Source: a phage. Taken from it: 64,000 nt of DNA. Location of the stretch: the sequence record NC_100372.1; one strand, 5' to 3'. The notes beneath the pieces are model-generated. The model was given only the letters and a program-made list of their open reading frames with translations. It had not been told where the DNA came from and ran no database searches. Position 1 is the first letter of the stretch. The number at the start of each line of letters is the position of its first letter. A program made the position numbers and the translations under genes. Below, one piece after another: positions 1 through 64,000 of the stretch.

Positions 1-1983
1 TTATTTGATGTTATTCTTTGTATCAATCAGTTCACGGTATTCAATCATAGCAGGAGTGTCCCAATATTTCAAGCCTACATGCTTCAAAAGTGGATATTTC
101 TTTTCCAATCTTGCAATATAGGCCTTCCCGCACTTAACCCGGTTGGCGATTAAGATTTTGGCACGATGATTTAGCTCACCGTACTTCCACGTGGTGCTAC
201 CTTCCCACTTGTGGAAATGTGGCCGATAACTTCCAAAATCCTGCATGGGGATAATTTTACCTAACTGTCTGTACAGGCTGTCATATGAAGTTTCATTTGC
301 TGCGCGAGTTAGTAAGAATTTCCAAGCATCCTCTTTCAACAAATGTTCCACATTCTTCTCTGTAACATATTGGCAATCAGGATCAGTCCAAAGCAGACGA
401 GATTCCGACACCAGGTACAGATCTTCCCCTTCAGGAATCTGGAGTGCCGAACGCACACGGTCATAATCTTGCTGGTAGATGTTGCTCATCTGCCCTAGCC
501 AACAACTTCCGCGTTGGATATCCCCCTCATACGGTATGCAGTGCTTAATCTTCCTGAACTCTGCCTTAGTAATACGCTCACGCCGGAAGTAACCATCCTT
601 CTCAAGTTTTTTAACCCAATAACCTGGTTCGTAACGGGTTTTGGTTTCACCTTTCTTCGTAGGTCGGCGTGGAAGCTCCGATAACAATTTGACCGTATCT
701 GCAAAAAACGGATGGTGTGCCGCCTCTTTAAACTCTTTCACCAGATCCGTGTTCCGGCAATAGAAAACATTGCGTCCGGTAATCTCGCTTAAGTAGTTAC
801 ATTTATTCCGGTTGTATTTTCCGTCTCCGTCGTTAAATACTAAATAGACTCCCCGTAGGAATTCTACCTTTCCGTAACAAGCGTAGCCTATGCGGCCTTT
901 GTTTAAGCCACCTGCGAAGATCTCGCAGTCTCCCAAATTCCCTAGCCCTGTTTCTTCCCAGCGGTCATACATAAAATTCTTACCGAAGATGTGCCCGAAC
1001 ACTCCGCTGTTCTTCATCATCTCGCGTGCTTCTGAGGATGTTTTTGCTGTCTCCAATTCTGCAACAACTTCTGCTCCACGAAGGCGAATGCCTTCTTTGA
1101 CAAAAGCTTCCAAACGCTCTTGGAATCCACCATCGTCGTGACCTTCTATGGTCCATTCACGCCCTGGGTTAATATTGCAATCTCCGATAGGGATCTCTAC
1201 ACAAATTGCAGGATAATCTGTTAGTGTCTCCAGGAACTTAGAACGGTAAGGTTGGTGACCCATTACCACACGACTCTCGTCAGAGCTGGTATATCCTTTC
1301 AGGATGGTCATCTTCCAACCATCTTTTTCATAATAATACTGCGCCTCTACTTTGTCTCCCTCCAGCATCTTGCTCGTCATCGGATCGGTGACAGTGAACG
1401 GAAATTTTGCATAGCGCAGGCATGATGCAATAGCAGTGCGATATTTCAGAACATGCTCTTTCTTAACATGAAACTGAACTTTTACCCCGTTGTGATCTTC
1501 AGTCTTCCGCTCACGGATCTTGGTGACATTTGGGATACCCTGGTCCAAGAACAATAGGTATGTGCTTTCCACACCGTTGTGCACACTGATTACATCGAAA
1601 GTGTCCACCATGCTGAACGGGGCCTTTGAACCAACACCTTTATTGCCTACCAGAGCGTTGCTGTTGCGCTTGGTTGACTCACCGAGGTTCATGAAAGTGT
1701 TACGGACCATCTCTTCTGACATGCCTAATCCAACGTCCTGCACAAAGAAGTATGGTTCAAGGTCTGTAGGAGAGTGAATGATGATCGGTACATCACCTCG
1801 TCCAGACTCAACATGGGAGTCCACAGCATTGAAGATTGGTTCACGGCAGCTTGCCAGTACCTTATCTTCATAAATCCCTTTGATGATTAGCCCAAAAGTC
1901 TCTTTGTTCAGAGAAATTGATCCCCTGGTTACCTCCATATTCCCAGTTAGCACCGCTTTAGTTTCATTGCTGTTTACAATCAT
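1..1983 (-). CDS. GHKL (Bergerat-fold) ATPase domain protein, possibly rIIA-like
   Basis: 660 aa ORF. N-terminal third carries GHKL motifs in order: E-x3-NAxD (REPIFNAVDS), DxGxG (QDVGLGM), GxxGxG (GNKGVGSKA). C-terminal two thirds not recognised. Stop TAA at 1-3; start ATG overlaps upstream gene stop (ATGA). Confidence 0.5.
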   Translation of the reverse strand: MIVNSNETKAVLTGNMEVTRGSISLNKETFGLIIKGIYEDKVLASCREPIFNAVDSHVESGRGDVPIIIHSPTDLEPYFFVQDVGLGMSEEMVRNTFMNLGESTKRNSNALVGNKGVGSKAPFSMVDTFDVISVHNGVESTYLLFLDQGIPNVTKIRERKTEDHNGVKVQFHVKKEHVLKYRTAIASCLRYAKFPFTVTDPMTSKMLEGDKVEAQYYYEKDGWKMTILKGYTSSDESRVVMGHQPYRSKFLETLTDYPAICVEIPIGDCNINPGREWTIEGHDDGGFQERLEAFVKEGIRLRGAEVVAELETAKTSSEAREMMKNSGVFGHIFGKNFMYDRWEETGLGNLGDCEIFAGGLNKGRIGYACYGKVEFLRGVYLVFNDGDGKYNRNKCNYLSEITGRNVFYCRNTDLVKEFKEAAHHPFFADTVKLLSELPRRPTKKGETKTRYEPGYWVKKLEKDGYFRRERITKAEFRKIKHCIPYEGDIQRGSCWLGQMSNIYQQDYDRVRSALQIPEGEDLYLVSESRLLWTDPDCQYVTEKNVEHLLKEDAWKFLLTRAANETSYDSLYRQLGKIIPMQDFGSYRPHFHKWEGSTTWKYGELNHRAKILIANRVKCGKAYIARLEKKYPLLKHVGLKYWDTPAMIEYRELIDTKNNIK

Positions 1984-2480
1984 TTATTGCGCTCCTTGTA
2001 GTAGATATGGCTCCCGAATTGAGCTGTCCTCTGCATCTTTTTTGCCCATTTCGGTCGCACTTTTGTTGTATGGTAGTGTGTTGCTCCACCTGTTATATCC
2101 ATAGCCATGTATGCAACATGGTTGTTATTATAGACCTTTAGAAGCATCTTTGCAAGACTTTTAGCGTGATCCCATGAATCTTTTTCTGTCACCTTAAAAG
2201 TTTTGCCGTGGTTTGTCCACGAAAACTGGTTAGGTTGGTAGACAATCTTTCTTATAGTGTCTGGGTATTTGGGGTGAGATTTCCTGTTTAGTGTGGCAAA
2301 CCCAGATGCCAGCATACCCATCGTGCCATCCCCTCTAGCCTCCCTGTAGATATTGCATGCCAGAATGTTTTCCTTAGTATCCGACGGCTTGCAGGTGTGA
2401 TATACTTTTTGTTTTGGTGCTGCAACAACAGGCAGCGATAAAAATGCGCTCAAAATAATAGCAAAGATCTTAGTTTTCAC
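1980..2480 (-). CDS. secreted cell-wall hydrolase, SleB/CwlJ-like (Hydrolase_2-type) domain
   Basis: 166 aa. N-terminal signal-peptide-like segment (MKTKIFAIILSAFLSLPVVAAP), then NIYREARG motif typical of SleB/CwlJ-type hydrolases. GTG start with SD TGGAG 5 nt upstream; 4-nt overlap with downstream GHKL gene. Confidence 0.55.
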   Translation of the reverse strand: MKTKIFAIILSAFLSLPVVAAPKQKVYHTCKPSDTKENILACNIYREARGDGTMGMLASGFATLNRKSHPKYPDTIRKIVYQPNQFSWTNHGKTFKVTEKDSWDHAKSLAKMLLKVYNNNHVAYMAMDITGGATHYHTTKVRPKWAKKMQRTAQFGSHIYYKERNK

Positions 2481-2490
2481 AATAGCTCCA

Positions 2491-2516
2491 AATAGAAAAT
2501 CCCCGCCGAAGCGGGG
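2491..2516 (-). terminator. intrinsic terminator-like hairpin (RNA CCCCGC-UUCG-GCGGGG then U-rich tract)
   Basis: Perfect 6-bp GC stem with UUCG tetraloop on the minus-strand transcript followed by AUUUUCUAUUU; lies between stop of 2530..2910 and the RBS of 1980..2480. Confidence 0.5.
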
Positions 2517-2529
2517 TGTGTCTTAGAAA

Positions 2530-2910
2530 TTAATCGTAGTGTGCCAAAATCTCTCCATCGTTGCAAGTCCCCTCTACGAAGTTGTGAAGATTCATGCATT
2601 CATCTTGATAGAAGAATTTACCGCTTTTCAGCCGTAGACCAAACAACTCCGCATCTCCACGATGGCAAGCCTCTACAAGTTCATAGATTTCATACGGTAA
2701 CTCTCCATCGTCATGGAAGAACCCCGCTTTATCGTTGACATAGATGAAGAAATAGTCACTGCTGTCGCAAGCGTCCAGTATTTTAAACCAGATTTCATCC
2801 ACATCTTTTTCTCGGATATCGATCACACAAGTGGAGCTGCATTCGTACTCCTTCTCCGGCTCCTCGGTCAATACCACCAAGTAGTTTCCCCGCTTACCTA
2901 CTTTAGCCAT
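2530..2910 (-). CDS. hypothetical protein
   Basis: 126 aa ORF, tightly packed in the minus-strand early operon; no recognisable motif. Confidence 0.45.
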   Translation of the reverse strand: MAKVGKRGNYLVVLTEEPEKEYECSSTCVIDIREKDVDEIWFKILDACDSSDYFFIYVNDKAGFFHDDGELPYEIYELVEACHRGDAELFGLRLKSGKFFYQDECMNLHNFVEGTCNDGEILAHYD

Positions 2911-2919
2911 ACAACCTCC

Positions 2920-4104
2920 TCAAGCTTTAGCTAAAATGGCGCTAAACTCTTCACCAAACTCTTTTACAATCTTCATCAGGTTTGGGTATGCTTTGATCAG
3001 CTGAGCAACGATCTTGTCCCTGCCTTTACCAATAAGTAAGGCATTTCCTAAGGCGTTAGGTTTCATCATCGCCATAAAGACTGAGAATACAAAGTCTCGG
3101 TTCTCATCCTTGAAATTTTCCCAAAGGAAATCAAGGAAGTTTGCCACACAGCTGACAAGATCTTCGTCGGAGATACTTGCATTTTCCATCATATTACGAA
3201 TAGCGATACAACCTTCTGACCCCAGAATCCACAAGATGTCTGGCTGCTTAGGACCTACATATTCTTTGCAGCCTCCTGCCATAATCCGACCGATTTCTGG
3301 CAAGTTTCGTTTCTTGGTGTGGTAGGTCCAAATTTCTACCGCTGCAGTGTGACCAATTGCACCTTGTAGAAGGACACGGGCCATAGCGTCAGAAATAATA
3401 CCGCTGTCAAAATCGTGCAGGATGTCAGATGCAGCAACCCAAGATCGCGGTGTGGCAAAAGATGGACAATTAATCTCAGCCATGGCCTCATAATTATCAA
3501 TGGCTGATGGGACTCTTTTCAGATATCCAATTACAGAGGAGTGAACCCCATTAAGGAATGCGTAGTCCTCAATAAACACCTCTGCATTGCTTGTAACTTC
3601 TACAATAATAAAGCGGTTAGCTAGAGGAGCTTCGAGCGCCGAAAGAACAGCACCATCTGTAGCACGGTTACCTGCAGCTACAAAAACAGAACCCTTAGGA
3701 AATGCATAGGTACCGCACTTGTGGTCGAGCATAATTTGCATTGCAACCTTCTGCAGGTAGTTATCCGCATGAGTAAGCTCGTCTAGAAAGATAATTCCGC
3801 TCCAGTCCGGATCTGCAGGCCAAAATTCTGGAATTGCAAACACTGTACGTGTAGTCCCATCCGACTCCACAGGGATAGGCAGTCCAGATAAGTCAGCAGG
3901 ATCTTTATCTGACAACCGCACGTCAACCAGGTTGTCATCTCGCTCACCGAACATATTATCAGCAATCTGCTTCATCACCTGGCTCTTCCCCACACCCATC
4001 GGTCCTAAAATCAGGACAGATCGATTATGACGCTGGGCAAATTGAATAATAGCTGGCAACTCGCGGACAGTGATTTGACCACTTTCGAATACGTTTCTTG
4101 ACAT
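2920..4104 (-). CDS. MoxR/CobS-like AAA+ ATPase
   Basis: 394 aa. Walker A GPMGVGKS, Walker B-like IIFLDELT; size and layout fit MoxR/CobS-family AAA+ proteins. Confidence 0.65.
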   Translation of the reverse strand: MSRNVFESGQITVRELPAIIQFAQRHNRSVLILGPMGVGKSQVMKQIADNMFGERDDNLVDVRLSDKDPADLSGLPIPVESDGTTRTVFAIPEFWPADPDWSGIIFLDELTHADNYLQKVAMQIMLDHKCGTYAFPKGSVFVAAGNRATDGAVLSALEAPLANRFIIVEVTSNAEVFIEDYAFLNGVHSSVIGYLKRVPSAIDNYEAMAEINCPSFATPRSWVAASDILHDFDSGIISDAMARVLLQGAIGHTAAVEIWTYHTKKRNLPEIGRIMAGGCKEYVGPKQPDILWILGSEGCIAIRNMMENASISDEDLVSCVANFLDFLWENFKDENRDFVFSVFMAMMKPNALGNALLIGKGRDKIVAQLIKAYPNLMKIVKEFGEEFSAILAKA

Positions 4105-4373
4105 TAGTAAAAGTCCTCTACTTGTGTGTAAGTGTTTTCAAAGTTTTCCAAAACAGACATCACATCGGATCTGTCAATATCATACGCAACTCTCCAGCCA
4201 TATGCAACCCTTTCTGCTGTTGCCTCTTCTGGCGCTAGTCGTCTGCTGGCATAAAAGAGTGTTGGAGTACACTTTCTTGCTTGCCCTCTAACTTTCCCAT
4301 AATAATATCTGTGAATATCTTTGTCAAAATTTAATTCTTTTTCTGCACGAAGTTCGTACTGCTGGTATAACAT
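4104..4373 (-). CDS. hypothetical protein
   Basis: 89 aa ORF, 1-nt overlap with downstream ATPase gene, same operon. Confidence 0.4.
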   Translation of the reverse strand: MLYQQYELRAEKELNFDKDIHRYYYGKVRGQARKCTPTLFYASRRLAPEEATAERVAYGWRVAYDIDRSDVMSVLENFENTYTQVEDFY

Positions 4374-4417
4374 CTCTACTGCTCCTTAAGCAGCATCCTT
4401 GCCGCCATCCCTACCCA

Positions 4418-4798
4418 CTAAAATGCAGTCCGAATCCAGACAAGGTTCTTATCTGCCCAATCATAGAGGCAAGTCATTGCACTATTGAATTGCTCACACG
4501 GAGGATAATCTTCTTCCATCTTGCGCATAGCAGAGCCTTGTGGGTAAAGCTCCCGTGCTGCAAACCACGCGTCGTAGTCATCAACGGTATCGAAGTAGTA
4601 TACAACCTCCTCCAACTCAGGATCGAACTTTGAACTATCAGGATCCAGCTGTTCAGGGAACTTGGAGCGTAACTTGCCAGCCACAATACTTGCCAACTCG
4701 CTAACATGCTTGTTGTCCCACTCTACCAGTTTCCCGTCTTCAGTTATGCGTCCTAACCACTGATCATGAAGGTCAACTGTTGTCTTCCACTGGGCCAT
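4418..4798 (-). CDS. hypothetical protein
   Basis: 126 aa ORF, acidic, in operon context. Confidence 0.45.
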   Translation of the reverse strand: MAQWKTTVDLHDQWLGRITEDGKLVEWDNKHVSELASIVAGKLRSKFPEQLDPDSSKFDPELEEVVYYFDTVDDYDAWFAARELYPQGSAMRKMEEDYPPCEQFNSAMTCLYDWADKNLVWIRTAF

Positions 4799-4800
4799 TA

Positions 4801-5058
4801 TCAGTCTACCTCTTCTTCTCGTTGCAGTTCAAGATACCCATAGGTCTGGATATCTTCAAAGGTGTGGAACTCTCCATCTGCCGCTAAGGCACGGACAACC
4901 TGGCATAGAGTTTTATAAGGTACTTTCTCCAAACCCAGATTCAGCGCAGGAAAAACCTTATCTAAGTCAACAAAATATACAAACTGTAGCTCACCAGTTT
5001 CAAAAGGCGTATCTTCGATAAACATCTTCTCGGCATTAGTTAAGATTTGCACTTTCAT
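4801..5058 (-). CDS. hypothetical protein
   Basis: 85 aa ORF in operon context. Confidence 0.4.
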   Translation of the reverse strand: MKVQILTNAEKMFIEDTPFETGELQFVYFVDLDKVFPALNLGLEKVPYKTLCQVVRALAADGEFHTFEDIQTYGYLELQREEEVD

Positions 5059-5414
5059 TATTCTGCCTCCTCTTCTTTTTCTTCAGCATTAGTTTCAGTA
5101 CCACCCCACTCTGGAGTTTCCACCTCGACAGTAAACTCACGCACTACACGGTAATTGCCCATGAAGCGCTCCACTTCTTCAAGGCTTATGGAGAGGCCAT
5201 TGGCAACCAAGTCTGCAGCACCCTTCTCTACCAGGTAGTCCAGATTGGCTTCCAAGGCTTCAGGCTCAAACCCTGTCAATGCAATCATATAACCTTCCCC
5301 TTCATCAGGGAGGGCAATACAGCCCAACTGATTTTCTTTAAAAAAGCAGTGACCATCACTATTGATTGGTTGCTCATTGCAGTAAATAGCTGCACGATAA
5401 GTAACTTTAGACAT
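5058..5414 (-). CDS. hypothetical protein (acidic C-terminus)
   Basis: 118 aa ORF. Its first 24 nt (ATGTCTAAAGTTACTTATCGTGCA) are repeated exactly, in inverted orientation, inside the plus-strand gene at 7257-7280. Confidence 0.5.
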   Translation of the reverse strand: MSKVTYRAAIYCNEQPINSDGHCFFKENQLGCIALPDEGEGYMIALTGFEPEALEANLDYLVEKGAADLVANGLSISLEEVERFMGNYRVVREFTVEVETPEWGGTETNAEEKEEEAE

Positions 5415-5426
5415 TGATAGGCCTCC

Positions 5427-5705
5427 TTAGGCAACTGTCATTTTACATTCTTGAAATTTTAGCACAAGACGGTGATTGTGTCTAGTGTCTAAAAAGATTT
5501 TTTCAACCATCAGGCACACGGTATAACCGTCTGTCTTGTTGACAACAAAATCCCCAGGGTGAGGGAGAATGTCCCCAGGATTGGGGAAACATAACCCGCT
5601 CAAGAAGGCATCATCGGTGGTGGACTTAATGGATTTCCACACACTATCTGCCTGAACATTCTCACCAACATAATATACACTACCACATGACTTCATCATA
5701 GTCAA
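5427..5705 (-). CDS. hypothetical protein
   Basis: 92 aa ORF; 4-nt overlap with upstream gene. Confidence 0.4.
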   Translation of the reverse strand: MTMMKSCGSVYYVGENVQADSVWKSIKSTTDDAFLSGLCFPNPGDILPHPGDFVVNKTDGYTVCLMVEKIFLDTRHNHRLVLKFQECKMTVA

Positions 5706-6601
5706 ATCTCCGCGTAAATTAAACTGGAATCAGTATACTTCTTTAGTGGGTAAATATCCTGTCCATAGATGCCGTCATTAAACACCTCATCTACCCAAAG
5801 GCTACACTTATATCCCATCATCTCTAAAACACCCATCTCTTCTTCGGTAAACTTATCACCGCTCTTGCAAGATGTCAACACCTCATTCTGTACTCTTGCT
5901 ACCTCGAAGCGATTATTGGCAATATCGCTATTGGCGATCAAATACTCACCTAAAGGGTGTGCGGCATTAAAGATGCACAGTGGGCGGTTGACGTAATAGT
6001 CTCCAGGTGTATAAAAATTATTGAGGTCTTTCACTAGGACATTCTTATCAGTCACTTCATTTATAACATCATGCATATCGCACATCTTTATATGTTTGAG
6101 GATTCCATCCCCCATCACAAAATAAAAACTTGCTGAGACACTCTCGGCATAGATCTTACTAGATCCGTTGTAGTTGTATTTTACTCGGATGCTAACGGGG
6201 GTTTTTCCTGTCGCGTTAGCCATCATCCAAAGAAATGGCAGCTCATACTTCTCCTCTGAGGAAACAAAAGGTGAAGTTGCCAGAGATCGGAAACCTCCAG
6301 AGAAGTTGAAAGTTACAGAACCGCTCCGGCGGTATGATACTGCGTATTCCACTTTTATATCAACATATCCGTTGGAGTAAGTATGCCCTCCATTATCAAG
6401 GTATGTCCACTTATCTGACCCAGATACCAACCTCCGCTCAATTACCTTCATCACTACAGGGATTAGCGGATTAGTACAAACCGATTTTGAAGTAGCTTTA
6501 TCATCCAAAGCCTCGTAAATTGCAGAAAGGATATCACCTGCTGAGAGATTGGTTGTGATATCTTGTTTCCACCTGGTGCTAAAACTGTTAAGATTTGCCA
6601 T
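5702..6601 (-). CDS. hypothetical protein
   Basis: 299 aa ORF, first gene after the minus-strand early promoter; SD AGGAG about 9 nt upstream of ATG. Confidence 0.5.
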   Translation of the reverse strand: MANLNSFSTRWKQDITTNLSAGDILSAIYEALDDKATSKSVCTNPLIPVVMKVIERRLVSGSDKWTYLDNGGHTYSNGYVDIKVEYAVSYRRSGSVTFNFSGGFRSLATSPFVSSEEKYELPFLWMMANATGKTPVSIRVKYNYNGSSKIYAESVSASFYFVMGDGILKHIKMCDMHDVINEVTDKNVLVKDLNNFYTPGDYYVNRPLCIFNAAHPLGEYLIANSDIANNRFEVARVQNEVLTSCKSGDKFTEEEMGVLEMMGYKCSLWVDEVFNDGIYGQDIYPLKKYTDSSLIYAEI

Positions 6602-6641
6602 GAGTAAGTGCTCCTATGTTAGTTTTCTTTTGAATGGGTGC

Positions 6642-6670
6642 ACTATATCTGGGATTTAGAGTAAAGTCAA
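6642..6670 (-). promoter_or_regulatory. sigma70-like promoter, minus strand (TTGACT-17-TATAGT)
   Basis: On minus strand: -35 TTGACT (plus 6665-6670), 17-nt spacer, -10 TATAGT (plus 6642-6647); positioned upstream of 5702..6601. Confidence 0.5.
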
Positions 6671-6683
6671 CACGTTTTTGAGG

Positions 6684-6712
6684 TTGACATCTACCCAGGC
6701 GCTTGGTAAGAT
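6684..6712 (+). promoter_or_regulatory. sigma70-like promoter, plus strand (TTGACA-17-TAAGAT)
   Basis: -35 TTGACA 6684-6689, 17-nt spacer, -10 TAAGAT 6707-6712; back-to-back with the minus-strand promoter. Confidence 0.5.
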
Positions 6713-6743
6713 TTCTCCACCTACAGAGAACAAGAGACAACTC

Positions 6744-7721
6744 ATGAATCTTGAAAAATATTATACACCAGAAGAGTTAGAGCGCTTGCTCAAAAAATAC
6801 AGACGCAAACAGAATAACGCACGGAAACGGGATATAGAGTTCAACCTGTCATGGGAAGAATATCTCCTATTTGGTAAAAAACTTTTAGGAGAGGGAGTAT
6901 GCGACTATACCCTTATACCTTTCGACATGCACACAGATGAAAACGGACTGGGAAATCCTTTCTACCCATCTCTAGAGCGGATAGATGATGAAGGTCCTTA
7001 CGCAATTGATAATTGTTGTGTGGTAGGATTGAGGTGCAACTCTCTGAAGGACTGTCTGGTAGATAAAAAGACTGCAGTCTTGATTAAAGACGAAACTGAT
7101 CGAAAAATTGTCCAGCAGATGATGCTCCACCTGAGCGAAGAGCGTATGGAGAAATTGAAAGGTGATTATACTTTTGAAGATTTCATCTTGCAATATGGAA
7201 CGGAAGAGGATAAACTAGCACTCTTTGACGAAGAAGAGGAGGAAGATATGCTACCTATGTCTAAAGTTACTTATCGTGCACCCAAGAAGCACATTTCTGA
7301 CATTGTAAACGAACCTATCACAGAAGAGATTGAAGAAATGACGCAACAGGTACATGAAGAGGAAAAAGAGACTCAGGAGGTCGAAGAGGGGCTTACAGAA
7401 GAGGTTCCTGCACTACCTGATGATGTTGAGATTGCCAAAGCTTACACCTTCTATTGTCAAACGTTCTACGATGTAGGCATGAAAGTTGATCTGTCGTTCA
7501 GCCAATTTAAGAGCACATACATTCGAAAATGTTGTGCTTTAACTGGTGAGCGTCTCGGGGCCGGACTTAAACCACTATTAGTTACCGACTGGAACAAAGG
7601 TTTCACCAAAGGTAACTTCATGGTGGTATCTCCAATCATGGAAAAAGCTATGACAGACCTTATGAAGACCACCCGCATGACAATGACCGAGTTGGCTGGT
7701 ATTTTCAAGCACGTTAAATAA
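6744..7721 (+). CDS. protein with two degenerate HNH-like (HNH_3-type) modules separated by an acidic linker
   Basis: Track ORF 6678..7721 starts at TTG inside the promoter; ATG at 6744 (MNLEKYY) is the likely start. Module 1: ARKRDIEFNLSWEEY ... CDYTL ... SLERIDDEGPYAIDNCCVVGLRCNSLK; module 2: CALTGERL ... VTDWNKGFTKGNFMVVSPIMEKA. The His of the S-I-D-H-I-D consensus is Arg or absent. Confidence 0.45.
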   Translation: MNLEKYYTPEELERLLKKYRRKQNNARKRDIEFNLSWEEYLLFGKKLLGEGVCDYTLIPFDMHTDENGLGNPFYPSLERIDDEGPYAIDNCCVVGLRCNSLKDCLVDKKTAVLIKDETDRKIVQQMMLHLSEERMEKLKGDYTFEDFILQYGTEEDKLALFDEEEEEDMLPMSKVTYRAPKKHISDIVNEPITEEIEEMTQQVHEEEKETQEVEEGLTEEVPALPDDVEIAKAYTFYCQTFYDVGMKVDLSFSQFKSTYIRKCCALTGERLGAGLKPLLVTDWNKGFTKGNFMVVSPIMEKAMTDLMKTTRMTMTELAGIFKHVK

Positions 7722-7725
7722 TGAC

Positions 7726-7742
7726 AGGGGCCATTGGCCCCT
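7726..7742 (+). other. GC palindrome / stem-loop (GGGGCC-ATT-GGCCCC)
   Basis: Perfect 6-bp GC stem between 6744..7721 and 7755..9215; no clean U-tract follows. Near-identical to the stem of the terminator at 13437-13452. Confidence 0.35.
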
Positions 7743-7754
7743 TCTGGAGTTTTA

Positions 7755-9215
7755 ATGGATAGCAGAAGTTCAGAAATCATTACCGCACAAAAAGATGATG
7801 CCTTGCGAATGCTGCAGGCCGCTCGCATGTATCTTCTTGAAAAGCTGCCGTTTTATGGCACACTGTTGTCAGGGTTGCAGTTCGTAGAAAACCACACATG
7901 GTGCTCCACTATGGCAACAGACCATAAACGCATCTACTACAGCCCTGAGTTCATTATGGGGTTGGCAGATGAGCGTAAAACCATTCTTAAAGCATCTCTG
8001 ACTGACAAGCAGTTTGAGATGGCTGAGGTTTTCTATTCCCCAAAATCTGTGAAAGAGGTGGCATTTCTTCTGTCACATGAGGTGGGGCATATTATCTGTG
8101 ATCATCTGGTCCGTGGTAAAAGCTTTGAGCCGGAACTGTTCAATATTGCTTGTGATCACGTTATCAACACAGGTCTTGTGGTTGACTTTAGCAAGCCTCC
8201 TTGTGTTTTCTTCCCGAAGGGGAAAAGCACTGAGTTCGTAAAAGGTAAGCCTTTTGGCTTCTTAGCTAATTGCTACTGCGACATGAAGTTTCATGGATGG
8301 ATTGCTGAGAACGTCTATGCAGTTCTTGATAAACAAAGAGATCAGAATGGCGGTAAAAGTAAGAACGGTAAAGGTGAGAACTCCCAAGGAGATAAACGAC
8401 AAACCGATGATCACATGAGCGGGAACGGTGGCACTAGTGATGATCTTGGAAAGGCTATGGGGTATGATCAGCCGCAACCAGTAATCAGTCAATCTGATAA
8501 AGATCAGGCCATGCAGGATTCTGGTGACATGTTGGAAGCAGCAATGCAAGCTTCAGGAGGTCGTTGCCCCGAGGCGGTGCGCGAGTTTGTCAAAAACAGA
8601 GGCAAGCCTGTAATCAATTATATAGATATTATTAAGCAACGTATGTTATCTAAAAGAAAGGCTGAGTTAACCTACAGAAAACCTGGTCGCCGATCTGGGT
8701 CTTTGACCACCACAATGCGAAAAGTTGGAGCTATAAACAAGAATCAACACGTTATTGTTCCTGGTCGTAATCCGGAAAACACTATAGATATTGTAGTGGC
8801 TTTAGACGTTTCTGGGTCGATCTCACAAAGAACTTTAAAGAAAATGTTCAATGAGATCACCGGGTTGTGCAATCTGTATAAAGAGTTTAAGGTTACGATG
8901 TTCTGTTGGTCAACCGAGGTTGGAGAGGTTAAAGTATACACTCGCGGTAACATCGATGAGATGATCAACTATGAGGTCCACTCAACATGGGGCACAACAG
9001 CCGCCTGCGTGTTCGAGTATCTAGATGCTAACATACCGAATGCAAAAGATGTCATCGTCCTTACCGACCTCTACTTTGAGCATAACTTTGAACAAAAGGC
9101 TGTTGACAACAAGTGGAAAAAGTACGATACTTTATGGGTTCTCACCGAAGGGTATAATAAAAATTATATCCCGAGCTTTGGGAAAACTGTGGAATTAATC
9201 GAGTACGCTAAGTAA
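7755..9215 (+). CDS. vWA-domain protein with N-terminal HExxH metallopeptidase-like domain
   Basis: Track start 7734 is TTG; ATG at 7755 has SD GGAG 5 nt upstream. HEVGH motif (LLSHEVGHIICDH) in N-terminal half; MIDAS-like DxSGS (IVVALDVSGSIS) in C-terminal half; Gly/Asp/Ser-rich linker between. Confidence 0.6.
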   Translation: MDSRSSEIITAQKDDALRMLQAARMYLLEKLPFYGTLLSGLQFVENHTWCSTMATDHKRIYYSPEFIMGLADERKTILKASLTDKQFEMAEVFYSPKSVKEVAFLLSHEVGHIICDHLVRGKSFEPELFNIACDHVINTGLVVDFSKPPCVFFPKGKSTEFVKGKPFGFLANCYCDMKFHGWIAENVYAVLDKQRDQNGGKSKNGKGENSQGDKRQTDDHMSGNGGTSDDLGKAMGYDQPQPVISQSDKDQAMQDSGDMLEAAMQASGGRCPEAVREFVKNRGKPVINYIDIIKQRMLSKRKAELTYRKPGRRSGSLTTTMRKVGAINKNQHVIVPGRNPENTIDIVVALDVSGSISQRTLKKMFNEITGLCNLYKEFKVTMFCWSTEVGEVKVYTRGNIDEMINYEVHSTWGTTAACVFEYLDANIPNAKDVIVLTDLYFEHNFEQKAVDNKWKKYDTLWVLTEGYNKNYIPSFGKTVELIEYAK

Positions 9216-9230
9216 GAGAGGATGGTATTT

Positions 9231-9488
9231 ATGGCAACAGAGGTAGTAATTAAAGCTGAACGCCCAGTTAAAAAAGCTATCAACACGTTCCCTGTAGGAA
9301 CCATTGTGAGCATGATTACAGAGTCAGGCCGTGTATCTACACTGCTAATCGTGAAATCTGCATGCTCATCTTGTGTGTGGGCATACGATCTTGACGAGAA
9401 AGAACTGAAAGATTTTGTCGGGGAGCTGAAAGCAACAGAGCTTGACGCTCGTATCGAAGTATTTGGTGAAACTATGGAGGAAGAGTAA
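9231..9488 (+). CDS. small protein, member 1 of a tandem paralogous family
   Basis: Second ATG (9231) has better SD spacing than track start 9222. Shares Cys position and C-terminal E-I-x-V/I-F/Y pattern with the next two ORFs. Confidence 0.45.
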   Translation: MATEVVIKAERPVKKAINTFPVGTIVSMITESGRVSTLLIVKSACSSCVWAYDLDEKELKDFVGELKATELDARIEVFGETMEEE

Positions 9489-9751
9489 TGACTACAAAAA
9501 TCACCATTGCAGAACCAAAAGCTAACACGCAACCTATCGAAAAGTTTAAATGCGGTGAGGTGGTAACATTCACACCAGATAATGAAGATGCCAAGATTTT
9601 TGCCATGGTCACAGCCGAGTGGATGTGTGACAATACCACACAGGTGCTGCGTTTTGACACCTATCTTACAGATGAAATCAGGAACGACAAGATCGTGACT
9701 GGTGTGGATACTGAGATTATTTTCTACAAGAGCTTTTTAGAGGGTTTCTGA
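9488..9751 (+). CDS. small protein, member 2 of a tandem paralogous family
   Basis: 87 aa; ATGA overlap with upstream gene; KFxxGEVV ... C ... EIIFY pattern. Confidence 0.5.
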   Translation: MTTKITIAEPKANTQPIEKFKCGEVVTFTPDNEDAKIFAMVTAEWMCDNTTQVLRFDTYLTDEIRNDKIVTGVDTEIIFYKSFLEGF

Positions 9752-9752
9752 T

Positions 9753-9986
9753 ATGGCAAAAATTCGTAAATTATCCAGCAATCAGGTTGTGAAAGACTTT
9801 GAATCTGGAGAGATCTTGTATGTCCGTGATGCAGATGATGAATGTGAAGATCTTGTTATGCTGGTAGGGCACGCTGAAGACGGATGCATCCAGGCTGTTT
9901 TTCTTGAAACAGCGATGGTGCACTGGATAGAGCTGGACCTGAAAGCACGAAAACCTAAAGCAGAAATCATTATTTACGAAGATTAA
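9753..9986 (+). CDS. small protein, member 3 of a tandem paralogous family
   Basis: 77 aa; starts 2 nt after upstream stop; DFESGEILYV ... C ... EIIIYE pattern. Confidence 0.5.
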   Translation: MAKIRKLSSNQVVKDFESGEILYVRDADDECEDLVMLVGHAEDGCIQAVFLETAMVHWIELDLKARKPKAEIIIYED

Positions 9987-10002
9987 CAAGAAGGAGAGAG
10001 CC

Positions 10003-10452
10003 GTGTTGAGCAAACGTGAATGCGACAGCATTAGCCTGAATTCTTATAAGAAACAATGGTTTGGGGTAGAAGTTTGCCGACTACGGCTGGGCTCCTACTT
10101 GAACTTCGTCCATTATGAGAGTGACAGTCGTATCGTTTCTTATGAAGTGTTCTACACTAAGAATACATTCGAGCTGAGACGTAAGGTGGATGGCGGGAGA
10201 TCTACCGCCCAGAATAATTGGGAAACTATTCTGCCTCCAGATGTTATAGGAAGTCCCCTGAATGTATCTGAAGATGAAAATCTTATGGTTCATGCTATGA
10301 TGGGACTTGACAGCTTAGAGCTGGCGATCTATGATATGTCCATCGAAGCAGTTAAGTTGGACTACATCGAAAACACTTTAGAGGAAGGTATCAAGAAGTT
10401 TCTCGGTGAGAAATTGAAAGCCCACTTTCATAAGGAGCTATATCTGTTATGA
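10003..10452 (+). CDS. hypothetical protein
   Basis: 149 aa; GTG start with strong SD AAGGAGAG 4-5 nt upstream. Confidence 0.5.
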   Translation: MLSKRECDSISLNSYKKQWFGVEVCRLRLGSYLNFVHYESDSRIVSYEVFYTKNTFELRRKVDGGRSTAQNNWETILPPDVIGSPLNVSEDENLMVHAMMGLDSLELAIYDMSIEAVKLDYIENTLEEGIKKFLGEKLKAHFHKELYLL

Positions 10453-10694
10453 AGACCCGTAAAGAACGTAACAAGATTTTACCTGGCGCTCTCGAACATA
10501 TGATGAAGTGCAGATCTATCTGGCACTCTGCCAAGGAGGGGCAGCATGTAGTCGTGGTTAGTGATAATGCCAACCCGTTCGGTGATTATGTCACCATGAT
10601 GACTCCATACATCCGCGACGGTGTTGTGGAAGTGGTTCCTTATAGTGGTCTGCATGAGAGGCATTTTGAGAGCACTTTGCTAGTGGAGCTATAA
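10449..10694 (+). CDS. hypothetical small protein (possible diverged fourth member of the paralog family)
   Basis: 81 aa; ATGA overlap with upstream gene; GxHVVVVSD ... VVEVVPY loosely echoes the family pattern. Confidence 0.45.
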   Translation: MKTRKERNKILPGALEHMMKCRSIWHSAKEGQHVVVVSDNANPFGDYVTMMTPYIRDGVVEVVPYSGLHERHFESTLLVEL

Positions 10695-10696
10695 TT

Positions 10697-11263
10697 ATGG
10701 CGGTCAATGTGGCTTACAACACAGGAAAGCTTGACAGAGACATTGGGTGTCTTGTCCTTTCAGATACAGAGGAGTATTGGGGTTATGGGTTGCTGTCAGA
10801 CCCACACCCGAGCAACCTTGTATCAACAGTGCTATATCGCTACGACCCTGTACCAACGGTACACGACAAAGACATTCACGACCTTCGGATCAAGTGTCTG
10901 GAAGATCTTCTGAACAATGGCTGCAACGATCTGCGGGTAGCCAAGGAGAAGCTTACAAACATTCACAAAGAGGAAGTGATGAGCACCCTCAGTAAGAGAT
11001 CAGTGCACAAAAAGATGATGCTGAACTTTGCAATGGGTATCTACATGGATGGGTATAAGGGAGGGGATCCGATCCTCAAGCTTCGCTGCCCAACACTGTG
11101 GGAAAGAGTGGTTGACAGTAAGGACGGTACTGCCCTGCTAGAACTCCACACTGCAGGTTGGATTTGGCGGTATGTGGACGGATACCCTCTGTGGGCATGT
11201 GGGCCCGGTGAGTTTGTTGACAGACCTAGTGCGGTGGTGGATTTGCTATTGCAGTTTGAATAA
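10697..11263 (+). CDS. hypothetical protein
   Basis: 188 aa ORF, 2 nt after upstream stop. Confidence 0.5.
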   Translation: MAVNVAYNTGKLDRDIGCLVLSDTEEYWGYGLLSDPHPSNLVSTVLYRYDPVPTVHDKDIHDLRIKCLEDLLNNGCNDLRVAKEKLTNIHKEEVMSTLSKRSVHKKMMLNFAMGIYMDGYKGGDPILKLRCPTLWERVVDSKDGTALLELHTAGWIWRYVDGYPLWACGPGEFVDRPSAVVDLLLQFE

Positions 11264-11318
11264 AAGGTGAGTTATAAAGCATTCATACACCTATCAACAA
11301 TAAACAGGAGAGACTGAG

Positions 11319-11594
11319 ATGACGAAAGAAGAGGCAGATGTATTGGACTTTGCATTAGAGGCTACGCAGGAGGCTTTGGTGTTAGCTTGGAAAATGAACC
11401 AGCGTGCTGCAGAATGCAACCGCCGCATCAATGAGATTCTAGGTATGTCTATGTATGATTTCACCATGCATGCTGGAGAGATTCCTGAATTAACTGCTGA
11501 GATGAATGATCTTGACAATAAAATTAATATCATTCTGAAGACAGCAGAAACAACTCACCAAACCGCCCGTAAATTTATCAACGAGAAGGTGTGA
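11319..11594 (+). CDS. hypothetical protein
   Basis: 91 aa; SD AGGAGAG upstream of ATG. Confidence 0.5.
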   Translation: MTKEEADVLDFALEATQEALVLAWKMNQRAAECNRRINEILGMSMYDFTMHAGEIPELTAEMNDLDNKINIILKTAETTHQTARKFINEKV

Positions 11595-11596
11595 AT

Positions 11597-12070
11597 ATGG
11601 ACTACAGCTACTGCGGAGAAGAAGTACCTTTTAACTACAGCAATCTCACCACGAGCAATCCATATGAGACTCGTCACGGCACACACATCATTGCTATTGA
11701 CTTTGATGGAACGTTTAATGCGAGCCCTTTCATCTTCTCCCGCCTTATTAAGGACCTGAAGAAGGAAGGGTGGACAGTCTATCTTGTGACTTTCCGATTC
11801 ATCACTCAAGACAACGTGGACATCGAATACTGGCGCAAGGAGCTTGATGTTGGAGTGTTTTATACTGGGGGTGTTCAGAAGGCCGCTTTTCTGGCGCAGT
11901 TTGATATCTACCCAGACATCTGGGTTGATGATTCTCCAGCTTGCATTCCAGCTAAGAATCAGCTAGAATTTGCAATTAAGGAGATCGAGTATAAGTCTGA
12001 GGCTAAACGTAACGGATGGCCCTTTATTATTGAAGATTACCCAGATCCTGAACCGGAGAAAGAACCATGA
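11597..12070 (+). CDS. HAD-superfamily phosphatase-like protein
   Basis: HAD motif I IAIDFDGTF and a later WVDDSP acidic motif; ATG at 11597 preferred over track GTG 11591. Confidence 0.45.
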   Translation: MDYSYCGEEVPFNYSNLTTSNPYETRHGTHIIAIDFDGTFNASPFIFSRLIKDLKKEGWTVYLVTFRFITQDNVDIEYWRKELDVGVFYTGGVQKAAFLAQFDIYPDIWVDDSPACIPAKNQLEFAIKEIEYKSEAKRNGWPFIIEDYPDPEPEKEP

Positions 12071-12237
12071 AACGAAGATACCATTACGTGATGTGGAAGT
12101 TATATCATGGTGCTGCTAAGGCTTATCGAGCCGTGTTTGGTAATGACAATCACTTCATTATGTTACACCTTACATCCATTGAGCATCACAATGAGTGGAT
12201 TCGTGAAATCGTAATAGGTGACAAAGACTTTAAGTAA
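12067..12237 (+). CDS. possible small ORF (56 aa), translationally coupled
   Basis: ATG overlaps stop of HAD gene (ATGA); below the 60-aa track cutoff; fills an otherwise empty 200-nt gap. Weak evidence. Confidence 0.25.
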   Translation: MKRRYHYVMWKLYHGAAKAYRAVFGNDNHFIMLHLTSIEHHNEWIREIVIGDKDFK

Positions 12238-12267
12238 AGTATGGCTTTCTAGATGGAGACTGACTAA

Positions 12268-12648
12268 ATGTGCAAGTGTAAATCTTATAATTGGAAAGTG
12301 AAAGGTGCCAAGCATCCAAATGTTATCGTTGATGTGCCTAAAAAGCTCCGTGACGGCAAAAAACGTGTGTGCCTTGATAAGTGCATGGCTAAACCTATCA
12401 TGAGTCTATGGGCGGCAGGATTGAAAACTCTAAACTGCTGCTGTGGTCATAACAAAGATGTTCCAAGCATCATTATCCCAGAGGATGCAGACCCTAAAGC
12501 TTATGCCAAAATACTGACTCGCTACCCCAGCACCTTTCTGATCGGAAAATGGTGTCACGATGAACTTCAATGGTGGATAGCGTACGGTAGTGTAGGTGCT
12601 GCTTTTGGCTTCCCAGCTTTGTCAGAGCGCTACGTCAAATCATCATAA
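12268..12648 (+). CDS. Cys-rich hypothetical protein
   Basis: 126 aa with many Cys (MCKCK, CLDKC, NCCCGH); SD GGAGAC upstream. Confidence 0.45.
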   Translation: MCKCKSYNWKVKGAKHPNVIVDVPKKLRDGKKRVCLDKCMAKPIMSLWAAGLKTLNCCCGHNKDVPSIIIPEDADPKAYAKILTRYPSTFLIGKWCHDELQWWIAYGSVGAAFGFPALSERYVKSS

Positions 12649-12657
12649 TCTATTTTA

Positions 12658-12675
12658 AGGCCTCAAACGAGGCCT
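12658..12675 (+). other. stem-loop (AGGCCTC-AAAC-GAGGCCT), not a clean terminator
   Basis: 7-bp stem just after stop of 12268..12648; no U-tract on either strand. Confidence 0.3.
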
Positions 12676-12752
12676 GTGCCTTCATAAACTGCCTACCTCT
12701 GTGTGATTACCTCTCTAAATAAAATACCCTCTCAAATTGCTTAAAATTAAGC

Positions 12753-12781
12753 TTGACATCAACACCAGATTTATATATGAT
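12753..12781 (+). promoter_or_regulatory. sigma70-like promoter (TTGACA-17-TATGAT)
   Basis: -35 TTGACA 12753-12758, 17-nt spacer, -10 TATGAT 12776-12781; upstream of 12812..13219. Confidence 0.5.
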
Positions 12782-12811
12782 TATCTCATCAACCAAGCAG
12801 AGGAGATTGTC

Positions 12812-13219
12812 ATGGATAATCTTGCAAGTGTGAACGTCGAAATTGTTAAACTAAAGTTCTTGGGCTTTCGAGACCCTAATTCTCTAACAGCTATACTGAT
12901 GGATACCCACTTCACACCTGGGAAAGAGTACACTGCCTTCCGTTATATTTGCGGAGATCACGAATCGGCCTATAGTGTGAATACAAACCTCGGCGAGGGA
13001 TATTTCATCAAAGATATCACAGATCACTTGTGGGGTATGTGGGAATTGGTGGAAGAAGAGAATAAATCCCTTCCCAAAGAGATTTGGGTGCACACCTTCC
13101 ACACAGGTAAGTTCGGAGGTACGGAACATAAGTCTATCCACTATGATGAAGTAAGTGCCATCAAACAACAAGCTGTGCTTGGTGGATCTGTAGAAAAATT
13201 TGTTAAATGCGAGGACTGA
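12812..13219 (+). CDS. hypothetical protein
   Basis: Track ORF 12737..13219 contains the promoter; ATG at 12812 (MDNLASV) has SD GAGGAG upstream. Confidence 0.5.
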   Translation: MDNLASVNVEIVKLKFLGFRDPNSLTAILMDTHFTPGKEYTAFRYICGDHESAYSVNTNLGEGYFIKDITDHLWGMWELVEEENKSLPKEIWVHTFHTGKFGGTEHKSIHYDEVSAIKQQAVLGGSVEKFVKCED

Positions 13220-13222
13220 GAA

Positions 13223-13423
13223 ATGGCTGATTTTTGCAAAGATTGTTCTGAAGAGTTGTTTGGTTTTGACTGCAGAGATCTGGAAGGACTGATCACAGAA
13301 GACCAGTGGAAGGAAGGTTATGCGGCACCTGTTATTTGTGAAGGTTGTGGCTATACCTATGTTGACCATAAAGGTAAGCGCGTCAAGCCGTCTGAAGATG
13401 GGGCATGTTGGGAGTATTACTAA
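13223..13423 (+). CDS. small Cys-rich zinc-ribbon-like protein
   Basis: 66 aa; CxxC ... CxxC ... C spacing (CKDC ... CEGCGY ... C). Confidence 0.4.
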   Translation: MADFCKDCSEELFGFDCRDLEGLITEDQWKEGYAAPVICEGCGYTYVDHKGKRVKPSEDGACWEYY

Positions 13424-13429
13424 CTATAA

Positions 13430-13458
13430 AAAGAAAGGGGCCAAATGGCCCCTTTTTT
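13430..13458. terminator. bidirectional intrinsic terminator (GGGGCC-AAAT-GGCCCC flanked by T/A runs)
   Basis: 6-bp GC stem with TTTTTT on plus and a U-rich tract on minus; sits between convergent genes 13223..13423 (+) and 13471..19104 (-). Confidence 0.6.
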
Positions 13459-13470
13459 ATCTACTACTTG

Positions 13471-16400
13471 TTAAAGAGAGAAAGTCGCGTAGGCTCCCAG
13501 ACGATACTGCTGGTCACCAGGGAACATAACACCTATAGAGGCTGTCCCTAGAATCCTGCCTTCCTTTCCAGACTCCATTCTGAACCCTACCCATCCGGAA
13601 CTCCTTGCAGCCTCGATGTTGTCGCTATACCCAAAAGTGGCAAGCTCGTCAACACCAGCTCCAAACAGCAACTGAAGCTGACTTCTCGGAAGCCCTATAA
13701 TTTCAGGAATATATGCACCAAAGTACACCATCTGCCCTACCTTAGGACCGCTGCCGTACTCCATCGGCTTGCTTGTAGAGAAAGTCTTCATACCAGAAGT
13801 CCCTGCCGGATTAGGGTATGCCCCGTTTGTTGCTGTGCCTATCCACATTCTCCACTGAGGTGCCATCTGTCTGACAGTGAAAGATGTTGAAGACGTTTTG
13901 CGGCCTGCATCATCCGTAACTACAAACTTTATAGTGACATTACCAGGGGCTTTAAATGTTACCAATCCTGTGGTAGCATCCACTGTTGCAATGTTAGTAT
14001 TACTACTTTCCCAAGTCTTTCTAATCCCTGGCACATTGGAAGGGGTAATAGAAGGTTCCTGCATCTGCAGTTTACCGCCCACAATCCCTATGCCGTTACC
14101 TGGATTATACAACGCACCAACTTCATCTACAATGTTACCTGCCTTGAGGCTGTACTTTTTAGAGAAGTTGTAAGTGCCGTTATATGCGTGTGTCCCTGAG
14201 AAGGTTACATCTGCCTTGCCGTTGGAGATGCAAACCAAAGCATACTTCCTGTCAGGCAACTGTGCCCCAGTTTCTGGGTGAGTTTTACCCACCTGGAACA
14301 CGCTCGGGTCAGTAGAGTCGTGGCTATCACTAACAGAGCTTGGACCACCCATCAACTGTGACAAGCAATTCCTTACCCATGTCCAGTTATTGTCACTGGA
14401 GAAGTCTACAGTCAAATCAAACACAACCCACTCATTTGGCTTCCACACAGGTGTTGTGATCAACTTACCAACACCCCCACCCTGAAGGGTAGGAGATTGT
14501 TCAGTGATCAAGGCAGAGTATGCCAGAGTTCCCAACTGCATAGTCTGGCTTGCTGTTCTCACTACCTTAGAATCAGCATCTGTGAAGTTGTTGATGATCT
14601 GGAATGTGCCATAAGTGTTTTTACAGGTAATTCTGGCATTCAGTGTATCAATCTTTCTCACATCTGCCATGGCAGTGTTAGACACAGAGAAGTCAGAAGC
14701 TTTAGCTGAGTTTGCTGCAACAGCCGGATCAACGTTGAGGGTTGCGTTGAACTGGCAGGCAGGAGTAACCAGTAGCTTGTTATCACCTATTTGCTTCCAT
14801 GAAACACTTTGAACAGGGAGATTCCATTTAATACCTGAGAAAACTTTAGCAACCCTTGGTCCCAAAGCTCCAGTTCTGTTGTCTTTACAACACATAGACA
14901 TGGTGATTGTTGACGGAGTGGCCTGACCAAACAATTGCTGGGCTTTTGCAGAGGACATAGTGTAGAAATTGTCCTTAACAAACTCATCAGCTGCTAACGA
15001 TCCGTCAGATCTCCACCATTGTACCTGGTACCCTGTCTTATCCCAGCCACCAACCTGCTTTAAGTCCTCCCAAGAGATTTCCAAATCCCCCGTGGTAGGG
15101 TTGATTGCCGCAGTTCCCGGTGTTCCAGATGACCATATTGGTATATCGAACCACGCTGGCTTAACAGACTGCACTGCGTTAGGGCCTATTGCAGCAGCAA
15201 GTTGTTGACCCATCAATACGCGAGCATCTTTCACCAGACCCCACTCGATCATGGATCCGGAGTAACCCTCTTTCTTATACGCGGATGACCCATTCAAGTG
15301 AATAAGTCTACTTGTGCCGAAGTTATGTGCTCCACCGCCGTTGTCGTCTGCAAAATTGGTTATGATTCTATCCCTGATGTTTTTCCATGCCCTGCCCCCA
15401 ATCTCGTAGTCATGGTCATAACATCTTTGCAGCGTTGTCCAGCAAATGATCGCCATCCTTCTGCCGTTACTGAAGCCAAAAGCCTGATCGTTAAGCTCTC
15501 TCCACAAATAGCAGTTAGTGGTCCACATAGCTCTGTGAATGTTGAACCAGTTTATAGACTTGGCTGAGTTATCCCACTGAGTCCCAGGTAATTCAGGCCA
15601 CACTGCATTAACCAGCATGTCTTCTGTTCCTGCATCAACCAAGAACCCTCTTACCTTTTTACCCATGCCTACCCTGTCTTTTGCAATCCAACTGCCAAAC
15701 AATCTCAGTTTTGGACCGTAAACAACATCTTCCGGATGCTCAAAAGAGACATACTTCAGATATACTGTAGGGTCACCATAGGTGCCATCACAAACAGCTT
15801 TGTGCATGTTCTCGCCAAGGTCTAGACGAAGTCCTGTTACAACTTTTGACGTGTCGGTGAATTTGTCTGTTAAATCAAATTCATACCACCACCAACCTGC
15901 ACCCAACAATACCTTCTTACAACGCTGCGCATCTGTATCAGATATTCTCTTATCTCCTGAAAAAGGTGAGTCAGCAAACTGATAGTGCAGAGCAATTTCA
16001 AAAGGATGTGTGGAGGTCCCGTTTTCTGCAAGGACTTGTTTACCTATTAAGTCACACTTAATAATCATCACAACACGTTTGTACCCATTTGTTACTGGGA
16101 TCTGCATAGACATAGATGTCCCGTCCATGTTTGATCTCAGCGCAGTCATGATGATATAAGGATCAACGGCATTACCAAGAGTTTCAGGCCCTGGAATTAT
16201 CTTATACTTCTTAACCTGCCCCATGATGTAATCACTGGCGTAAGTTGCAGCCTCGAAGCAAGATCCCCCGTTAGGCAGTTCCCCTGGCCCCCAGAAAAAT
16301 GCGCCATAACAGTTATAAAACCACTTGTTAGGGTCGTATTTGTTCTTGAAGGTCTGAACCTCGTTGGCCTGTTTTGTCAAGAAAACCTGCGTATCTGTAA

Positions 16401-19104
16401 AGATTGCAGGGTTTACTCTTGACTGTCGATTAGCATACCCGGTTTGGTTAAACCATTGATTGCAAGAGTAATCCCTCATATAATCGTAATCAGAGTATTT
16501 GTTTGCATCCTCGTTCCAACACATGTTGAGGTTGGTGCCGCCCATGCATACAATATATTCTTCAACGTATTTATCACTTCGAGTGGGAATTCCTATGAAC
16601 CATCTGTTAACAGGCTCGTCCCAAGCGGTACGTTCATCTTTAACGCAGATTGCAATCCAGTCATGTGTCCCTGTTTTCTTGCACACATCCCGTTTCATAC
16701 CGTAGTAGAATTCTTTGGTATTTGGCTCAGGTGCGCTTATCAGGTAGCTCCACGCTTGGTCTGCATAGGTTCCGTCAGTGCGTGGGTCGTGATCAAAGGC
16801 GTACATGATGATCCTTTCCCCGCCAAGATGTTCACCAAGAGTAACTTTGATGTTCACATCCCCGTAACCGTTGCGAACAACATCCATATTATCAATAGAA
16901 ATACCTCTAGGAGTGTAGGCAATTTTCAGCGAGTTATCCTCACTGGTGCCCCCAAGTGTAATCCCTATGTTGTTTGTTGTCCCGTCGGCATATCTTACTG
17001 TGGCTTCCCAGCGTATTCCGAAATATCCTGCATCATGGCTGACAATTTTCAGTGTACGAGCACCTGGGTGAGGTTTTCCAGGATCAGGCCAAGGGTCTGG
17101 GTGTTCGTGGACAGTCAACGACGTTCCGTTTTGCTCGTTAACCTGCAACATTTTACCACCTCTGCCGTTAGGGTTGAACTCCCATACGGCCTGTGTCTGC
17201 ACTAAGTTGTTGTAGGTATTTCGTCTCTGATCATAAATCTCTTGGGTAACATCATAGGTGACTGATCCAGCATCCATTCTGTGGAGTCGGACCATATACG
17301 ATGTATCTCCTTCTACCGCAGGCTGAGTCCCATTCAGCCCGAAGTATACAGTATCGTTAACATGGAACTGCTTGTTTCTACCAACGGTATGCCACTTACC
17401 GTCAGAAGGATACGCAGGAACTATGGTGTTCCAGTTCAAAGTCCTTGTCGTGTGAGTTCTTCCTGTGCCATGCTTGTCATGATAGGTTATTTTTACAGAG
17501 TACAGGCCACGTCTGTTAACATTCCTGTTATACTGAGTAACAACAACTTCGTTGGCCCCGCCGTGGTTCCAGTTGGTGGAGAATTGGTAATTTGCATCTG
17601 TAACAACCGTACCCGCAGCATTTACCAGTTCAATCTTGTCAATAATGAACGTAGCCCCCTCTGGCTGAGGCTTCAATTTCATCTTGACCGTGTCACCAAT
17701 GTAAATATTGCTAACGCTGCTAACACCGTTAACGTCAAAAATATCATCAACACCCCAACTGTCTACTGGGACATTTTTATACCAATTCTCAGGAACCTCT
17801 GTGAACCCCTGACTATTAAGTCTGCCGCCAAACAGGTTGTTAGAGCCTGCAAAACTTCCCCTTGGGATGCCTGACCACCAAAGTTTACCATTAACAACAG
17901 TAAAGGTACCTAAAAAACCTTCTCTGTGAATGCCTTGGAAATAAACACTCTCTGTCCAGCTAACTGGGAGGCGTTGCTCAACGTATTTGGCTGTGGCAAG
18001 AGCTTGATAGTGGATAAAATTGGCCCTAGGGTTATTGTTTGCAGATTGTGCGCCAATATCATTACATAAGTTGCGAGAGAATCCGCGATACTGCTTAGTG
18101 CCATTATTGAAGAAAATGCCACTTGTTCCGTACCCACGAGCCATTATTACTTCATGGGTGTAGGTAATATTTAAGGAACGCCATGTATCATCTCCCCAGA
18201 CATCTTGCCCGTAGAATACGTTAACAAGCTGCTGGTCATTGGGCTTATGCATCCGCTGTGTAACAACCACTGCCCCGTTCGGACCGCACATGAACCCTTT
18301 CCACTCCTCGTCTGCAGGAATGCCTCTCAAATCGTCACGGGTAACCTGAGCAGGAGGCCAAACGAGAGTGTTTCTACTATTATTCCTCAGAAAGTCATAT
18401 CCAGCAATCCAGAAACCTCTAGGGCCACCGAAAATAACAGAGTTATCATGCACCTCGCAGTTAATGCTTGGGTTTTTCCAAGGACCTGTTTCAGGATTTT
18501 CTGATGTTTCACCAATCTTTACAGGAGTTGCATGCTGGTTTTTATCTACATGCAAAGATCCGTAGGTGTTGTTACCAGATCCATACAGGTTCAGTATGCC
18601 AGTGCCTTCTGCCTCTGCAATAACCCAAACAGTGTTGTTAATACCACCCATCACCTCAACAAGGCGCTCTGGGTGCGTGTCAAGGTGTAACCCTTTAACA
18701 ATCTGTTCAGGAAGAGGTGTCCACTCGTTTACGCAAACATCGTTACCACCTGCCGCAGTGGATCCGATAAGACCTGCAGTGCAGCCAATGTAGAAAAACT
18801 GGTTATCAAAAGTCCGGATCACAAACGCACGGTCTGCTCTCCACACATGATCAACATTCCAGGCTGTCTCGCTCGGGTAGTTTATAGGGCTACGATCCCC
18901 CGTGCGACACTCCCCGAACTTGTTATAGCCAGTAATATTAAGCTGACCATCGTCAAAAAGTATAGCTAAGCTATTTACATAAGCTACTGTAGTGCTTGTA
19001 CCGTCACTGTTGTCTATTGGGTATGACAGAACAGCAAGTTCCTTAACTCCACCCCTCTTATCGAGGAAATGACGACCAAGTTTTAGCAAAGGGATTGGAA
19101 GCAT
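13471..19104 (-). CDS. very large tail fibre / tail-associated protein with RCC1-like and Ig-like regions
   Basis: 1877 aa. N-terminal region has repeated G-rich beta-propeller-like repeats (LYGSGNNTYGSLHV); C-terminal region has Big_2-like segment (GNVTIKFVVTDDAGRKTSSTSFTV). Last gene of the late module. Confidence 0.5.
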   Translation of the reverse strand: MLPIPLLKLGRHFLDKRGGVKELAVLSYPIDNSDGTSTTVAYVNSLAILFDDGQLNITGYNKFGECRTGDRSPINYPSETAWNVDHVWRADRAFVIRTFDNQFFYIGCTAGLIGSTAAGGNDVCVNEWTPLPEQIVKGLHLDTHPERLVEVMGGINNTVWVIAEAEGTGILNLYGSGNNTYGSLHVDKNQHATPVKIGETSENPETGPWKNPSINCEVHDNSVIFGGPRGFWIAGYDFLRNNSRNTLVWPPAQVTRDDLRGIPADEEWKGFMCGPNGAVVVTQRMHKPNDQQLVNVFYGQDVWGDDTWRSLNITYTHEVIMARGYGTSGIFFNNGTKQYRGFSRNLCNDIGAQSANNNPRANFIHYQALATAKYVEQRLPVSWTESVYFQGIHREGFLGTFTVVNGKLWWSGIPRGSFAGSNNLFGGRLNSQGFTEVPENWYKNVPVDSWGVDDIFDVNGVSSVSNIYIGDTVKMKLKPQPEGATFIIDKIELVNAAGTVVTDANYQFSTNWNHGGANEVVVTQYNRNVNRRGLYSVKITYHDKHGTGRTHTTRTLNWNTIVPAYPSDGKWHTVGRNKQFHVNDTVYFGLNGTQPAVEGDTSYMVRLHRMDAGSVTYDVTQEIYDQRRNTYNNLVQTQAVWEFNPNGRGGKMLQVNEQNGTSLTVHEHPDPWPDPGKPHPGARTLKIVSHDAGYFGIRWEATVRYADGTTNNIGITLGGTSEDNSLKIAYTPRGISIDNMDVVRNGYGDVNIKVTLGEHLGGERIIMYAFDHDPRTDGTYADQAWSYLISAPEPNTKEFYYGMKRDVCKKTGTHDWIAICVKDERTAWDEPVNRWFIGIPTRSDKYVEEYIVCMGGTNLNMCWNEDANKYSDYDYMRDYSCNQWFNQTGYANRQSRVNPAIFTDTQVFLTKQANEVQTFKNKYDPNKWFYNCYGAFFWGPGELPNGGSCFEAATYASDYIMGQVKKYKIIPGPETLGNAVDPYIIMTALRSNMDGTSMSMQIPVTNGYKRVVMIIKCDLIGKQVLAENGTSTHPFEIALHYQFADSPFSGDKRISDTDAQRCKKVLLGAGWWWYEFDLTDKFTDTSKVVTGLRLDLGENMHKAVCDGTYGDPTVYLKYVSFEHPEDVVYGPKLRLFGSWIAKDRVGMGKKVRGFLVDAGTEDMLVNAVWPELPGTQWDNSAKSINWFNIHRAMWTTNCYLWRELNDQAFGFSNGRRMAIICWTTLQRCYDHDYEIGGRAWKNIRDRIITNFADDNGGGAHNFGTSRLIHLNGSSAYKKEGYSGSMIEWGLVKDARVLMGQQLAAAIGPNAVQSVKPAWFDIPIWSSGTPGTAAINPTTGDLEISWEDLKQVGGWDKTGYQVQWWRSDGSLAADEFVKDNFYTMSSAKAQQLFGQATPSTITMSMCCKDNRTGALGPRVAKVFSGIKWNLPVQSVSWKQIGDNKLLVTPACQFNATLNVDPAVAANSAKASDFSVSNTAMADVRKIDTLNARITCKNTYGTFQIINNFTDADSKVVRTASQTMQLGTLAYSALITEQSPTLQGGGVGKLITTPVWKPNEWVVFDLTVDFSSDNNWTWVRNCLSQLMGGPSSVSDSHDSTDPSVFQVGKTHPETGAQLPDRKYALVCISNGKADVTFSGTHAYNGTYNFSKKYSLKAGNIVDEVGALYNPGNGIGIVGGKLQMQEPSITPSNVPGIRKTWESSNTNIATVDATTGLVTFKAPGNVTIKFVVTDDAGRKTSSTSFTVRQMAPQWRMWIGTATNGAYPNPAGTSGMKTFSTSKPMEYGSGPKVGQMVYFGAYIPEIIGLPRSQLQLLFGAGVDELATFGYSDNIEAARSSGWVGFRMESGKEGRILGTASIGVMFPGDQQYRLGAYATFSL

Positions 19105-19152
19105 TGTGTTCTCCAGATAAGAAAACCGCCCCGTCAGGAGCGGTCAGATATA

Positions 19153-20898
19153 TTAACGTTGTGCAATAACCACATCCACAATATCACCAACACCACAATA
19201 TGTCAATTGTAACAAGGTGACACTGTTGGCTTTGTTGTTAATAACAGGAGTAGCCGACAGTATGGCATATTTATCGTGTAAAGTCACGTTGTGGCCTACA
19301 GCATCCTGAATGACATAGATGATTGCAGTGAACGGGTAAGGTTTATCTTCAGCCGATGTTCCAGGCCATTGCCCTATTGTAAAATCCCCTTTCGCGTGGA
19401 CAACATACATATTGGCCTGCCCGTTAGGTGTCCATGTTCCACTAGATGCGTCAGCCTCCTCTAAGTCAAACTCCACCTTCCCTGCATGGAAAGCAGGGGC
19501 AGTAATAGTTTTACCAGCTTCAATTTCTTGAGAGGTGGTTATCTTGCCACTGGAGTTAATGCCATTACAGACAAAGTTGACATTAGAGAAGTCTGGCAGC
19601 CACCCAGTCACTGTACCTGATATTTCAAGGTTGTGAAGGTAGGTGGTGCCAGTCCCTGCTGCGTTTAAACTAACATCTCCATTTACCTGCAAGTTTCTGG
19701 TAACGTTGCAGTTTTCAGAGTTTGCAGTTGTTGCAGTTAAAGTGGTGGTTGTCAGCTCGGTAATTACACCTTTGTTGGCTGTAAGCCCTTCTCCTTCAAA
19801 AGTGGCACGCTCATTCACCCTCAGAGTATTTAAAGATATGTTCTGGACAGATGCTGTGCCACGAATGACTATAGATCCGCCAACCTCTAAATCTCCATTG
19901 ATCAGTGCATCTCCCGTGCTTTCAATATAGCTAGGGTAGATCATGGTGCCATCTACAGAGTAGGTTATCCCTGTAACGGTGCCTGTCACCTCAAGGTTCT
20001 TAACCCTGGTGGTCCCATCAACCTGCAATGTCGGTTCGGTGGCTGCCTTCATGGCATTACCGCGAATGTACACGTAGTCAAAAAAGTTATTACCTAGACC
20101 ATCAAAATGCACATCGTTGTTATTAGCCACTGGTTTCCCAGAAGTTATAGTGTCAGCTATAACTCTGTGAGTTGATACTTCATGAGGTTGCAGCTCTGTG
20201 CTTCTCCAGTCTGCATGCTTAGGATCGCTCCACGCAAAAGTCAGTGTAGAAGTATTTGCCGTAAGGATTAGGTTCCTGAAGCGTGCAGTAGAATCTGCTC
20301 CATTAACAGGTCCGTGTAAGGTAAGGGTACCCCCAACTATAGTGTTAGCAAGTTCTGTAAGACCTTTTACCACCAAAGATCCTACAGTAACTTTCATCCC
20401 CTCCATGGCTTTAAATATGCTATCCACATAGTCAACAACAAACTCTGTGTTTGCTATAGACTCGGACTTATCATCCATTGGAGGTGTAGGTACTCTCGGG
20501 TCACCTTCGAACCTTGGGCTGTTAAGTTTTGCGTAGTATTTTGCCATTACTGCAGAATCGGTATATAATCTCCAGTTCGGAGATTGTGAAGGATCTGCTG
20601 GCATCCTAACTGGGTTAGATTTTGATGCTGCTGGGGCGTACCACCACTGAGTGCCTGTATCCCCTTTAAACTCATACAACTGGTTAAAAACTGTTGTGGA
20701 TGCACCATACGCCCAAGGGATTGGTGGCGTTTTAAAATAAAGGGTGTCAAGCATGGCTTTTCGTACCGTAGGGATAGTGGTCCCATCCTCTACGACAACT
20801 TCATCCACAGCGTTACCGTTGACAATCAAGTGCAAACGTTCAGAATCAACAATTACTTGATCTACCGCCTGCTCGAAGCTTGTCATGTCTTGCGCCAT
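19153..20898 (-). CDS. tail fibre protein (beta-helix-like repeats)
   Basis: 581 aa; Thr/Gly/Asn-rich repeated segments typical of fibre shafts; sits in tail-fibre cluster. Confidence 0.5.
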   Translation of the reverse strand: MAQDMTSFEQAVDQVIVDSERLHLIVNGNAVDEVVVEDGTTIPTVRKAMLDTLYFKTPPIPWAYGASTTVFNQLYEFKGDTGTQWWYAPAASKSNPVRMPADPSQSPNWRLYTDSAVMAKYYAKLNSPRFEGDPRVPTPPMDDKSESIANTEFVVDYVDSIFKAMEGMKVTVGSLVVKGLTELANTIVGGTLTLHGPVNGADSTARFRNLILTANTSTLTFAWSDPKHADWRSTELQPHEVSTHRVIADTITSGKPVANNNDVHFDGLGNNFFDYVYIRGNAMKAATEPTLQVDGTTRVKNLEVTGTVTGITYSVDGTMIYPSYIESTGDALINGDLEVGGSIVIRGTASVQNISLNTLRVNERATFEGEGLTANKGVITELTTTTLTATTANSENCNVTRNLQVNGDVSLNAAGTGTTYLHNLEISGTVTGWLPDFSNVNFVCNGINSSGKITTSQEIEAGKTITAPAFHAGKVEFDLEEADASSGTWTPNGQANMYVVHAKGDFTIGQWPGTSAEDKPYPFTAIIYVIQDAVGHNVTLHDKYAILSATPVINNKANSVTLLQLTYCGVGDIVDVVIAQR

Positions 20899-20907
20899 GA
20901 TTTCTCC

Positions 20908-21174
20908 TTAAGCTTTTTGCTCTTCGTTTTTAACGTGGTCAGGGTGCTGGCAACCCCACCGGAGCGAGATGAATTTGCTAATAAGCTGGGGGCAAGCTAC
21001 CGAAGGTGCGTATATCCACGCATACCATTCAGGAAGCGTATCATTGTACCCCATATGAATAAACACCCCAGTCATCACTGCCATGCCTATGTTTGACCAT
21101 AGCTTAGATTGGGACACTTTCGTAGGGTCATCAGATGCCGCAACCAACCCCCATAAAAACTGAGTTAATTTCAT
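20908..21174 (-). CDS. small protein with one hydrophobic segment
   Basis: 88 aa ORF exactly filling the gap between two fibre genes; hydrophobic stretch NIGMAVMTGVFIHMGY. Confidence 0.35.
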   Translation of the reverse strand: MKLTQFLWGLVAASDDPTKVSQSKLWSNIGMAVMTGVFIHMGYNDTLPEWYAWIYAPSVACPQLISKFISLRWGCQHPDHVKNEEQKA

Positions 21175-21183
21175 TTACCCTCT

Positions 21184-22230
21184 TTAAGCATAAGATATGG
21201 TAATCCATTGACCGTTTACAAATTTTTGAATAGCACCAGTCCAATAGTCACCTTGATACGGGTGTTTATAGGCGTAATTGCCGGAGCACATTACATGCCC
21301 AGGGTATACTCTTGATTCTCTGTAGGTGGTTCTGAAGCGGTTTGCTATCCTTACATCTTCAACACCCCTACTAGGCATAGGGATAGTAAGGTTACCACTA
21401 CTGTCTGCGCTGCTACCGTTTACCCTGCGGACCACGTTTCTCCCACCAACTGTTGCATATTGACCCCTGGTGGTTTTATCGTTACAATCTACTCTTCCAC
21501 CTATTTGAGCGCTGCCGCAGGATTGTTGTCCATTAACAGTGGCTCTAGGTATCGTTACCGCATTAGCATTTGCAGAGGAGCTTTTTGCATCATTGCATTC
21601 AAGATTCCCTTGGATAGCCAGTCTTGCACGGTTGGCAGTTATAGCATTGAGCTTCATAGCCGAAAACACAGGCTGCCCACCAGAAGGTTGAAATCTCCAA
21701 CGGAAACCGTCTATTTGGTGAGAGGGATCATCAAGGTCTGTGCCGTCAGCACCACCTATGTTGTCCATAATCCAGAAATCCATCATCGTCTTGTCTGGAG
21801 TTATGGTGGTATATATCGCCGCATTGTCTGTTGACGCGGATGCAAACTCGATTCTTTGAAGACCTAAAGTTTGAGTCTGGGTCATTGTGTCCCCAGTCTT
21901 GTCAACATACAGGTCATCCATTTCTTCAGGCGAGTATACATTGAGAACTTGACGTGCAGCAGCTTTGTCTGGAACGTCTGCCAGATTATTAGTGACCCTT
22001 AAGAATCTATTATCCCATCCCGGGACAACATCTTCTGTTAAATGCTTTAACCACGCAGAAAGCATGTGAAGTTCAAAGTTAACAACCTCACATGCCACTC
22101 TTTGTGTCATACCCCAACCTTTCAATCTCTCTTCTTTTTTTGGTTGGGACTTATTCAATTCTCCCGTATTTTCAAGCACAACATCCTGATTGGCCCAAAT
22201 ATCAAGAGGGATAACTGGTTTAGTCATCAC
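21184..22230 (-). CDS. tail fibre protein (paralog A)
   Basis: 348 aa; shares PL(D/E)IWA start, (Y)VDKTGDTMT(G) motif and C-terminal KFVNGQWITISYA with 23243..24283. Confidence 0.55.
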   Translation of the reverse strand: MMTKPVIPLDIWANQDVVLENTGELNKSQPKKEERLKGWGMTQRVACEVVNFELHMLSAWLKHLTEDVVPGWDNRFLRVTNNLADVPDKAAARQVLNVYSPEEMDDLYVDKTGDTMTQTQTLGLQRIEFASASTDNAAIYTTITPDKTMMDFWIMDNIGGADGTDLDDPSHQIDGFRWRFQPSGGQPVFSAMKLNAITANRARLAIQGNLECNDAKSSSANANAVTIPRATVNGQQSCGSAQIGGRVDCNDKTTRGQYATVGGRNVVRRVNGSSADSSGNLTIPMPSRGVEDVRIANRFRTTYRESRVYPGHVMCSGNYAYKHPYQGDYWTGAIQKFVNGQWITISYA

Positions 22231-22317
22231 GTTCTCCTGAGAAAATTCCTTAAGGACTATTTTAACACTTTAGAGAACAAAATGCAAGAACGGCATCCTT
22301 GCCGTTCTGGCCTTTGT

Positions 22318-22632
22318 TTACCTTTTACTATGCTCTACAAGCATGTGTAAAATCTTTTGCACATCAGCTCTGATACCGGAGACATCTGTCCTGACATCTT
22401 GCTTAAGGTCGTTGATATCAGCCTCTAGCTTACTTAACCGGGTTTCAATAATGGAATCAAGTCTATCTTTTGTAACCATGCTATTTTTCACTAAAATAAG
22501 GTCTTTCTCCAGCTCATCCAACCTCTTGGAAATGCCTTTCCATTTGGTGTGCCACTGGTTGAAAGCCCATACACAGATCGGGACAACGGTACCCATGCAG
22601 ATACCGTACAATGCCGCCAAATCCAACTCCAC
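22318..22632 (-). CDS. small membrane-anchored coiled-coil protein
   Basis: 104 aa; N-terminal hydrophobic helix (LAALYGICMGTVVPICVWAF) followed by heptad-like charged region. Confidence 0.4.
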   Translation of the reverse strand: MELDLAALYGICMGTVVPICVWAFNQWHTKWKGISKRLDELEKDLILVKNSMVTKDRLDSIIETRLSKLEADINDLKQDVRTDVSGIRADVQKILHMLVEHSKR

Positions 22633-22643
22633 AACACCTCCTC

Positions 22644-23228
22644 TTAGAGGGTAGGTCGTTCCGGGAAGAAAATGTCAGGGGCTTTAGATGTATCTATTTC
22701 AAGAAGTTTTACCCTGTACATTTTCAAATCCCTGATGTTGCGTTTTTGGTCATCAGTAAGATCGTATTCAAGGTCAATCATGTCTTGATAGGCACCAATT
22801 CTAGCAGTAGCCCAAGCAAGTTCTGTCTCTATGACACCCTCTGCCTGTTGAACAAAGAATTCATTGTCTGTGACAAATTCATCACCAACTAAACGCAAAG
22901 CGTCGTGGTGGAGCATAATGTTTTCTGGTACCTCTTCTTTTTTGGCGATAACCACACGAAGACCTGGAGCAGGCCACAAGGCATCAGGTTCTTCTGTAGA
23001 TGTCTTAAGAATACCCTTCTCGTCAACAAGTAAGAAGATACAGCCTGGATTTTCTTGTCGCAGTGTTCGTGATTGCACATACCAATCGCCATCATCATTA
23101 CGTAAAAAATATCCAGTGTATGCTGTGTAATCCTCAACCTCCTGAGGAGTCAGCTCCTTGGTCTCCTTGTTGGTGTAGTATTCGCCAGATCCCGGCTGGT
23201 AAAGTTTAAACTCTTGAAGTATTTTCAT
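22644..23228 (-). CDS. tail fibre assembly chaperone (Tfa-like)
   Basis: 194 aa directly downstream of fibre paralog B; C-terminal ELAWATARIGAYQDMIDL ... YRVKLLEID resembles the conserved Tfa C-terminus. Confidence 0.5.
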   Translation of the reverse strand: MKILQEFKLYQPGSGEYYTNKETKELTPQEVEDYTAYTGYFLRNDDGDWYVQSRTLRQENPGCIFLLVDEKGILKTSTEEPDALWPAPGLRVVIAKKEEVPENIMLHHDALRLVGDEFVTDNEFFVQQAEGVIETELAWATARIGAYQDMIDLEYDLTDDQKRNIRDLKMYRVKLLEIDTSKAPDIFFPERPTL

Positions 23229-23242
23229 GCTAGTCCTCCGAT

Positions 23243-24283
23243 CTACGCATAATTAACAGTGATCCATTGACCATTTACAAGTTTTTGTAAAGGTCCTGCC
23301 CAGTAGGTTGAACCACGCATCTCTTTTTTATCACCAAAATGCCAACCTGTGACAACGTAGCCGTTGCGAACTGGAGATTCAGAAACACCATCAACAAGTC
23401 TTGCACCGATTCTGATATCCTGTACCCCTGTCTGCGGGATGGTGATCGTTACATCGCCGTTACCGTTAGCCGTCACTCCATTCACAGAGCGCACCACATT
23501 TCTGTTACCTACAACACAATGCTGGCTTCTTACAACCATACTGTCACAACTTGCGCCGCCATTAACATATACGGACCCAGCTGTCAACTGACTAGCCACA
23601 TTACAGTTGGTGAATGTTGCTGTGCTGCTAATGGTAAGGTTGTTACACCGCATGTTATCGACAACTTCAACATTACCTACCACTTTCAACAGCGCACGGT
23701 TAGCCGTGATCGCGTTCAGGTACATCAAAGTGAACTCTGGATTAATGTCTGGCTGAGTTGGCTGGAATCTCCAACGAAACGCATCTACTGTAGATGTGCC
23801 ACCATCATCAAACGCCCCAGTGTTATCACTTAACCCAAAGTCGAGAGTTGTCTTATCTGGACCAATAGTTGTCTCTATCCAAGCCTTATCTGTCTCGGCA
23901 GCTTTAAAGTTGATACGCTGCAAACCTAAGGGGCCTGTCATTGTATCGCCTGTAACTTTTACATACCTGGCGTCTGCCTCTTCCTTAGTAATAACCCCAA
24001 GGTTTCTACGGGCGACAGGAATGTTCAGAAGATCGCTCAGGTTATTATCACGTACCAGATAACGGCCCTCTTGGGCTGGGATCTGCTCGTCAGCAATATA
24101 TTTTGCCCAAGTCCCGAGCATATTGAAAATATAGTTAAGTTCTTCACATGACGGCTTTTGACCAAGATCCCAACCTTTTCTCCACAAATCATCAATCGGG
24201 CGTAGCCTGTTCTGTCTGTGGGTGTTAGGCAGAACCTGATCCTCCTCTGCCCAAATCTCTAATGGAAAACTAGGTTTTGACAT
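23243..24283 (-). CDS. tail fibre protein (paralog B)
   Basis: 346 aa; PLEIWAEED start, KVTGDTMTGPL motif, C-terminal KLVNGQWITVNYA; paralog of 21184..22230. Confidence 0.55.
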   Translation of the reverse strand: MSKPSFPLEIWAEEDQVLPNTHRQNRLRPIDDLWRKGWDLGQKPSCEELNYIFNMLGTWAKYIADEQIPAQEGRYLVRDNNLSDLLNIPVARRNLGVITKEEADARYVKVTGDTMTGPLGLQRINFKAAETDKAWIETTIGPDKTTLDFGLSDNTGAFDDGGTSTVDAFRWRFQPTQPDINPEFTLMYLNAITANRALLKVVGNVEVVDNMRCNNLTISSTATFTNCNVASQLTAGSVYVNGGASCDSMVVRSQHCVVGNRNVVRSVNGVTANGNGDVTITIPQTGVQDIRIGARLVDGVSESPVRNGYVVTGWHFGDKKEMRGSTYWAGPLQKLVNGQWITVNYA

Positions 24284-24295
24284 TTTATCTCCTGA

Positions 24296-26368
24296 TTATG
24301 AGAAGTCTGGCGGAACAACATCTTCTACATACCCTTTCAGAGCAACCTGCCCCATATGCAGAACAGTAGAATCTCTGGCGGTAACAGTGATGCTGTCAGA
24401 CATTACTTGCGGGTATGCCCACACATACTGTTTTACCTCAGGGTATCTATACTCTATGGTTGCCATGTTTCCGCAAATACATCTCCATAAAAATTCTTGG
24501 TAATTCCTGGTTGGGTCGTAGCCATATACCGGAGCAAGCTCTTTGCTAGGAACGAACCCTGCAAGGTATTGTATTTCAGACGGTTTCCAACCTAACTTAA
24601 CGATAGGTATGTTTACAGACTCTTTTGCCTTTTCAATACCTCCCTGCATCACCCAATCGTAGCACTCAGTGCAGAAGAAATCAAGAGCACCTGCTTCCTT
24701 TTTATATTGGTCAGCAAGGTTCAGTTTTTGCGTAAGCTCGGTTTCCATAATAGTGGGGAAAAACAGTAAAGCTGTCATCTGAGCCGATGCAGCGTGTGCT
24801 TTTATTGCCTTTGAAATGGCTGCAATACGAGCGCCAAGCTTACCACGACAAAATGCTACATACTTGTCATAAACACCGCCAGTTTTAGGATCGTCAATAG
24901 TCCCAATGTCTAGTGCATATTCACCAGTCTCATCATAAAACGCCTGCTTTGTAGGGTAGTCATAAATACAAGGCTTACGAGTATCGGTATTGAACCACCA
25001 CCACGGTTCACCAATCTGCATAATCACTGGCAGGTTGTTTCTCATAGCGGCTGATGCAAAATTCTTAAATACTGCAGTAAGGAAATTCATGCCCTCTTCA
25101 ATGGTTGGAGACAGGAGGTAACTACAAGGCGTATAGCCTGTTTTAGCATAGTTATCGTTCCAGTCTCTCTGGGTCCATTCCAACGGACAGGCATCGCTAT
25201 AAAGCTCAAAGCTTACAGACTGCATAACGTCGAAGTCATGTCGTTTGGCATTGTACATAAAATCATCATGCCATTTATAAGCTGCAGCGTTTAGAGCTCC
25301 TGTTTTGTTTATAGACCATTGGGTTCCTGACCATGTGTAGTCATAATAATGGCTCATACCAACATAATGGTTTATGGTTCCTGTATAGCCCAGACGCTTG
25401 ATATTGCTCAACACCCTTAAAGGGGATACGTTCCACATATCGTCATATGCTGTGCAGATCCCAACATCGTGTTCTTTCACCTGAATATTGTTAAGTTGCA
25501 TCATTTTCCAGCCTGTGTCCGGCTGAAGAAGATCTAGACGCAACTCACACTCTACATTTTCCGTTCTCGGGTCTGTGCTATTACCTACCCAATCTTTAGG
25601 CATAAGTGGTATTAGAATCCTTCTCACCTGCCGAGGATCAACACCCATCATGTTGTTGTTCTGGTCCATCCCGACGCAGTCCTCGAAATCAATATGAATT
25701 TCTGCAACATTCTTATCCTCTGAGATGCTGACAGCATATTGAGCTAAAGGAACATAGATGATTGTACCATCAACAAGGTCTACAGTCATAATCATCTTTT
25801 CAGGGGTGGAGAAGTTGCTGGCATTGGTTATTGACATTCTGAACCAAAGCTTGGTGTTTCTCATCTCGTAGTGATCATCAAATCCAATGCCGAAATGGTC
25901 ATACTTGTCAACTGTTTCCCAAATGCACCCAGCCATGCCCCCATATGTTCTTGACACTAAACGGTTAATACAGCAGTTATTATCCGCAACAATACAGGTG
26001 CTTTCAGTCTGCTGTGTGGTTGTAACCCAGTATCTTGGGTGAAACATTCTCTCCTCAACGGTATCCCAAGATATTCTGTCAAGATTCTCATCTGAAACTA
26101 TTGTACATTTCGCTCTTTGTGTTCCAATCATAACCCCTTGGGAGTTTGATGAAAACTCCATAAAGAAGCTTCTTGGCAACCTGTTTGGCAATTTGTCAAC
26201 AATTTCTACAGGGATCTCAATACTGGTTGCCCCAACCGGGATAGTTACATCGCCCTCAACATGATCATAATCCCTACCCGGAACTGCAGTATCCTGAACT
26301 GTGCGGTAATGAAACCGTGCAGCCATTGTAGAGTAATCACGGTAAGGTTTAAAAACAGCTGTTGCCAT
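24296..26368 (-). CDS. tail-associated protein with Calx-beta-like N-terminus and putative glycosidase-like body
   Basis: 690 aa. N-terminus PGRDYDHVEGDVTIPVGATSIEIPVEIVD is Calx-beta-like; remainder Trp/Tyr-rich, reminiscent of carbohydrate-active enzymes. Assignment by pattern only. Confidence 0.4.
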   Translation of the reverse strand: MATAVFKPYRDYSTMAARFHYRTVQDTAVPGRDYDHVEGDVTIPVGATSIEIPVEIVDKLPNRLPRSFFMEFSSNSQGVMIGTQRAKCTIVSDENLDRISWDTVEERMFHPRYWVTTTQQTESTCIVADNNCCINRLVSRTYGGMAGCIWETVDKYDHFGIGFDDHYEMRNTKLWFRMSITNASNFSTPEKMIMTVDLVDGTIIYVPLAQYAVSISEDKNVAEIHIDFEDCVGMDQNNNMMGVDPRQVRRILIPLMPKDWVGNSTDPRTENVECELRLDLLQPDTGWKMMQLNNIQVKEHDVGICTAYDDMWNVSPLRVLSNIKRLGYTGTINHYVGMSHYYDYTWSGTQWSINKTGALNAAAYKWHDDFMYNAKRHDFDVMQSVSFELYSDACPLEWTQRDWNDNYAKTGYTPCSYLLSPTIEEGMNFLTAVFKNFASAAMRNNLPVIMQIGEPWWWFNTDTRKPCIYDYPTKQAFYDETGEYALDIGTIDDPKTGGVYDKYVAFCRGKLGARIAAISKAIKAHAASAQMTALLFFPTIMETELTQKLNLADQYKKEAGALDFFCTECYDWVMQGGIEKAKESVNIPIVKLGWKPSEIQYLAGFVPSKELAPVYGYDPTRNYQEFLWRCICGNMATIEYRYPEVKQYVWAYPQVMSDSITVTARDSTVLHMGQVALKGYVEDVVPPDFS

Positions 26369-27054
26369 TAACCCTCCTGTCTAGTTGCGTTTACTGTAAT
26401 ACTTTCACAATAAATAGTTGTGGTATCCCAATCAGGTCTTACGTCAGGGACATATAACAAAGTAGCCAGCCCACCAACCCCGAACTGGTTTTCTTCCCAC
26501 ACTGATCCGAAGCCGAGAGCTGTAGAGTCCCCTTCAAAACCAAAAGCTTGCCCTTGCGACTCCGTAAGACGCAAATGACAAGGCAATGGCAGCATATCTA
26601 AGATCTGGTCGATAGACTGCAATATGTCAAAGCAAGTTTTTCTAATGTTTATGTCAAACCTGAAATTGTCACCTTTCCACGTATCGAAATTGTCTCTTCC
26701 GAACAATTGTCGCAAGGTGGAGATGACATCTTCGCGAGTCCCACCCCTTGATGCTGCTGCTTGCTGAATAACCAGGGTAGCACGAAAATCCGCATCTGAA
26801 AGCCCATTCCGAAGAATACCGAGTTGATTACCAACTTCGTCAAGGTATCTCCCGCTGGCATTGTTAAGCAATCTTCCTTCAGCCAAGCCTACCAGCATTT
26901 TATCAACATCCTCCAACCTTTTAAGGTACACGGTTAAGAATGTGACTAAATTAACCTTCTCAGCCAGAAAATCTCCAGGCAGGTAATCAAGACCTCCCTG
27001 AACAAAATCTGGCAGAGTGTGGATGTGGTTGACATCCGACTTAATCTCTGCCAT
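26368..27054 (-). CDS. baseplate/tail protein
   Basis: 228 aa; 1-nt overlap with next gene; downstream of baseplate J-like gene. Confidence 0.4.
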   Translation of the reverse strand: MAEIKSDVNHIHTLPDFVQGGLDYLPGDFLAEKVNLVTFLTVYLKRLEDVDKMLVGLAEGRLLNNASGRYLDEVGNQLGILRNGLSDADFRATLVIQQAAASRGGTREDVISTLRQLFGRDNFDTWKGDNFRFDINIRKTCFDILQSIDQILDMLPLPCHLRLTESQGQAFGFEGDSTALGFGSVWEENQFGVGGLATLLYVPDVRPDWDTTTIYCESITVNATRQEG

Positions 27055-27065
27055 ATCTCACCGCC

Positions 27066-28556
27066 TTAAATAGTTTGTTGGAAAGTTATATTACTTTCGT
27101 CTAGGTCAAACACCTCAGTCATGTTTGCAACAATATCGTTTGTAGTGTAAGCTTCATCAGAGGCTCCCACAGGTTTTACTTGAATCACAAGTCTGTTAAA
27201 TCTGCCTATTGACACAGCAGCTGATGCAGCACCAACCAATTGGATATTGTACAACGTATCTGCAACATCCAGTCCGTTAACAACCTGCAAAAGAGCCTCT
27301 ACAATGGCATCTTTTTCGGTTGTGGAAAGCGCAGCACCTGAGTAGGTAATTCTTACATCTAGGCGGTAGGTATTTGCCTTGGAGTAATAAATCCTTTCAG
27401 TCTGACCGTCTGATGTGGTAATATCGTAGAAGATATTCCCATAAGTTCTGTTTGTGCAAGCTATGGTTTGATACAGCGCCTGACAGATATCCTCTGTTGC
27501 ACCACCAAACACCACCACTTGAAACTTATAAGGTGGTATACCTTTCGCATCCGTTTTATCGGTGTTGTTAGAGAACACTCTTACTTTCTCAACACCTTTC
27601 ACCTCGCTTACAGCGCTAAGAATTGCAGGACGGGTAGCTTTAGATGTCAGCTGTTTAGTGCTGGAAGCTCTTAAGCGATACTCAGAGTCTTTCTCAACAT
27701 CCCTACCCTCATTGAATCTTTCTCGGTTGGTAAGCTTGATAAATCCACTGGGAGTAGGTGACATTGTTGTCACGGTTTCTGCCTCTCTTGACAGCTCACC
27801 AGCCTCGTTAGCGATAACATCTAGGGTGATAGTTCTTTCCCCTACAATCGGGGATACTCTGAAATCTACCCTGCTATTAAGTCCAACTTGATCAAGATTC
27901 GAATTGTACCCTATCCACAACGTCCCTGTCAACATATCTATCTGAATTAAATCATCATTCAGCAGGGTTGTATTATCGACAATGAATTGCTTAATCTCAC
28001 CGTAAAAGCTTGGCAAATCAGAAGAGTCCAGAGCCTTATCTGTTAAAACCAGACTTTTTGTTTTGATACTTCCGTCTGTCTGGTTGGTAATTTGAAAGTT
28101 GTATTTCCCAATTCTTAGGTCTGGAGCGTTTATTCTGTGAGCAATAAGATTTCCCGCCACCTGCACATCGTTGCTAAGAACAAAGTTGCCACTGTCCAGC
28201 GTATAAGTTTTGGAATCATAAATCATATTGTATGGCACAGTTGTGTTGATTGTCAACTGGCAGGTACCTGATGATTTAGAACGGCCTCTTCGGTAAATAC
28301 CCTGTCTTCCAAGAAGCTCATCCAGGTAAATACCTTCTGCCCCATACAGCGTCTGCGATGCGTATACAGATGCTGCCATAAGAATAAGTTGATACTCTCG
28401 CTCGTTGAAGATAGTGGTCAGCTTATCTGCAACGGAGTTACTCTGTACGTTGAAGTTTTCGCCAAAAGCACGGATCAGGCTTTGCTTAGTTTCAACGATT
28501 AGGTCATTTAGGGTTGGTATAACGAAACCAGCCTCTGTCAATCCATACTTAGCCAC
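27066..28556 (-). CDS. baseplate J-like protein
   Basis: 496 aa; size, position and overall composition fit baseplate wedge (gpJ / gp6-like) proteins. Low-resolution call. Confidence 0.4.
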   Translation of the reverse strand: MAKYGLTEAGFVIPTLNDLIVETKQSLIRAFGENFNVQSNSVADKLTTIFNEREYQLILMAASVYASQTLYGAEGIYLDELLGRQGIYRRGRSKSSGTCQLTINTTVPYNMIYDSKTYTLDSGNFVLSNDVQVAGNLIAHRINAPDLRIGKYNFQITNQTDGSIKTKSLVLTDKALDSSDLPSFYGEIKQFIVDNTTLLNDDLIQIDMLTGTLWIGYNSNLDQVGLNSRVDFRVSPIVGERTITLDVIANEAGELSREAETVTTMSPTPSGFIKLTNRERFNEGRDVEKDSEYRLRASSTKQLTSKATRPAILSAVSEVKGVEKVRVFSNNTDKTDAKGIPPYKFQVVVFGGATEDICQALYQTIACTNRTYGNIFYDITTSDGQTERIYYSKANTYRLDVRITYSGAALSTTEKDAIVEALLQVVNGLDVADTLYNIQLVGAASAAVSIGRFNRLVIQVKPVGASDEAYTTNDIVANMTEVFDLDESNITFQQTI

Positions 28557-28623
28557 GTCACTCCTCCGGTATGAAAATCTCTACAAGGTATTTTACCAAA
28601 TTTTGTAACAATAGTCAATCTGA

Positions 28624-28656
28624 GCATAAAAATAAACCCCGCCGAAGCGGGGCTTT
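28624..28656 (-). terminator. intrinsic terminator (RNA CCCCGC-UUCG-GCGGGG then UUUAUUUUUAU)
   Basis: Same 16-nt hairpin core as at 2501-2516; immediately downstream of stop of 28661..32806. Confidence 0.55.
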
Positions 28657-28660
28657 ACTG

Positions 28661-31600
28661 TTAGTCGTGAGACTCATTCCAAGGACCTTGGAAACTTGAG
28701 TTAGAACGACTTACAACGACTGTAGGACAAGATATTGTAATGCCTGTCACGTTCCCTGTTGACCATGGTGTGTAAATCTCGATAATAATGTCTATAGTTT
28801 GTTCATCTAGACCTGTTATCCCAACTGCACACATGCCATCGTTATCGTTTCCGTACTTCTTGCCAGCAAGTAGTTGGTGACCAGCTATCCACGCATTTAG
28901 TTGAGAGTTGGCACGAGTACCGTTCAGTTTAAAGAAGAATGTTACGTTTTTACCTTGGCCTTGCACGTTGTCCACATATCTCCACCTCCAACGGCAAACC
29001 CTTTGCTGCGAGTTATATACTGGAGCACAATCTCCGTAAGTCCTGTGTGCAACAATCGCACCTTCGAACTGGTTAGCACGGATAACGGAAGCTTCTACAC
29101 GTCCACGGAATGTACCTCCTGTTGCATCTATGGTCCCTCTAAAGCTACCATTGTTGGCATAAACATCTCCACGGAAGGTACCACTGGTGGCGTTAACTGC
29201 CCCTGTGAAGTTACCTGCACTAGCGTTGATGTTACCTTTCACCCACACATCCATAAACTGGGCGTGCCCGTTCTTGTTAATATACCAACCGTATTTGTGG
29301 TACCCGTTGCCATCGTAGTTGTTTGACGAAATTTCTTGCGCGATCTTGGCAGAAGAGATCGTGCCGTTCTCTATAAAAGCGTCTTTCAAGAACGCTTGGT
29401 TGTTCTTGATTGCGAAAGCAAGGGTTGCTGTTCCATTGCCTGGGTTGTATACCGCAAAGTTGTTTGCGCTAACCATGAAATATGACTGAACTTGGCCTCC
29501 AGAGCCTTCCATGCCTAACTGGATACCTGCCACATACTTATTCCCTGCGGAGTCTACCTGTATTTTTGTGCCCCATTGAGCATTTACTTTGCCCTCTAAG
29601 TCGGTCACAGCCTTAGATGTTGTAGCCACTGCAGCTCTGAGTTCGGTCACATCTCCAACATCATCAATAATCTCCTGCTTAGCAACAGCAAGTTCTTGAC
29701 GAATAGCTGACGCTGTGCCATTAATAAGGTCAACAGTAGACTTATTAGTTTCAGAAATATTCGCAGACAATTCTTTCTTAGTCTGAGTCAGCTTATTATC
29801 CAACCCGGTAATGTTATTGGTGTTGGTTGTAATCTGCCCTTTAGCAGTGGTTAACTGCTCAGTCAAAGCTGCCGTTTTCTGATTCAATAGGTCAGTTGTG
29901 GCCTTGTTGGTGGTAGAAATCAACGTATTAAGATCAGACTTGGCGGTGTTTATCTTACCATCAAGCGTGGTGTAGTTTTTGGACACTGTGGCGTTGGTCT
30001 GGCTAATCTTCTGGTCAAGAGTCTCAGAAGTTCTGTTCAGCAAGTCCACAGTGGCCTGGTTAGTGCTCAGAATGCTCGCATCCAACTCAGATCTTTGAGT
30101 ATTCAACTTGCCCTCTAGGCTCTTATCACCAGCCAGATAGCCTTTTTCAACATCTCCGATCTGCTCAGTCAACTCTCCCTGTGCAGCAACCAGTTTTTCA
30201 TCCAACGCCTCTGTTTTCTTATTAAGAAGATCAGTGGTGGATTTGTTGGTTGACTCAATCAAGGATGATAGTTTAGCACTCTCATTCTGCAGGTTGTTGG
30301 TCAACTCACCTTTCGCTGCTGTCAGCTTATTGTCTAAAGCCTCGGTTTTCCGATTAAGGAGATCTGTAGTCGTTTTATTGGTTGAAACAATCAGAGAGTT
30401 CAGCTCAGAGCTTTCCTGTGCCAAAGCATCTTCCAATTCACCCCTTGTTGAAACAATCTTCTCGTCCAAAGCTTCGGTTTTCTGATTTAACAGATCGGTT
30501 GTAGCTTTGTTAGTGGTCTGTATTAGAGAAGTCAGCTTACCACTTTCTTTAGAAAGATCATCTGCAAACTTGTTCTGAGTGGCTACCAGTTTCTGGTCTA
30601 GAGTGGTAAGCGTTCCATTAACGTCCTGGAAGTTGTCGTGGGTTTCTTGGATGAATATTCCAACCCTATCCCCCAACTGAGCATACAGCTTGTCTACTCT
30701 AGAGAACTCACCTTCCATGTGGTCAAAAGCCTCGTCAACTCTACCATCCATGTACCTGTTAAGTTCTGTGACACGATTTTCAACCTCTTCGATAGAGGAA
30801 TCTAAAGTGCTCATCAACTCTTTATAAGTTTCTGTCTTTTTAAATTCAGCATCTATCTGAGGCATCAAATCTTCAATAGAGGTGTAGCAGCGTGCAGCGC
30901 ATTCTATAAACTGAGAACTACCAAAAGCGTTTGTGGTTCGAATATACCAATAATAGATCTTATCATTCTGCAGACCTTCAGATGTCCAAGTTGAACCAAC
31001 ACCCATACGAGTGGCTTTTGAAGTAACGGTTGCATCACTTGTGTCTGGCAGCCTTGTCATACCAGATGTCCAAAAGTCATACTGGGTGCTTACACTTGCT
31101 AAGTCCCTGCTGTGCGGAATCAAGGTGATAGCAAAGTATCCCTGCTTAACTTCTACAGAAACCGGAGCTTCAGGTGCCTGAATGTTAAACTCGCAGTAAG
31201 CTTCTGGAGATACACCACCTTTATAAGATGTTGCAACCACGGTTGCTGTGTATGATCCTTTGGTCAATCCTTCTACACGGACAAACTGCTCAACTGTCTG
31301 TGCTGTCCAAATAATCTCTCCGTTCTTTCTTACCTGCACAATATTTTGAGCATAAGTTCCAACGTTGTCCCAAGCCAAAACACCATGAGTTACTTCCCCA
31401 GCTTGAAGAACAGAGTATCTGAAGTTTTGCGGTTGAGCTACGCCGGACGGGGATATCGGAATATCCACATCTCCAGAATCCGGAAGTTGCCCTGTGGCAT
31501 CATTCCACTCTTTAGCATCTTGACGGAGTTTTACCTTGACACCGCCCTTTTTGGTGAACTCCCACTCAAGAACCCTCATTTCTTGGCCCACTATACCAAT

Positions 31601-32806
31601 ACTTGGAAGGTCCATCGTAACGTAACGCCCAGGCTTAAATTTAAAACCCCGCATATTGCAGGTTACTTCAATAATCCTACCAGCTCTGGCACGTCTTAAG
31701 AAGATTGCAGAAACACGCTGAGCTTGATAAGGACTGGTAACAAAGCGATAATCTATATCGATTATCTTTCTTTCTCCATCCTTCTCTATCCACTCTGGGA
31801 CAAACACTGATGGAAAATCTGTTTCAGAATACCCTTTAGCCGGACTAGTGAATCTGCCAGTTATTGTGTTGGATCTTTTGTCGAAGGAGGCTTCAGGATA
31901 GATCTTAACCTCACCGCAAACACAGTCCTCACTCAGTGTCATTGTTGCCGGGCCATAGTATGCACCTACCAGCAGACCATATTTGCCAGCTACATAGCTA
32001 AGGTCTGCACCACAAGCTTTCAGCATCTCTGCCATAATGCTTGCTGGTGCTTCATCCATGTCGAACTCGCCATTAATGGTGTAACGGCGCTCACTGGTTC
32101 CGTCCGCGTTTTTTACAGCCTCGTCGCATATGTTGGCAGCTTCCTTGAAGGACTCCCAGTTGATGGTTTCGTCAGGACATTTAAGGTACGTTCTTAGGTA
32201 GTCCAGAATCACCAGGGCAGCGTTATTGGTATGCACCTCTTTACTGATACGAGGATCATAACATTTTTTACCAACCTTGACGAGTGTAACGTTTGGCAAC
32301 CCAAAAGGAAACTTGTTAGGGTCAAACTTGAAGCTGGCACGTAGCCAACTGATCCCTCTACCTATCATGTCCGGTGTCCACGAAGGGCAGTGTGTGCCCA
32401 TGAAAGGATCAGAGGTTTTTCTGTCGTTATGTAGCTCCCAAGATACCAAATCTCCATATGAGGAAATAGGATTACCGTCGATAAGTATATCTTCTATACC
32501 TTCCAAGGGATGATTGGCAAGAACAATAGCACAATGAAGGGTTCTGTCCCTGTCCTGCTCCAAAAACGCAAGCAATCCAGATGTGCGTGTCTTCCCATAC
32601 ACTACAGAGCAAGGTGCAGCAGAAGATCTGAGAAGCTTTTGTCTATCTTGCTGACTTCTGTAAGATTTGTTACCTTCGAAAATCTTATCCAAGGTTCTGG
32701 TGGTAACAGTGTTCAGGCTGTCAGCCAGAGCTGCCTTGGATGCGTTCCAGTCATAGCTCGAAGATCTTGCAGAAGCAACGATGTTATCAATCATTGCAAT
32801 TGGCAT
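28661..32806 (-). CDS. large tail/baseplate protein with repeated coiled-coil segments
   Basis: 1381 aa; about eight repeats of TTDLLNQKTEALDEKL-type ~35-aa units in the middle; beta-rich C-terminus; N-terminal third resembles phage central-fibre / host-specificity proteins. Confidence 0.5.
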   Translation of the reverse strand: MPIAMIDNIVASARSSSYDWNASKAALADSLNTVTTRTLDKIFEGNKSYRSQQDRQKLLRSSAAPCSVVYGKTRTSGLLAFLEQDRDRTLHCAIVLANHPLEGIEDILIDGNPISSYGDLVSWELHNDRKTSDPFMGTHCPSWTPDMIGRGISWLRASFKFDPNKFPFGLPNVTLVKVGKKCYDPRISKEVHTNNAALVILDYLRTYLKCPDETINWESFKEAANICDEAVKNADGTSERRYTINGEFDMDEAPASIMAEMLKACGADLSYVAGKYGLLVGAYYGPATMTLSEDCVCGEVKIYPEASFDKRSNTITGRFTSPAKGYSETDFPSVFVPEWIEKDGERKIIDIDYRFVTSPYQAQRVSAIFLRRARAGRIIEVTCNMRGFKFKPGRYVTMDLPSIGIVGQEMRVLEWEFTKKGGVKVKLRQDAKEWNDATGQLPDSGDVDIPISPSGVAQPQNFRYSVLQAGEVTHGVLAWDNVGTYAQNIVQVRKNGEIIWTAQTVEQFVRVEGLTKGSYTATVVATSYKGGVSPEAYCEFNIQAPEAPVSVEVKQGYFAITLIPHSRDLASVSTQYDFWTSGMTRLPDTSDATVTSKATRMGVGSTWTSEGLQNDKIYYWYIRTTNAFGSSQFIECAARCYTSIEDLMPQIDAEFKKTETYKELMSTLDSSIEEVENRVTELNRYMDGRVDEAFDHMEGEFSRVDKLYAQLGDRVGIFIQETHDNFQDVNGTLTTLDQKLVATQNKFADDLSKESGKLTSLIQTTNKATTDLLNQKTEALDEKIVSTRGELEDALAQESSELNSLIVSTNKTTTDLLNRKTEALDNKLTAAKGELTNNLQNESAKLSSLIESTNKSTTDLLNKKTEALDEKLVAAQGELTEQIGDVEKGYLAGDKSLEGKLNTQRSELDASILSTNQATVDLLNRTSETLDQKISQTNATVSKNYTTLDGKINTAKSDLNTLISTTNKATTDLLNQKTAALTEQLTTAKGQITTNTNNITGLDNKLTQTKKELSANISETNKSTVDLINGTASAIRQELAVAKQEIIDDVGDVTELRAAVATTSKAVTDLEGKVNAQWGTKIQVDSAGNKYVAGIQLGMEGSGGQVQSYFMVSANNFAVYNPGNGTATLAFAIKNNQAFLKDAFIENGTISSAKIAQEISSNNYDGNGYHKYGWYINKNGHAQFMDVWVKGNINASAGNFTGAVNATSGTFRGDVYANNGSFRGTIDATGGTFRGRVEASVIRANQFEGAIVAHRTYGDCAPVYNSQQRVCRWRWRYVDNVQGQGKNVTFFFKLNGTRANSQLNAWIAGHQLLAGKKYGNDNDGMCAVGITGLDEQTIDIIIEIYTPWSTGNVTGITISCPTVVVSRSNSSFQGPWNESHD

Positions 32807-33243
32807 TAATACCTCCAGACATCAACAACGATAGAATCTTTCATGTCGAACATAAAGATCCCTTTATCACCTTTCGCCCAAATCTGATTGTTCCAGAACA
32901 CACCAGCGGTGAGCCCGTTCAGACCTTCGAAAATAACAATATCGCCACGCTGAACCTGTTTAGGAGTATCCAGTCGAGTCAAAAAGAGATCAAAAATAGT
33001 AGGCAGATGTGTGGTTTTGAAACGAAGCATGCACCATCTCTTGCTTTCCAACTCTGTTTTATACGTTCCTTCAAAGTTAGAAAGAAAATCTGTTCCGTAT
33101 TGGGCATCAACACACTTAGCCGCAAAAGTGCAGCAATCGTGGAATCCCCATTCAAACGGGACGGTGGCTTCTTCGTCAAACACTTTCCACAATCTTTCTT
33201 GCCAGTCCACTAAACGAGGGTGTGTGCTCATTAAACCTCCCAA
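32806..33243 (-). CDS. small tail-associated protein
   Basis: 145 aa; 1-nt overlap with downstream large gene. Confidence 0.35.
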   Translation of the reverse strand: MGGLMSTHPRLVDWQERLWKVFDEEATVPFEWGFHDCCTFAAKCVDAQYGTDFLSNFEGTYKTELESKRWCMLRFKTTHLPTIFDLFLTRLDTPKQVQRGDIVIFEGLNGLTAGVFWNNQIWAKGDKGIFMFDMKDSIVVDVWRY

Positions 33244-33797
33244 ATGATCGGGCGGCTTGCCACCTGATCCACATATTTAAAAAATCTGTCATTATCGTTT
33301 CTTGAGCTATGGCTCTCCTCTGTGTATCGATAAGGAAAACCTCTTAACCAGCTGTTGAAGATGGAAGATATGGATATGGACAAAGCACTATTCTCCCCTG
33401 TCTGAATAGCCATGTCTGTTATAAGGCCGTCAAACAAGCCATTGGTTGTAACAGGTAAACCATTCTCCATGGCTGTGATATACAACGTGGCACGACAACC
33501 CGAATACTCTGTCTTCAGCAGATCACCTACATACTTGGGATCAAACCCGTTCAATGTTGCTACCACAGACCCAAAGTTGGTGGCATCTTTCTCAGATACA
33601 GCAGTCAATGTTGCTGATCCCCCTATCCCTATAAAATGTTGCCCCTCAATCACCACAACACCAGTTCCTGAGCACACCCTAACAGTCCCTGTTGGTAGCT
33701 CTAGCTTTGCAGCAATTAAGATCTCAACACTATCAAGCTCCAGCTTTTCAAGAAATAAATTATCTAATGGCGCTCTAATCATCTTAGAAATCCTCAA
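33231..33797 (-). CDS. tail/baseplate protein
   Basis: 188 aa; overlapping-stop coupling with neighbours in structural module. Confidence 0.4.
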   Translation of the reverse strand: MRISKMIRAPLDNLFLEKLELDSVEILIAAKLELPTGTVRVCSGTGVVVIEGQHFIGIGGSATLTAVSEKDATNFGSVVATLNGFDPKYVGDLLKTEYSGCRATLYITAMENGLPVTTNGLFDGLITDMAIQTGENSALSISISSIFNSWLRGFPYRYTEESHSSRNDNDRFFKYVDQVASRPIIWEV

Positions 33798-34374
33798 AGA
33801 AGTTGATAACTATATTATCACCTTTTTGCATAGCATCGACTTTTTGCTTAATTTTATAAATATCCCTGATATGAAACCTACCCTTTGGGGATTGAGTTAT
33901 TATCTTCATAGTGTCCCCTGCGGCAATAGGTTTTCTAAGTCTTGGAGATATGCTTATAACAGCAGACCCAACACCATCGCTGCGCACTGGAGCTGTTACC
34001 ACTTTCAATTCATCGTTAACAGATATTTTATCCCCAGCTCTAGCTATGTCTCTGTTTGGCTCCCATCCGACCGTCTTCAAAAAATCGTCGTTACCAGTAG
34101 GCCCAAGGGCGATTGGCTCATTAGCTGTTACTGAGTGACCGTACGTTTTAATAAGAAAAATGTTCCCATCTTTATACACCTGATCAACAAAGCTCTTAAG
34201 CTCTAGCAGCTGTGACTCGCTGATATTGGAAACCGTCAAAGTGCCTTTCCAGTTAGGTGTGGCATAGGTCACTTTTTGCGTTTTACCTGTAAACGGACTT
34301 TTAAACGTAACAATATCTGCCAGCAGCTCCAATCTGATGTCTGGAAGGTATCTAGGCCTTTCCCATAAAAACAT
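33784..34374 (-). CDS. tail/baseplate protein
   Basis: 196 aa; in structural module. Confidence 0.4.
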   Translation of the reverse strand: MFLWERPRYLPDIRLELLADIVTFKSPFTGKTQKVTYATPNWKGTLTVSNISESQLLELKSFVDQVYKDGNIFLIKTYGHSVTANEPIALGPTGNDDFLKTVGWEPNRDIARAGDKISVNDELKVVTAPVRSDGVGSAVISISPRLRKPIAAGDTMKIITQSPKGRFHIRDIYKIKQKVDAMQKGDNIVINFFEDF

Positions 34375-34435
34375 TGTGCCTCCAGGTTAAACAATCATGA
34401 TAGTTATTTTACCAGATTTTGAGTTAATACGCAAT

Positions 34436-34466
34436 ACAAACAAAAAGCCCCCGCCGAAGCGAGGGC
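34436..34466 (-). terminator. intrinsic terminator (RNA GCCCUCGC-UUCG-GCGGGGGC then UUUUUGUUUGU)
   Basis: Variant of the CCCCGC-UUCG-GCGGGG core, downstream of stop of 34474..38283. Confidence 0.5.
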
Positions 34467-34473
34467 AAAACAG

Positions 34474-37400
34474 TTACTTCAGTTTCTCTTGCAACCCAGT
34501 AACAACCTCTGTCAATTTTTTAACCTGCTCCTCAAGGGAGGTTATTTTATCATCCTGTTCCCTACAAACTTGGACAAGCAAGCCTGTCACAGCTGCGTAG
34601 TCAACATTATAGAATCTTTCCTCGGTCATCAGAGGAATACCATCTTGAGTAGAACCAGGAACCTCTTTCCTTTTCACGAAAGAACCAACCGCTTCAGGTA
34701 ATGCTTCCATAACCTCTTGAGCAATTACCCCCGCGTGAGGCATACCATTCTCTTTTAGAGTGTAGGTATAGCCCTTCATCTTACGGATAGCTTCCAGCGC
34801 GTTAGGAATAACCTCTATGTTATCCTTCAGGTCTCTATCAGAGCTCTGGCTCACAGTGGTGCACTCAACTACACCGTTGACAGCAAAATATCTTGACTTA
34901 GCCTCGTCTGCCCTAGCCCCGCAGTGGAATACCCAACTAGCAGAAGAAGAGTTGTCGTTTATCTGAAACTCAAGAACGTTCTTCCTGTCTGCGCCGTTAC
35001 CCCAATAGTACATTCTACCTGAATTGGCGGGTAAGTTATCGGCGTTACTAGAAAGACTGTTAGCACCGACATGAATTTCCAGTTGATTACTGGTTTCACC
35101 AAAAGTGTAATTAGGTCTTAACTGGATGCCCTTACCAGCATCGTGTCTCCATTCTTCCCAAGTAAAGACATCGCCAACGTAGTTACCAGCACGAGTATAT
35201 CTGTCACCAAAATAGGTGATATATTCCTGCACACAACCTTGAGGTCTGTTAGCTGTGTTTTTGTAAACAAGCAGTGTACCAGCGTACGGAGCAGGGTAGT
35301 GGCGATCTATTACAAGTGCGTCAGCGTTTGAACCTTGGTGATAGAAACCTTCACGGCTACCATCATAGGCATTAAGGTCTTCTGTCCCCAGACCTTGACC
35401 ACGGTGCTGAATAACTTTGTTCCACGCCCTGTGGTTACCACCCTCAATAGATCTGGTGTATAACTGATCAAGGCGACCAGCCATTTGGAAAGCATAGTTT
35501 CCAGAAAACGCCACAGACAGTCCACCAACAACCATCGAACCTTCTGGCCCGTTGACGTTGCCAGCCATTATTTTTGACGGGTTATTAGGCCCGAACTGGT
35601 TGTTCCAGTCTCCACCAGTATGACATACAAAACCACCAGGGGCTGAGAAAGTACCATCTTTGTTGAAGTTGTAGAATCTGTGAGCGGAACCTACAACATC
35701 ACGAACAATAACTTGACCAGCTTCTGGAGTAGACCTGAACTCTGCTTGGCCTTGAAGGCCAGCACCATTACCGCATTTAGAGGTAAACGTGCCGTTAGTT
35801 AGATCCTCTGTTCCGTCAGATGCACACTGGAACCCTGCATTAGAGAATAACGCCTTTCTAGGACTGCCGTAGCACAAATAGTCAAGACCGTCTGCCCACA
35901 GCTCGACTTTAGGCATGTTCGTTTTGCTCATCACTGCATAGCGTTCAGGAGTCCCCAGGTAGTGCCACATAGTTCCACCACCAGTGTAGAAACCTGATGT
36001 TCCTTTGAACTCAACCAGAGGTCTGGTGTTTGTTACATCATCACCTTTGATTGCAAGACTCAAATCTGCAGATTCCAGAGGAGCACAGAACTTGACACCA
36101 TCTTGGTTACCTGTCACGTTGCCTACTTGCCAATCAGCCTCCCTGGTTGACACTTCTATTACAGTAGCGCCAGCATATACTGTAACAGGGAATGCACGTG
36201 CCTCTACATAGAATGCAACATACTCCTGCTTACCTCTGGTTGGAGATACACATCCGAGGATTGCTCTCTCGTTTTGGTAGAAATTAATAACCCCTTGGAA
36301 AGAATCACCTCTGTCCGTCCAGCCACCAGTTCTGTAGTGACACTGTAGTGTAGCACAGTTCATTGGGTCGCCGCCAGAAGAAGATCTGGTGACAATGGTT
36401 AAATCTGTCCCGATAGTTGCTGCAAAGTTGGGGTCAGTTCTGACGATAATAGGATAATACTTACCGTCCTGCATAGCTGCAGTTCTGGGCAGGTTTACAT
36501 ATGGTCTAGCGCCTGCTGCCAGAGGGATTCTGAATTGTGCTTGAGCATCCCCTACAGTCCTGGCACTGGTACCACCACAAGCTATCGGTAGTGGTTCCCA
36601 TTTGGCTTTCCGGTTGTTATAAACACCCCACTCAAGCGTTCCTTCACCTTGCTCGTCCATACCGCCATCCCAGATGACCATCTTGGCGGCTTTCTTAGAT
36701 CCCCAGAAACCTCTTTCTGCCCTTGAACTGCGGATCCATTCTCCAAGTCCCCAGTTTGCCAGCTGACCGTTCAGATCACCAACCTGCATATATTTAGGAC
36801 AATCTAAGACCCCATCCTCGCGGAAGCCTAAATATCTATGAGTTTCAGATCCTTTTGCGCCTTTGTGCAGGTGGATTGTCAACCAAGCCTTATTGTCGTT
36901 TCTTACCTCAGAGTAGATCCTATACCCATGCTCAAGGACACCGTCAGCGCTGTATTTGTCCCCGTTAACAATACCTGATGCCGACTTAACATCAGCCGAG
37001 CTTTGAGACAGGTAAAGGTGCCCGAAGGTAGGAGAATTCCTAGACCCAAGACCGATGTGCGATCTAAAGGTCTCATCGTTACGAGGTCTGACCATCGGCT
37101 GCCATGCAGTCCACTGGTTTGTGTTGGCCTGATAGGTTCTCAAATACCAAACATCTACGTTAGAGAATGGGTAGTATTCCTGACGACAGCCTGTACCGCC
37201 GTTAGCATTGTTCTGCCAGACAATCAAGTGACCAGCACCAGAACCTGCAGGGTAACCATTTGCCTCAGTTGCATAAGCAGTCATCGGCTGGTAGTATATA
37301 CCATCCTGATTACCAGTCAAGTTATTGATATTAAAATTTGACTCAAGGGCTGCACGTTGCTTATAGAAAGCCCCTAAATTAATGCGTGCACCTGCGGCAT

Positions 37401-38283
37401 CTCTGGCCCCTGTACCGCCCTGCTCTATAGCAAGAGGTTGCCACGAGGCTGTTTGTTGGTTCCACATACCCCAACGGCCTGTTGCATCAAGCTGCAAGTA
37501 CCCTGCCGTGTTTAAATCATCTCCGGCACGGATAACTGTTCTTGTTGGGTTGTTTGCCTCCAGGCGTTTAAATTCGTCACGAAGTGCTATTCTTTTTGTT
37601 GTTGCTACACCGTTGGCTACTGCAATGGTATACATGGCTCCGGAGGTAGCGCCACGGAAAATGCCATCAACAGTTGTAGTATCACGACGAGATACCACAC
37701 CGTTCAGAAATTTTTCACCCGCCGCTTCAGAAGGGTAGTTAGTAGTTCTTCCCTCTTCAATAACTGCAGGACCAACAAAGTTGACAAGGTGAATAACATC
37801 GCCTACAGTATGCACTGTGCCAAAATCTACCCGCTGTGCAAGTGCTTTAGCATCGTTGGCTGTCTGAACAGTAACATCCATTACATCCTGGACAGACTGC
37901 CCTTCGGCTGTCATGATCATAGATGCGCCAATGGTAGACTCCAGCTCCTCCCTTAAGGACGGATCTGTATATACCATCCACGCAGCGTCAGTAATCCCAC
38001 CGTCAGAATATGGTGAAGACAGTGCAGGGACAGTGTGTGGAAATTCGCCTTTCCAACGCAGGTATAGATCTTCCTCTTCGAAGTAGGCAAAATCCATTGG
38101 GCCGTTTAACTTACCACCTTCCTTAAAGGAGATTACATGAGAAACAGTCCCATCCACATGGACAACATCGCCAATTTTCACACGACGGGTCAGGTCTGGT
38201 TGTTGAACAACCAGGTAATCATCCTCTGTCACTGCGGTAGTGGCAGGAAGAGATTCAATTCTGACAACTTTAATATCAGCCAT
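34474..38283 (-). CDS. long tail fibre protein
   Basis: 1269 aa; first ~90 aa shared with the 222-aa protein at 40918..41586 (DD(F/Y)LVV-Q-D-TR-KI-DVV ... EGG ... FAY); remainder Gly/Asn/Thr-rich. Confidence 0.5.
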   Translation of the reverse strand: MADIKVVRIESLPATTAVTEDDYLVVQQPDLTRRVKIGDVVHVDGTVSHVISFKEGGKLNGPMDFAYFEEEDLYLRWKGEFPHTVPALSSPYSDGGITDAAWMVYTDPSLREELESTIGASMIMTAEGQSVQDVMDVTVQTANDAKALAQRVDFGTVHTVGDVIHLVNFVGPAVIEEGRTTNYPSEAAGEKFLNGVVSRRDTTTVDGIFRGATSGAMYTIAVANGVATTKRIALRDEFKRLEANNPTRTVIRAGDDLNTAGYLQLDATGRWGMWNQQTASWQPLAIEQGGTGARDAAGARINLGAFYKQRAALESNFNINNLTGNQDGIYYQPMTAYATEANGYPAGSGAGHLIVWQNNANGGTGCRQEYYPFSNVDVWYLRTYQANTNQWTAWQPMVRPRNDETFRSHIGLGSRNSPTFGHLYLSQSSADVKSASGIVNGDKYSADGVLEHGYRIYSEVRNDNKAWLTIHLHKGAKGSETHRYLGFREDGVLDCPKYMQVGDLNGQLANWGLGEWIRSSRAERGFWGSKKAAKMVIWDGGMDEQGEGTLEWGVYNNRKAKWEPLPIACGGTSARTVGDAQAQFRIPLAAGARPYVNLPRTAAMQDGKYYPIIVRTDPNFAATIGTDLTIVTRSSSGGDPMNCATLQCHYRTGGWTDRGDSFQGVINFYQNERAILGCVSPTRGKQEYVAFYVEARAFPVTVYAGATVIEVSTREADWQVGNVTGNQDGVKFCAPLESADLSLAIKGDDVTNTRPLVEFKGTSGFYTGGGTMWHYLGTPERYAVMSKTNMPKVELWADGLDYLCYGSPRKALFSNAGFQCASDGTEDLTNGTFTSKCGNGAGLQGQAEFRSTPEAGQVIVRDVVGSAHRFYNFNKDGTFSAPGGFVCHTGGDWNNQFGPNNPSKIMAGNVNGPEGSMVVGGLSVAFSGNYAFQMAGRLDQLYTRSIEGGNHRAWNKVIQHRGQGLGTEDLNAYDGSREGFYHQGSNADALVIDRHYPAPYAGTLLVYKNTANRPQGCVQEYITYFGDRYTRAGNYVGDVFTWEEWRHDAGKGIQLRPNYTFGETSNQLEIHVGANSLSSNADNLPANSGRMYYWGNGADRKNVLEFQINDNSSSASWVFHCGARADEAKSRYFAVNGVVECTTVSQSSDRDLKDNIEVIPNALEAIRKMKGYTYTLKENGMPHAGVIAQEVMEALPEAVGSFVKRKEVPGSTQDGIPLMTEERFYNVDYAAVTGLLVQVCREQDDKITSLEEQVKKLTEVVTGLQEKLK

Positions 38284-38297
38284 TCTTTCTCCTGAAA

Positions 38298-38314
38298 GGG
38301 GGCAAACAGCCCCC
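38298..38314 (-). other. GC hairpin (GGGGGC-loop-GCCCCC) immediately upstream of the RBS of 34474..38283
   Basis: 6-bp GC stem followed on the minus-strand transcript by only UUU, then SD AGGAG and the start codon; may act as a weak terminator or processing signal. Confidence 0.35.
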
Positions 38315-38318
38315 TATG

Positions 38319-40916
38319 TTAAAGGTACAATCCACGGTATTGAGCATAAAGGCCAAGACCGCGAAGGATTTCGCCAGAGTGATAGCCTACCGGATCAGAA
38401 ACTGCCCAGCAGCCATTTAAAACATTATCCCCATTAATAAAGTGGTGCTTTTGCAGTAGCTTCATACAGGCTTCTACAACAATATCTATTTGAGGTATTG
38501 TTTCTGAATACCCGCACAGACCTAGCCAGCAGCAACCTGCAAGCCATTCACCTACCACCCACATCCTATCTCCTCTATCTTGATAAGAGTATCCACCAGA
38601 GGTGTTAAAGTCTGTAGGCAAATTTCCTGAATGGGATGACTGGAATCTGTTGAGGAACCATGCCCATTTCTGGCAGAACAGGAACAGTCTTTCATCAACA
38701 GGCTCTTTATGTTTCTTGAGCTCATATATTGTGCGGCACGCAGCAACAAAAGATCTTGACTGGAGCTTAGAGTTATCTACCATCTCCCACCAACCAGTCA
38801 ACCCTTCATTACCTCTTTGCCATACATAACGTGAGGCAACTGGACCCTCTGTCTTAAATGTATTGTTATACCAGACTTGAGAGTCATACAGAAAGCCTAT
38901 TGTATTTGACAATCTATGGCGGTCTATGTTTTCTGCACCCATGCAGTAGACTGCTGGGTATTGCATACCAGGACAGGGCCAACTTGGCCTTTCCTCTAAG
39001 AGATAATTTTCCTTATCTATCACCTTTCCGGCAGGGAACACACCTGGGGTGTGCCTGTAGGCACCTTGCTTGTAGTTTCTGACATAGCAATCACCAACCT
39101 TGGCGGTTGATTCTGTCTTGCTTGCCATCCATACGCTAAACCAGATTAGATAAGCATCCCTATCTGCAACATAAAATTGCGGCAGTGTGTTGACGCAATA
39201 CAGATCGAACAAGCCATTACCTATCTGCCTGTCGCTCAGACTGAAATCTACAGAGGTAATTCCTTTAGGGTTAGCAAAGAAAGGTTTAATCTCATCTTCT
39301 GTGTGATGAGGTTGTGTTGGGTCTAGTTTAAAATCACCTAGGGTAAGAGTTTCTGTTACCCATTGCCCGTTAGTGGCATATAGATCAGCATACCATAACC
39401 AACGGTCTTTGTCAAGAAATTTGACCCTTACCATCTCATCATCTGATCGATAAGTCACTGAGTTTAAAGAAATCTCTCTTCCAAAATTGAAAGTTACTTT
39501 GCCTCTTACTATATTGCAACGGGTGAAGTTGTCGGAGTGGTTGTAAATGTCGGTACCATACTGCATACTGACACTCGCGCCACCGCTTACGGTAATGTTT
39601 TCCTCTTTTGGCAAGAGATACGGGTTACCGTCTTTACCAACCACCTCCACGAAATCGGTGACCTTGGCAACTGTCTCTGTTACCTCTGCCCCTCCAAAAG
39701 GGACCCCTATCCTATACTGTTTTTTGTTATTGTTGCCATCATTAAGGATGAAATGTGGCTGGAACAGGACCCCTTCTCCTCCAAAATTCATAACAATTTC
39801 GGCATCTCTGCCTATTTTGTATGTAGTCCCTTTTTGGATTATTTCGCAAGGCTGGCGTGCGTTCATTCTAAAATTGATATATCCGTCACTATCCCTACTC
39901 ATGACAGGTACTGTTCCTGCAACTAGACAAGCGCCATCTGTGAACGGGGCCTTAATCAACGTGGTCTTTCTGAACAGCTTGTCGTAGGCATTTATATCAC
40001 TAAAATTAAGCAACTTATTGTAAGACTGCTTAAACGCGGTGTAATACTTTTCCTCACCTGTCAGGGTGTAGAGTTGATAACAAGCGTCACACCACATCTC
40101 TTCCCCATCTAACTCTGGGGCTTGATTGTCTGCAACCACGTTTATAGGATTTACAATTACAGGGGATCCAGCAGGTATCACCGATCCGCCCTGCTCTTGA
40201 GGCAATCTCACACAATAGGTAACCTTGTGGTTGCCTGTAACACCCTTATCTTGCAGTTGGATTGTGCCGAACTCTGCAGACGTATGACCACTGTCGGCTA
40301 TGCTACCGTTGGCCCAATAGCGGTTACCATCCCATGCTATATACCACTCAACCCACCAACTTAATCCGGAAGTTGTCCAATTAGGATTAGCATCTGTGCC
40401 GCCGTAAACATCAGAGTCTACAGTGTTTCTTCCTAAAACACCGTTATACGCCTGAAAAGCCTTGTCCAAGTATTCTCCCCATGTCGGGGATCCTGCTGGG
40501 ATTTTTCCTCTACCTTTGTTAAAAGACACAACCACATCTTTAAACCCACCATGTGATGGAACTCCATCTGTGGATAACGGGTAGTGGGACAATCTTTGCA
40601 TTTTACTTTCTACTGCATATACTCCCAGAAGATGACTGTTGTAGGCTTCCCAAGCCTCTTTGGCCCTGTCCAGATAAAAATCGCTTTTTGATGCCCTGTA
40701 TGCCTCAATGTATCCCAGAATCAACACAGCTTGGGACTCATGCATTGCCCAATCATTATTTATCTTACTTCCTGACCAACCTGACGCTATAAGTCCATCC
40801 TGGTTTACCAGTTTGTTCTGTGTAGGGAGATTGGTAATACCTGTGTTGTTATCGAGGCACTTCCTGTGCCCCTCGATCATCTGAAATACGTTATCAATGT
40901 TGTGTTGAATACGCAT
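38319..40916 (-). CDS. putative polysaccharide-degrading tail protein (alpha/alpha-toroid-like composition)
   Basis: 865 aa; Trp/Tyr-rich with helical-repeat-like N- and C-terminal regions (AWEAY, GEWLAGCCWLGLCGY); lacks the shared fibre N-terminal anchor. By-eye assignment. Confidence 0.4.
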   Translation of the reverse strand: MRIQHNIDNVFQMIEGHRKCLDNNTGITNLPTQNKLVNQDGLIASGWSGSKINNDWAMHESQAVLILGYIEAYRASKSDFYLDRAKEAWEAYNSHLLGVYAVESKMQRLSHYPLSTDGVPSHGGFKDVVVSFNKGRGKIPAGSPTWGEYLDKAFQAYNGVLGRNTVDSDVYGGTDANPNWTTSGLSWWVEWYIAWDGNRYWANGSIADSGHTSAEFGTIQLQDKGVTGNHKVTYCVRLPQEQGGSVIPAGSPVIVNPINVVADNQAPELDGEEMWCDACYQLYTLTGEEKYYTAFKQSYNKLLNFSDINAYDKLFRKTTLIKAPFTDGACLVAGTVPVMSRDSDGYINFRMNARQPCEIIQKGTTYKIGRDAEIVMNFGGEGVLFQPHFILNDGNNNKKQYRIGVPFGGAEVTETVAKVTDFVEVVGKDGNPYLLPKEENITVSGGASVSMQYGTDIYNHSDNFTRCNIVRGKVTFNFGREISLNSVTYRSDDEMVRVKFLDKDRWLWYADLYATNGQWVTETLTLGDFKLDPTQPHHTEDEIKPFFANPKGITSVDFSLSDRQIGNGLFDLYCVNTLPQFYVADRDAYLIWFSVWMASKTESTAKVGDCYVRNYKQGAYRHTPGVFPAGKVIDKENYLLEERPSWPCPGMQYPAVYCMGAENIDRHRLSNTIGFLYDSQVWYNNTFKTEGPVASRYVWQRGNEGLTGWWEMVDNSKLQSRSFVAACRTIYELKKHKEPVDERLFLFCQKWAWFLNRFQSSHSGNLPTDFNTSGGYSYQDRGDRMWVVGEWLAGCCWLGLCGYSETIPQIDIVVEACMKLLQKHHFINGDNVLNGCWAVSDPVGYHSGEILRGLGLYAQYRGLYL

Positions 40917-40917
40917 C

Positions 40918-41586
40918 TTAGATAGCTCCTGCGATGATCAGTGCCCCGTACCAAGTTAGTCCATTATCATATGTTTCCAACTTGAAAATGTCTGTTGCAC
41001 CAGCTGTAAATGTTAGGATAGGATCTCTTCCGTAGGCCCATTTAACATTGTCAGGCCAATAAACTTTGTTACCACCAGAGGTCTGCGTTATGCATACAGT
41101 TATAGTTCTTGCCACTCCGTCGAGCCCTTCTGTTTGATTTTCAAAAGAGATTGTGGTGTTTGAAGTGAGCCGAACTTTAAACGTGTCTGCAACGTCAAGA
41201 TCCATGTCAAGTTGACCACCAATAGAGCCGTAATCAACTATCCTACCTGAAGAAGTTGCAGCAAGCTCTCCAAAAACAGACCATGCTTTTGCAGACACAC
41301 CTCCGGCACCCTCTACAGTGGAATCTGGGAGGATTATTTTAGGATAATCTCCATTCCATGTGTAGTAGCGCTTAGTTTCCGGATCATAAGCAAAATCCTT
41401 CTTGCTCTTAAGATAACCGCCCTCTGTGAAATAAACTATTTTAGTAATGCTAAGATCATTGACAACATCATCAATCTTAGCCTTTCTTGTCCCGTCAGTC
41501 TGGTTGACAACCAAGAAGTCATCACTCAAGACTGTTTCTGCATCTTCAAGATCTGGGATTGGTATTGTAGGATAAGCTACAGCCAT
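40918..41586 (-). CDS. tail protein sharing the fibre N-terminal anchor domain
   Basis: 222 aa; N-terminus aligns with that of 34474..38283. Confidence 0.45.
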   Translation of the reverse strand: MAVAYPTIPIPDLEDAETVLSDDFLVVNQTDGTRKAKIDDVVNDLSITKIVYFTEGGYLKSKKDFAYDPETKRYYTWNGDYPKIILPDSTVEGAGGVSAKAWSVFGELAATSSGRIVDYGSIGGQLDMDLDVADTFKVRLTSNTTISFENQTEGLDGVARTITVCITQTSGGNKVYWPDNVKWAYGRDPILTFTAGATDIFKLETYDNGLTWYGALIIAGAI

Positions 41587-41595
41587 GATTTCTCC

Positions 41596-42312
41596 TTAGT
41601 TAACATCAATAGCACGACCAGACTGGTTGGCAATAGCCTCATCATTAGAGGTAGCAATAACACCAGAATATTCGCGCTCATCTGGAGCAAGCGTCCAGGT
41701 ATTGCGGTTAATGGTTTGTTCTGCATCAGTCATCAGCAGATCTTTATCCTGAGTCAACAGAGAACCTACAGGGATCGGGTTTTCCATCTCAGGACCAGCA
41801 TACTGGTTCCACCACGTAGCATCTCCAGTTCTAGGCAATCTGAAGTTGATCAGGTAGTACAGTTTATTAGCCCACTTAATCCAACCTTCATCATCACAAA
41901 GAGAGGTTGCCCCGTCATCAGGCTGTGGGTAGGTAAACTGATCAAGACCTACGAAAGCCAGCCTTACAATCTCGTTCTCCTTGGTAACAACCTCAAAGAA
42001 CGCTTGGTATGTTCTAGATCTTCGATCCATAGTAGACTGGAAGTTTATGATGTTTAGCACATCTGGCTCTTGTCTTGCCACTTCCATAATCTTGTTATCA
42101 AGAACAGTCTTCATGACCTTCTTACTGAGAAAGTCCATATAAGGGAAGCCAAACAACTCATCAAAGTACCAGCTCCCCTTCCATGTATTAAACCTCATCC
42201 ACAGGCGCTGGCGCAGACTTACTTGGTTTGAATCTATCAACTCAAGACCTTTGTCTATCGCCAAATCACCTGTCTGTGGGTCCATCAATATATCACTATA
42301 AAGCGTAGCCAT
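41596..42312 (-). CDS. baseplate protein
   Basis: 238 aa in baseplate cluster. Confidence 0.4.
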   Translation of the reverse strand: MATLYSDILMDPQTGDLAIDKGLELIDSNQVSLRQRLWMRFNTWKGSWYFDELFGFPYMDFLSKKVMKTVLDNKIMEVARQEPDVLNIINFQSTMDRRSRTYQAFFEVVTKENEIVRLAFVGLDQFTYPQPDDGATSLCDDEGWIKWANKLYYLINFRLPRTGDATWWNQYAGPEMENPIPVGSLLTQDKDLLMTDAEQTINRNTWTLAPDEREYSGVIATSNDEAIANQSGRAIDVN

Positions 42313-42324
42313 TCAAGCCCTCTA

Positions 42325-43002
42325 TTAGTGCGGTCCACTTGTCTCGCCATCAGGGCAAGAGTGGGTATGACCTTTATATTCTGCATAGAATGAGTCCAAA
42401 TCCACACCAGCAGCCGTTATAATTCTACCTGATGGATCTATTGTGGCACCATTCATTCTGATATTTCCATCCACAGCAGCTCGTAAATTGGCAGCCCCGT
42501 TGGTGAAAGAAAACTCCCCGCTACTGTCGCACCGTAATGTCCCACCAGGTGTTTGAAGCTCAAAATCACCAGAAGGTGTTAGCTTAAAATAAACCCTATC
42601 ATTCCATAACTCTACATTATCAGGATCGATCTGCAAAGCATTCGAATCTGAATGAACAGAGGTTATTGCCCACCCTGGAAATAGGCCGTGAGTTTGTTGA
42701 TCATCGTTATTGTTTTCATTTCTCTCTGAAAACTGCAACCCTACAACATCCCCAGCCTTAATTGGTAGTGTTAACCTTGCCTTCCCACTGTTTGCAGACA
42801 TCACCTGGATTGGAACATCATAGATAAGAGGGTATCTCTCAACATCTCCGTCATCAAACGTGGTTTCAGCTATCGGCTGCACGGCTGCAGAAGGGATACT
42901 GTAATCTACACTGACAACTCTGGCCCTGATACTGGTGTGGTAGTCCCTCATTATTTTTTCTATAAAGGATCTTACAGCAGCATCTTTCCTATTTATTGCC
43001 AT
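42325..43002 (-). CDS. baseplate spike protein (gpV / Mu gp45-like)
   Basis: 225 aa; C-terminal GHTHSCPDGETSGP matches the HxH metal-binding tip typical of myovirus spike proteins. Confidence 0.5.
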   Translation of the reverse strand: MAINRKDAAVRSFIEKIMRDYHTSIRARVVSVDYSIPSAAVQPIAETTFDDGDVERYPLIYDVPIQVMSANSGKARLTLPIKAGDVVGLQFSERNENNNDDQQTHGLFPGWAITSVHSDSNALQIDPDNVELWNDRVYFKLTPSGDFELQTPGGTLRCDSSGEFSFTNGAANLRAAVDGNIRMNGATIDPSGRIITAAGVDLDSFYAEYKGHTHSCPDGETSGPH

Positions 43003-44000
43003 TATACCTCCTCAGTTTTGTCAACAACTCCACCTATTGTTTCCCCAAGGCCAAGCTCTGTAGTGTAATCACCGCCTTCTATGGTGCCCTTATGATGGAC
43101 TGTGATCACCTTATAGAAGCCTGTGTATTGCCTGCTTTTAAGATAAATGGTGGACTCTGGGAGGATAGCCCCATTAAGACATGTGGTTACAGTAAGACCA
43201 ACATCCTCTCTCGGGTTTTTCTTTTTCTTACTTGTGCCACCTTTCGCAGCAGCTTTAGCTTTTCGTTTTTTAGCAGGTTCTGGGTTTTTAGGTGTGGGTG
43301 ATCCGTGCATCCCAGACTCTGCACTTATTTCAAATACAGAGTCCTTGAACCTTTTTCCAACCTTGGTCCAATATAGAGCACCGTCCTGAACGCTGAATGT
43401 TGAGTTTGTCAGCCTTGCAAACCTGCGGAGGTTCTCTGCAGTGTTCCCAGAGAAAGCCATAGAGTATTGTAAAGTCTGGTTTCCAAAACCAACAACCCTA
43501 CCTTTTGGCAAGTTCATATCCTTCAGCAGGTCATTAAGCACAGAGTTCAGAGGTGTGCCCTTCTGATAAGATCTTGTGCTTTGGCACTTAATGATGTTCT
43601 CAGTGCCATCCCCAAAGATGAACTTAGTTTTTCTGGTCGGACCTTCCCATCTGTCCTCAACAAACTCTACAGTTCCGGAGAATATCAACTGGTTCTCATT
43701 ATCATAGCCAGCCTCAAACATAACTGCAAGAGCATCAGCTTGATGCATATCTAGATAGTTAACTGTATCGTCAGACAGGTTGTAAACTGTCACATAGCCT
43801 TTGTTTGGCTCTTTGGTATTGTCCTTTTGTATGTCAAACTCTATATTGGCAGCACCAGTGTCCGAGCTAATCTCATAAACTCCGGAATCACTCTCTCCTT
43901 TCTTTTCAACAGATTTTGGGATATTGGTTTTTGATTTACCGCCATGCTCTACAGGACGACCAAATAATAATCGCCATGTTCTACGTCTGTACTCTGCCAT
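43002..44000 (-). CDS. baseplate hub-like protein
   Basis: 332 aa; 1-nt overlap coupling on both sides; basic Lys/Ala-rich C-terminal tail. Confidence 0.4.
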   Translation of the reverse strand: MAEYRRRTWRLLFGRPVEHGGKSKTNIPKSVEKKGESDSGVYEISSDTGAANIEFDIQKDNTKEPNKGYVTVYNLSDDTVNYLDMHQADALAVMFEAGYDNENQLIFSGTVEFVEDRWEGPTRKTKFIFGDGTENIIKCQSTRSYQKGTPLNSVLNDLLKDMNLPKGRVVGFGNQTLQYSMAFSGNTAENLRRFARLTNSTFSVQDGALYWTKVGKRFKDSVFEISAESGMHGSPTPKNPEPAKKRKAKAAAKGGTSKKKKNPREDVGLTVTTCLNGAILPESTIYLKSRQYTGFYKVITVHHKGTIEGGDYTTELGLGETIGGVVDKTEEV

Positions 44001-44380
44001 TATTCTAACCCTTGCTGTTCCTTGTAAAGATCAACTGGGGTGCCGTATACAAGCTGTAACTCGGATCTTGCTCCAAGGTTGTATCTTCCAACCCTGCCCC
44101 AATATTGATCATCTTTAAACGACAGCGCCATCAATCTACCTTTCGGTAAATCGTCTCTGTAATGCAGTCCGTCTAAGATATCTTGACAAGCTGTTACTTT
44201 TCTGGTTACTAAAGGGCTGTCACCTACCGGACCAAGGGATAACCACCAAGACTCATCCCTCTCATTCCATTGCATACGCATTTCATACGTTTCATTGTCT
44301 AAAACAACACGCATGGTTTGATCAGGAAAGCCGTCAATGTCCCACACAAAGGTGATTATGCACCAATCTTTAAGCTCCAT
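44000..44380 (-). CDS. small baseplate/tail protein
   Basis: 126 aa; coupled to hub gene. Confidence 0.4.
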   Translation of the reverse strand: MELKDWCIITFVWDIDGFPDQTMRVVLDNETYEMRMQWNERDESWWLSLGPVGDSPLVTRKVTACQDILDGLHYRDDLPKGRLMALSFKDDQYWGRVGRYNLGARSELQLVYGTPVDLYKEQQGLE

Positions 44381-44391
44381 TGCACGCCCCC

Positions 44392-45303
44392 TTATTTTCC
44401 GTTCACTTTGTTGTAGTTTCCCTGCTCAGATGGGACTATGGTAGAAGGTCTTCCATATTCCTGATAATACCAATCCGCAGCAGATTGAGTAACACCGTTT
44501 TCATCCGTCCACATCATAGATTTGTATGGCTGCCACTCTTCTGCGGCATTTGTGGATGCAGTGTCTGCAAATGCCCCTGTATCCCTCTTGTTACCTACGT
44601 TACTGCCATTCTTACAGTCGTTGACAGCACCTTTTTGCTGGGTCTTGCCTACTTTCTTAGGGTTGCTGTACACAGTTGCATTAACAACCTTGTTCAAGTA
44701 GAATGTGCGGAACTCTGTAAGTTCTACATCAAACACCATCGCAGCACCTTCACCAACAGACTTGTTGGCAGAAAGGCTGGTTATGATGTAGTTCTCAAGG
44801 AGTCTTTCCTCGGTAACCAAAGAAACCAACTGGCGCTTATTAATGATCTCAGTCAAAGCCTCCAGTGCAGCGCCTGGTCGCATAGATGCTGCAGGATTTT
44901 TAGAGTCAGTATTCCTGTCAATGTAGTTTTGCTCATAGATTATATGTGGTGATGTATTTACCCTACCAGTAAAAGAAAATACACCATCTTTAATTACAGC
45001 GTGGTCTGACAGGGTAGATTTATCTTCCACCGCAAACCCAGTTTTATCAACAGAATGTTTGAAAGAGTAGTTCTCAACCTGATCGAAGATAATGGCAAGA
45101 TCGTTAGTAAAGTTTTTACCCTTCATCTCCGTATTGCGACCGCCATAGTTAAGACCGCTGACAAACATAGTGTACTTTACATCGCTTTCAGTTTGCTGCT
45201 CTGCCTTTTCAGCCTTTGGAGATTTAACCTCTTGAGGCTTGTACAGGTCTTTTTCATCAACTATATTGCTTGGCATAACCTCTCCAGGACACTCCGATAC
45301 CAT
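44392..45303 (-). CDS. tail protein downstream of tape measure
   Basis: 303 aa; position immediately after TMP. Confidence 0.4.
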   Translation of the reverse strand: MVSECPGEVMPSNIVDEKDLYKPQEVKSPKAEKAEQQTESDVKYTMFVSGLNYGGRNTEMKGKNFTNDLAIIFDQVENYSFKHSVDKTGFAVEDKSTLSDHAVIKDGVFSFTGRVNTSPHIIYEQNYIDRNTDSKNPAASMRPGAALEALTEIINKRQLVSLVTEERLLENYIITSLSANKSVGEGAAMVFDVELTEFRTFYLNKVVNATVYSNPKKVGKTQQKGAVNDCKNGSNVGNKRDTGAFADTASTNAAEEWQPYKSMMWTDENGVTQSAADWYYQEYGRPSTIVPSEQGNYNKVNGK

Positions 45304-45339
45304 CTAGATATTGTATCATAAAATAGCCGTTTTTACAAC

Positions 45340-45369
45340 ACCGATAAAATAAAGGGGGCCGGAGCCCCC
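45340..45369 (-). terminator. intrinsic terminator (RNA GGGGGC-UCCG-GCCCCC then UUUAUUUUAU)
   Basis: 6-bp GC stem with U-rich tract, downstream of TMP stop. Confidence 0.5.
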
Positions 45370-45382
45370 TATGTGCCGTTTA

Positions 45383-47719
45383 TTACCAAAGATCTGTTGA
45401 CATAAAGTTAATATCTTTGTTGTTCTCCCACTCAAGTTTTGCATCAATTATTTTGTTAAACTCGCCCTCATTTATTGAAATAGTGATTTTCCCATCACTG
45501 ATCTCTAAAGGTAGCATTTCCATAGTTCTTAATTGAGAAGCAAAACCAGGGCCACCTGGCAACGGAAGAGTACCGCCAGGTAAGGTGTCCAAAGGATCAA
45601 CAAACCCGTTACCTCCGGATATAATATCTTTGCGAATCATATCGCTGATAGTATCCAGTTGCTGATTTCTTTCACTCAGCGGGTTGAAACGGTCATTAAA
45701 TAACTCTCCGGCACTTAATATTGTGCCGATAATGCCCAGCTTGCCAAGTATGCCAACTTTACCACCAGGTGTCTTGAGGCCACCTCCACCTTTTCCTGCT
45801 GCGCCTCCACCACCAGATCCTTCTGCAGTGGCTGCACCTGCTGCTCCAGCTGCACCTCTTAGAGAACTAAGGAATTTAAAGGTTTTTACAAGCATGGATG
45901 CCATGACAAAACCTTTTGTCAGGGCGTTGACGACCAGCATGATGGCAGCAGCAAACCCTGCCCATTTAGCATAGCTAAAGGTGTCATGAAGCTCTTCAGA
46001 ATATTCCTTCGTCTTAGCTGTTATGAATCCCCATTTAATCCCCCATTCAAGGAAAAACATGCGGATCTTGACTATAGTGTTGTTCAGTTCACCAACTACC
46101 CAGTTAAGACCTCTCACAAACCCGCTAACAAAATCACCAGAGGCATCCCACACAAATTGCAAAGTCTCACCAGTGCGGATCAGTGTATAATAGAACTCTG
46201 TTAGTTCGTCAGCCCAACGGGTGAACAGTTTCTGACGGGACAGTTCGATGAAGGTTTTCAGTCTGTTTTCTGCCAGCACGTTAGACTTCTGCATTCTCTC
46301 ATAACCAGCTGCAGATGCCTCGTTCATGTACTTAGCCACATACTTCATGATCTTGGCTGTTTTAACCTCACCTTTCTTCATCATGTCCATGAACTGATCC
46401 ATGGAGAGTTCAGAAAGACCAAAAGCCTCTTTGGTGGCCTTGATGAAAGGTTCATATGCCCCAGGTAACGCCTCAGCAAGCTGTTGCTTAAGTTCTTCTG
46501 ACATTACCTGTCCTTTACCAAGCATTTGCTGGATTGCCATAATACCGCGCTGGTATTTTACCTCATCAGCACCATAAGCAGCAGCATATTGAGAGTATGC
46601 AGAGAATAGCTCATGTACCTCTTGGTTTGTCATCTGATTTTTGGCGTTCACCGCCATCTGAGAATAACCCTGAAGACCAGATTTGAGATCAAAACCAAGA
46701 CGCATAGCCTCCTGCTGGACAAACGCAACTTCACTGTTGGCTTTGTTTGGATCTCCAGTAACAGCAGTAAGAGCAGCACTTGCCCCCTCCATCATGTGAC
46801 CGGATCTGTTCACCGCAGCAAATCCAGAAAAAGCTGTATACGCAGCTGTTGCATTAATAACAGATCTACGTAAGTCTCTCAAGGCATCGCCTAGTGTAAG
46901 CGTTTGGCTGGTGGCGCTTTTAAACCCAGACTGCAGAGCTGACAGGTGGGCGTTAAAGGTTGACTTTTTCATCTCTCCGCGAGCAAACCTGGACTCTAAC
47001 TCGGAGTATCCTGGCAAGCTTCCACGGAATCCGGCTCCATACTTGGCAGAAAGTCTTATCGCAGAGTTGTATAGGTGGGTTCTCCTTGCCTCACGATCCG
47101 ACATAAGCCTATTATCCATACCAGCTTTACTGTCCCTTCTTAGCTGCCTATGGTAACGGTTCATAGCCGCTGTCTGAGCTTTCACAAGATTAGGGTCGGA
47201 AGCCACACCACCCATGTTAGGGTTACCGGGGATATATTTGAAAGATTTGGCATTAGCCAAAACTCTTGCCTTAGGTGCCTTATACCCGCCGTAAGACACT
47301 GGTGCAGATTTGGCAGCCTTTTTGGCCTCTTTAGCTTGCTGCTGGTAGAACTTACGCATCCTTGCCATTTCTGGATTTTTAGCAGTAAGATTACCTACAG
47401 CTTGTTTACGTCTCGCGTTCTCCCTACGTTCTATTGCAGCCCTTACTGCAGCCTCTTTCTTGGCTTGTGCTACGCTCTCCCTGTGCAGTTTAGCATTTGC
47501 CTGAGATTGCTGCCTGGCAACCCGCTGCATTGTTTGCTGGGTTTTAACAGCCACTGCCTGCCATCTACTCATTGGGTTGGCTGAGTTAAAATCCTCGCCC
47601 AGTTTCCTGAACTCCCTCCCAATACTGCGAATTTTCTCTACAGCTTTTTTGTAGGAGGAGTTCTCTATCTCAAAGCCAATCTTGTTGACTGTTGTGGCAA
47701 CTATTTTGTTTGTAGCCAT
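45383..47719 (-). CDS. tail tape measure protein
   Basis: 778 aa; long helical Ala/Gln/Lys-rich body, Gly-rich patch (GAAGAATAEGSGGGGAAGKGGGG) near C-terminus; sits after the frameshifted chaperone pair. Confidence 0.6.
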   Translation of the reverse strand: MATNKIVATTVNKIGFEIENSSYKKAVEKIRSIGREFRKLGEDFNSANPMSRWQAVAVKTQQTMQRVARQQSQANAKLHRESVAQAKKEAAVRAAIERRENARRKQAVGNLTAKNPEMARMRKFYQQQAKEAKKAAKSAPVSYGGYKAPKARVLANAKSFKYIPGNPNMGGVASDPNLVKAQTAAMNRYHRQLRRDSKAGMDNRLMSDREARRTHLYNSAIRLSAKYGAGFRGSLPGYSELESRFARGEMKKSTFNAHLSALQSGFKSATSQTLTLGDALRDLRRSVINATAAYTAFSGFAAVNRSGHMMEGASAALTAVTGDPNKANSEVAFVQQEAMRLGFDLKSGLQGYSQMAVNAKNQMTNQEVHELFSAYSQYAAAYGADEVKYQRGIMAIQQMLGKGQVMSEELKQQLAEALPGAYEPFIKATKEAFGLSELSMDQFMDMMKKGEVKTAKIMKYVAKYMNEASAAGYERMQKSNVLAENRLKTFIELSRQKLFTRWADELTEFYYTLIRTGETLQFVWDASGDFVSGFVRGLNWVVGELNNTIVKIRMFFLEWGIKWGFITAKTKEYSEELHDTFSYAKWAGFAAAIMLVVNALTKGFVMASMLVKTFKFLSSLRGAAGAAGAATAEGSGGGGAAGKGGGGLKTPGGKVGILGKLGIIGTILSAGELFNDRFNPLSERNQQLDTISDMIRKDIISGGNGFVDPLDTLPGGTLPLPGGPGFASQLRTMEMLPLEISDGKITISINEGEFNKIIDAKLEWENNKDINFMSTDLW

Positions 47720-47773
47720 GCTTTCCTCATAATAAAAAGGGCCAGATCCCAGAAAAGGAATCCGGCCCTTAGA

Positions 47774-48022
47774 TTATCCTCTCCTGCGCTTAGCTTTCGC
47801 AGCAGCTGCGGCAGCCTTCTGCTCCCGCTCCATTTCCCTGTTTTGGACGGTATCTAGGAATTCTTCGATATCAAGATACTCACAGAGTTTCAGGAAATAC
47901 GCCATATCTGCAAGATTTAGCGATTCAAAATTTTCCCCTTTGAAATTCTTGAGCACCCTGCACCAAAGAAAGTCGAACCAGTTAAGTGAACTGTTCTTGG
48001 CTGCCCACTCACTGGCCCTCAC
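47774..48022 (-). CDS. tail assembly chaperone, -1 frame extension (likely expressed as frameshift fusion)
   Basis: 82-aa ORF in the -1 frame relative to 48034..48507; this frame stays open upstream back to the slippery site at 48133-48139. Confidence 0.45.
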   Translation of the reverse strand: MRASEWAAKNSSLNWFDFLWCRVLKNFKGENFESLNLADMAYFLKLCEYLDIEEFLDTVQNREMEREQKAAAAAAKAKRRRG

Positions 48023-48033
48023 AACAACCTTGC

Positions 48034-48507
48034 TTATTCCTGCTCTTCCGGAGCCTGATCCAGATTGTTCACCTGCTGGATCATACCCATCTGCTGTAAC
48101 ATCTCCAGAAGGCTTCCTAAACCGTCTTGTGTGAAAAAACAGCCGTAGTTAACCTCCAGAACCTTACCTGCCAGCTTAATCATCTCCAGCAGATGCCCTG
48201 CAAACACAACATCAGGGTTAAGCTTATCCACACCATCCACGGTAATATCTTCGAACAAGATCTTAAATAACTCTTCAATAGAGTTATCATCAAGTTCTTG
48301 AAACAGGTAAGCCAGGGCTGTAGGAAGGACCTCTGCCATATTCTGACCACCTGAGAGAATAGATCCGCCGACAGCTCCTAGCGGGACAGCTACAATCTTA
48401 CCGATTTTAGGCATGTTTTTCATTGCTTTCATCGGTCCCCAGTGGGTGATCACAAAGTTGTGCCCTGCTAAATCAATCTCTGTTGTAGGTCTAAAGTTTA
48501 TAGCCAT
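48034..48507 (-). CDS. tail assembly chaperone
   Basis: 157 aa between tube and TMP genes; contains slippery heptamer T-TTT-TTC in frame. Confidence 0.5.
   Translation of the reverse strand: MAINFRPTTEIDLAGHNFVITHWGPMKAMKNMPKIGKIVAVPLGAVGGSILSGGQNMAEVLPTALAYLFQELDDNSIEELFKILFEDITVDGVDKLNPDVVFAGHLLEMIKLAGKVLEVNYGCFFTQDGLGSLLEMLQQMGMIQQVNNLDQAPEEQE
48133..48139 (-). other. candidate -1 programmed frameshift site (U UUU UUC)
   Basis: Minus-strand heptamer TTTTTTC (plus GAAAAAA) in X-XXY-YYZ register within GCFFTQD; the -1 frame downstream has no stop until 47774. Confidence 0.5.
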
Positions 48508-48614
48508 TTTATAGCATCCTTATTAGTCATGTTGTGCACCATATTTGTGTATTTTACCATGATTATGGTGCATTGTCAATTTAACCTTTCAAGCAATCCA
48601 AAAGAGTTTGTCAA

Positions 48615-48652
48615 AACCATAAAAGCAAAAAGCCCCACCCGAAGGTGAGGCT
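48615..48652 (-). terminator. intrinsic terminator (RNA AGCCUCACC-UUCG-GGUGGGGCU then UUUUUGCUUUUAU)
   Basis: UUCG-tetraloop hairpin after the tail tube gene. Confidence 0.5.
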
Positions 48653-48669
48653 TATACTAAAGTGTGCCC

Positions 48670-49143
48670 TTAGATAATACCTGCAAGACCTGCGAGGCCA
48701 GTGAGAGCACCAGTGATGTTGTCACGGTTGAGCCATGCATCCAGAATACCGATATCCCAGTCCAGCTGACCTACTTCGGTTCCGTAAGTGAGGTCAGGCT
48801 GTTTTTGGATCCAACCGATTGTAGCAATACCAGGACCCTGGCTACCTTCCAGTAGAACCGGGAAGAATACCAGACCAGTAATAGATGCCTGTTTCTGCCA
48901 GTCAGAAAGGTAAGCGTTCCATACAGAAGTGTTCTGCAAAGACACAGTCATAACACCAGATTGGTTACGAGACAGGGCTGCAGACATTTCGCCATCCACA
49001 CCAACATGAGGGTAGATGTTGTCTTCGTTTCTTGAAACAACAATCTTGGTGTCAGCAGCGAAGCCAGTGACACGCTGCTGCATCAGATACAGTTTGACCT
49101 TTTTAGGGTCATAAGCATAAGGAGTTAAAATTTGAGTTTCCAT
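48670..49143 (-). CDS. tail tube protein
   Basis: 157 aa immediately downstream of the sheath gene, followed by a terminator. Confidence 0.5.
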   Translation of the reverse strand: METQILTPYAYDPKKVKLYLMQQRVTGFAADTKIVVSRNEDNIYPHVGVDGEMSAALSRNQSGVMTVSLQNTSVWNAYLSDWQKQASITGLVFFPVLLEGSQGPGIATIGWIQKQPDLTYGTEVGQLDWDIGILDAWLNRDNITGALTGLAGLAGII

Positions 49144-49153
49144 CTAGTCTTCC

Positions 49154-50530
49154 TTATTCAGTCATTGCAACAGCATTGGTGGATTTAGAACCAACCTTGT
49201 CCAGAAGGACGTTGATCCGGATACGAACGAAGTGCAGGGCGTTGTTATACACCAGTTCTACTTTCACACCTTCCAGAACACGAGCAGCCAACTGATTGGT
49301 TGGGATCTCTGCACGTTTAGGAACTGTGATGATCGGGTCGTAGAACACATTGTTGTCTTCGTCAAAACCTGTCAGGATCGCGCCATTCTTAATGCCAGTA
49401 TTGATCGGGTTGTTCATCAGAACAGACTTGATAACCGGAAGATCATCATCAGACATCTTCATGCTTAAACCCATATTGGAGCGACGATGCATGTACCCAA
49501 ACATGGATTCTTCAGATCTGAACTTGATCCAGTGTGCAAAACGAATAGCGTCTGCATACTGACCTGAAGCACACTTACCTTCCCAGAAAGCGCCAACACC
49601 GTTAATCATTCTGTAGAAGTTAACGTGGTTTTCCCAAATCGCCATACGTTGAGTTAAAGTCAGAGATGGTGCAATCACACCTGGCATCTGTTTTAAGTGC
49701 AAGCTGTCACCGTAGGACGGATCGTTGGATGCCATAGCACCTATGATACCACCCTCCGGGAAGTCCTTATCTGCACGAGGATCGTACATGCCAACACTGT
49801 CATATTGTGCAGCTTTCAGTTTGGTAGCGATGTTGCTATCTTTGCCAGTCACATCTTCTGCAGTAGAGTAGACGTGCAGCTTGTAGTTGGCCTGAGCCCA
49901 CTTAGCACATGCTTCAATGTCGGTGTGGTCTTCATGGCACAGGAAGTACCAATTGTCCCGCTCAGCATTGATCTTATCAACTACTGTAGAAGGTTTTTCA
50001 GAATTGGCGATATTCTTGATTGTATAGTTACCAGTATGATAACCAACAGTGCAGTCACCAGTGATGGTGATAACACCTTCAGAAGCCTCTACAGTGATAT
50101 CGTTCAAGTTATCATCTGCTTCGATTTTAGTCTTCATTGATTCTGCAATCTGAGTTGCAGCTGTCCCACCAGAGATAGGAACTATCAAAGAGGTATTGTA
50201 GCCACCTTTTGCAATAGTCATTACGACATCAGTATCAGCTGCGGCAGCAATACCTTTAAAATCTACAGTGGTTTTTTCTTTGGCCTGTCTGCCGATCATA
50301 ACATATTGTGGAGGGAATACACCACCAAAAGCTTTTGCTGCAAACTCATACGCTGCAGAGCCTTGTGCGAAACCATCTTCCACCATCTGATCCAGCTCCG
50401 CATATACGCGAGCTCGCTCAGTGAAGTTGTTGTGGATAGCGATGAACAGGGGAGTTTCGAAACCTACAGTGTCAATAGGTTGGGTTCCGAGGTTAACTGT
50501 AACATCTACCACTTTATCTAAATATGGCAT
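49154..50530 (-). CDS. tail sheath protein
   Basis: 458 aa preceding tube and chaperones; size and position typical of contractile-tail sheath. Confidence 0.5.
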   Translation of the reverse strand: MPYLDKVVDVTVNLGTQPIDTVGFETPLFIAIHNNFTERARVYAELDQMVEDGFAQGSAAYEFAAKAFGGVFPPQYVMIGRQAKEKTTVDFKGIAAAADTDVVMTIAKGGYNTSLIVPISGGTAATQIAESMKTKIEADDNLNDITVEASEGVITITGDCTVGYHTGNYTIKNIANSEKPSTVVDKINAERDNWYFLCHEDHTDIEACAKWAQANYKLHVYSTAEDVTGKDSNIATKLKAAQYDSVGMYDPRADKDFPEGGIIGAMASNDPSYGDSLHLKQMPGVIAPSLTLTQRMAIWENHVNFYRMINGVGAFWEGKCASGQYADAIRFAHWIKFRSEESMFGYMHRRSNMGLSMKMSDDDLPVIKSVLMNNPINTGIKNGAILTGFDEDNNVFYDPIITVPKRAEIPTNQLAARVLEGVKVELVYNNALHFVRIRINVLLDKVGSKSTNAVAMTE

Positions 50531-50602
50531 TTGTTTCCTCTTAATATCTGTGCACGGATATCAAACACGCAGTGTAATCATTACACTACACAATTATAAC
50601 GA

Positions 50603-51154
50603 TTACTGACCACTGTCTGTAACCGCTTTACCAGAATTGGGTGAAGGGAAGTGTGTGGTTATTTCAGCCTTAATTCCCTGAAGATCCTCAAAAGCCCCAA
50701 TGTCTGTCTCAACAAACCTTACGTTAAATGTCAGCATTACTGTGGCTCTATTTTCATACGTCTGCTTATTCAACGGCACCCTTTGAGGTGAAATTGTTGA
50801 ATTGTTAGAGTAGGCAAAGCACGATCCCAGAGGGAAATACTTGTCATAAAACATTGGAAGGTTTATTGCTTGCAATACTCTGCTAAGTGCAGCATATGCC
50901 CTGCCGCGATAAGCTGTTAACAGATAAGTAACAGTGTAGCTGTGGGTGACGTAAGCATTACCCTCCGCATCTTGAAACTCATTATCTTCCCAAGTGGTGG
51001 GATTGATCGCCAGGGTTTGCAAAAGTACAAACTCACCTTCCGGCTTCGGTATGGTAGAGCTTTCTGCCAGAACTACAGTTCTTCCTGTGGCAACCTTGAC
51101 AAGCTTAGCGATGGTTGTTTCAAGATCAGAAAAAACTTTTTCGAAAGCTTCCAT
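50603..51154 (-). CDS. neck / tail completion protein
   Basis: 183 aa between head and sheath genes. Confidence 0.35.
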   Translation of the reverse strand: MEAFEKVFSDLETTIAKLVKVATGRTVVLAESSTIPKPEGEFVLLQTLAINPTTWEDNEFQDAEGNAYVTHSYTVTYLLTAYRGRAYAALSRVLQAINLPMFYDKYFPLGSCFAYSNNSTISPQRVPLNKQTYENRATVMLTFNVRFVETDIGAFEDLQGIKAEITTHFPSPNSGKAVTDSGQ

Positions 51155-51579
51155 CAGTTTTCTCCTTCAGGCTCTTCTACCACAAAAAATCTATATCTTC
51201 CACCACCAGACGTGACATAAGAATCGCATTTTAAAACGGTAAACCACTTCAGGTCACCACGGATGTCAGGCAGTTGAATTTGATCAGCCATTGCATATGT
51301 TCCTTCGTCTGGACTATACAACTTGGTTGAGGAGTAAACTGTAAAAGCCTCGTACTGTCTGTCACCCTCAGGATTTATCTGGGAGGAGTAATCTTTAGCT
51401 GCTCTTCCTGTCAACGGCTGCACAACACACTCTAAGACATCAAACTCTTCATACTCAAGTTCTAACCCCTCGTTAGCAAAAGGACTGCCAACTGTTTTGT
51501 TATATACTCTGTGGCGACCTTTGAATGTTTTACGAGGTATTAGCCTGTTCTTTCCTATCAGCTTATAACCTGCTGCCAC
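51154..51579 (-). CDS. neck / head-tail joining protein
   Basis: 141 aa; 1-nt overlap coupling. Confidence 0.35.
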   Translation of the reverse strand: MAAGYKLIGKNRLIPRKTFKGRHRVYNKTVGSPFANEGLELEYEEFDVLECVVQPLTGRAAKDYSSQINPEGDRQYEAFTVYSSTKLYSPDEGTYAMADQIQLPDIRGDLKWFTVLKCDSYVTSGGGRYRFFVVEEPEGEN

Positions 51580-51598
51580 TCAACCACCCCCTTATTTT

Positions 51599-52069
51599 TT
51601 ACTGTCCAATTTTAAAGGTTGCAGATTCAAGCAGCACATCGTAATGCCGCATAGCCTCGTTGAAGCCCTTCTCTTGTGCCCACTGCTCACTAACAGTAGG
51701 GTTACTAAACTGACCAGCCTCAATAACAAACTGGATAGCTTTGGCCCCTGTGTCCCCCATCTGTCTAAGAACAGCCTCTGCACTTGATCCTCTAGCCATA
51801 GCTCTCAACAATTTTTCTGTCAAGGTCTGTAGTTGCGTGCTGTGAAATGCAAAGGCCGTCTCCATGAAATTGCGAACAGGCAGCCCGTTCCAACCGAAGT
51901 TGTGAATAGCTGCCAATGTTGCCATATTTAAGCCTGACGGGTGAGGTTCATCATAAAAGCCGTAGGTTATTGTTTTGCTTTCAAGTTTCACAAGGTCTTT
52001 ATAAAAGCGATCTAAACGCTTTAGGTTGAACCTTGTTTGACATTTAACCTTTAGCATTATATTCCTCAC
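51599..52069 (-). CDS. head completion / neck protein
   Basis: 156 aa. Confidence 0.35.
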   Translation of the reverse strand: MRNIMLKVKCQTRFNLKRLDRFYKDLVKLESKTITYGFYDEPHPSGLNMATLAAIHNFGWNGLPVRNFMETAFAFHSTQLQTLTEKLLRAMARGSSAEAVLRQMGDTGAKAIQFVIEAGQFSNPTVSEQWAQEKGFNEAMRHYDVLLESATFKIGQ

Positions 52070-52110
52070 TAATGTATTTTACCACAAAGATACATCAAAA
52101 GCAACAATTT

Positions 52111-52788
52111 TTAAAAACTGCGTTTGCGTCTTGGGTGGCGAGGAGGTTGATTATTTAGACCACTAATAGGTGTAATCCCCTGAACATCGAACGGGCCGTT
52201 ACTGTTTTCATTAAATTTAACCCGAATTCCTTCGTCTACACGAACACCACCAATGATAATCATTCTGCTATAAGCATCTAGCTCAGAGTCTACATAATCT
52301 GGGTGTGCCAGCAGCCAATCAAGAAAATCTTTCCACTGAGCGTAGGAAGATCCACCACGAATCTCTATGGTCTCATCACCTATTTTTTCCAGACGAGAAG
52401 TTATACTTGCATTACCGCTGGAAACTTCCTGCATCATCAGCCACCGCACAAGCTGCACAAGCACATTGTACTTAAGCAGGGGTAGCTTATCAGGGTCTGC
52501 CGGATAATTTAGTTTCAGCTTCTCCATGTCAAGGAATGTTTTAATTACCTCATCAGGGAGTGTTTCCTCGTCAACATTGCCAAGCAATAACCTCATAATA
52601 TCAATAAGAGGTTGGTCTGGATCAGGTTCCGGAGGCACAGGATCTTCTTTTGGTGGTTCTTCTGGGGTATCGACTACACCATCATGGTTAGGCGGTGACG
52701 GGATAATCTCTTCATCTTCATACCATGCCATTTGAAAATACCTCGTAAAAATAAAGCCCCATTCCTGATTTGGAAGGGGCCTTAACAA
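52111..52788 (-). CDS. head-tail connector-like protein
   Basis: 225 aa; Pro/Glu-rich N-terminus. Confidence 0.35.
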   Translation of the reverse strand: MLRPLPNQEWGFIFTRYFQMAWYEDEEIIPSPPNHDGVVDTPEEPPKEDPVPPEPDPDQPLIDIMRLLLGNVDEETLPDEVIKTFLDMEKLKLNYPADPDKLPLLKYNVLVQLVRWLMMQEVSSGNASITSRLEKIGDETIEIRGGSSYAQWKDFLDWLLAHPDYVDSELDAYSRMIIIGGVRVDEGIRVKFNENSNGPFDVQGITPISGLNNQPPRHPRRKRSF

Positions 52789-52790
52789 AA

Positions 52791-53645
52791 TTATGCCAGT
52801 GCAGCCTCAAAATCTTTCATCATATTTTGGAAAGTTTTTGCCTTACTTAAGGTGACACCGTGCTCTTTAGCGAAGGTTTGGAGTGCATCTTTCGAACCAC
52901 TTTTGTCATCTTCGTTGTTAAGAGCTGAGGCTTGCTGTAGTATGGCATCAATATCATTACCGGAAGATCTTGATTCTTGTGCCTGTTCAGGATCCTGCTC
53001 AGTGCCTTCCGTACCATCCGGTGCGGTAGGGCCTGGTGATTCCTCACTGCCACCACCAGGCTCAGTAGGGCCTACAGGTGGCTCAGGCTCTGGTTCAGGT
53101 TCTGGGGCTACTGTAGAAGTCAGCCCAAGATTTACAACCTGAGAACGTTTCTTAGGCCACTCAATGGTGAAAGTCTGGGTATCTTCTGCATAAGCAACAT
53201 CGCATTGCTCATCGTTTATGGTCACTTTTTTGGGCATCCCTTCAGGGTCCCACAGATGACCTTCTGCTACGGAAACCTTGAAAGCAGCATCTACCTCTTT
53301 AAACACTGACGGGGTGAGTGTGATATTGACATCACCGCTTTGCAGTGTTAAAGTGCTTTCATCAAGGTTTTCTGTGAAGAACAGAAGAATAACACCCATA
53401 CGGATAGTTGAAATACCAGTATCAATTGGCAGACCTGTGTGTTTTGCAATCTTCTCGAAGAAGTCTACAATCGTTCTGCATGGATAGTGAACACTGCCAA
53501 TAACGAACTCTGTTGGTGGCAGCAGGGCTGATAAACCAACATTGATTTCTGGATTGTATTGTGCTAAAAATTGATAAAAACTTAACTGATTGTTGAAAAC
53601 TCTTAATAGAGGATCATACTCGACTGGATATACGGCTCTCTTCAC
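52791..53645 (-). CDS. structural protein with PEPEPEPEP linker
   Basis: 284 aa; central low-complexity PEPEPEPEPPVGPTEPGGGSEESPGPTAPDGTEGTEQDPEQ segment. Confidence 0.4.
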   Translation of the reverse strand: MKRAVYPVEYDPLLRVFNNQLSFYQFLAQYNPEINVGLSALLPPTEFVIGSVHYPCRTIVDFFEKIAKHTGLPIDTGISTIRMGVILLFFTENLDESTLTLQSGDVNITLTPSVFKEVDAAFKVSVAEGHLWDPEGMPKKVTINDEQCDVAYAEDTQTFTIEWPKKRSQVVNLGLTSTVAPEPEPEPEPPVGPTEPGGGSEESPGPTAPDGTEGTEQDPEQAQESRSSGNDIDAILQQASALNNEDDKSGSKDALQTFAKEHGVTLSKAKTFQNMMKDFEAALA

Positions 53646-53665
53646 GGGACACTCCTGTTAAACCC

Positions 53666-53702
53666 TAATAAATAAAAAGGGGAGGGGGAGAACCCCCTCC
53701 CC
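53666..53702 (-). terminator. strong intrinsic terminator (RNA GGGGAGGGGG-UUCU-CCCCCUCCCC then UUUUUAUUUAUU)
   Basis: 10-bp GC stem plus U-tract immediately after the major capsid gene stop. Confidence 0.6.
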
Positions 53703-53726
53703 ATATGGGATGAATCACCTTAGTGA

Positions 53727-54734
53727 TTAGTCACCTTTCAGAGTTGCTTTAACAACCAGCTCTGGGCGGGTGTTAACTGCCAGCATTGAAGTTTCAGATT
53801 CAATCTTCTCTTCACGCAGGTATGCAGAGTGTTTATACCACATGTACAGTTCCTGTGCAGGGGTGTTTGCTTCGTTAACATCATCTGCCGGAGCAAAGTG
53901 CAGCTGGAACATCTGATCAATACCCATCGGCAGGATGCGAGCCTCTTTCTTAGGAATATTGCCAGAGATATCTTCGATAAAGGTGATACCTTTATGTTCA
54001 AACACACGGTATACGCTGTCTTGACCGCCAGCACCCAGACGGCGACGCAGAGGTTCCTGAGCAGAGCCGTAATAGGTGTATGCCAGTTCTACCAGCGGGT
54101 GATGGGTAACAGCACTGAAGAACTCCGGTGAGCACAGAGCTACAATACGATAGCCAGCTGCGTTATCACCAGCTTGCAGTGCGATGTGCAGACGAGCTTC
54201 TTCCAGAACCTCCATAGGATCCTGATCTGCTTTTGCAGGGTCGATCTCAACAGACTTCTGAGACACACCCCACAGAGTGTAGTAATCATACTGGCAGGTA
54301 GCGTCACCAGGCGCATAGGATTTACCCAGAATAGCCTGGAACAGCGCTTTCTCACGCAGTGCTTCATGAGAAACACGGATACGGCGAACAACGCGGGTTA
54401 CTACATCCTGAACAGTTTTCGGAGCGTCAGGGGTGAAGTAACGACGGAAGTTCTGAACATCTGCAGCAGTGATGCCTTTGTCCAGAGGGAAGAACGGGAT
54501 GTTCAGGTTTTTAACCTGAGCACGTTCACTACCAACATAGTTACGCTCACCACCACGACGGCGTGCCGGAATGTCGGTTACAACTTCATCAACACGCTCG
54601 ATCTGAGCAATTGTTGAGGTGCCGAGACGGGTTTCGAACAGATCCATACCGGTAATCAGTCGGAATTGGCGCGGAACAAGGTCCAGAGTAGCACCTAAAT
54701 CGACAATGCCAAATTCATCTTTACGAGTAATCAT
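53727..54734 (-). CDS. major capsid protein
   Basis: 335 aa; position after scaffold and decoration genes, strongest terminator of the window directly downstream, good SD (GGAGAAA). Confidence 0.55.
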   Translation of the reverse strand: MITRKDEFGIVDLGATLDLVPRQFRLITGMDLFETRLGTSTIAQIERVDEVVTDIPARRRGGERNYVGSERAQVKNLNIPFFPLDKGITAADVQNFRRYFTPDAPKTVQDVVTRVVRRIRVSHEALREKALFQAILGKSYAPGDATCQYDYYTLWGVSQKSVEIDPAKADQDPMEVLEEARLHIALQAGDNAAGYRIVALCSPEFFSAVTHHPLVELAYTYYGSAQEPLRRRLGAGGQDSVYRVFEHKGITFIEDISGNIPKKEARILPMGIDQMFQLHFAPADDVNEANTPAQELYMWYKHSAYLREEKIESETSMLAVNTRPELVVKATLKGD

Positions 54735-54784
54735 TTATTTCTCCAAAGTAAAACTTAAATATTTCCCGAACAATTTAGGGCTTA

Positions 54785-55171
54785 TTATTCACCAACAGTT
54801 TGGACGTGAACTTTGTTACCTAAAGCTTCCAACTTATCCAGAATTCTTTGGTCTGCTTTAGCTCCCTCTGCACCTAACAGCATGTCTTTTGCAAAGGTAA
54901 CACCGTGAACGGCAACAACCAGGTTATAGGATTGACCAACTTCTAACGGTTTTGCAAGATGAACCGTACCAGCATCTTTGACAAGAGCACGGTCAACAAG
55001 AACGCCGTACACATCAGAACCGTCTGCGTTAGCGATGGTCCCAGTTTTTGTTACAACAGTACCAGCGTGGTGATGCTCTGTCAGTGTTACCTTGATTTCT
55101 TTAAAATTGTAGCCAGCATCGCTAGAATCAACTTTGCCGAGCACGATATCAGAATATTGAGCGGTAATCAT
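54785..55171 (-). CDS. putative head decoration protein
   Basis: 128 aa between scaffold and capsid genes; Gly/Val/Ala-rich beta-like composition. Confidence 0.35.
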   Translation of the reverse strand: MITAQYSDIVLGKVDSSDAGYNFKEIKVTLTEHHHAGTVVTKTGTIANADGSDVYGVLVDRALVKDAGTVHLAKPLEVGQSYNLVVAVHGVTFAKDMLLGAEGAKADQRILDKLEALGNKVHVQTVGE

Positions 55172-55191
55172 TTATTTCCCCCGTTAATGTC

Positions 55192-56169
55192 TTATTTGGT
55201 AGATTCTGCACGTGCACGAGCAAGTGCTTTTGCAACGTTTTCAGCAAGAATTTCTTCTGCGGATTTTGCAATATCATCCACAACAGGTTCGCCATCATTA
55301 CCATGTTCAGTGGTGGCAAACTCTTCTTTGGTTTTATGCACCTCTGCTTCCAGCTCTTTAATTTTGGCTTGAGCTTTCTCCAGCATAGCTACGATAGGTT
55401 CGTTAGCTTTTTCCAGCATGAAGTCAACCAGGGTTGCATGATCTTCTTCACCAACAAAGCTTAAAGCTTGAGCTTTAGCCAGCATTTTAGCTTTTTCAAC
55501 TTCAACCTGGGCCTTGATGATTTCTTCAGCTTTACTCTGGGTTGCTTTCAGCTCTTCTACTTGCTTCAGCAGATCCAGATACTCTTTAGTTTTGGTTACG
55601 TCCACCGGATTCTCCTCGGTATTTGCGGATTTTGCAACATCATCCACCTCGGTAGTTTTATCCACCTCAGTAGGTTCCTGTACCGCCTTGATCAGGTTCC
55701 CTTCTTTATCGAAGAGATCAGCGGTTACTTGTTCAAAAATCTGTTGTGTTTTTAACAGACTGTACTGATCTACCACACTAAGCTGCTTGCCTTCTTTTGC
55801 AGCTTTATGAATGGTCACGTTATCACAACGCTCTTCCAGCCATGCAATGCAAGACTCTGCGTCAGCTTGTGCCCATTCCCAATCAGGATGCTCTTTAGCC
55901 CAAGCTTCCTCTTCAATCTCAAAACCAAGCATGTGTGCGAGTGCTTTGGCATCGTCATACCACATATCGAAGAAACGACGCAGGTATTCTTCAAAACTCA
56001 GCTCCACAGTAACTTGGCGAAGTGCCTTAACAATATCGTCTGTTAACTGCTCAGGCTGAAGATCACTCTTCATCAAAAGAGATACAGGTCTGTTGTTAGC
56101 GCTATAGCCTTGCGCCTTATGGCACAGGGCAATCCCCTTCTCTTTAATAGTGATTGTTTTTTCAGACAT
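55192..56169 (-). CDS. scaffolding protein
   Basis: 325 aa; highly acidic, helical, coiled-coil-like (EELKATQSKAEEIIKAQVEVEKAKMLAKAQ); between protease and capsid. Confidence 0.5.
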   Translation of the reverse strand: MSEKTITIKEKGIALCHKAQGYSANNRPVSLLMKSDLQPEQLTDDIVKALRQVTVELSFEEYLRRFFDMWYDDAKALAHMLGFEIEEEAWAKEHPDWEWAQADAESCIAWLEERCDNVTIHKAAKEGKQLSVVDQYSLLKTQQIFEQVTADLFDKEGNLIKAVQEPTEVDKTTEVDDVAKSANTEENPVDVTKTKEYLDLLKQVEELKATQSKAEEIIKAQVEVEKAKMLAKAQALSFVGEEDHATLVDFMLEKANEPIVAMLEKAQAKIKELEAEVHKTKEEFATTEHGNDGEPVVDDIAKSAEEILAENVAKALARARAESTK

Positions 56170-56600
56170 TATTCATTGCCCTCTTCTACAACACTGATCC
56201 CGAAATTTACATTGGTAATTTCGCCCGTCTCTTCATCAACATTACCTGTTGCCTGAATGCTTAGGCCACCAACAATGCCAGCCTTCTTAGCTTCCCATAA
56301 TTCAGGATTATTGTATTTAACTTTAGCAACCCAAGAGCCAGCCTTGATGACCTGCTCAGTACCAATTACTACAACATCAAACTCTTCTTGAATCCACGTC
56401 TTTTCAATAGTGAAAGCATCTGTAGAGGTCAAGTGGAAAAGGTTTTCAGAAACCAGGCCTGCGGCGTATGCTGCGTCCCAATTATCTTTAGCCTTTTTGA
56501 TGGTGTCTTTACTCATCCACTCACCGTGAGCGTCTTTAGTGTCCGGTTCGTAGATGATTTCGTAGGAAATCATTTCTTCCTGTGGCATCTTATTCCCCAT
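56169..56600 (-). CDS. prohead protease-like protein (XkdF-like)
   Basis: Track ORF 56169..56744 overlaps portal by 89 nt; internal ATG at 56600 (MGNKMPQ) or 56588 avoids overlap. Motif IYEPDTKDAHGEWMSKDTIKKA resembles the XkdF-type family. Start uncertain. Confidence 0.4.
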   Translation of the reverse strand: MGNKMPQEEMISYEIIYEPDTKDAHGEWMSKDTIKKAKDNWDAAYAAGLVSENLFHLTSTDAFTIEKTWIQEEFDVVVIGTEQVIKAGSWVAKVKYNNPELWEAKKAGIVGGLSIQATGNVDEETGEITNVNFGISVVEEGNE

Positions 56601-56655
56601 GTGGATTATTTTATCACGCCAAAGGAGGTTTTGCAACCCCCTGTGTTGATAATTT

Positions 56656-58212
56656 TTAATTTTCCATGTTGGATATGGAATTATCTCTGGTTGATGACAT
56701 CTTAGAAGTGCCGTTGCCAGTGGATCCTGCAGCCATTCCATCACCAGCCCTACTGATATCCTGGCCCAAGAGCTTCATTAGCTCTTCCTGATCCATGTCC
56801 TCGTCAAATCTTTCATCAAACCCACCTACTTCAAGAATCTTATTAATTACTGCAGGAGTTTTTGGCAAGTAACCTACAGCACCGATCCTCTGGACAAACT
56901 TGGAGAAGCTCTCCATGTCCACCTCTTCAATCAGACCAGGTTTCAGTTTAGGCATATCATCATCTTCAAGGATGATACCATTCAATGCCAGAAGCTGTGG
57001 AATAAGATCTTTATTGAAGGCCTCAGTGATAATATCTATATCACGCTGAACAAAATGACCATGGATAGACTGTTTTGACTCAGACAGAGAGAAGGATCCG
57101 ACGTTATCGTTACCGAGGTTAATAAAGCCAGCACCGAAACGGTCAAGAATCGCCTTCTTACGGGCATCAATCAAATCTTTAGTGGAATACTGCTTGCCCA
57201 TACCGTCAACCCCCTTCAGGGTCATGGAGTAAAGCTCTTTACCAGACTTATCTCTATCAGACGGAAGTATAAAGAAACTTTGCTCCCCACTATGGGCGTT
57301 TGCTGCGTCAAGCATAAGATCTGCAACCATTCTCCCTTCCATTGAATTCGGGTCAATACTGGCCTTGTTCAAAATATTGGAAGGAATTTTCAGCTCAAGC
57401 ACACCACCAAGGTCTTTGGAACAGCCAACAACCTCAAGGTTTTCAATCAAAACTTTCTCACGGAAAGATCTGTAGCAACCTATCATCGGTGACACACCTG
57501 CAGGGTTAGATTCTGTTCCTGACAGAGTCATGAGCATAAGCTTTTTAGCAGGGATGAAAATTTCAGGCTCATTAAAGCCTTTTGAAGGCATTGCAGCGAG
57601 AGGACCAGCCCAGCGTGCATTCTGCGTGTTTAGAAATGCATTAGGTGATTGATAAATACCTGTCAGTGTTCTACTATTCTTGTCAAAGACAAACGGCTCT
57701 GATCTGGACAAACTGGCCTGTGGTCGGAACGCAATCTTATCAATGAGAAGCATCCCGGCGTATTTGCCTTCTTTCTCTCTGCGGTATACTTTCTCAAACA
57801 GTGAAAAACCATACTCGTTAAAGGTAGCTGCGCTTCTTGCAATATCTCGAAGAGTTTGTTGGTTTGCCAAATTACGCAAAGAATACTCTATAAGCTCGGC
57901 GGCTTTCTTAGAGTCTTCACTTTTAACATTATAAAGGATCTTAAAATCATTGAATGCTTTCGTGATGAAAACATATTTTGTATCTAAGGCAGTAGCAACT
58001 GTGGAATCACATTTCATAGTCTCCACTGTGGCAATCAGCTGAGGCCAACGCAATTCCTCAACCATCATAGATTGTGATTCTGCCATAATTTGGGAAAGTG
58101 CGCCAGAACCGATCTCACTCATACGAACATTATGAGTTGGTGCGCCTGCGTTCCCAGATTTATTCACAGTTTTGGCTGTGGCGTTGTGTTTCCTGCGGTT
58201 CTTTTTGGACAC
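56656..58212 (-). CDS. portal protein
   Basis: 518 aa immediately downstream of terL. Confidence 0.5.
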   Translation of the reverse strand: MSKKNRRKHNATAKTVNKSGNAGAPTHNVRMSEIGSGALSQIMAESQSMMVEELRWPQLIATVETMKCDSTVATALDTKYVFITKAFNDFKILYNVKSEDSKKAAELIEYSLRNLANQQTLRDIARSAATFNEYGFSLFEKVYRREKEGKYAGMLLIDKIAFRPQASLSRSEPFVFDKNSRTLTGIYQSPNAFLNTQNARWAGPLAAMPSKGFNEPEIFIPAKKLMLMTLSGTESNPAGVSPMIGCYRSFREKVLIENLEVVGCSKDLGGVLELKIPSNILNKASIDPNSMEGRMVADLMLDAANAHSGEQSFFILPSDRDKSGKELYSMTLKGVDGMGKQYSTKDLIDARKKAILDRFGAGFINLGNDNVGSFSLSESKQSIHGHFVQRDIDIITEAFNKDLIPQLLALNGIILEDDDMPKLKPGLIEEVDMESFSKFVQRIGAVGYLPKTPAVINKILEVGGFDERFDEDMDQEELMKLLGQDISRAGDGMAAGSTGNGTSKMSSTRDNSISNMEN

Positions 58213-58314
58213 AAGCTTTACCCCTCAAAACAGTATAACAAAATAGCCCTCGTGTCAGAGGGCTAGTATCTCCGATTACTCTATTCTACCACATCTAATT
58301 AAGATTGGCAACAC

Positions 58315-59862
58315 TTAGATAAAACGCTTGAACATAGAAGGTGATGAGATTGATGGAATCACACAAGGCAGCGCTACCTCCTCTTTCTCCAGGAAATTAA
58401 TCGCAGAAGCTACACAGTCGGCCCAGTCGTCTTTTCTGTTAAATGTTGATCTTTCCCCGTTGAACTTTTCAAGTTCAGTCAGAAATGCTTCCAGAGTGTC
58501 AGGATGGAAACTGGATTTTACAATCCTCACCATTCCTTGTTGGGCAAGATTGGCAAAAGGTGAGAACCTTGTCAGTTTAGATTTGTTGGAAGGCATTGGA
58601 TCTTCTTCAACCCTGAACCCTTCGGCGAGCAAAGATCTGGACGAGGTTAAGAACTCACTCTTACCTGCCTGACCGGGGTCTACAGAAAATACGATTATGC
58701 AATCATCTCCATCAAACTGCGCCTGTTTCCTGATGATCACATCTCGTTCCCCAGCCTTTTTACAGAACTTTCCTTCCAGACCTGTGGAATACCTACCGTC
58801 ATCCACGTTCTCAGGACAATAATCCCCGGACAGGTAATAAAAGCCGTCGCTATCTTTACTTACCTTAACACTGGCAGTAAAGTCAGGAAATTTATTACCG
58901 GAAGTTCTCTCGGTTCCTGCCTTATCCCATGCCCTGCAAGATACTGATCCAAGAGGTACTCTATCGGCATCCCGAAGGAAAGATCTTTGGAAATAGTTTG
59001 CACCCTCAGGTTTGGCAAACCAGTTGCCATGAAGAAGCTGGGCTTTTTCAAGCTCGGGTAGACCTTCAAGGAAAGCAAGGTATTCCGGGTTGTCTCTCAA
59101 ACAGACAGGATTATCGAAAATTGTTGCGCCTATAAACGAGAATGACAACGGTCTTGGCTTGATCTCCACACCCAGTCCGTTAACCGTGGTGTATTTCTCT
59201 ATTAACTCTTCTTTAGAGTCTCCCCAAATAAATTCACCGTCGCGTCGGATAAAATATCTTTTCTTACCACATTTCTCCGGATCTGGATACCCTTCATCGT
59301 CCAACCACCACCTAACCAGTTTGGCAAGCATGTGTTCTGAGTCGGGGTTACAGCTGATAACCATTCTTGATGGATACTTTGACTGAGATCGCAGACGAGA
59401 CATCAAATAGTCTATCTGCTCCCATTCGAATTGCGTGCCTTCATCGAAGCAAACCATGGTGTACTCAAGGCCTTGATGGTTAAGCTTATCTTGGACATAC
59501 TCCATGTGGCAGTATTTTACAACGGCCCCTTTTTTGCTCCTGTCCCACTTGCCAGTGCTCGGATCAAACCGTGGAAAAATAAACTTATGATCCTTCTCTC
59601 TGAACTTTGGTTTAATGTTTTCAGGCAGATCACTGTAGATAGCTACTGCTTTAGGCCATAGCCCACCCTCACCTTCCAACTGGGGAGTTGTTCTTCGGAA
59701 CATAACCACAGAGCTGTGCGGGTCATCAATAATTTTAAGCGGCATTAGCTGCAAGAGGAACGACTTGCCAGACCCAGCTGCACCTCCGATCACCAAAATA
59801 TCTGCATCGTTCTCTAGGATCATCTTCTGCTTTTCAGAACACGGTCCGTAAATCTTAGACAT
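58315..59862 (-). CDS. terL: terminase large subunit
   Basis: 515 aa; Walker A VIGGAAGSGKS, Walker B-like MVCFDEGTQ, C-terminal acidic nuclease-like residues; start overlaps o-spanin stop (TAATG). Confidence 0.7.
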   Translation of the reverse strand: MSKIYGPCSEKQKMILENDADILVIGGAAGSGKSFLLQLMPLKIIDDPHSSVVMFRRTTPQLEGEGGLWPKAVAIYSDLPENIKPKFREKDHKFIFPRFDPSTGKWDRSKKGAVVKYCHMEYVQDKLNHQGLEYTMVCFDEGTQFEWEQIDYLMSRLRSQSKYPSRMVISCNPDSEHMLAKLVRWWLDDEGYPDPEKCGKKRYFIRRDGEFIWGDSKEELIEKYTTVNGLGVEIKPRPLSFSFIGATIFDNPVCLRDNPEYLAFLEGLPELEKAQLLHGNWFAKPEGANYFQRSFLRDADRVPLGSVSCRAWDKAGTERTSGNKFPDFTASVKVSKDSDGFYYLSGDYCPENVDDGRYSTGLEGKFCKKAGERDVIIRKQAQFDGDDCIIVFSVDPGQAGKSEFLTSSRSLLAEGFRVEEDPMPSNKSKLTRFSPFANLAQQGMVRIVKSSFHPDTLEAFLTELEKFNGERSTFNRKDDWADCVASAINFLEKEEVALPCVIPSISSPSMFKRFI

Positions 59863-60149
59863 TAACCTCTCTCCTTTGGAAACAGTGTTCTTATATAGTC
59901 TTGCAAAATGATCAATTTAGCTCTATCATTACTACAAGACAGGTTATTATCCCTCATAATGCCAGAATTCACCGCATCTGGCGCACCTTTCTTCAAAGGG
60001 ATAGCTTTAGCAGGTGGTTTCATAGCACCCTCGGGAGGTTTAACAATCAACCTTCCTACATCCGGAGGGTCAATCTTGTATTCTCTCTCAACACTGGTTG
60101 CACACCCACACAATAACAAGCACAAAACAACCAGTGCAGTAACTCTCAT
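59862..60149 (-). CDS. o-spanin-like outer-membrane lipoprotein
   Basis: 95 aa; lipoprotein signal with lipobox LLLCGC, proline-rich mature part (KPPEGAMKPPAKAIPLKKGAPD). Confidence 0.5.
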   Translation of the reverse strand: MRVTALVVLCLLLCGCATSVEREYKIDPPDVGRLIVKPPEGAMKPPAKAIPLKKGAPDAVNSGIMRDNNLSCSNDRAKLIILQDYIRTLFPKERG

Positions 60150-60544
60150 CGAACCTCCTGATTGATACTCTCATTATAAATATCTATTAGCTGATCAGGA
60201 AGTGTTGACTTCTTACCTTCAGGAGATTGGAGGTAGATAATCTGCTTTTCTTTACCTGCCTTCTCAGCCATATTTAATTTATCCTGTAGATCAGAAAGAG
60301 ATTTTTCAAGGTTTTTAACCTCCTCTGCGTGGCCCATTTTAATTTTGTCGGCTTGCTTTTGTTGTTGGTCAAGGATCCGTTCCCACTTCAACTCTGTTGC
60401 TGACACACCTTCCTGATAAGCATCATTGAGCTTAGAGTTAAACCAATACACGGCCCCAAGATAAGCCATGCCTATAGCCGCTGCAAAAACTAAACCTTTT
60501 ATGATCCCTCTGTATTTACTCATCAATGTTAAGACTGAAATCAT
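60146..60544 (-). CDS. i-spanin-like protein
   Basis: 132 aa; N-terminal TM helix (GLVFAAAIGMAYLGAVYWF), coiled-coil periplasmic domain; 4-nt overlap with o-spanin gene. Confidence 0.5.
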   Translation of the reverse strand: MISVLTLMSKYRGIIKGLVFAAAIGMAYLGAVYWFNSKLNDAYQEGVSATELKWERILDQQQKQADKIKMGHAEEVKNLEKSLSDLQDKLNMAEKAGKEKQIIYLQSPEGKKSTLPDQLIDIYNESINQEVR

Positions 60545-60582
60545 TTTAAGGCTCCAGAAACGAAAAAACCCCGCAGCTATAC

Positions 60583-60615
60583 AGCTAACGGGGCGGGTTA
60601 AAATTGAGTAACCTA
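60583..60615 (-). terminator. terminator-like hairpin with U-tract
   Basis: Minus-strand RNA CCCCG-(17-nt loop with internal AGCU pairing)-CGGGG followed by UUUUUUCG; between 60650..60919 and the spanin/terL block. Confidence 0.4.
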
Positions 60616-60649
60616 AATAGATCGAAACTAACTAAAAGGAGACTAATAC

Positions 60650-60919
60650 TTATCGAGGCACTCGGTGGATGATTCTGACAGTAACCGCATTCTCATTCAT
60701 CAAGTAAGCATCCACATCTCTGTAAATATAAAACTTCTGCTCGCTATCAACAACACAAGCTACTGCCCCTTCAGAGTTGTCTTCAAAGAAGACCACAACT
60801 GCATCGCAGCTTAGTTCATGATACGACTCTCGAAGATTTACAGCAAGAGGGTTGAAATCTTCACGAAAATCTACAGTATGGGTTGGATTTACACGTTCTA
60901 CAATTTTAAGTGTATACAT
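60650..60919 (-). CDS. hypothetical protein
   Basis: 89 aa ORF just downstream of the tRNA array. Confidence 0.45.
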   Translation of the reverse strand: MYTLKIVERVNPTHTVDFREDFNPLAVNLRESYHELSCDAVVVFFEDNSEGAVACVVDSEQKFYIYRDVDAYLMNENAVTVRIIHRVPR

Positions 60920-60965
60920 TTTAAAGGTTCCTTTTGTGTGTATATATTTAAAGTATAACTAAAGG

Positions 60966-61042
60966 TGGTCTCCACGGAGTGATTCGAACACTCGACCTCC
61001 TGATCCCAAATCAGGCGCTCTACCAAGCTGAGCTACGCGGAG
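60966..61042 (-). tRNA. tRNA-Pro (anticodon UGG)
   Basis: Manual cloverleaf: acceptor CTCCGCG/CGTGGAG, D-arm GCTC..GAGC, anticodon loop UUUGGGA, T-arm GAGTG-TTCGAAT-CACTC, 3' CCA encoded. Confidence 0.65.
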
Positions 61043-61053
61043 TATTTATTATT

Positions 61054-61128
61054 TGGTGGCCCTGGGTGGAATTGAACCACCGTCTGGCGATTATGAGTCG
61101 CTTGCTTGAACCTTCCAGCTACAGGGCC
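61054..61128 (-). tRNA. tRNA-Met or Ile2 (anticodon CAU)
   Basis: Acceptor GGCCCTG/CAGGGCC, anticodon loop CUCAUAA, T-arm GGTGG-TTCAATT-CCACC, CCA encoded; G1-C72 pair argues against initiator. Confidence 0.6.
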
Positions 61129-61129
61129 A

Positions 61130-61205
61130 TGGTGCTGATGGCAGGACTTGAACCTGCAACCTATTGATTACAAATCAATTGCACTGCCAATTGTGCTACA
61201 TCAGC
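61130..61205 (-). tRNA. tRNA-Thr (anticodon UGU)
   Basis: Acceptor GCTGATG/CATCAGC, D-stem GCAC/GTGC, anticodon stem ATTGA/TCAAT with loop UUUGUAA, T-loop TTCAAGT, CCA encoded. Confidence 0.65.
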
Positions 61206-61209
61206 AAAA

Positions 61210-61308
61210 GGTGCTAGGTGATGGAATCGAACCACCTATGTATTCAACGACTACCTCGTCTATTTTCAGGATTAAAAATCCTCGCCCTTGCCAAAGGGCT
61301 TACCTAGC
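61210..61308 (-). tRNA. atypical tRNA-like element (about 99 nt; anticodon arm ambiguous, possibly UUU)
   Basis: Perfect 7-bp acceptor pairing GCTAGGT/ACCTAGC, D-arm GCCC-TTTGGCAA-GGGC, T-arm GGTGG-TTCGATT-CCATC, but about 30 nt between anticodon hairpin and T-arm; CCA not fully encoded. Confidence 0.4.
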
Positions 61309-61406
61309 GCAATATGTTGACCATGTGGCTAGTCGGCGATGACGACTGTAACATTTGATAATCCGGTTCTGCTTCCGGCTTTCGCTTAATTACAAGGTCA
61401 ACAATG

Positions 61407-61497
61407 TGGCGGAGAGTAATGGAATCGAACCATCATCGAGTCATCCTCAACGGGACGGTTTTCAAGACCGCTTGAGCACCATTGCTCCCTACCCTCC
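61407..61497 (-). tRNA. tRNA-Ser (anticodon UGA), long variable arm
   Basis: Acceptor GGAGGGT/ACTCTCC (one G-U), anticodon stem GCGGT/ACCGT with loop CUUGAAA, about 20-nt variable arm, T-arm GATGG-TTCGATT-CCATT, discriminator G, CCA encoded. Confidence 0.6.
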
Positions 61498-61601
61498 TTT
61501 ATAAATTACACTGATAATGACACTGATTTTCGAGCAGTTAGTGACTAGTATAAACGACGATAAATATCAATGTCATTATCTGTATGATTTATGCATTTAA
61601 A

Positions 61602-61688
61602 AATATAAATTTGGTGGGGAGTGGTGGAGTCGAACCACCCGAGTCGCAATGACAATAGATTTACAGTCTACACCGCTACCTCTACGGG
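61602..61688 (-). tRNA. tRNA-Tyr (anticodon GUA)
   Basis: Acceptor GGGGAGT/ACTCCCC, anticodon loop CUGUAAA, variable arm about 13 nt, T-arm GGTGG-TTCGACT-CCACC, discriminator A, CCA encoded. Confidence 0.65.
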
Positions 61689-61692
61689 ATAA

Positions 61693-61767
61693 CTCCCCAA
61701 TTTGGCACCCCGTACTGGACTCGAACCAGTGTCAACGGCTTAGAAGGCCGCTGCTTTATCCACTAAG
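61693..61767 (-). tRNA. tRNA-Arg (anticodon UCU)
   Basis: Acceptor GCCCTGT/ACGGGGT (two G-U), D-arm GCTT..AAGC, anticodon stem GCGGC/GCCGT with loop CUUCUAA, T-arm ACTGG-TTCGAGT-CCAGT, CCA encoded. Confidence 0.6.
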
Positions 61768-61835
61768 CTAACAGGGCACTGGGTGGCTTTCTTTTACACC
61801 TGAGCCGCCAGAAAAGGTGGGAGACCATGTTTATA

Positions 61836-61864
61836 ATATTACACTGTTAGGCAAAGTTTGTCAA
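61836..61864 (-). promoter_or_regulatory. sigma70-like promoter for the tRNA array (TTGACA-17-TAATAT)
   Basis: On minus strand: -35 TTGACA (plus 61859-61864), 17-nt spacer, -10 TAATAT (plus 61836-61841); about 60 nt upstream of tRNA-Arg. Confidence 0.5.
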
Positions 61865-61873
61865 GAAAATATT

Positions 61874-62212
61874 TTAACTATTGCCAACAGGCTGTATTTC
61901 TGTGGTAAATGGCATAAAAGGTGCTGGTTTTTCAGCCTCTTCTACTACCACCTCTTCCTCTTCACCAAACATCTCATCATATTCTTCCTGCATTCGGTCT
62001 GCCTTATCAAGAACATACTCTGCAATGCTTTGACGAATATTTTGTTTGGTTTTCGGGTCCAACATCAGCTCTCTTAAAACTTTGTGAGCTTCTGGAACCA
62101 TCGCTATAAAAGATTCCTTCATATCAAGAATGTTCTTCTCTAGCTGAATGGCGTTGGACTCCTCTTTCAGAGGTCTGCCTCTACGGCGACGCTTTTTAGT
62201 TGTATCCGCCAT
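61874..62212 (-). CDS. small basic protein with Arg-rich AT-hook-like N-terminus and acidic C-terminus
   Basis: Track ORF 61874..62332; internal ATG at 62212 (MADTTKKRRRRGRPLK) has strong SD GGAGG 4 nt upstream. C-terminus acidic (EEEEVVVEEAE). Confidence 0.45.
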   Translation of the reverse strand: MADTTKKRRRRGRPLKEESNAIQLEKNILDMKESFIAMVPEAHKVLRELMLDPKTKQNIRQSIAEYVLDKADRMQEEYDEMFGEEEEVVVEEAEKPAPFMPFTTEIQPVGNS

Positions 62213-62557
62213 GTTTCCTCCATTATCACGTGATAGGTGGATTTTATCACGGCAAATACTGATTGTCAAGTTCGCCGCAGGGTGGTATTCCCTGCGACTT
62301 GCCCAGCGTCCTGGACCAGCAAGACCCAACAAGTGGGTTACCAGATACCCATTACCGCGCTCTGGCTCGACCTTATTACAGGTTGGCTGGGGTCACATCG
62401 TCATGTGCTGGCTGCCCCTACCATTTTAAGTGTGGTGCACTATCAAGCCCTCTAAGGGGAACTCAGCCTTCTCCGAACCCTGTTTCAAAGCATCCGGAGA
62501 TAAAGCCATCAAACTCATCTTTAAATTGGATATTCATCATGATACACGAAAACAACC

Positions 62558-62800
62558 TCATTGTAAAGCACAAATAAATAAAACATACTTAATTTGTTTG
62601 TTATCGGGCTCAGGGTAGAAGTAGAAGATCTTGCTATCACCAATCTGAACACCACCATCCCAACAACATAAACCATAACCAGTATTCATACAAGCTAAGT
62701 CGTTGGCAAAATCTATTGCATCATCTAGTGCACGAAATTCACCTTCATCTTCTAAATAATCCTCATTCATGGAACGGAAAACGAGCTTAACCTTAAACAT
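62558..62800 (-). CDS. hypothetical protein
   Basis: 80 aa ORF. Confidence 0.35.
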   Translation of the reverse strand: MFKVKLVFRSMNEDYLEDEGEFRALDDAIDFANDLACMNTGYGLCCWDGGVQIGDSKIFYFYPEPDNKQIKYVLFICALQ

Positions 62801-62876
62801 AGCATTACCTGTAGACCTCGTAAGTTAAAATTGTATCACATCATATTGCAGATCTTATCAGGTAACATTATTTTTG

Positions 62877-63086
62877 TCAACAGATTCCGGCCTTATCCTT
62901 CCTGTCTGCGTATTCTTTAATCGCAACCTCACCTGCATTGGTGACTAGATCTTCAAAGTAATTCTCAAGCTCCTCGTCAATGTCCGGTGACCAGCTCTTT
63001 TTCCTGTCGGTGTGAATTGCAGACTTGTTGAACTTATTACAGTTCTTTGCTACCGGATTGTTCATTAAGCTCTCCTCAACGTTCAT
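62877..63086 (-). CDS. hypothetical protein
   Basis: 69 aa ORF; overlaps start of next gene by 11 nt. Confidence 0.35.
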   Translation of the reverse strand: MNVEESLMNNPVAKNCNKFNKSAIHTDRKKSWSPDIDEELENYFEDLVTNAGEVAIKEYADRKDKAGIC

Positions 63087-63654
63087 AGTAAATCTTATTC
63101 AACATTACCTCATCGTTTGCAGAAAGGATATCAAGATATGCATCACCAAATCTGCCTGCAACAACCTCTGCATGATACATCACTTCGTTAACATCGTCAA
63201 GAGTGATAACCGGATGACCATATCTTTCTGAATATTGTCTCAGGGTGCGATGTAACGAGTCGTCATCATATGCAGACTTTTTAATATCACAAACACGACG
63301 AATAGCCTTGATGTCGAAAAAACCTGTGCGATACCACCCAAGAAAAAAGTTCCGTGTAGTGTCAACATCTACATCAATACCATTAAGAACCTTATCTACA
63401 AGATAGCTGTCATCCTTTGGACTAGTGTCCTTAGTGCGAATGTAGTTGCCATCTTTTCCAGGTGATAGCTCCTTCTCATCACCAACCTGCATGCCATCAT
63501 TTGGCGGTGTTAGCCACTTATCAGGATGCTTACGATCACGAGCGTTAGAATGATTACGCTGGAAACCTGGCTTCCACTTGAAAGTTTTCTCCATCTGTTC
63601 TTCATTCTGATAACGTTTTGCAATCTTTTCACTGGCATCTTTGCGTGAACTCAT
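63076..63654 (-). CDS. hypothetical protein
   Basis: 192 aa; SD GAAGAGGAG upstream of ATG. Confidence 0.5.
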   Translation of the reverse strand: MSSRKDASEKIAKRYQNEEQMEKTFKWKPGFQRNHSNARDRKHPDKWLTPPNDGMQVGDEKELSPGKDGNYIRTKDTSPKDDSYLVDKVLNGIDVDVDTTRNFFLGWYRTGFFDIKAIRRVCDIKKSAYDDDSLHRTLRQYSERYGHPVITLDDVNEVMYHAEVVAGRFGDAYLDILSANDEVMLNKIYYER

Positions 63655-64000
63655 AGCAGACTCCTCTTCAAGTTATAGAAAAAACTCACTGTATCGCTTT
63701 GTAACGAGCTTTTCTATCAAACTGGTGCGATTGCCTTACTTGGTATAGTTTATATAGCTGTGGAGCGATTTAGGGGCCTTCTTGTCAGTTTCCACACATA
63801 AACTTTATCCGAACTCGCGCGGGAGGCTCTCAACCGACTCCTTCCGGCGCTGGCAAGCTTTCGTCGGTGGTCCACATTAGTGCTCGGCCTTTGGCCTGTG
63901 CTATCGCTTCGCTCCCACACATGTTAACAGTCCTGCATGTATGCACTTCTGTTATTGTGTGCACTATGGAGGCCCGGCATCTCGCCCCTCGTAGGCGAGT

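What the first reader, a model, noticed from the sequence alone, without database searches (positions are those of the whole stretch)
1..2520. GHKL ATPase gene translationally coupled to a signal-peptide cell-wall hydrolase gene that begins directly behind a terminator hairpin
The SleB/CwlJ-like hydrolase (1980..2480) carries a cleavable-looking signal peptide and sits in the early region, far from the spanin genes at about 60 kb. Its RBS starts only about 20 nt after a UUCG-tetraloop terminator, so its expression, and that of the ATGA-coupled GHKL ATPase downstream, may depend on terminator readthrough. If the GHKL protein is rIIA-like, coupling a lysis-timing factor to a secreted peptidoglycan hydrolase would be notable.
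Basis: partly seen in the sequence, partly recalled or inferred. Interest (0 to 1): 0.4.

Follow-up and report, generated by a model that had tools for sequence, protein, structure and literature searches.

The report
rV5 phage secreted hydrolase-rIIA genes
This is the already published start of an rV5-type coliphage genome, where a leaky-looking terminator hairpin is followed by a secreted SleB-type cell-wall hydrolase gene that overlaps the rIIA gene by four bases; it is real but ordinary for this phage group.

Summary
There is a 6-bp G+C hairpin with a UUCG loop (2516-2501) and a U-rich tail. Next come GGAG and a GTG start (2480) for a 166-aa Hydrolase_2 (SleB/CwlJ-type) protein with a classical Sec signal peptide. 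An ATGA overlap (1983-1980) leads into a 660-aa GHKL protein that is a full-length rIIA homologue.

The window is an rV5-like Vequintavirus, with 121 phage records at 90-99% identity. The rV5 genome paper (PMC3606486) lists the same genes at the same coordinates and the same terminator (t003, 2490..2516). A later paper (PMC7344957) noted the signal peptide on the Vequintavirinae SleB-like protein.

None of the arrangements is unusual in this window. Fifteen of 60 same-strand gene junctions overlap by 1 or 4 nt, and four other terminator hairpins lie 17-33 nt before the next start codon. rIIA has its own strong ribosome-binding site. SleB-rIIA adjacency is limited to a few related genera, where a small 2-TM ORF usually lies between the two genes. 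The group's main endolysin is a separate lysozyme.

One small new point emerged. A hairpin, U-tract and weak start codon upstream of this hydrolase recur in four lineages with different stem sequences, which suggests dosage limitation of a toxic exported enzyme.

Verdict: confirmed, known, low interest.

The parts
2530..2910 (-). Upstream gene (rV5 gene 3 homologue, 126 aa, acidic, function unknown). It is the last gene before the hairpin.
   Evidence: ORF. phrog_12370 at 9.4e-89. Listed as rV5 gene 3 at 2530..2910, homologous to T5.083.
2490..2516 (-). Intrinsic-terminator-like hairpin CCCCGC-UUCG-GCGGGG (2516-2501) with tail AUUUUCUAUUU. This is rV5 terminator t003.
   Evidence: Published as t003, 2490..2516, -16.0 kcal/mol. 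No changes in 2516-2486 in a relative that differs at 12% of positions in the surrounding 660 nt. Hairpins at the same position but with different stem sequences occur in K54_rec4-like, SSE121 and Certrevirus phages.
2486..2489 (-). Shine-Dalgarno GGAG of the hydrolase gene, 5 nt before the GTG start.
   Evidence: Read directly from the sequence. ATTT(G/A)GGAG is conserved across genera.
1980..2480 (-). Gene for an exported SleB/CwlJ-type (Hydrolase_2) peptidoglycan hydrolase, 166 aa, GTG start.
   Evidence: Pfam PF07486 at 2.1e-19. PDB 4f55 and 4fet by sequence and by fold. E47 invariant in homologues. Listed as rV5 gene 2 'cell wall hydrolase' at 1980..2480.
2421..2480 (-). Codons 1-20, the predicted Sec signal peptide MKTKIFAIILSAFLSLPVVA. 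The likely signal peptidase I site is VVA|AP.
   Evidence: Two Lys in the n-region, a 15-16 residue I/L/F/V-rich h-region, and small residues at -3/-1. Second most hydrophobic N-terminus of 69 window proteins. Low pLDDT for residues 1-20. Equivalent signal peptides in homologues from 5 lineages. A signal peptide was reported for the CB7 homologue. SignalP was not available.
2127..2155 (-). Sigma-70-like site TTGCAA-17-TATAAT inside the hydrolase coding sequence. It is a candidate independent promoter for rIIA and is unproven.
   Evidence: 10 of 12 matches. Both hexamers unchanged in 6 of 6 rV5-like sequences. It could be a chance match in A+T-rich coding DNA.
1992..1997 (-). Shine-Dalgarno AAGGAG of rIIA, 8 nt before its ATG, inside the 3' end of the hydrolase gene.
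   Evidence: Sequence. Conserved in 6 of 6 rV5-like sequences.
1980..1983 (-). ATGA overlap: the rIIA start ATG (1983-1981) and the hydrolase stop TGA (1982-1980).
1..1983 (-). rIIA gene, 660 aa. N-terminal GHKL ATPase domain with a variable C-terminal region.
   Evidence: phrog_612 at 1.7e-123 over residues 1-658. HATPase_c_3 at 2e-8. tblastn hits to rIIA of T4-like, KVP40 and other phages. Listed as rV5 gene 1 at 1..1983. rIIB follows 10 nt downstream in relatives.
6642..6670 (-). Sigma-70-like promoter TTGACT-17-TATAGT (rV5 P010) at the head of the leftward operon that runs through the hairpin.
   Evidence: Published as P010, 6636..6681. Proposed transcription unit 10-1-238-164.

Best explanation
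The region is the promoter-distal part of the leftward early operon of an rV5-like Vequintavirus.

Transcription starts at the sigma-70 promoter near 6670-6642 and runs through genes 10 to 3. It then meets a short intrinsic terminator (t003: 6 G-C pairs, UUCG loop, a U-tract that starts with A and is interrupted by C and A). This terminator stops only part of the polymerases (inferred).

Readthrough transcripts carry the hydrolase gene, rIIA, rIIB and the replication genes beyond. The hydrolase is translated from a 4-nt SD and a GTG start, so at low level. It is exported by Sec and cleaved after Ala20. In the periplasm it acts as a SleB-type lytic transglycosylase and serves as an accessory murein hydrolase (inferred). 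The main lysis machinery is separate: a cytoplasmic lysozyme (LysECP26 type) with a neighbouring small membrane protein, and the spanins.

The hairpin plus weak start most likely keeps the dose of a toxic exported enzyme low.

rIIA is a separate function. It is a GHKL ATPase that works with rIIB and is linked to counter-defence and membrane function. Its ATGA overlap with the hydrolase gene reflects genome compaction after loss of the small 2-TM ORF found between the two genes in sister genera. It is not a dedicated regulatory link, because rIIA can initiate from its own AAGGAG site.
For: **Identity of the phage and operon layout.**

**Terminator.**
-, and the ARNold prediction published for rV5.
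- It is one of 13 similar hairpins on this strand. Four others also lie 17-33 nt before the next start codon without an intervening promoter.
- Hairpin, U-tract and RBS recur directly before the homologous gene in K54_rec4-like, SSE121 and Certrevirus phages. Their stems differ (CCCCGC, AGCCCC(G), AAAGGCUCAG) and fold at -11 to -18 kcal/mol.

**Weak start codons.** GTG in rV5-likes, TTG in K54_rec4-like phages, SSE121 and phi92, and no canonical start at all in two IMG/VR contigs.

**Enzyme.**
- Pfam, PDB sequence matches and fold.
- Invariant E47, aligned to the SleB catalytic Glu.

**Export.**. The literature reports a signal peptide and toxicity on expression for the CB7 homologue.

**Separate main endolysin.** PMC9728275 describes LysECP26. 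The lysozyme gene lies at ECP26 87949..88419, followed by a small membrane protein. rV5 Gp89 is the lysin.

**Not a virion protein.** rV5 gene 2 carries no 'MS evidence' label.

**rIIA.**, with its own SD.

**Small 2-TM ORF.** It lies between the hydrolase gene and rIIA in sister genera and is absent here.
Against: - There is no transcript or protein data for this operon, so the efficiency of t003 and the timing of expression are unknown.
- A sigma-70-like site inside the hydrolase gene (2155-2127) could make rIIA independent of readthrough. An unrecognised phage-specific promoter upstream of the hairpin cannot be excluded.
- In phi92 the homologous gene has a terminator and then its own promoter, so readthrough is not the universal solution.
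- Muralytic activity on E. coli peptidoglycan is untested. Bacillus SleB needs muramic-delta-lactam (my recollection), which E. coli lacks.
- Signal peptide cleavage was judged by rules, not by SignalP or experiment.
- The 'accessory lysis' role is only one of several possible periplasmic roles.
Confidence: 0.55

Rival explanations
1. The exported hydrolase is a secretory endolysin of a second, holin-independent or pinholin-type lysis module. In this reading the ancestral pair was the hydrolase plus the small 2-TM protein. The enzyme accumulates in the periplasm in a restrained state and is released when the membrane is de-energised. rIIA/B, which are linked to membrane energetics, would then influence when it fires, so the linkage to rIIA is functional.
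For: - A small 2-TM ORF directly follows the hydrolase gene in K54_rec4-like, SSE121 and Certrevirus phages. In CB7 it was proposed as a class II holin.
- Other Hydrolase_2 proteins act as phage endolysins, for example Vp670 CwlQ with HolA (homology, H87).
- The CR3 homologue has been implicated in lysis, and the CB7 homologue is toxic on expression.
- Hydrolase, (small ORF), rIIA and rIIB are syntenic in three genus-level groups.
Against: - The 2-TM ORF is absent from this phage.
- The hydrolase keeps its position in Certrevirus, which has no rIIA/B, and in phi92.
- T5-like phages carry signal-peptide homologues without rIIA nearby.
- None of 71 more distant IMG/VR loci has rIIA within 3 kb.
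- rV5-likes have a complete conventional set: an active lysozyme (PMC9728275) and spanins.
- The gene sits in an operon with replication genes driven by a sigma-70 promoter. That would place a lytic enzyme in the periplasm early in infection.
Confidence: 0.15
2. The hydrolase has an early periplasmic role unrelated to lysis. Examples are local remodelling of peptidoglycan to protect the infected cell, exclusion of superinfecting phages, or altered release of muropeptides. The terminator and weak start codon tune it to a sub-lytic dose.
For: - It lies in an early or replication-type operon in rV5-likes, in T5-like Stitch and in PAK_P3, away from the lysis genes.
- The dose-limiting features are conserved.
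- A separate main endolysin exists.
Against: - There is no direct evidence for any such activity.
- The catalytic Glu and fold are those of a lytic enzyme.
- The CB7 homologue is toxic when expressed in E. coli, which fits simple muralytic action.
Confidence: 0.2
3. The hairpin is not mainly a terminator. It would act as an RNA-stability element: a 3' end protector for the upstream message after processing, or a 5' stem-loop of a transcript started just upstream. The hydrolase gene and rIIA would then be expressed from a promoter that simple consensus scans do not recognise.
For: - Hairpins of the same style follow many highly expressed genes in the window, such as the major head gene at 53702-53679.
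- A weak TTGGCA-16-TAAGAC site ends a few nt before the stem (read from the sequence).
- phi92 has a promoter between its terminator and the homologous gene.
Against: - The U-rich tail directly after the stem is conserved in all four lineages, as expected for an intrinsic terminator.
- The candidate upstream site matches only 8 of 12 consensus positions, and the -10 element matches 3 of 6.
- The rV5 authors found no promoter here.
Confidence: 0.1

Closest known systems
Escherichia phage rV5 genes 1-3 and terminator t003 (Kropinski et al. 2013, PMC3606486)
   Same: Coordinates and content are identical: rIIA 1..1983, cell wall hydrolase (PF07486) 1980..2480, gene 3 2530..2910, and t003 2490..2516 with the same sequence. 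The window is 94-99% identical to rV5-like genomes.
   Different: The window is not rV5 itself. Its large terminase gene is uninterrupted (58315..59862), and its best match is phage S127 BCL3 at 98.7%. The rV5 paper did not discuss the hydrolase's signal peptide or any role in lysis.
Vequintavirinae SleB-like protein CB7_83 of Pectobacterium phage CB7 (Buttimer et al. 2020, PMC7344957)
   Same: It is a homologous Hydrolase_2 protein with a predicted signal peptide, present in all Vequintavirinae genera, at the same genomic position upstream of a helicase gene, and preceded by a hairpin. It was reported as toxic when expressed in E. coli.
   Different: In Certrevirus the gene starts with ATG and is followed by an overlapping 2-TM holin candidate, and there are no rIIA/B genes. 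Here the start is GTG, there is no 2-TM ORF, and the gene overlaps rIIA directly.
Bacillus SleB catalytic domain (PDB 4F55, 4FET), a germination-specific lytic transglycosylase
   Same: Same fold (TM-score 0.72-0.79 normalised to the target). The Y-x-E-[AS]-R-G motif is conserved, with E47 aligned to the catalytic Glu (the residue numbering Glu151/Glu157 is from my memory of Jing 2012 and Li 2012).
   Different: Sequence identity is only 20-24%. The phage protein lacks SleB's N-terminal peptidoglycan-binding domain. The host peptidoglycan has no muramic-delta-lactam, so substrate recognition must differ.
Sec-exported endolysins such as Lys44 of Oenococcus phage fOg44, and SAR endolysins such as P1 Lyz (from my own knowledge)
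   Same: These are muralytic enzymes that reach the cell wall compartment through the Sec system without a canonical holin.
   Different: The N-terminus here looks like a cleavable signal peptide, not a Gly/Ala-rich SAR anchor. The phage also has a conventional lysozyme. No lysis role has been shown.
T4 rIIA-rIIB
   Same: N-terminal GHKL ATPase domain, full-length PHROG match, and rIIB immediately downstream. In T4 these genes are also reached partly by readthrough from upstream early promoters (my own knowledge).
   Different: Identity to T4-like rIIA is about 29% and confined to the first ~190 residues. The C-terminal region is different, as is usual for the family (PMC7824862). T4 has no hydrolase gene upstream of rIIA.

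Membership tests
Hydrolase_2 (SleB/CwlJ) cell wall hydrolase family | Match to Pfam PF07486 above the gathering score | tested here: met
   70.4 bits against a cut-off of 27, covering residues 51-161 and profile positions 2-100 of 100.
Hydrolase_2 (SleB/CwlJ) cell wall hydrolase family | SleB catalytic-domain fold | tested here: met
   AF2 model with pLDDT 87.8. The only significant Foldseek PDB hits are 4f55 and 4fet, with probability 1.00 and TM-score to target 0.72-0.79.
Hydrolase_2 (SleB/CwlJ) cell wall hydrolase family | Catalytic glutamate conserved | tested here: met
   E47 is invariant in 10 homologues. It aligns with the Glu of AVYGESRGE in 4f55 and 4fet. That this Glu is the catalytic residue is from my memory of the SleB structure papers, supported in general terms by PMC12331253.
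Hydrolase_2 (SleB/CwlJ) cell wall hydrolase family | Peptidoglycan-cleaving activity | not testable with these tools
   This needs a zymogram or sacculus digestion. The only indirect evidence is the reported toxicity of the CB7 homologue.
SleB orthologue (spore cortex-lytic enzyme) | N-terminal three-helix peptidoglycan-binding domain plus C-terminal catalytic domain | tested here: not met
   The protein has 166 aa. Only residues 38-160 align to the catalytic domain, and residues 1-20 form a signal peptide. There is no PG_binding domain hit.
Sec-type cleavable signal peptide | Positive n-region, 7-16 residue hydrophobic h-region, small residues at -3/-1 | tested here: met
   MKTK / IFAIILSAFLSLPVV / V18-V19-A20|A21-P22. 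Cleavage after A21 is unlikely because Pro would be at +1. Hydrophobicity ranks 2nd of 69 proteins. The pattern is conserved in homologues. This is rule-based only; SignalP was not available.
Sec-type cleavable signal peptide | Export and cleavage in vivo | not testable with these tools
   This needs PhoA fusions or N-terminal sequencing.
SAR (signal-anchor-release) endolysin | N-terminal transmembrane segment rich in Gly/Ala/Ser, without a signal peptidase site | tested here: not met
   The h-region is dominated by I/L/F/V, with 4 of 15 small residues. It is too short for a stable transmembrane helix, and a V-x-A site follows it (translation).
rIIA | Full-length similarity to rIIA family profiles, with an N-terminal GHKL ATPase domain | tested here: met
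   phrog_612 at 1.7e-123, residues 1-658 against profile positions 1-724 of 725. HATPase_c_3 at 2e-8. tblastn matches to annotated rIIA genes of T4-like, KVP40 and other phages.
rIIA | rIIB gene adjacent | tested here: met
   rIIB lies outside the window. In S127 BCL3 and ECP26 it starts 10 nt after rIIA and matches phrog_609 at 1.6e-61.
rIIA | Protection against RexAB-type exclusion, or an r plaque phenotype | not testable with these tools
   This is a genetic test only.
Intrinsic (rho-independent) terminator | G+C-rich stem-loop immediately followed by a U-tract | tested here: met
   6 G-C pairs, a UUCG loop and the tail AUUUUCUAUUU. ARNold gave -16.0 kcal/mol for rV5. The short stem and interrupted tail suggest partial efficiency, which is inference.
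Intrinsic (rho-independent) terminator | Termination of transcripts in vivo | not testable with these tools
   No transcriptome of a Vequintavirinae phage was found.
Translational coupling | Overlapping stop and start codons | tested here: met
   ATGA at 1983-1980, conserved in 6 of 6 rV5-like sequences.
Translational coupling | Downstream gene lacks an independent, accessible ribosome-binding site | tested here: not met
   AAGGAG lies at 1997-1992, 8 nt before the ATG, so independent initiation is possible. Real dependence needs an experiment.

The most novel reading that the evidence does not exclude
The conserved trio of terminator hairpin, short SD and weak start codon (GTG, TTG, or no canonical start) would be a dedicated dose-limiting device. 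It would let large virulent coliphages (rV5-like phages; perhaps T5-like and phi92-like phages by other means) place a sub-lytic amount of a Sec-exported SleB-type transglycosylase in the periplasm early in infection. The enzyme's role would differ from end-point lysis, for example priming the sacculus, excluding superinfection or modulating the envelope. In Vequintavirus it would be functionally tied to rIIA/B.
Probability: 0.15. Interest if true: 0.45.

Novelty: already known. Interest (0 to 1): 0.12.

Why it matters
It matters little as a discovery. The genes, their overlap and the terminator were annotated at these coordinates in the 2013 rV5 genome paper, and the signal peptide on this protein family was noted in 2020.

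A modest open question remains. Several large virulent phages of Gram-negative hosts carry an exported SleB-type hydrolase among early or replication genes, in addition to a conventional endolysin, and the reason is unknown. These phages include rV5-like, T5-like, phi92-like and possibly PAK_P3-like groups. The conserved expression-damping signals seen here suggest that the dose of the enzyme is under selection. A knockout in an rV5-like phage would be easy to make and could reveal an accessory lysis or envelope-remodelling role. Such a role could bear on the use of these phages and their lysins against E. coli O157.

Tried and rejected
- **RNAalifold on the hairpin regions of 8 phages.** It gave no consensus structure because MAFFT could not put stems with different loop lengths in register. 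I folded each sequence on its own instead.
- **SPOR domain in rIIB.** An annotation note in S127 BCL3 suggested one. Pfam gives only a sub-threshold partial hit (19.3 bits against 21, residues 8-42). I rejected this as evidence of a peptidoglycan link.
- **Relocated small 2-TM ORF.** I looked for a copy elsewhere in the window and in the fetched parts of relatives and found none.
- **Disulfide as evidence of periplasmic location.** Only C30 is specific to the Vequintavirinae clade, while C42 belongs to the general family motif.
- **Transcriptome of a Vequintavirinae phage.** A literature search found none.
- **SleB structure papers.** They are not held in the library, so the catalytic residue numbering rests on my memory.
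- **Protein homologue search.** The word-index search returned only 10 homologues. The IMG/VR scan gave the wider sample.
- **Virion-associated lysin.** Rejected because of the signal peptide and because rV5 gene 2 has no MS evidence.
- **Catalytically dead binding protein.** Rejected because E47 and the surrounding motif are invariant.


Full report
**What is there.** All genes in the first 6.6 kb of the window are on the minus strand. Read 5' to 3' on that strand, the order is as follows.
- A 126-aa ORF ends at 2530.
- Thirteen nt later comes the hairpin CCCCGC-UUCG-GCGGGG (2516-2501), followed by AUUUUCUAUUU.
- The tail runs into GGAG (2489-2486), a 5-nt spacer and a GTG start at 2480.
- That ORF (1980..2480, 166 aa) ends in a TGA that overlaps the ATG of the next ORF (ATGA, 1983-1980).
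- The next ORF is 660 aa long and ends at position 1 of the window.

The promoter and terminator scan finds the hairpin on both strands.

**Which genome this is.** Megablast of 1-4200 finds 121 phage records at 90-99% identity, nearly all of them rV5-like Escherichia phages of the genus Vequintavirus. The best match is S127 BCL3 at 98.7%. These genomes are conventionally opened at the rIIA gene (PMC4591320), which explains why the window starts exactly at the rIIA stop codon.

The rV5 genome paper lists the same features at the same coordinates in its supplementary tables (PMC3606486):
- gene 1, rIIA, 1..1983;
- gene 2, cell wall hydrolase (PF07486), 1980..2480;
- gene 3, 2530..2910;
- a rho-independent terminator t003, 2490..2516, with the sequence seen here and -16.0 kcal/mol by ARNold/MFOLD.

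The same paper proposes that genes 10-1-238-164 form one transcription unit starting at the sigma-70 promoter P010 (6636..6681). It lists no other promoter before gene 1. I find that promoter at 6670-6642, facing a divergent partner at 6684-6712.

**The hydrolase.**
- Pfam gives Hydrolase_2 at 70.4 bits against a cut-off of 27.
- The only PDB sequence hits are the SleB catalytic domains 4f55 and 4fet. E47 of the motif IYREARGD aligns with the Glu of AVYGESRGE. From memory of the SleB structure papers, that Glu is the catalytic residue. PMC12331253 confirms that a catalytic glutamate is essential for SleB lytic transglycosylase activity.
- E47 is invariant in the ten homologues aligned.
- An AlphaFold2 model has mean pLDDT 87.8, with only residues 1-20 at low confidence. 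Its only significant Foldseek matches in the PDB are the same two SleB structures, with TM-scores of 0.72-0.79 normalised to the target.
- The protein lacks SleB's N-terminal peptidoglycan-binding domain. It belongs to the catalytic-domain family but is not a SleB orthologue.

**Signal peptide.** The N-terminus is MKTK-IFAIILSAFLSLPVV-A|AP. It has a basic n-region, a 15-residue strongly hydrophobic core and a V-x-A site. Cleavage one residue later is unlikely because Pro would then be at +1. Of 69 putative proteins in the window it has the second most hydrophobic N-terminus, after the o-spanin lipoprotein.

Homologues carry equivalent signal peptides despite low sequence identity in that segment. 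They come from Klebsiella phage K54_rec4, Salmonella phage SSE121, a Pectobacterium Certrevirus, phi92 and the T5-like phage Stitch. Other phage homologues have lipoprotein signals, SAR-like anchors or no extension at all.

The core is not Gly/Ala-rich, so it does not look like a SAR anchor. SignalP could not be run. Buttimer et al. reported a signal peptide for the CB7 homologue, found homologues in all Vequintavirinae genera, and observed toxicity on expression in E. coli (PMC7344957).

**The GHKL protein.**
- It matches PHROG 612 (RIIA) over its whole length at 1.7e-123.
- It has an N-terminal HATPase_c_3 domain.
- By tblastn it hits annotated rIIA genes of T4-like phages, KVP40 and many others, mostly over the first ~190-350 residues. 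This fits the description of rIIA as a GHKL domain with a variable C-terminal part (PMC7824862).
- In close relatives rIIB follows 10 nt downstream, then helicases, methyltransferases, a primase/helicase and the DNA polymerase.

**Are the arrangements special?** They are not.
- Of 60 same-strand junctions between putative genes in the window, six overlap by 4 nt and nine by 1 nt.
- A strict scan finds 13 G+C-rich hairpins with U-tails on the minus strand. Eleven of them lie 3-49 nt after a stop codon, and several have UUCG loops.
- Four others lie only 17-33 nt before the next start codon with no room for a promoter: 47770-47737, 19145-19124, 58265-58244 and 53702-53679. The rest are followed by promoter-like sequences.
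- 'A gene beginning directly behind a terminator' is thus a recurrent layout in this phage.
- rIIA has its own good ribosome-binding site, AAGGAG, 8 nt before its ATG (1997-1992). It is conserved in all six rV5-like sequences examined. The overlap therefore does not by itself imply dependence on hydrolase translation.
- A sigma-70-like site (TTGCAA-17-TATAAT, 2155-2127) inside the hydrolase gene has unchanged hexamers in all six sequences. It could give rIIA a transcript of its own, but it could equally be a chance match in A+T-rich coding DNA.

**Comparative context.** I fetched the homologous region from four annotated phages and from 80 IMG/VR contigs.

An rIIA homologue lies downstream of the hydrolase gene only in the closest groups, those with at least 51% hydrolase identity. 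These are the rV5-likes, SSE121 (Seunavirus) and K54_rec4-like Klebsiella phages. None of the 71 more distant loci has one within 3 kb.

In SSE121 and the K54_rec4-like phages a 51-53 aa ORF with two hydrophobic segments (phrog_24442) lies between the hydrolase gene and rIIA. In Certrevirus a 62-aa membrane protein (phrog_10205) overlaps the hydrolase stop codon, and rIIA/B are absent. That protein is the holin candidate of Buttimer et al.. No homologue of these small proteins is found in the window or in the fetched parts of rV5-like genomes.

The simplest reading is that the direct ATGA junction arose in Vequintavirus when the small ORF was lost. T5-like and PAK_P3 phages also carry exported or membrane-anchored Hydrolase_2 proteins among early or replication genes, not in lysis cassettes.

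**Lysis genes of the group.** The experimentally characterised endolysin of rV5-like phages is a 156-aa lysozyme, LysECP26 (PMC9728275). It corresponds to rV5 Gp89. In ECP26 it lies at 87949..88419, which is outside this window, and a 68-aa membrane protein follows it. The spanin pair is at 59862..60544, next to the terminase gene. The SleB-like protein is thus an additional murein hydrolase. rV5 gene 2 has no mass-spectrometry evidence as a virion protein.

**One modest new point.** A hairpin, a U-tract, ATTT(G/A)GGAG and a start codon precede the hydrolase gene in four lineages whose stems have different sequences:

| Lineage | Stem | Distance from stem to start | Start codon |
|---|---|---|---|
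| rV5-like | CCCCGC / GCGGGG | 20 nt | GTG |
| K54_rec4-like | AGCCCC(G) / (U)GGGGCU | 20 nt | TTG |
| SSE121 | AGCCCC / GGGGCU, with a different loop | not measured | TTG |
| Certrevirus | AAAGGCUCAG / CUGGGCCUUU | not measured | ATG |

The hairpins fold at -11 to -18 kcal/mol.
- In an rV5-like contig that differs at 12% of positions in the surrounding 660 nt, the 31 nt from 2516 to 2486 are unchanged.
- Weak start codons are the rule. The table lists four lineages; phi92 also uses TTG, and two contigs have no ATG, GTG or TTG at all, where an ATC behind GGGAGG is the likely start.
- phi92 differs from the others: there a terminator is followed by a promoter before the gene.

Together with the reported toxicity of the CB7 homologue, this pattern suggests selection to keep expression of the exported enzyme low.

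**Most likely mechanism.** Host RNA polymerase starts at P010 and transcribes genes 10 to 3. The short terminator t003 has only six base pairs and a tail that begins with A and is interrupted, and it stops part of the transcripts. The remainder continue into the hydrolase gene, rIIA, rIIB and the replication genes, much as T4 delayed-early genes are reached by readthrough (my own knowledge).

The hydrolase is made at low level, exported by Sec, cleaved, and acts on the sacculus as an accessory lytic transglycosylase. rIIA/B act separately.

- **Shown here:** the sequence features, the homologies, the fold and the comparative conservation.
- **Inferred:** partial termination, early timing, export, cleavage, enzymatic activity and biological role.

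**Verdict.** The features are already in the literature for rV5 and its relatives. Interest is low.

Noticed in passing
window 2920-4104 (-) and 7734-9215 (+): A MoxR-type AAA+ ATPase gene and a DUF2201_N/DUF2201 gene (putative metallopeptidase plus VWA-like domain; E=1e-28 and 4e-11) lie on opposite sides of the divergent early promoter region at 6640-6715. MoxR ATPases normally work with VWA proteins. Some records label the second gene 'anti-sigma factor'.
   Followed up: partly
phage records found (e.g. MG065674.1 'Campylobacter phage A140'): Sixteen records named Campylobacter phage, with Campylobacter jejuni given as host, are 90-99% identical to this E. coli rV5-like sequence. Their hydrolase is 98.8% identical. 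This suggests mislabelled or contaminated deposits rather than a true host jump.
   Followed up: no
L011 and L012 (IMG/VR contigs), about 2985-3010: The hydrolase homologue has an intact N-terminal signal peptide reading frame but no ATG, GTG or TTG start. An ATC codon 5 nt after GGGAGG is the likely start, and a three-codon mini-ORF (ATG GGA GGT TAA) overlaps the SD.
   Followed up: partly
L005 4618-5001 (Klebsiella phage vB_Kpn_K54_rec4) and L006 (Salmonella phage SSE121): The annotated 'endolysin' in K54_rec4 is truncated at the N-terminus. The real ORF starts at a TTG at 4471 and includes the signal peptide, and an annotated 48-aa ORF overlaps it. In SSE121 the small 2-TM ORF between the hydrolase gene and rIIA is not annotated, and a T-run may hide a frameshift.
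   Followed up: partly
window 58315-59862 (-): The large terminase gene is uninterrupted (515 aa) in this window. In rV5 it is split by an HNH homing endonuclease, and in ECP26 by other endonuclease genes.
   Followed up: no
L001 7785-8990 (rIIB of S127 BCL3; outside the window): The N-terminus of rIIB gives a sub-threshold SPOR-domain hit (19.3 bits against a cut-off of 21, residues 8-42). This is probably the source of the 'SPOR domain-containing protein' note in that record. It is too weak to count as a peptidoglycan-binding domain.
   Followed up: partly
window 28655-28570, 34466-34390, 45370-45300, 22308-22250 (-): Several structural-gene hairpins are followed within 20-60 nt by the TGGTAAAAT-type motif that the rV5 authors called putative late promoters. 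These form terminator-promoter pairs between late genes.
   Followed up: no

Follow-up and report, generated by a model that had tools for sequence, protein, structure and literature searches.

A MoxR-class AAA+ ATPase and a vWA protein with a zincin-like N-domain: a cognate gene pair, split in a Vequintavirus genome

The window analysed here, a stretch of 64,000 nucleotides from a phage (sequence record NC_100372.1), comes from a Vequintavirus of the rV5/FV3-like kind, 95-98% identical to annotated phages. On its minus strand, at 2920..4104, lies a gene whose 394-aa product corresponds to rV5 gp4 by gene order and is a homologue of gp24 of phages N4 and G7C. It is the seventh gene of a leftward unit, and its ATG start overlaps, in a TAATG, the stop codon of a preceding 89-aa ORF. 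That small ORF, labelled 'ATPase' in PHROGs and translationally coupled to the ATPase gene, was considered as a further member of the module and rejected; it is kept only in close relatives. The ATPase has thousands of relatives of about 360 aa and about 35% identity that carry AAA_3/AAA_5 (PF07726/PF07728), and it is matched by phrog_1297 at 1e-110; in a Pfam scan of the window protein itself, AAA_5 reaches 16.9 bits where the gathering cut-off is 22, and AAA_3 does not appear among the hits. All the catalytic motifs are invariant in alignments of 14 and of 57 sequences: Walker A GxxGxGKS (G37-S41, here GPMGVGKS), Walker B D108-E109 (FLDE), sensor-1 N146 (AAGN), R164 as the arginine finger (ANRF), and P219-R220 of sensor-2 (TPRS). 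Single-sequence searches of the PDB gave the ATPase no more than P-loop matches and left the vWA protein described below without any, so that profiles were needed; the family profile of the ATPase then matched the AAA domains of Midasin at 2e-14. An AF2 model (pLDDT 85.8) has NorQ (9qhg, 9qh4, 9qh8) and CbbQ2 (6l1q) as its top Foldseek matches in the PDB. N4 gp24 is 27% identical to the window protein (E 2e-21), and G7C gp24 matches the ATPase profile at 1.7e-48. Judged from its sequence and its model, the product is a MoxR-class AAA+ ATPase, as the first-pass annotation had proposed, and it is predicted to form a hexamer and to hydrolyse ATP. The additional description 'CobS-like' has to be dropped: models of the CobS/CobT families do not occur among the Pfam or NCBIfam hits with E up to 0.1, and NorQ and CbbQ are the solved structures that come closest.

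The second gene, at 7755..9215 on the plus strand, encodes 486 aa and corresponds to rV5 gp12 by gene order and to gp25 of N4 and G7C by homology, the G7C protein being 23% identical to it over 86% of its length. Its ORF starts with ATG, 5 nt downstream of a GGAG. Pfam finds DUF2201_N (1e-28, 101.1 bits, cut-off 23.2) followed by DUF2201 (3.5e-11, 43.8 bits, cut-off 26.4), and both domains are present in all 39 aligned homologues. A disordered linker (aa 200-228) joins the N-domain to a C-terminal vWA domain, on which the MIDAS (DxSxS...T...D) is complete with residues invariant among homologues; fold searches with the protein lead to vWA structures, including NorD and the Midasin MIDAS. The N-domain carries the HEVGH motif that had been reported intact, at residues 108-112, in a helix (99-114) that follows a three-stranded sheet in the model. 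H108 and H112 do not vary among homologues, and E109 is found in at least 90% of the sequences; one of the 39 aligned proteins has HAVCH, which is devoid of the catalytic Glu. The third metal ligand would be either D134 (invariant) or H117 (at least 90%). Links to known peptidases are weak: Pfam detects Peptidase_M48 in 16 and SprT-like in 3 of the 39 homologues, and hhalign weakly places the motif on HEMGH of LoiP (probability 53%) and on HELAH of SprT (probability 36%). Two fold searches gave no match of the N-domain to solved peptidase folds, because the vWA domain dominated both of them. The vWA proteins of Vequintavirinae, at about 486 aa, are longer than their N4-like counterparts (about 390 aa), owing to clade-specific insertions. 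By sequence, the product is thus a DUF2201_N plus DUF2201 protein with a zincin-like N-domain and a vWA fold, and the earlier reading as a vWA protein with an HExxH metallopeptidase-like N-domain is borne out by the two domains above their cut-offs and the complete MIDAS. It is to be noted that the label 'HNH endonuclease', widespread on this protein, is a mis-annotation, which is corrected here.

The two genes, on opposite strands, belong to divergent units, and 3650 nt separate their starts, in agreement with the distance of about 3.6 kb given before. Between the units, in the intergenic stretch 6601-6744, lies a bidirectional pair of sigma70-like promoters (6642..6712), a leftward one at 6670-6642 (minus strand, TTGACT-17-TATAGT) and a rightward one at 6684-6712 (plus strand, TTGACA-17-TAAGAT with an extended -10 TG). 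For rV5, bidirectional promoters that lie between gene 10 and gene 11 have been described (Kropinski et al., PMC3606486). The rightward promoter precedes a gene at 6744..7721 (plus strand) for an Srd-like anti-sigma or decoy protein, matched by phrog_1400 (Srd anti-sigma) and phrog_4592 (decoy of sigma70); the gp11 of rV5 is an Srd homologue (PMC3606486). The vWA gene follows about 1 kb further downstream, past a GC-rich hairpin at 7726..7742 (plus strand, AGGGGCC-AUU-GGCCCCU), which comes after the Srd-like stop codon and before the start of the vWA gene. This hairpin folds at -14 kcal/mol, which is not significantly more stable than shuffled sequences (z only -1.3), and it has no canonical T-tract; at the same position, two relatives (L007 and L010) hold hairpins of other sequence. 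Probably, the Srd-like and vWA genes are co-transcribed, with the Srd-like gene being context of the machine proposed below. On the ATPase side, a promoter-like site at 4299..4327 (minus strand, TTGACA-17-TATTAT, 11/12) lies inside the 89-aa ORF, about 195 nt upstream of where the ATPase gene starts, and L007, whose ATPase is 72% identical at the protein level, has a positionally equivalent 11/12 site at 6651-6623; by its consensus match, the 4327-4299 site is a putative internal promoter. Both genes had been placed behind near-consensus sigma70 promoters. This needs amendment for the vWA gene, since the rightward promoter precedes the Srd-like gene; the best promoter match immediately upstream of the vWA gene is just 9/12. 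The sigma70-like promoters of both units lie outside late units, and we infer 'early' expression of both genes from such consensus motifs. The surrounding region also holds rIIA/rIIB.

Are two genes so separated really partners? A co-occurrence survey had been suggested as a check. Of 80 IMG/VR viral loci that hold a vWA homologue, 75 also have a homologue of the ATPase at a distance of up to 10 kb from the vWA gene; the ATPase gene is upstream on the same strand in 65 loci, the median gap there being 464 nt, and the gap is 300 nt or less in 28. The same order, ATPase and then vWA, is found in uncultured phages, Certrevirus, RaK2 and G7C (gp24/gp25), and on a Paracoccaceae chromosome (MAG locus L087), where MoxR is followed by DUF2201_N/DUF2201 in a non-prophage context. 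A scan of bacterial genomes with the single bacterial protein recovered only its own contig. Genus by genus, the numbers of phage records for the two proteins vary together (ATPase 812, vWA protein 625), and the module extends over 33,719 protein clusters formed at 50% identity. Within Vequintavirinae the two proteins diverge in step, with identities of 99/100, 72/62, 51-53/43-47, 43/39-43 and 35-39/33-37%; the correlation of identities is saturated among distant loci (Spearman 0.12), and is informative only within this series. In a 578-kb megaphage, the pair sits among genes for ClpX, ClpS, ClpP and Hsp20. Small ORFs between the two genes (two families, in 13 and 6 loci) were examined as a third component and rejected, being lineage-specific and having no homologue in the window. 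Because adjacency is conserved in most other phages and in the bacterium, the ATPase and vWA proteins are taken as a functional pair, which upholds the first-pass claim that they act together; on this sequence evidence, their genes are a cognate pair that is split here. The divergent split, over 3.5-5.2 kb, is confined to Vequintavirus/Seunavirus-type lineages, and the split onto opposite strands is a derived, lineage-specific rearrangement. Among split relatives only the ATPase, Srd-like and vWA genes are kept in all, and neighbours turn over; the Srd-like gene is upstream of the vWA gene in every split relative compared, with 55 to about 1170 nt between the protein matches. Near the pair in adjacent-arrangement relatives, no Srd-like gene is found.

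The pair has been annotated and described before, and the finding is therefore not new, since near-identical GenBank genomes already label the ATPase gene 'MoxR ATPase' and the vWA gene 'putative metallopeptidase domain / VWA-like domain containing protein'. A MoxR-vWA pair with an N-terminal metallopeptidase was described in group 2.2 jumbo phages (Iyer et al. 2021, PMC7824862). As architecture, pairing and a functional proposal have been published and the genomes are annotated alike, the discovery made here is modest. Literature searches (DUF2201, COG3864, phage-encoded vWA/metallopeptidase) returned no experimental work on any member of the family, and in the CRISPRi-ART paper no term in the main text matches gp24, vWA or MoxR, while the one gp25 named there is an unrelated gene of PTXU04.

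What could such a pair do in an infected cell? The reading that we favour, and consider reasonably probable, is that the two genes encode halves of one early or mid-infection machine, ATP-driven and MIDAS-targeted, for remodelling and cleavage, with a function in phage development. The module, which is that of N4 gp24/gp25, would be the phage version of a cellular operon of MoxR and DUF2201 ('predicted metal-dependent peptidase', vWA). If NorQ-NorD, CbbQ-CbbO and Midasin are taken as models, a hexameric ring of the ATPase would dock the vWA protein, whose MIDAS would bind a specific target protein at an acidic residue; the adaptor-target complex would be remodelled by ATP hydrolysis, and then the fused HExxH zincin-like domain would cut the target, or the adaptor itself. 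NorQ offers a precedent for the first steps, as its hexamer binds the vWA domain of NorD and remodels the NorD linker (PMC13036017). It is to be noted that the characterised MoxR-vWA systems, NorQD, CbbQO, RavA-ViaA and Midasin, are remodellers or metal inserters and not proteases, so that proteolysis by the phage pair is not guaranteed; physical interaction, proteolysis, timing and target are all points that we infer. As for the rearrangement, the ATPase gene would have come into the leftward unit, and the vWA gene, behind the Srd-like gene, into the rightward unit of the bidirectional sigma70-type promoter region. With both units served from this region, both proteins would still be made in the same pre-late phase. 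In N4, gp24/gp25 belong to middle transcripts and are two of the 14 core genes of N4-like phages (PMC4193335). Conservation so deep and core-like suggests a function for the phage's own development, rather than that of an accessory, host-specific weapon.

Such a weapon is nevertheless the alternative to be weighed first: the pair may serve counter-defence or host takeover by early destruction of a host immunity or housekeeping protein, possibly with the Srd-like decoy. The two genes do lie in non-late units driven by sigma70 promoters, in a region with rIIA/rIIB and the Srd-like gene, which accompanies the vWA gene in all split lineages that were compared. Around the pair the region varies strongly, as anti-defence islands do, and a targeted protease would fit. 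However, the pair is the conserved anchor there and the variable part lies elsewhere, unlike what is typical of accessory anti-defence genes, and the Srd-like neighbour is missing in relatives with the adjacent arrangement. Being within the 14-gene core of N4-like phages also speaks against it, as does a distribution across unrelated phage families and hosts, including Vequintavirinae, RaK2-type jumbo phages and the non-prophage bacterial chromosome. NCBIfam and PADLOC searches of the two proteins gave no meaningful matches, those in PADLOC being weak P-loop matches only (E >= 5.6e-4), and a VMAP-type link was not found. We regard counter-defence as unlikely.

For the pair in jumbo phages of group 2.2, a chaperone for virion assembly, combined with proteolytic processing of structural proteins, was proposed on the model of Acidianus two-tailed virus and its MoxR-vWA system for tail assembly (Iyer et al. 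2021, PMC7824862), and in RaK2 the pair is directly downstream of annotated virion structural genes. Here and in N4, however, the genes are outside late and structural units. Pfam families of capsid, portal or tail proteins are absent from the 295 flanking ORFs of 57 non-redundant viral loci, where ThyX, ThyA, DHFR, MazG, ligase and homing endonucleases recur as neighbours. Neither gp4 nor gp12 is among the virion proteins named in the main text of the rV5 paper, and a role in assembly seems quite improbable for this pair. Least probable is a metal-insertion or activase chaperone like NorQD, CobST, BchID and CbbQO, which would mature a phage or host metalloenzyme, for example one of nucleotide metabolism, with HExxH holding the metal: NorQ and CbbQ are the closest solved structures, NorQD and the chelatases insert metal, and linkage with nucleotide-metabolism genes (ThyX, ThyA, DHFR, dCTP deaminase) is recurrent. 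Against this, at least 90% of sequences keep the Glu of HExxH, general base of zincins, the motif can be aligned, in weak matches, with the catalytic motifs of M48 and SprT, and the survey of neighbourhoods turned up no particular client enzyme that co-varies with the pair.

To return to the remodelling and cleavage machine, a bolder form of it can be formulated, in which the pair is a MIDAS-targeted, ATP-powered site-specific protease that N4-like, rV5-like and RaK2-type jumbo phages need before the late phase, and that cuts one conserved host or phage protein, thereby licensing the replication of phage DNA or host shut-off. This protease may, in phages of the rV5 lineage, work with the co-transcribed Srd-like sigma decoy. 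In all these details the idea is a long shot; if true, the site-specific protease would be a broadly conserved and so far unrecognised step in phage development. In any case, the module is among the few genes common to otherwise unrelated families of virulent phages.

How does the pair compare with known systems? The ternary MoxR-vWA-VMAP or bpMoxR conflict systems (Kaur et al. 2020, PMC7159879) share the MoxR ATPase and the vWA component, which in those systems now and then bears a fused peptidase domain, but they are carried by hosts and the present module by viruses. The kinship with these NTP-dependent conflict systems that had been proposed finds no support: the Pfam match of bpMoxR on the ATPase is sub-threshold (15.9 against 27 bits), no VMAP or beta-propeller third component is encoded in the window or in related loci, and PADLOC matches are not significant. 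With NorQ-NorD and CbbQ-CbbO, sequence identity is only 16-20%; NorD and CbbO are without the HExxH domain that the phage vWA protein has, a pore 'finger' insertion like that of NorD is not evident in the secondary structure of the phage model, and the phage ATPase bears an additional helical domain, about 125 aa long, at its C-terminus as compared with NorQ/CbbQ. Bacterial operons of MoxR and DUF2201_N/DUF2201 (JGI 'predicted metal-dependent peptidase') share gene order and both Pfam domains with the phage pair. In group 2.2 jumbo phages (PMC7824862) the same kind of pair with the same fusion exists, RaK2-/PBECO4-type phages being matched by both queries; that paper deals with jumbo phages and a virion role, while here the genome is of about 137 kb, the pair is split, and the context is of early and nucleotide-metabolism genes, not structural ones as in the group 2.2 proposal. 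Likeness to N4 gp24/gp25 is found in both homologous proteins, in their shared domain architecture and in non-late transcription units. In N4-like Schitoviridae the genes are adjacent and co-directional, with a homing HNH gene inserted between gp24 and gp25 in G7C, whereas the present genome has them in divergent orientation, 3.65 kb from each other. The separated rV5-type genes form the pair known from N4 as gp24/gp25, which provides two tractable E. coli phage systems in which the substrate can be sought.

Both open reading frames postulated in the first-pass annotation are present: 2920-4104 on the minus strand encodes the ATPase (394 aa) and 7755-9215 on the plus strand the vWA protein (486 aa), each by a single copy within the 64-kb window. 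In Pfam the ATPase has only sub-threshold AAA matches (AAA_5, 16.9 bits vs a cut-off of 22). It matches phrog_1297 at 1e-110, and its thousands of homologues (about 360 aa, about 35% identity) carry AAA_3/AAA_5. In an alignment of 57 sequences both Walker motifs (A and B), sensor 1, the arginine of ANRF and sensor 2 (TPRS) are invariant, the family profile matches Midasin AAA domains at 2e-14, and the nearest structures to the AF2 model (pLDDT 85.8) are NorQ and CbbQ, both characterised MoxR ATPases. The gene thus belongs to the MoxR class as proposed, while the label 'CobS-like' is not supported: no CobS/CobT family was matched in Pfam or NCBIfam.

The partner was claimed to combine a vWA domain with a metallopeptidase-like one. 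Pfam detects DUF2201_N (1e-28) and DUF2201 (3.5e-11), both passing the threshold. Among 39 sequences with identity down to 21%, H108, H112, D134 and N138 are invariant, as is the complete MIDAS (D351-x-S353-x-S355, T414 and D438), and E109 and H117 are kept in at least 90%. In the AF2 model (pLDDT 82) the N-terminus forms an alpha/beta domain whose helix 99-114 carries HExxH; then come a disordered linker rich in Gly, Asp and Lys (200-228), a helical region of basic character and a minimal vWA fold. So the vWA fold with its MIDAS stands, and so does the HEVGH motif, at residues 108-112; as for the peptidase, the fold search, whose hit lists the vWA domain dominated, matched the N-domain to no solved fold, and Peptidase_M48 and SprT-like families were matched weakly, in 16 and 3 of the 39 members, respectively. 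In hhalign, HEVGH aligns with the HEMGH catalytic motif of LoiP from E. coli (probability 53%, E 1.4e-4) and, across 87 columns, with the HELAH of SprT (probability 36%). Judged from its sequence, the N-domain is likely, though not proven, to be a metallopeptidase.

As claimed, the two genes lie in divergent units, and the region 6601-6744 between these units holds a back-to-back pair of sigma70-like promoters by consensus match, in line with the report of bidirectional promoters separating genes 10 and 11 of rV5 (PMC3606486). The vWA gene is second in the rightward unit, after the Srd-like gene (6744-7721, plus strand; an anti-sigma/sigma70 decoy, rV5 gp11) and a GC-rich hairpin; therefore the near-consensus promoter ascribed to it is really that of the Srd-like gene, with which it is probably co-transcribed. 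The hairpin (7726-7742), which separates the stop codon of the Srd-like gene from the start of the vWA gene, folds at -14 kcal/mol, is not significantly more stable than its shuffles (z -1.3) and has no T-tract; hairpins of other sequence occupy the same position in the diverged relatives L007 (9969-9988) and L010 (9957-9982), and the window's hairpin might act as an attenuator or affect RNA stability. On the other side, the ATPase gene is seventh in its unit, behind an 89-aa ORF (4104-4373, minus strand) that is conserved only in close relatives and translationally coupled to it through a TAATG overlap. Inside this ORF lies a promoter-like site matching 11/12 of the consensus (4327-4299, minus strand), and one at the equivalent position is kept in L007, whose ATPase is 72% identical. 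PHROG 13164 and GenBank call the ORF itself 'ATPase', and it has no detectable ATPase domain. Where the rightward early unit ends, an 1877-aa ORF (13471-19104, minus strand) opens the next, opposite unit; its counterpart in the related record PQ014731 is annotated as an Ig-like domain-containing protein.

The ATPase and vWA genes are a pair. When 80 IMG/VR loci encoding a vWA homologue were searched for an ATPase homologue within 10 kb, 75 had one; of the five remaining loci, one sits at the end of its contig and two others duplicate each other. The ATPase gene precedes the vWA gene on the same strand in 65 of the 80 loci (median gap 464 nt, at most 300 nt in 28), and this adjacent order is seen in uncultured phages, Certrevirus (a Vequintavirinae genus), RaK2, G7C (gp24/gp25), a 578-kb megaphage and even, away from any phage genes, a Paracoccaceae chromosome. 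Complete phage genomes gave matches in parallel taxa (812 records for the ATPase, 625 for the vWA protein). The divergent arrangement is seen at 10 loci (gap 3.5-5.2 kb), exactly those that resemble the window most closely (39% identity or more); thus, the split is a derived, lineage-specific state. All split relatives that were compared have the Srd-like gene upstream of the vWA gene, with 55 to about 1170 nt between protein matches (L007 8939-9946, L010 8693-9484, L011 7932-8831, L015 8218-9090), and these two and the ATPase gene are the only ones of the region kept in all of them. In the adjacent-arrangement relatives Certrevirus, L002, L016 and L017 the Srd-like gene is missing from the vicinity of the pair. 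The rearrangement may be marked by the arrival of this gene, and the split layout is what would be expected if the upstream part of an ancestral operon had simply been inverted. Certain lineages of uncultured phages have a small ORF between the paired genes, from two unrelated families: one of about 97 aa with conserved Cys/Trp at 13 loci (L024 9547-9840, L030 6030-6323, L063 9571-9867 and 10 more), the other of about 100 aa with a hydrophobic N-terminus at six (L027 9602-9904 and five more). Neither has a homologue within the window.

More than 100 sequenced Vequintavirus genomes, rV5, FV3 and S127 BCL3 among them, match positions 2500-9500 from end to end at 95-98% identity; the FV3 match occupies almost identical coordinates (2500-9512). 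In matching GenBank records the ATPase is already 'MoxR ATPase', and the vWA protein is 'putative metallopeptidase domain', 'VWA-like domain-containing protein' or, wrongly, 'HNH endonuclease'. The last label is widespread (PHROG 1314; NHEP1, RaK2, PVP-SE1 and many other records), and no HNH domain is detectable in the protein; the RaK2 record's note traces it to copying from a Roseovarius phage ORF. G7C does have a true HNH homing endonuclease, gp24.1, encoded by an insertion that separates gp24 from gp25. Sixteen 'Campylobacter phage' records (MG065666, MG065655 and 14 more), listed with Campylobacter jejuni as host, share about 97% identity with the rV5-like coliphage region, which suggests mis-assigned hosts or contaminated submissions. 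Likewise, an 'ATP-binding protein [Escherichia coli]' at NCBI (P0030), on contigs up to 46 kb and 86% identical to the phage ATPase, is probably phage sequence inside a bacterial assembly.

What could such a pair do? The best-supported reading is a two-component machine. A MoxR hexamer would dock the vWA protein, whose MIDAS site would capture a specific target by one of its acidic residues; ATP hydrolysis would remodel the complex much as NorQ acts on NorD, its ring gripping the VWA domain and twisting a NorD linker (PMC13036017), and the fused zincin-like domain would then cleave the target or the adaptor. We infer that this takes place early or in the middle of infection. An accessory role in counter-defence or host takeover, as the first-pass annotation favoured, would suit the early context and the link to the Srd-like gene, but the core-like conservation of the pair and the existence of bacterial homologues make it rather unlikely. 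Still less probable is a virion-assembly chaperone or protease, although this has been proposed (PMC7824862): the context is not late, since the units of rV5 that hold the genes (10-1 and 11-26) exclude its late genes 27-66, and the rV5 paper (PMC3606486) does not in its main text place their products among the named virion proteins. Structural neighbours are absent too, as no capsid, portal or tail family was found among 295 flanking ORFs from 57 non-redundant viral loci, where ThyX, ThyA, DHFR, MazG, DNA ligase and homing endonucleases recur. The nucleotide-metabolism neighbours and the NorQ/CbbQ similarity speak for a metal-insertion chaperone using HExxH as metal site, yet the conserved catalytic Glu and the M48/SprT alignment leave this very improbable. 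On the 578-kb, megaphage-sized metagenomic contig (L088 62-10591), the pair lies amid ClpX, ClpS, ClpP, Hsp20 and ribosomal protein S21, and the ATPase, carrying an insertion, matches its profile in two pieces.

The family of the proposed machine counts 33,719 clusters at 50% identity (E <= 1e-3), and literature searches turned up no member that has been characterised by experiment. Correct though it is, the finding is an ordinary one, useful mainly because it points to a core function of phages that is still uncharacterised. The kind of pair is already known (Iyer et al., PMC7824862), the genes themselves are annotated in GenBank, and N4 gp24 and gp25 (vWFA), middle transcripts, have long been recognised as two of 14 N4-like core genes (PMC4193335). 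What is added here is that the genomic surroundings speak for a non-structural role in the early or middle phase, that the split is derived and coincides with the Srd-like gene, and that the separated Vequintavirus genes are the same pair as gp24/gp25 of N4.

Follow-up and report, generated by a model that had tools for sequence, protein, structure and literature searches.

The window, by which we mean the entire 64-kb stretch of DNA that was analyzed, belongs to a Vequintavirus, namely an rV5/FV3-like coliphage of Escherichia coli. The features of the locus considered here are as follows:

5058-5414, minus strand: gp008-like ORF of 118 aa, matching PHROG 12908 (ORF prediction and PHROGs match)
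5391-5414, minus strand: putative donor copy of the repeat, the first 8 codons (MSKVTYRA) of the gp008-like gene (exact match)
5422-5428, minus strand: Shine-Dalgarno (SD) sequence AAGGAGG of the gp008-like gene (read from the sequence)
6642-6712, both strands: predicted divergent pair of sigma-70-like promoters between two operons, located between the two arms of the repeat (promoter scan)
6744-7721, plus strand: gp011-like ORF of 325 aa, with an Srd/endonuclease VII-like N-terminal module (N-module), an acidic hypervariable linker and a conserved C-terminal module (C-module) (PHROGs matches and cross-genus alignment)
7026-7513: Murica-type recombinant patch in an otherwise ECP26-type genome (site-by-site comparison)
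7238-7250, plus strand: SD-like GGAGG, encoded within a run of Glu codons, 5 nt before the ATG at 7248 (MLPM...) (read from the sequence)
7257-7280, plus strand: putative acceptor copy of the repeat, a derived 24-nt patch in the acidic linker of the gp011-like protein, codons 172-179 (exact match)

The product of the gp008-like gene is labelled a hypothetical protein in ECP26, FV3 and Murica, and the gp011-like protein is annotated in relatives as an 'anti-sigma factor' or as an 'HNH endonuclease'. PHROG 3118 spans the latter protein end to end, and its residues 13-130 also match PHROGs 1400 (Srd), 4592, 1035 and 3322, the E-values of the N-module against the endonuclease VII, 'endonuclease' and Srd PHROGs ranging from 1e-10 to 1e-13; in the rV5 genome paper, gp11 is described as a probable Srd homologue. 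Pfam, NCBIfam and PDB sequence searches with gp011, gp008 and the neighboring genes returned no useful match for these genes, and the labels of gp011 and gp008 come from PHROGs only. The C-module yielded no independent profile match, and its similarity to the N-module falls short of significance (BLASTP E=13; hhalign E=0.045, probability 1%); its labelling as a second HNH-like module is not established by these comparisons. Both modules are encoded together by one ORF in Vequintavirus, Seunavirus, Mydovirus and Aeromonas phages, and the linker is the most variable region of the protein, both within and between genera. The predicted promoters are TTGACT-17-TATAGT on the minus strand and TTGACA-17-TAAGAT with TG on the plus strand; promoters are also predicted in the Gotham record, and the rV5 genome paper is cited in support of the pair.

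The initial annotation had reported an exact 24-nt inverted repeat shared by these two genes, and the report is borne out by an exact-match search combined with shuffling. The 24-mer ATGTCTAAAGTTACTTATCGTGCA has two exact occurrences in the window, at 5391-5414 (minus) and 7257-7280 (plus), and no further match there even with up to 3 mismatches tolerated; none of 100 dinucleotide-preserving shuffles contains it, and the chance expectation for such a match in the window is about 5e-10. It forms the exact part of the top inverted repeat of the window (30 nt at 93% identity), and identity ends precisely at its edges (TCA vs CCT upstream, GCT vs CCC downstream). The arms are separated by 1,842 nt (5415-7256), and the promoter pair at 6642-6712 lies within this segment, so the repeat does bracket the divergent promoter region, as had been stated. 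Both copies are sense-oriented in their own mRNAs and each opens with an in-frame ATG. ORF translation confirms that the minus copy constitutes the first 24 nt of the gene at 5058-5414; the plus copy had been placed directly after a poly-Glu linker and indeed follows FDEEEEEDMLP, and given that 7257 lies 513 nt, or 171 codons, from 6744, its ATG is in frame with the ORF 6744-7721.

Comparison with related genomes, which the initial annotation had proposed as a check, covered about 119 sequenced relatives (records), with 22 Vequintavirus genomes sampled for detailed site reading. The minus-strand copy is present in all 22 sampled genomes with at most 2 substitutions in each (synonymous in FV3 and IMGVR_10279; GTT>GCT, Val>Ala, in slur12 and isim), and the gp008 start is also found in genomes with the ancestral linker; judged by these alignments, the donor copy is nearly invariant across the genus. 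The plus-strand copy was detected in only 27 of the ~119 records and is absent from about three quarters of the relatives. Murica has both copies; ECP26, the closest relative (97.5% identical), and FV3 have no plus copy and a linker 12 nt longer. Across the relatives without the plus copy, the linker, MQDFKNFMA(D/N)R(A/G)ANKH, is 9-12 nt longer. The alleles fall into three classes, of the window type (27 records), the FV3 type (~25) and the rV5/slur16 type (~65), with no intermediates found among the ~119 records. Around the plus site, the window and the 9 other genomes sampled with the derived allele have the same sequence, and so does a metagenome contig with this allele for the 101 nt read; this is consistent with a single origin. 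No IMG/VR contigs with the derived allele were found.

Polarity was set with an outgroup consisting of one clade (four IMG/VR contigs, the linker being read in three), with 62-65% amino-acid identity. The outgroup carries a homologous linker, QELREFMEKRAEKH; its sequence MTPAQELREFMEKRAEKHIKDIV aligns with MSPMQDFKNFMA(D/N)R(A/G)ANKHISDIV and not with MLPMSKVTYRAPKKH. Given this long-type linker in the outgroup, the MSKVTYRA linker is the derived one, and on the evidence of the alignments the plus copy is both derived and lineage-restricted. The gp008 orthologue of the outgroup, though homologous (E=7e-9), begins with a different N-terminal sequence. The linkers of Seunavirus and Mydovirus are not alignable with that of Vequintavirus, so these genera could not be used to polarize the change.

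In our assessment, the plus copy most probably results from one templated mutational event in a forerunner of the Murica/FFH2-type gp011 allele, was subsequently spread by recombination and has no dedicated function. The ancestral linker reads ...GAT ATG TCA CC(A/G) ATG CAG GA(C/T) TTT AAA AA(T/C) TTC ATG GCT (G/A)AT CGT G(C/G)A GCC AAC..., and the gp008 start, in inverted orientation and 1.84 kb away, reads ...TTA CCG ATG TCT AAA GTT ACT TAT CGT GCA GCT.... As the alignment of the two indicates, the patch is flanked by microhomologies already visible in the ancestral alleles. On the right these are ATCGTGCAGC (10 nt) in the rV5 type and ATCGTG (6 nt) in the FV3 type; on the left, most ancestral alleles have ATG (3 nt), and only O157 typing phage 5 has ACCGATG (7 nt), a weak left-hand microhomology that counts against this explanation. 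DNA synthesis would have been primed at one microhomology, would have copied the gp008 start and would have rejoined at the other, either by a replication template switch or by microhomology-primed repair synthesis (ectopic copying). Such a step would have replaced 25 nt (QDFKNFMA-D/N) with 13 nt (SKVTY) from the gp008 start and extended a short imperfect inverted repeat to a perfect one of 29-32 nt, a change that the hypervariable acidic linker presumably tolerated. Later substitutions (TTA>CTA, GCC>CCC, AAC>AAG) would have shortened the identity, which amounts to 29 nt in the Murica type and to only 24 nt in the window because the flanks differ in the ECP26-type background.

Of the properties expected of a templated mutation, a reverse-complement copy, a polarity set by an outgroup and pre-existing microhomology are observed at this site. 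The 13-mer specific to the derived allele, TCTAAAGTTACTT, occurs at these two sites only, with 0.002 occurrences expected in 2 x 64 kb. Independent mutations would require a 12-nt deletion and 9 substitutions within 57 nt, and a single 29-nt templated tract with 3-4 substitutions gives the same change. The 3-4 substitutions that adjoin the tract match neither donor nor ancestor, which leaves a single clean event unproven. Template-switch mutations typically join sites tens of bp apart, in one fork or hairpin, a proximity that arms 1,842 nt apart do not have. That there was a single event, that it proceeded by template switching or repair synthesis, and that its outcome was neutral are inferred. 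Among the three readings offered in the initial annotation, a relic of duplication comes closest: a lineage-specific copy was indeed made, but it is a templated patch of about 13-29 nt rather than the duplication of a gene or segment.

Homologous recombination among co-infecting vequintaviruses would then have carried the allele to other backgrounds, including the ECP26-type genome of the window. Site-by-site comparison shows that all 141 consecutive informative sites between 4807 and 6649, and most of those up to 7025, are of the ECP26 type in the window; nearly all those between 7073 and 7505 are of the Murica type, and from 7514 the ECP26 type returns. By this measure the window is a mosaic, and the Murica-type patch of ~450 bp is the source of the plus copy in its lineage. 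Diversity adjoining the repeat within the allele class is 0.2-1.4%, a level at which selection need not be invoked for perfect identity over 24 nt. Neither copy varies among the sampled derived-allele genomes and, with flanks that are themselves only 0.2-1.4% diverse, co-variation of the copies is uninformative on constraint. The neutrality that we propose for the patch is argued from the absence of a selection signal in an allele class that is too young, or too low in diversity, for selection or constraint to be shown. The derived allele occurs in several species-level backgrounds, that of the window among them, and the repeat lies near the middle of the imported patch; this spread and position could reflect selection for the linker variant or a recombination hotspot instead of drift.

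Given the sense orientation and the in-frame ATG of both copies, the copied sequence might act in RNA, either as an internal start at 7257 that yields the C-module alone, a possibility raised in the initial annotation, or as a shared repressor or small-RNA site coupling gp008 and the gp011 C-module. We regard such a role as very unlikely. The Glu-run-encoded GGAGG lies upstream of 7257, and a weak promoter-like match (9/12) ends at 7252. However, promoter-like sites are at chance level (9 vs 5.7 +/- 2.6), and the GGAGG at 7238-7242 is 14 nt from the ATG at 7257, which has no SD 5-9 nt upstream, and 5 nt from the ATG at 7248. The Met codon at 7248 is retained in every Vequintavirus allele and in the 62-65% outgroup; read from the sequence, GGAGG with this ATG is the only plausible context for internal initiation, and it is independent of the repeat. 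The SD of the donor (5422-5428) lies outside the copied tract and therefore was not transferred to the linker. Neither copy, nor the ancestral allele, lies in RNA that folds better than shuffled sequences, and both copies score at background level (z = 0.3 and 0.0). The single-ORF organization of gp011 in all four phage groups and the lack of the plus copy in ~75% of relatives also argue against this role. The initial annotation had named absence or degradation of the repeat in close relatives among the refuting observations, and on this count the functional readings fail, given that ECP26, the closest relative, has no plus copy.

The repeat had also been considered a site for inversion. As a substrate for inversion of the 1.84-kb segment 5415-7256, which comprises gp009, gp010, both promoters and the gp011 N-module, it would yield a gp011(1-171)-gp008 fusion and a stand-alone C-module equipped with the gp008 ribosome-binding site. 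The geometry is right, with both arms of an exact 24-nt inverted repeat (29 nt in the Murica type) in frame and the gp008 SD inside the invertible segment, and consensus assemblies are blind to minor isomers in a phage stock. Nevertheless, all 115 near-full-length relatives (115/115) are collinear with the window in one piece, and no record covered at least 80% of a BLAST query made from the predicted inversion junction. The sole metagenomic contig with the derived allele has the normal junction, and among 5.8 billion proteins the predicted fusion has no counterpart, no match covering more than 62% of it. Protein matches of odd length in this search represent frameshifted or truncated gp011 or gp008-gp007 read-through, not rearrangements. 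Both orientations were accordingly not observed among relatives, junction matches, the metagenome contig or proteins, and there are no inversion isomers in the databases searched. Furthermore, there is no mention of an integrase, invertase or recombinase in the rV5 genome paper, a scan of eight ORFs around the site found no recombinase domain, 24-29 nt make a very short substrate for homologous recombination, and three quarters of the genus do not have the repeat. We therefore consider inversion at this site highly improbable. It is scarcely credible that in derived-allele vequintaviruses the repeat supports occasional recombination-driven inversion of this divergent-promoter cassette, with a subpopulation in which the Srd-like N-module is fused to gp008 and the C-module stands alone; if true, this would be a crude, recently born switch of promoters and domains in a strictly lytic phage.

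Since polarity depends on one outgroup clade, the linkers of distant genera being unalignable, the reverse order of events deserves mention: the MSKVTYRA linker could be the older one, perhaps the remnant of an ancient fusion with a gp008-like start, replaced by the QDFKNFMA linker in most lineages. This is highly improbable as well, given that the outgroup linker shows clear homology with the long allele across ~20 residues, that the long linker is common to both long-allele classes, themselves different, that the short allele has almost no internal diversity, and that exact identity over 24-29 nt with a gene 1.8 kb away would not outlast an ancient origin. Coincidental identity, or acquisition of the linker segment from an unrelated phage or host source sharing the sequence, would accommodate the substitutions at the tract edge that the internal donor leaves unexplained, but is extremely improbable in view of the expectation and shuffles given above and of an exact donor 1.84 kb away in every sampled genome, in register with the flanking microhomology.

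The repeat has the look of a mutational scar rather than of a switch or of a concealed start site. It is genuine but unremarkable, and it opens no long-standing question. Its value is that of a clean natural example: the donor, the acceptor and the ancestral state can all be seen, along with the microhomologies at the edges and the subsequent horizontal spread, for a templated multinucleotide change that probably altered five to nine codons of a phage protein at once, across an unusual distance of 1.84 kb. The case illustrates that phage genomes can acquire short perfect inverted repeats, and genes that seem to share an N-terminus, with no function involved, and caution is advisable before such repeats are taken as regulatory or invertible elements. 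The linker allele can also serve as a marker to track recombination among Vequintavirus species.

Comparison with known systems places the locus in perspective. Like Srd of phage T4, a decoy of host sigma-70/sigma-38, gp011 has a region (residues 13-130) that matches the Srd, 'decoy of host sigma70', PHROGs; unlike T4 Srd, it has an extra acidic linker and a conserved C-module, and its N-module also matches endonuclease VII/HNH-type PHROGs. In the invertible segments of the Gin/Cin/Hin type and in shufflons, inverted repeats flank promoters and 5' parts of genes, and inversion swaps in-frame coding ends. The repeat described here similarly flanks a segment with promoters and 5' gene parts, but no recombinase was identified in the eight ORFs around the site, neither orientation variants nor fusions were found in the databases searched, and the repeat is missing in most of the genus.

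Quasipalindrome template-switch mutations were reportedly characterized classically in phage T4 rII and E. coli, in the work of Ripley. The present case resembles them in that an imperfect inverted repeat would have become a longer perfect one through a single multinucleotide change templated by the other arm, with short matches at the switch points and several adjacent codons altered together. It differs from them in that their arms are a few to ~70 bp apart and capable of forming a hairpin, whereas here 1.84 kb and two genes intervene, and in the net 12-nt deletion, by which 9 residues became 5. Such mutations, with homogenization of inverted-repeat arms, have been described in E. coli reporters (PMC7202029) and in yeast coding genes (PMC8604942), where searches for template switches used spacers of up to 70 bp; extension of imperfect inverted-repeat arms by template switching alters several adjacent codons (PMC8604942, PMC7954356, PMC7202029). 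In its outline, the four-point model of short-range template-switch clusters (PMC7954356, 10.1101/2021.11.26.470150) likewise accounts for substitutions together with an indel as one reverse-complement copy of nearby sequence; as outlined there, the model assumes that both sites lie in one replication fork, a scale that 1.84 kb reaches or exceeds. According to PMC7954356, the alternate template may be distant in linear sequence, and the present case appears more akin to microhomology-mediated (FoSTeS/MMBIR-like) switching, which does not depend on linear proximity.

The 24-mer ATGTCTAAAGTTACTTATCGTGCA occurs exactly twice in the 64-kb window, in opposite orientations, and this pair is the top inverted repeat of the sequence. 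No additional sites were detected in the window when up to 3 mismatches were allowed, and 100 dinucleotide-preserving shuffles yielded no matches; the repeat is genuine, and chance does not account for it. The copies and the promoters that they bracket are:

5391-5414, minus strand: minus copy, first eight codons (MSKVTYRA) of ORF 5058-5414
6642-6712: divergent promoter pair, between the two copies
7257-7280, plus strand: plus copy, inside ORF 6744-7721, 171 codons after its start and hence in frame

Exact search, ORF frames and a promoter scan thus bore out the initial description of an exact 24-nt, in-frame inverted repeat around divergent promoters, the position of which agrees with that of the bidirectional promoters between rV5 genes 10 and 11 (PMC3606486). 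The segment between the copies also includes gp009, gp010 and the N-terminal half of the plus-strand gene. The acidic run FDEEEEEDMLP immediately precedes the plus copy, and in the window the identity between the copies stops precisely at the 24-mer edges.

Two other repeats were noticed. At three places (2489-2516, 28625-28652 and 34437-34464), an A-rich stretch leads into the GC-rich hairpin CCCCGCCGAAGCGGGG; the arrangement looks like a reused intrinsic-terminator module. A 24-nt direct repeat (55258-55281 and 55624-55647, 96% identical, spacing 366 nt) lies within ORF 55192-56169 on the minus strand, which encodes an acidic, coiled-coil-like protein of 325 aa and adjoins a capsid-like gene; the repeated VDD(V/I)AKSA motif may stem from a duplication within a scaffold-like protein.

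The window belongs to an rV5/FV3-like myophage of E. coli, in the genus Vequintavirus: positions 4800-7800 match 119 phage records (ECP26 is the best, at 97.5%), 115 of which align as a single collinear piece. Between 16 and 20 UNVERIFIED 'Campylobacter phage' records (MG0656xx, e.g., L012; host C. jejuni) share 91-93% identity with this region; the host assignment is probably erroneous. On the minus strand lies the homolog of rV5 gp008 (annotated as hypothetical; PHROG 12908), and on the plus strand that of gp011, annotated in relatives as 'anti-sigma factor' or 'HNH endonuclease'. Searches of Pfam, NCBIfam and PDB sequences with gp011 returned no match; PHROG matches to residues 13-130 carry the labels Srd anti-sigma factor, decoy of sigma-70, and endonuclease VII, and the gp011 homolog was described as a probable Srd homolog in the rV5 paper (PMC3606486). 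Cross-genus comparison shows that one ORF encodes the whole of gp011 in Vequintavirus, Seunavirus, Mydovirus and more distant phages; its two conserved modules, not significantly similar to each other, are joined by an acidic linker that is hypervariable in both length and sequence. Some assemblies contain a gp011 frameshift in or just past this linker, and there is one gp008-gp007 read-through fusion (proteins P0013, P0016 and P0019); such forms might be genuine variants whose C-terminal module is out of frame, or else artifacts of sequencing through homopolymer or acidic runs.

Among the neighbors, gp012 (7755-9215, plus strand) combines a DUF2201_N metallopeptidase-like domain (Pfam E=1e-28) with a VWA-like domain (3.5e-11), and the opposite operon encodes a MoxR-like AAA ATPase (2920-4104, minus strand), which suggests a MoxR-VWA pair divided across the divergent promoter. 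The names given to gp012, 'HNH endonuclease' in RefSeq and 'anti-sigma factor' in other records, both appear to be propagated mis-annotations. Likewise, the label 'putative alpha 1-3 fucosyltransferase' that many relatives attach to the gene at 5702-6601 (minus strand) finds no support in the present analysis, in which this gene had no Pfam match at E<0.1 and matched only PHROG 12338, of unknown function.

A short-query BLAST search together with 22 fetched genomes sorted the gp011 linkers into three classes, and no intermediate alleles were seen in this survey:

Window-type allele, linker MSKVTYRAPKKH: 27 records, 25 distinct phages, e.g., Murica, FFH2, nomine, magaca, Gotham, nomo, PMBT16
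FV3/ECP26-type allele, linker MQDFKNFMANRGANKH: about 25 records
rV5/slur16-type allele, linker MQDFKNFMADRAANKH: about 65 records

Murica carries both copies of the repeat; ECP26 and FV3 possess the minus one alone (with two synonymous changes in FV3), and their linker (ATG CAG GAT TTT AAA AAC TTC ATG GCT AAT CGT GGA GCC AAC AAG CAC) is longer than that of the window by 12 nt. At the linker position, an outgroup clade in IMG/VR (protein identity, 62-65%) carries MTPAQELREFMEKRAEKHIKDIV, clearly a homolog of the long alleles; the MSKVTYRA linker is thus the derived state. The gp008 start was found in all Vequintavirus genomes sampled, regardless of linker type; the outgroup gp008 ortholog is homologous (E=7e-9) with a different N-terminus. 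Copying ran from the gp008 start into the gp011 linker. Linker class and species assignment are discordant (nomine is assigned to species APECc02, yet has the derived allele; isim and Pr121LW are assigned to murica, yet have the rV5-type allele), and because the classes cut across species in this way, gp011 recombines often.

The three states align as follows:

rV5-type ancestor: TCACC(A/G)ATG, then CAGGACTTTAAAAATTTCATGGCTG, then ATCGTGCAGCC
Donor (opposite strand): TTACCGATG, then TCTAAAGTTACTT, then ATCGTGCAGCT
Derived Murica allele: CTACCGATG, then TCTAAAGTTACTT, then ATCGTGCACCC

Donor and acceptor already matched over 6-10 nt on one side and 3-7 nt on the other; these flanking matches predate the event, in which the 25 nt of ancestral linker between them were swapped for 13 nt from the donor. 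The derived-specific 13-mer has no other site in the window (expected, 0.002). Independent mutation would have to delete 12 nt and substitute 9 positions in a stretch of 57 nt; the templated account takes a 29-nt tract and 3-4 leftover substitutions, namely TTA>CTA (synonymous), GCC>CCC, AAC>AAG and, if the ancestor was of the rV5 type, AAA>AAG. This pattern is the hallmark of a multinucleotide mutation that was templated and lengthened an imperfect inverted repeat. The initial suggestion of a relic of duplication was right in spirit, as a templated copy, with the qualification that what was copied is the gp008 start into the gp011 linker.

Site-by-site comparison of informative sites in the window, ECP26 and Murica showed that the window agrees with ECP26 at 141/141 consecutive sites across 4807-6649 and at most of the subsequent sites up to 7025, with Murica at nearly all sites across 7073-7505, and again with ECP26 from 7514 onward. 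This alternation identifies the window phage as a recombinant, an ECP26-type genome with a Murica-type patch of ~450 bp gained via homologous recombination:

7026-7513: Murica-type patch, gp011 linker and C-terminal module, delimited by informative sites

The patch is roughly centered on the repeat. Because the minus-copy flank in the window is of the ECP26 type, identity extends over 24 nt here as opposed to 29 nt in genomes of the Murica type. A 140-kb contig of an NCBI 'Escherichia coli' assembly encodes a near-identical protein (P0001) whose linker is the same.

An internal translation start at 7257, also raised initially, is unsupported: the copied tract does not include the donor Shine-Dalgarno sequence (AAGGAGG, 5422-5428), the sole Shine-Dalgarno-like element near the plus copy (GGAGG, 7238-7242) is 14 nt from this ATG, and no RNA structure above background was detected. 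A sigma-70-like match (TTGACG-16-TATGCT, 9/12; 7225-7252, plus strand), one among a chance-level number of promoter-like matches, ends 5 nt before ATG 7257 and might in principle yield a leaderless C-module transcript; in the ancestral alleles its -10 hexamer is weaker (TATGTC, without the final T) and, for the rV5 type, its spacer is shorter by 3 nt. Separately, the Glu-run codons (7238-7250, plus strand) place GGAGG 5 nt before an in-frame ATG at 7248 (MLPM...). All Vequintavirus alleles and the 62-65% outgroup retain this Met, so ATG 7248 is a possible, repeat-independent candidate internal start. Flanking diversity within the derived class is only 0.2-1.4%, so identical 24-mers are expected without constraint, and co-variation of the two copies is uninformative at this diversity.

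Inversion of the promoter segment is likewise unsupported. All 115/115 near-full-length relatives are collinear across the region; no record matched the predicted junction (92-nt query) at >=80% coverage; a degenerate pattern fitting either junction had no hit in IMG/VR and a single one in a metagenome scan, a contig with the normal junction. Among 5.8 billion proteins, none corresponds to the predicted in-frame fusion of gp011(1-171) with gp008; coverage reached at most 62%, which equals the gp011 portion plus the eight shared residues. Protein matches of odd length were rejected as rearrangement products, being frameshifted or truncated forms. No recombinase domain was found in the neighborhood of the repeat, and the rV5 paper mentions no recombinase. 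The initial annotation had named absence from close relatives as counting against both inversion and internal initiation, and the repeat is indeed missing from the closest ones. Low-frequency inversion within phage stocks appears highly improbable.

Altogether, the repeat is probably a mutational footprint, recent and confined to one lineage, that was left in a tolerant linker and subsequently spread by recombination; we are still more confident that it is derived and templated, and less so as to the precise mechanism of copying. A replication-fork switch, nascent-strand fold-back or microhomology-primed repair synthesis would each be compatible with the sequence. Comparable events have been described at quasipalindromes and as short-range template switches (PMC7202029, PMC8604942, PMC7954356), but the arms in such surveys are <=70 bp apart, compared with 1.84 kb here; microhomology-mediated switching does not need linear proximity (PMC7954356). 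In kind the mutation is a known one, of which the repeat is an example at unusually long range.
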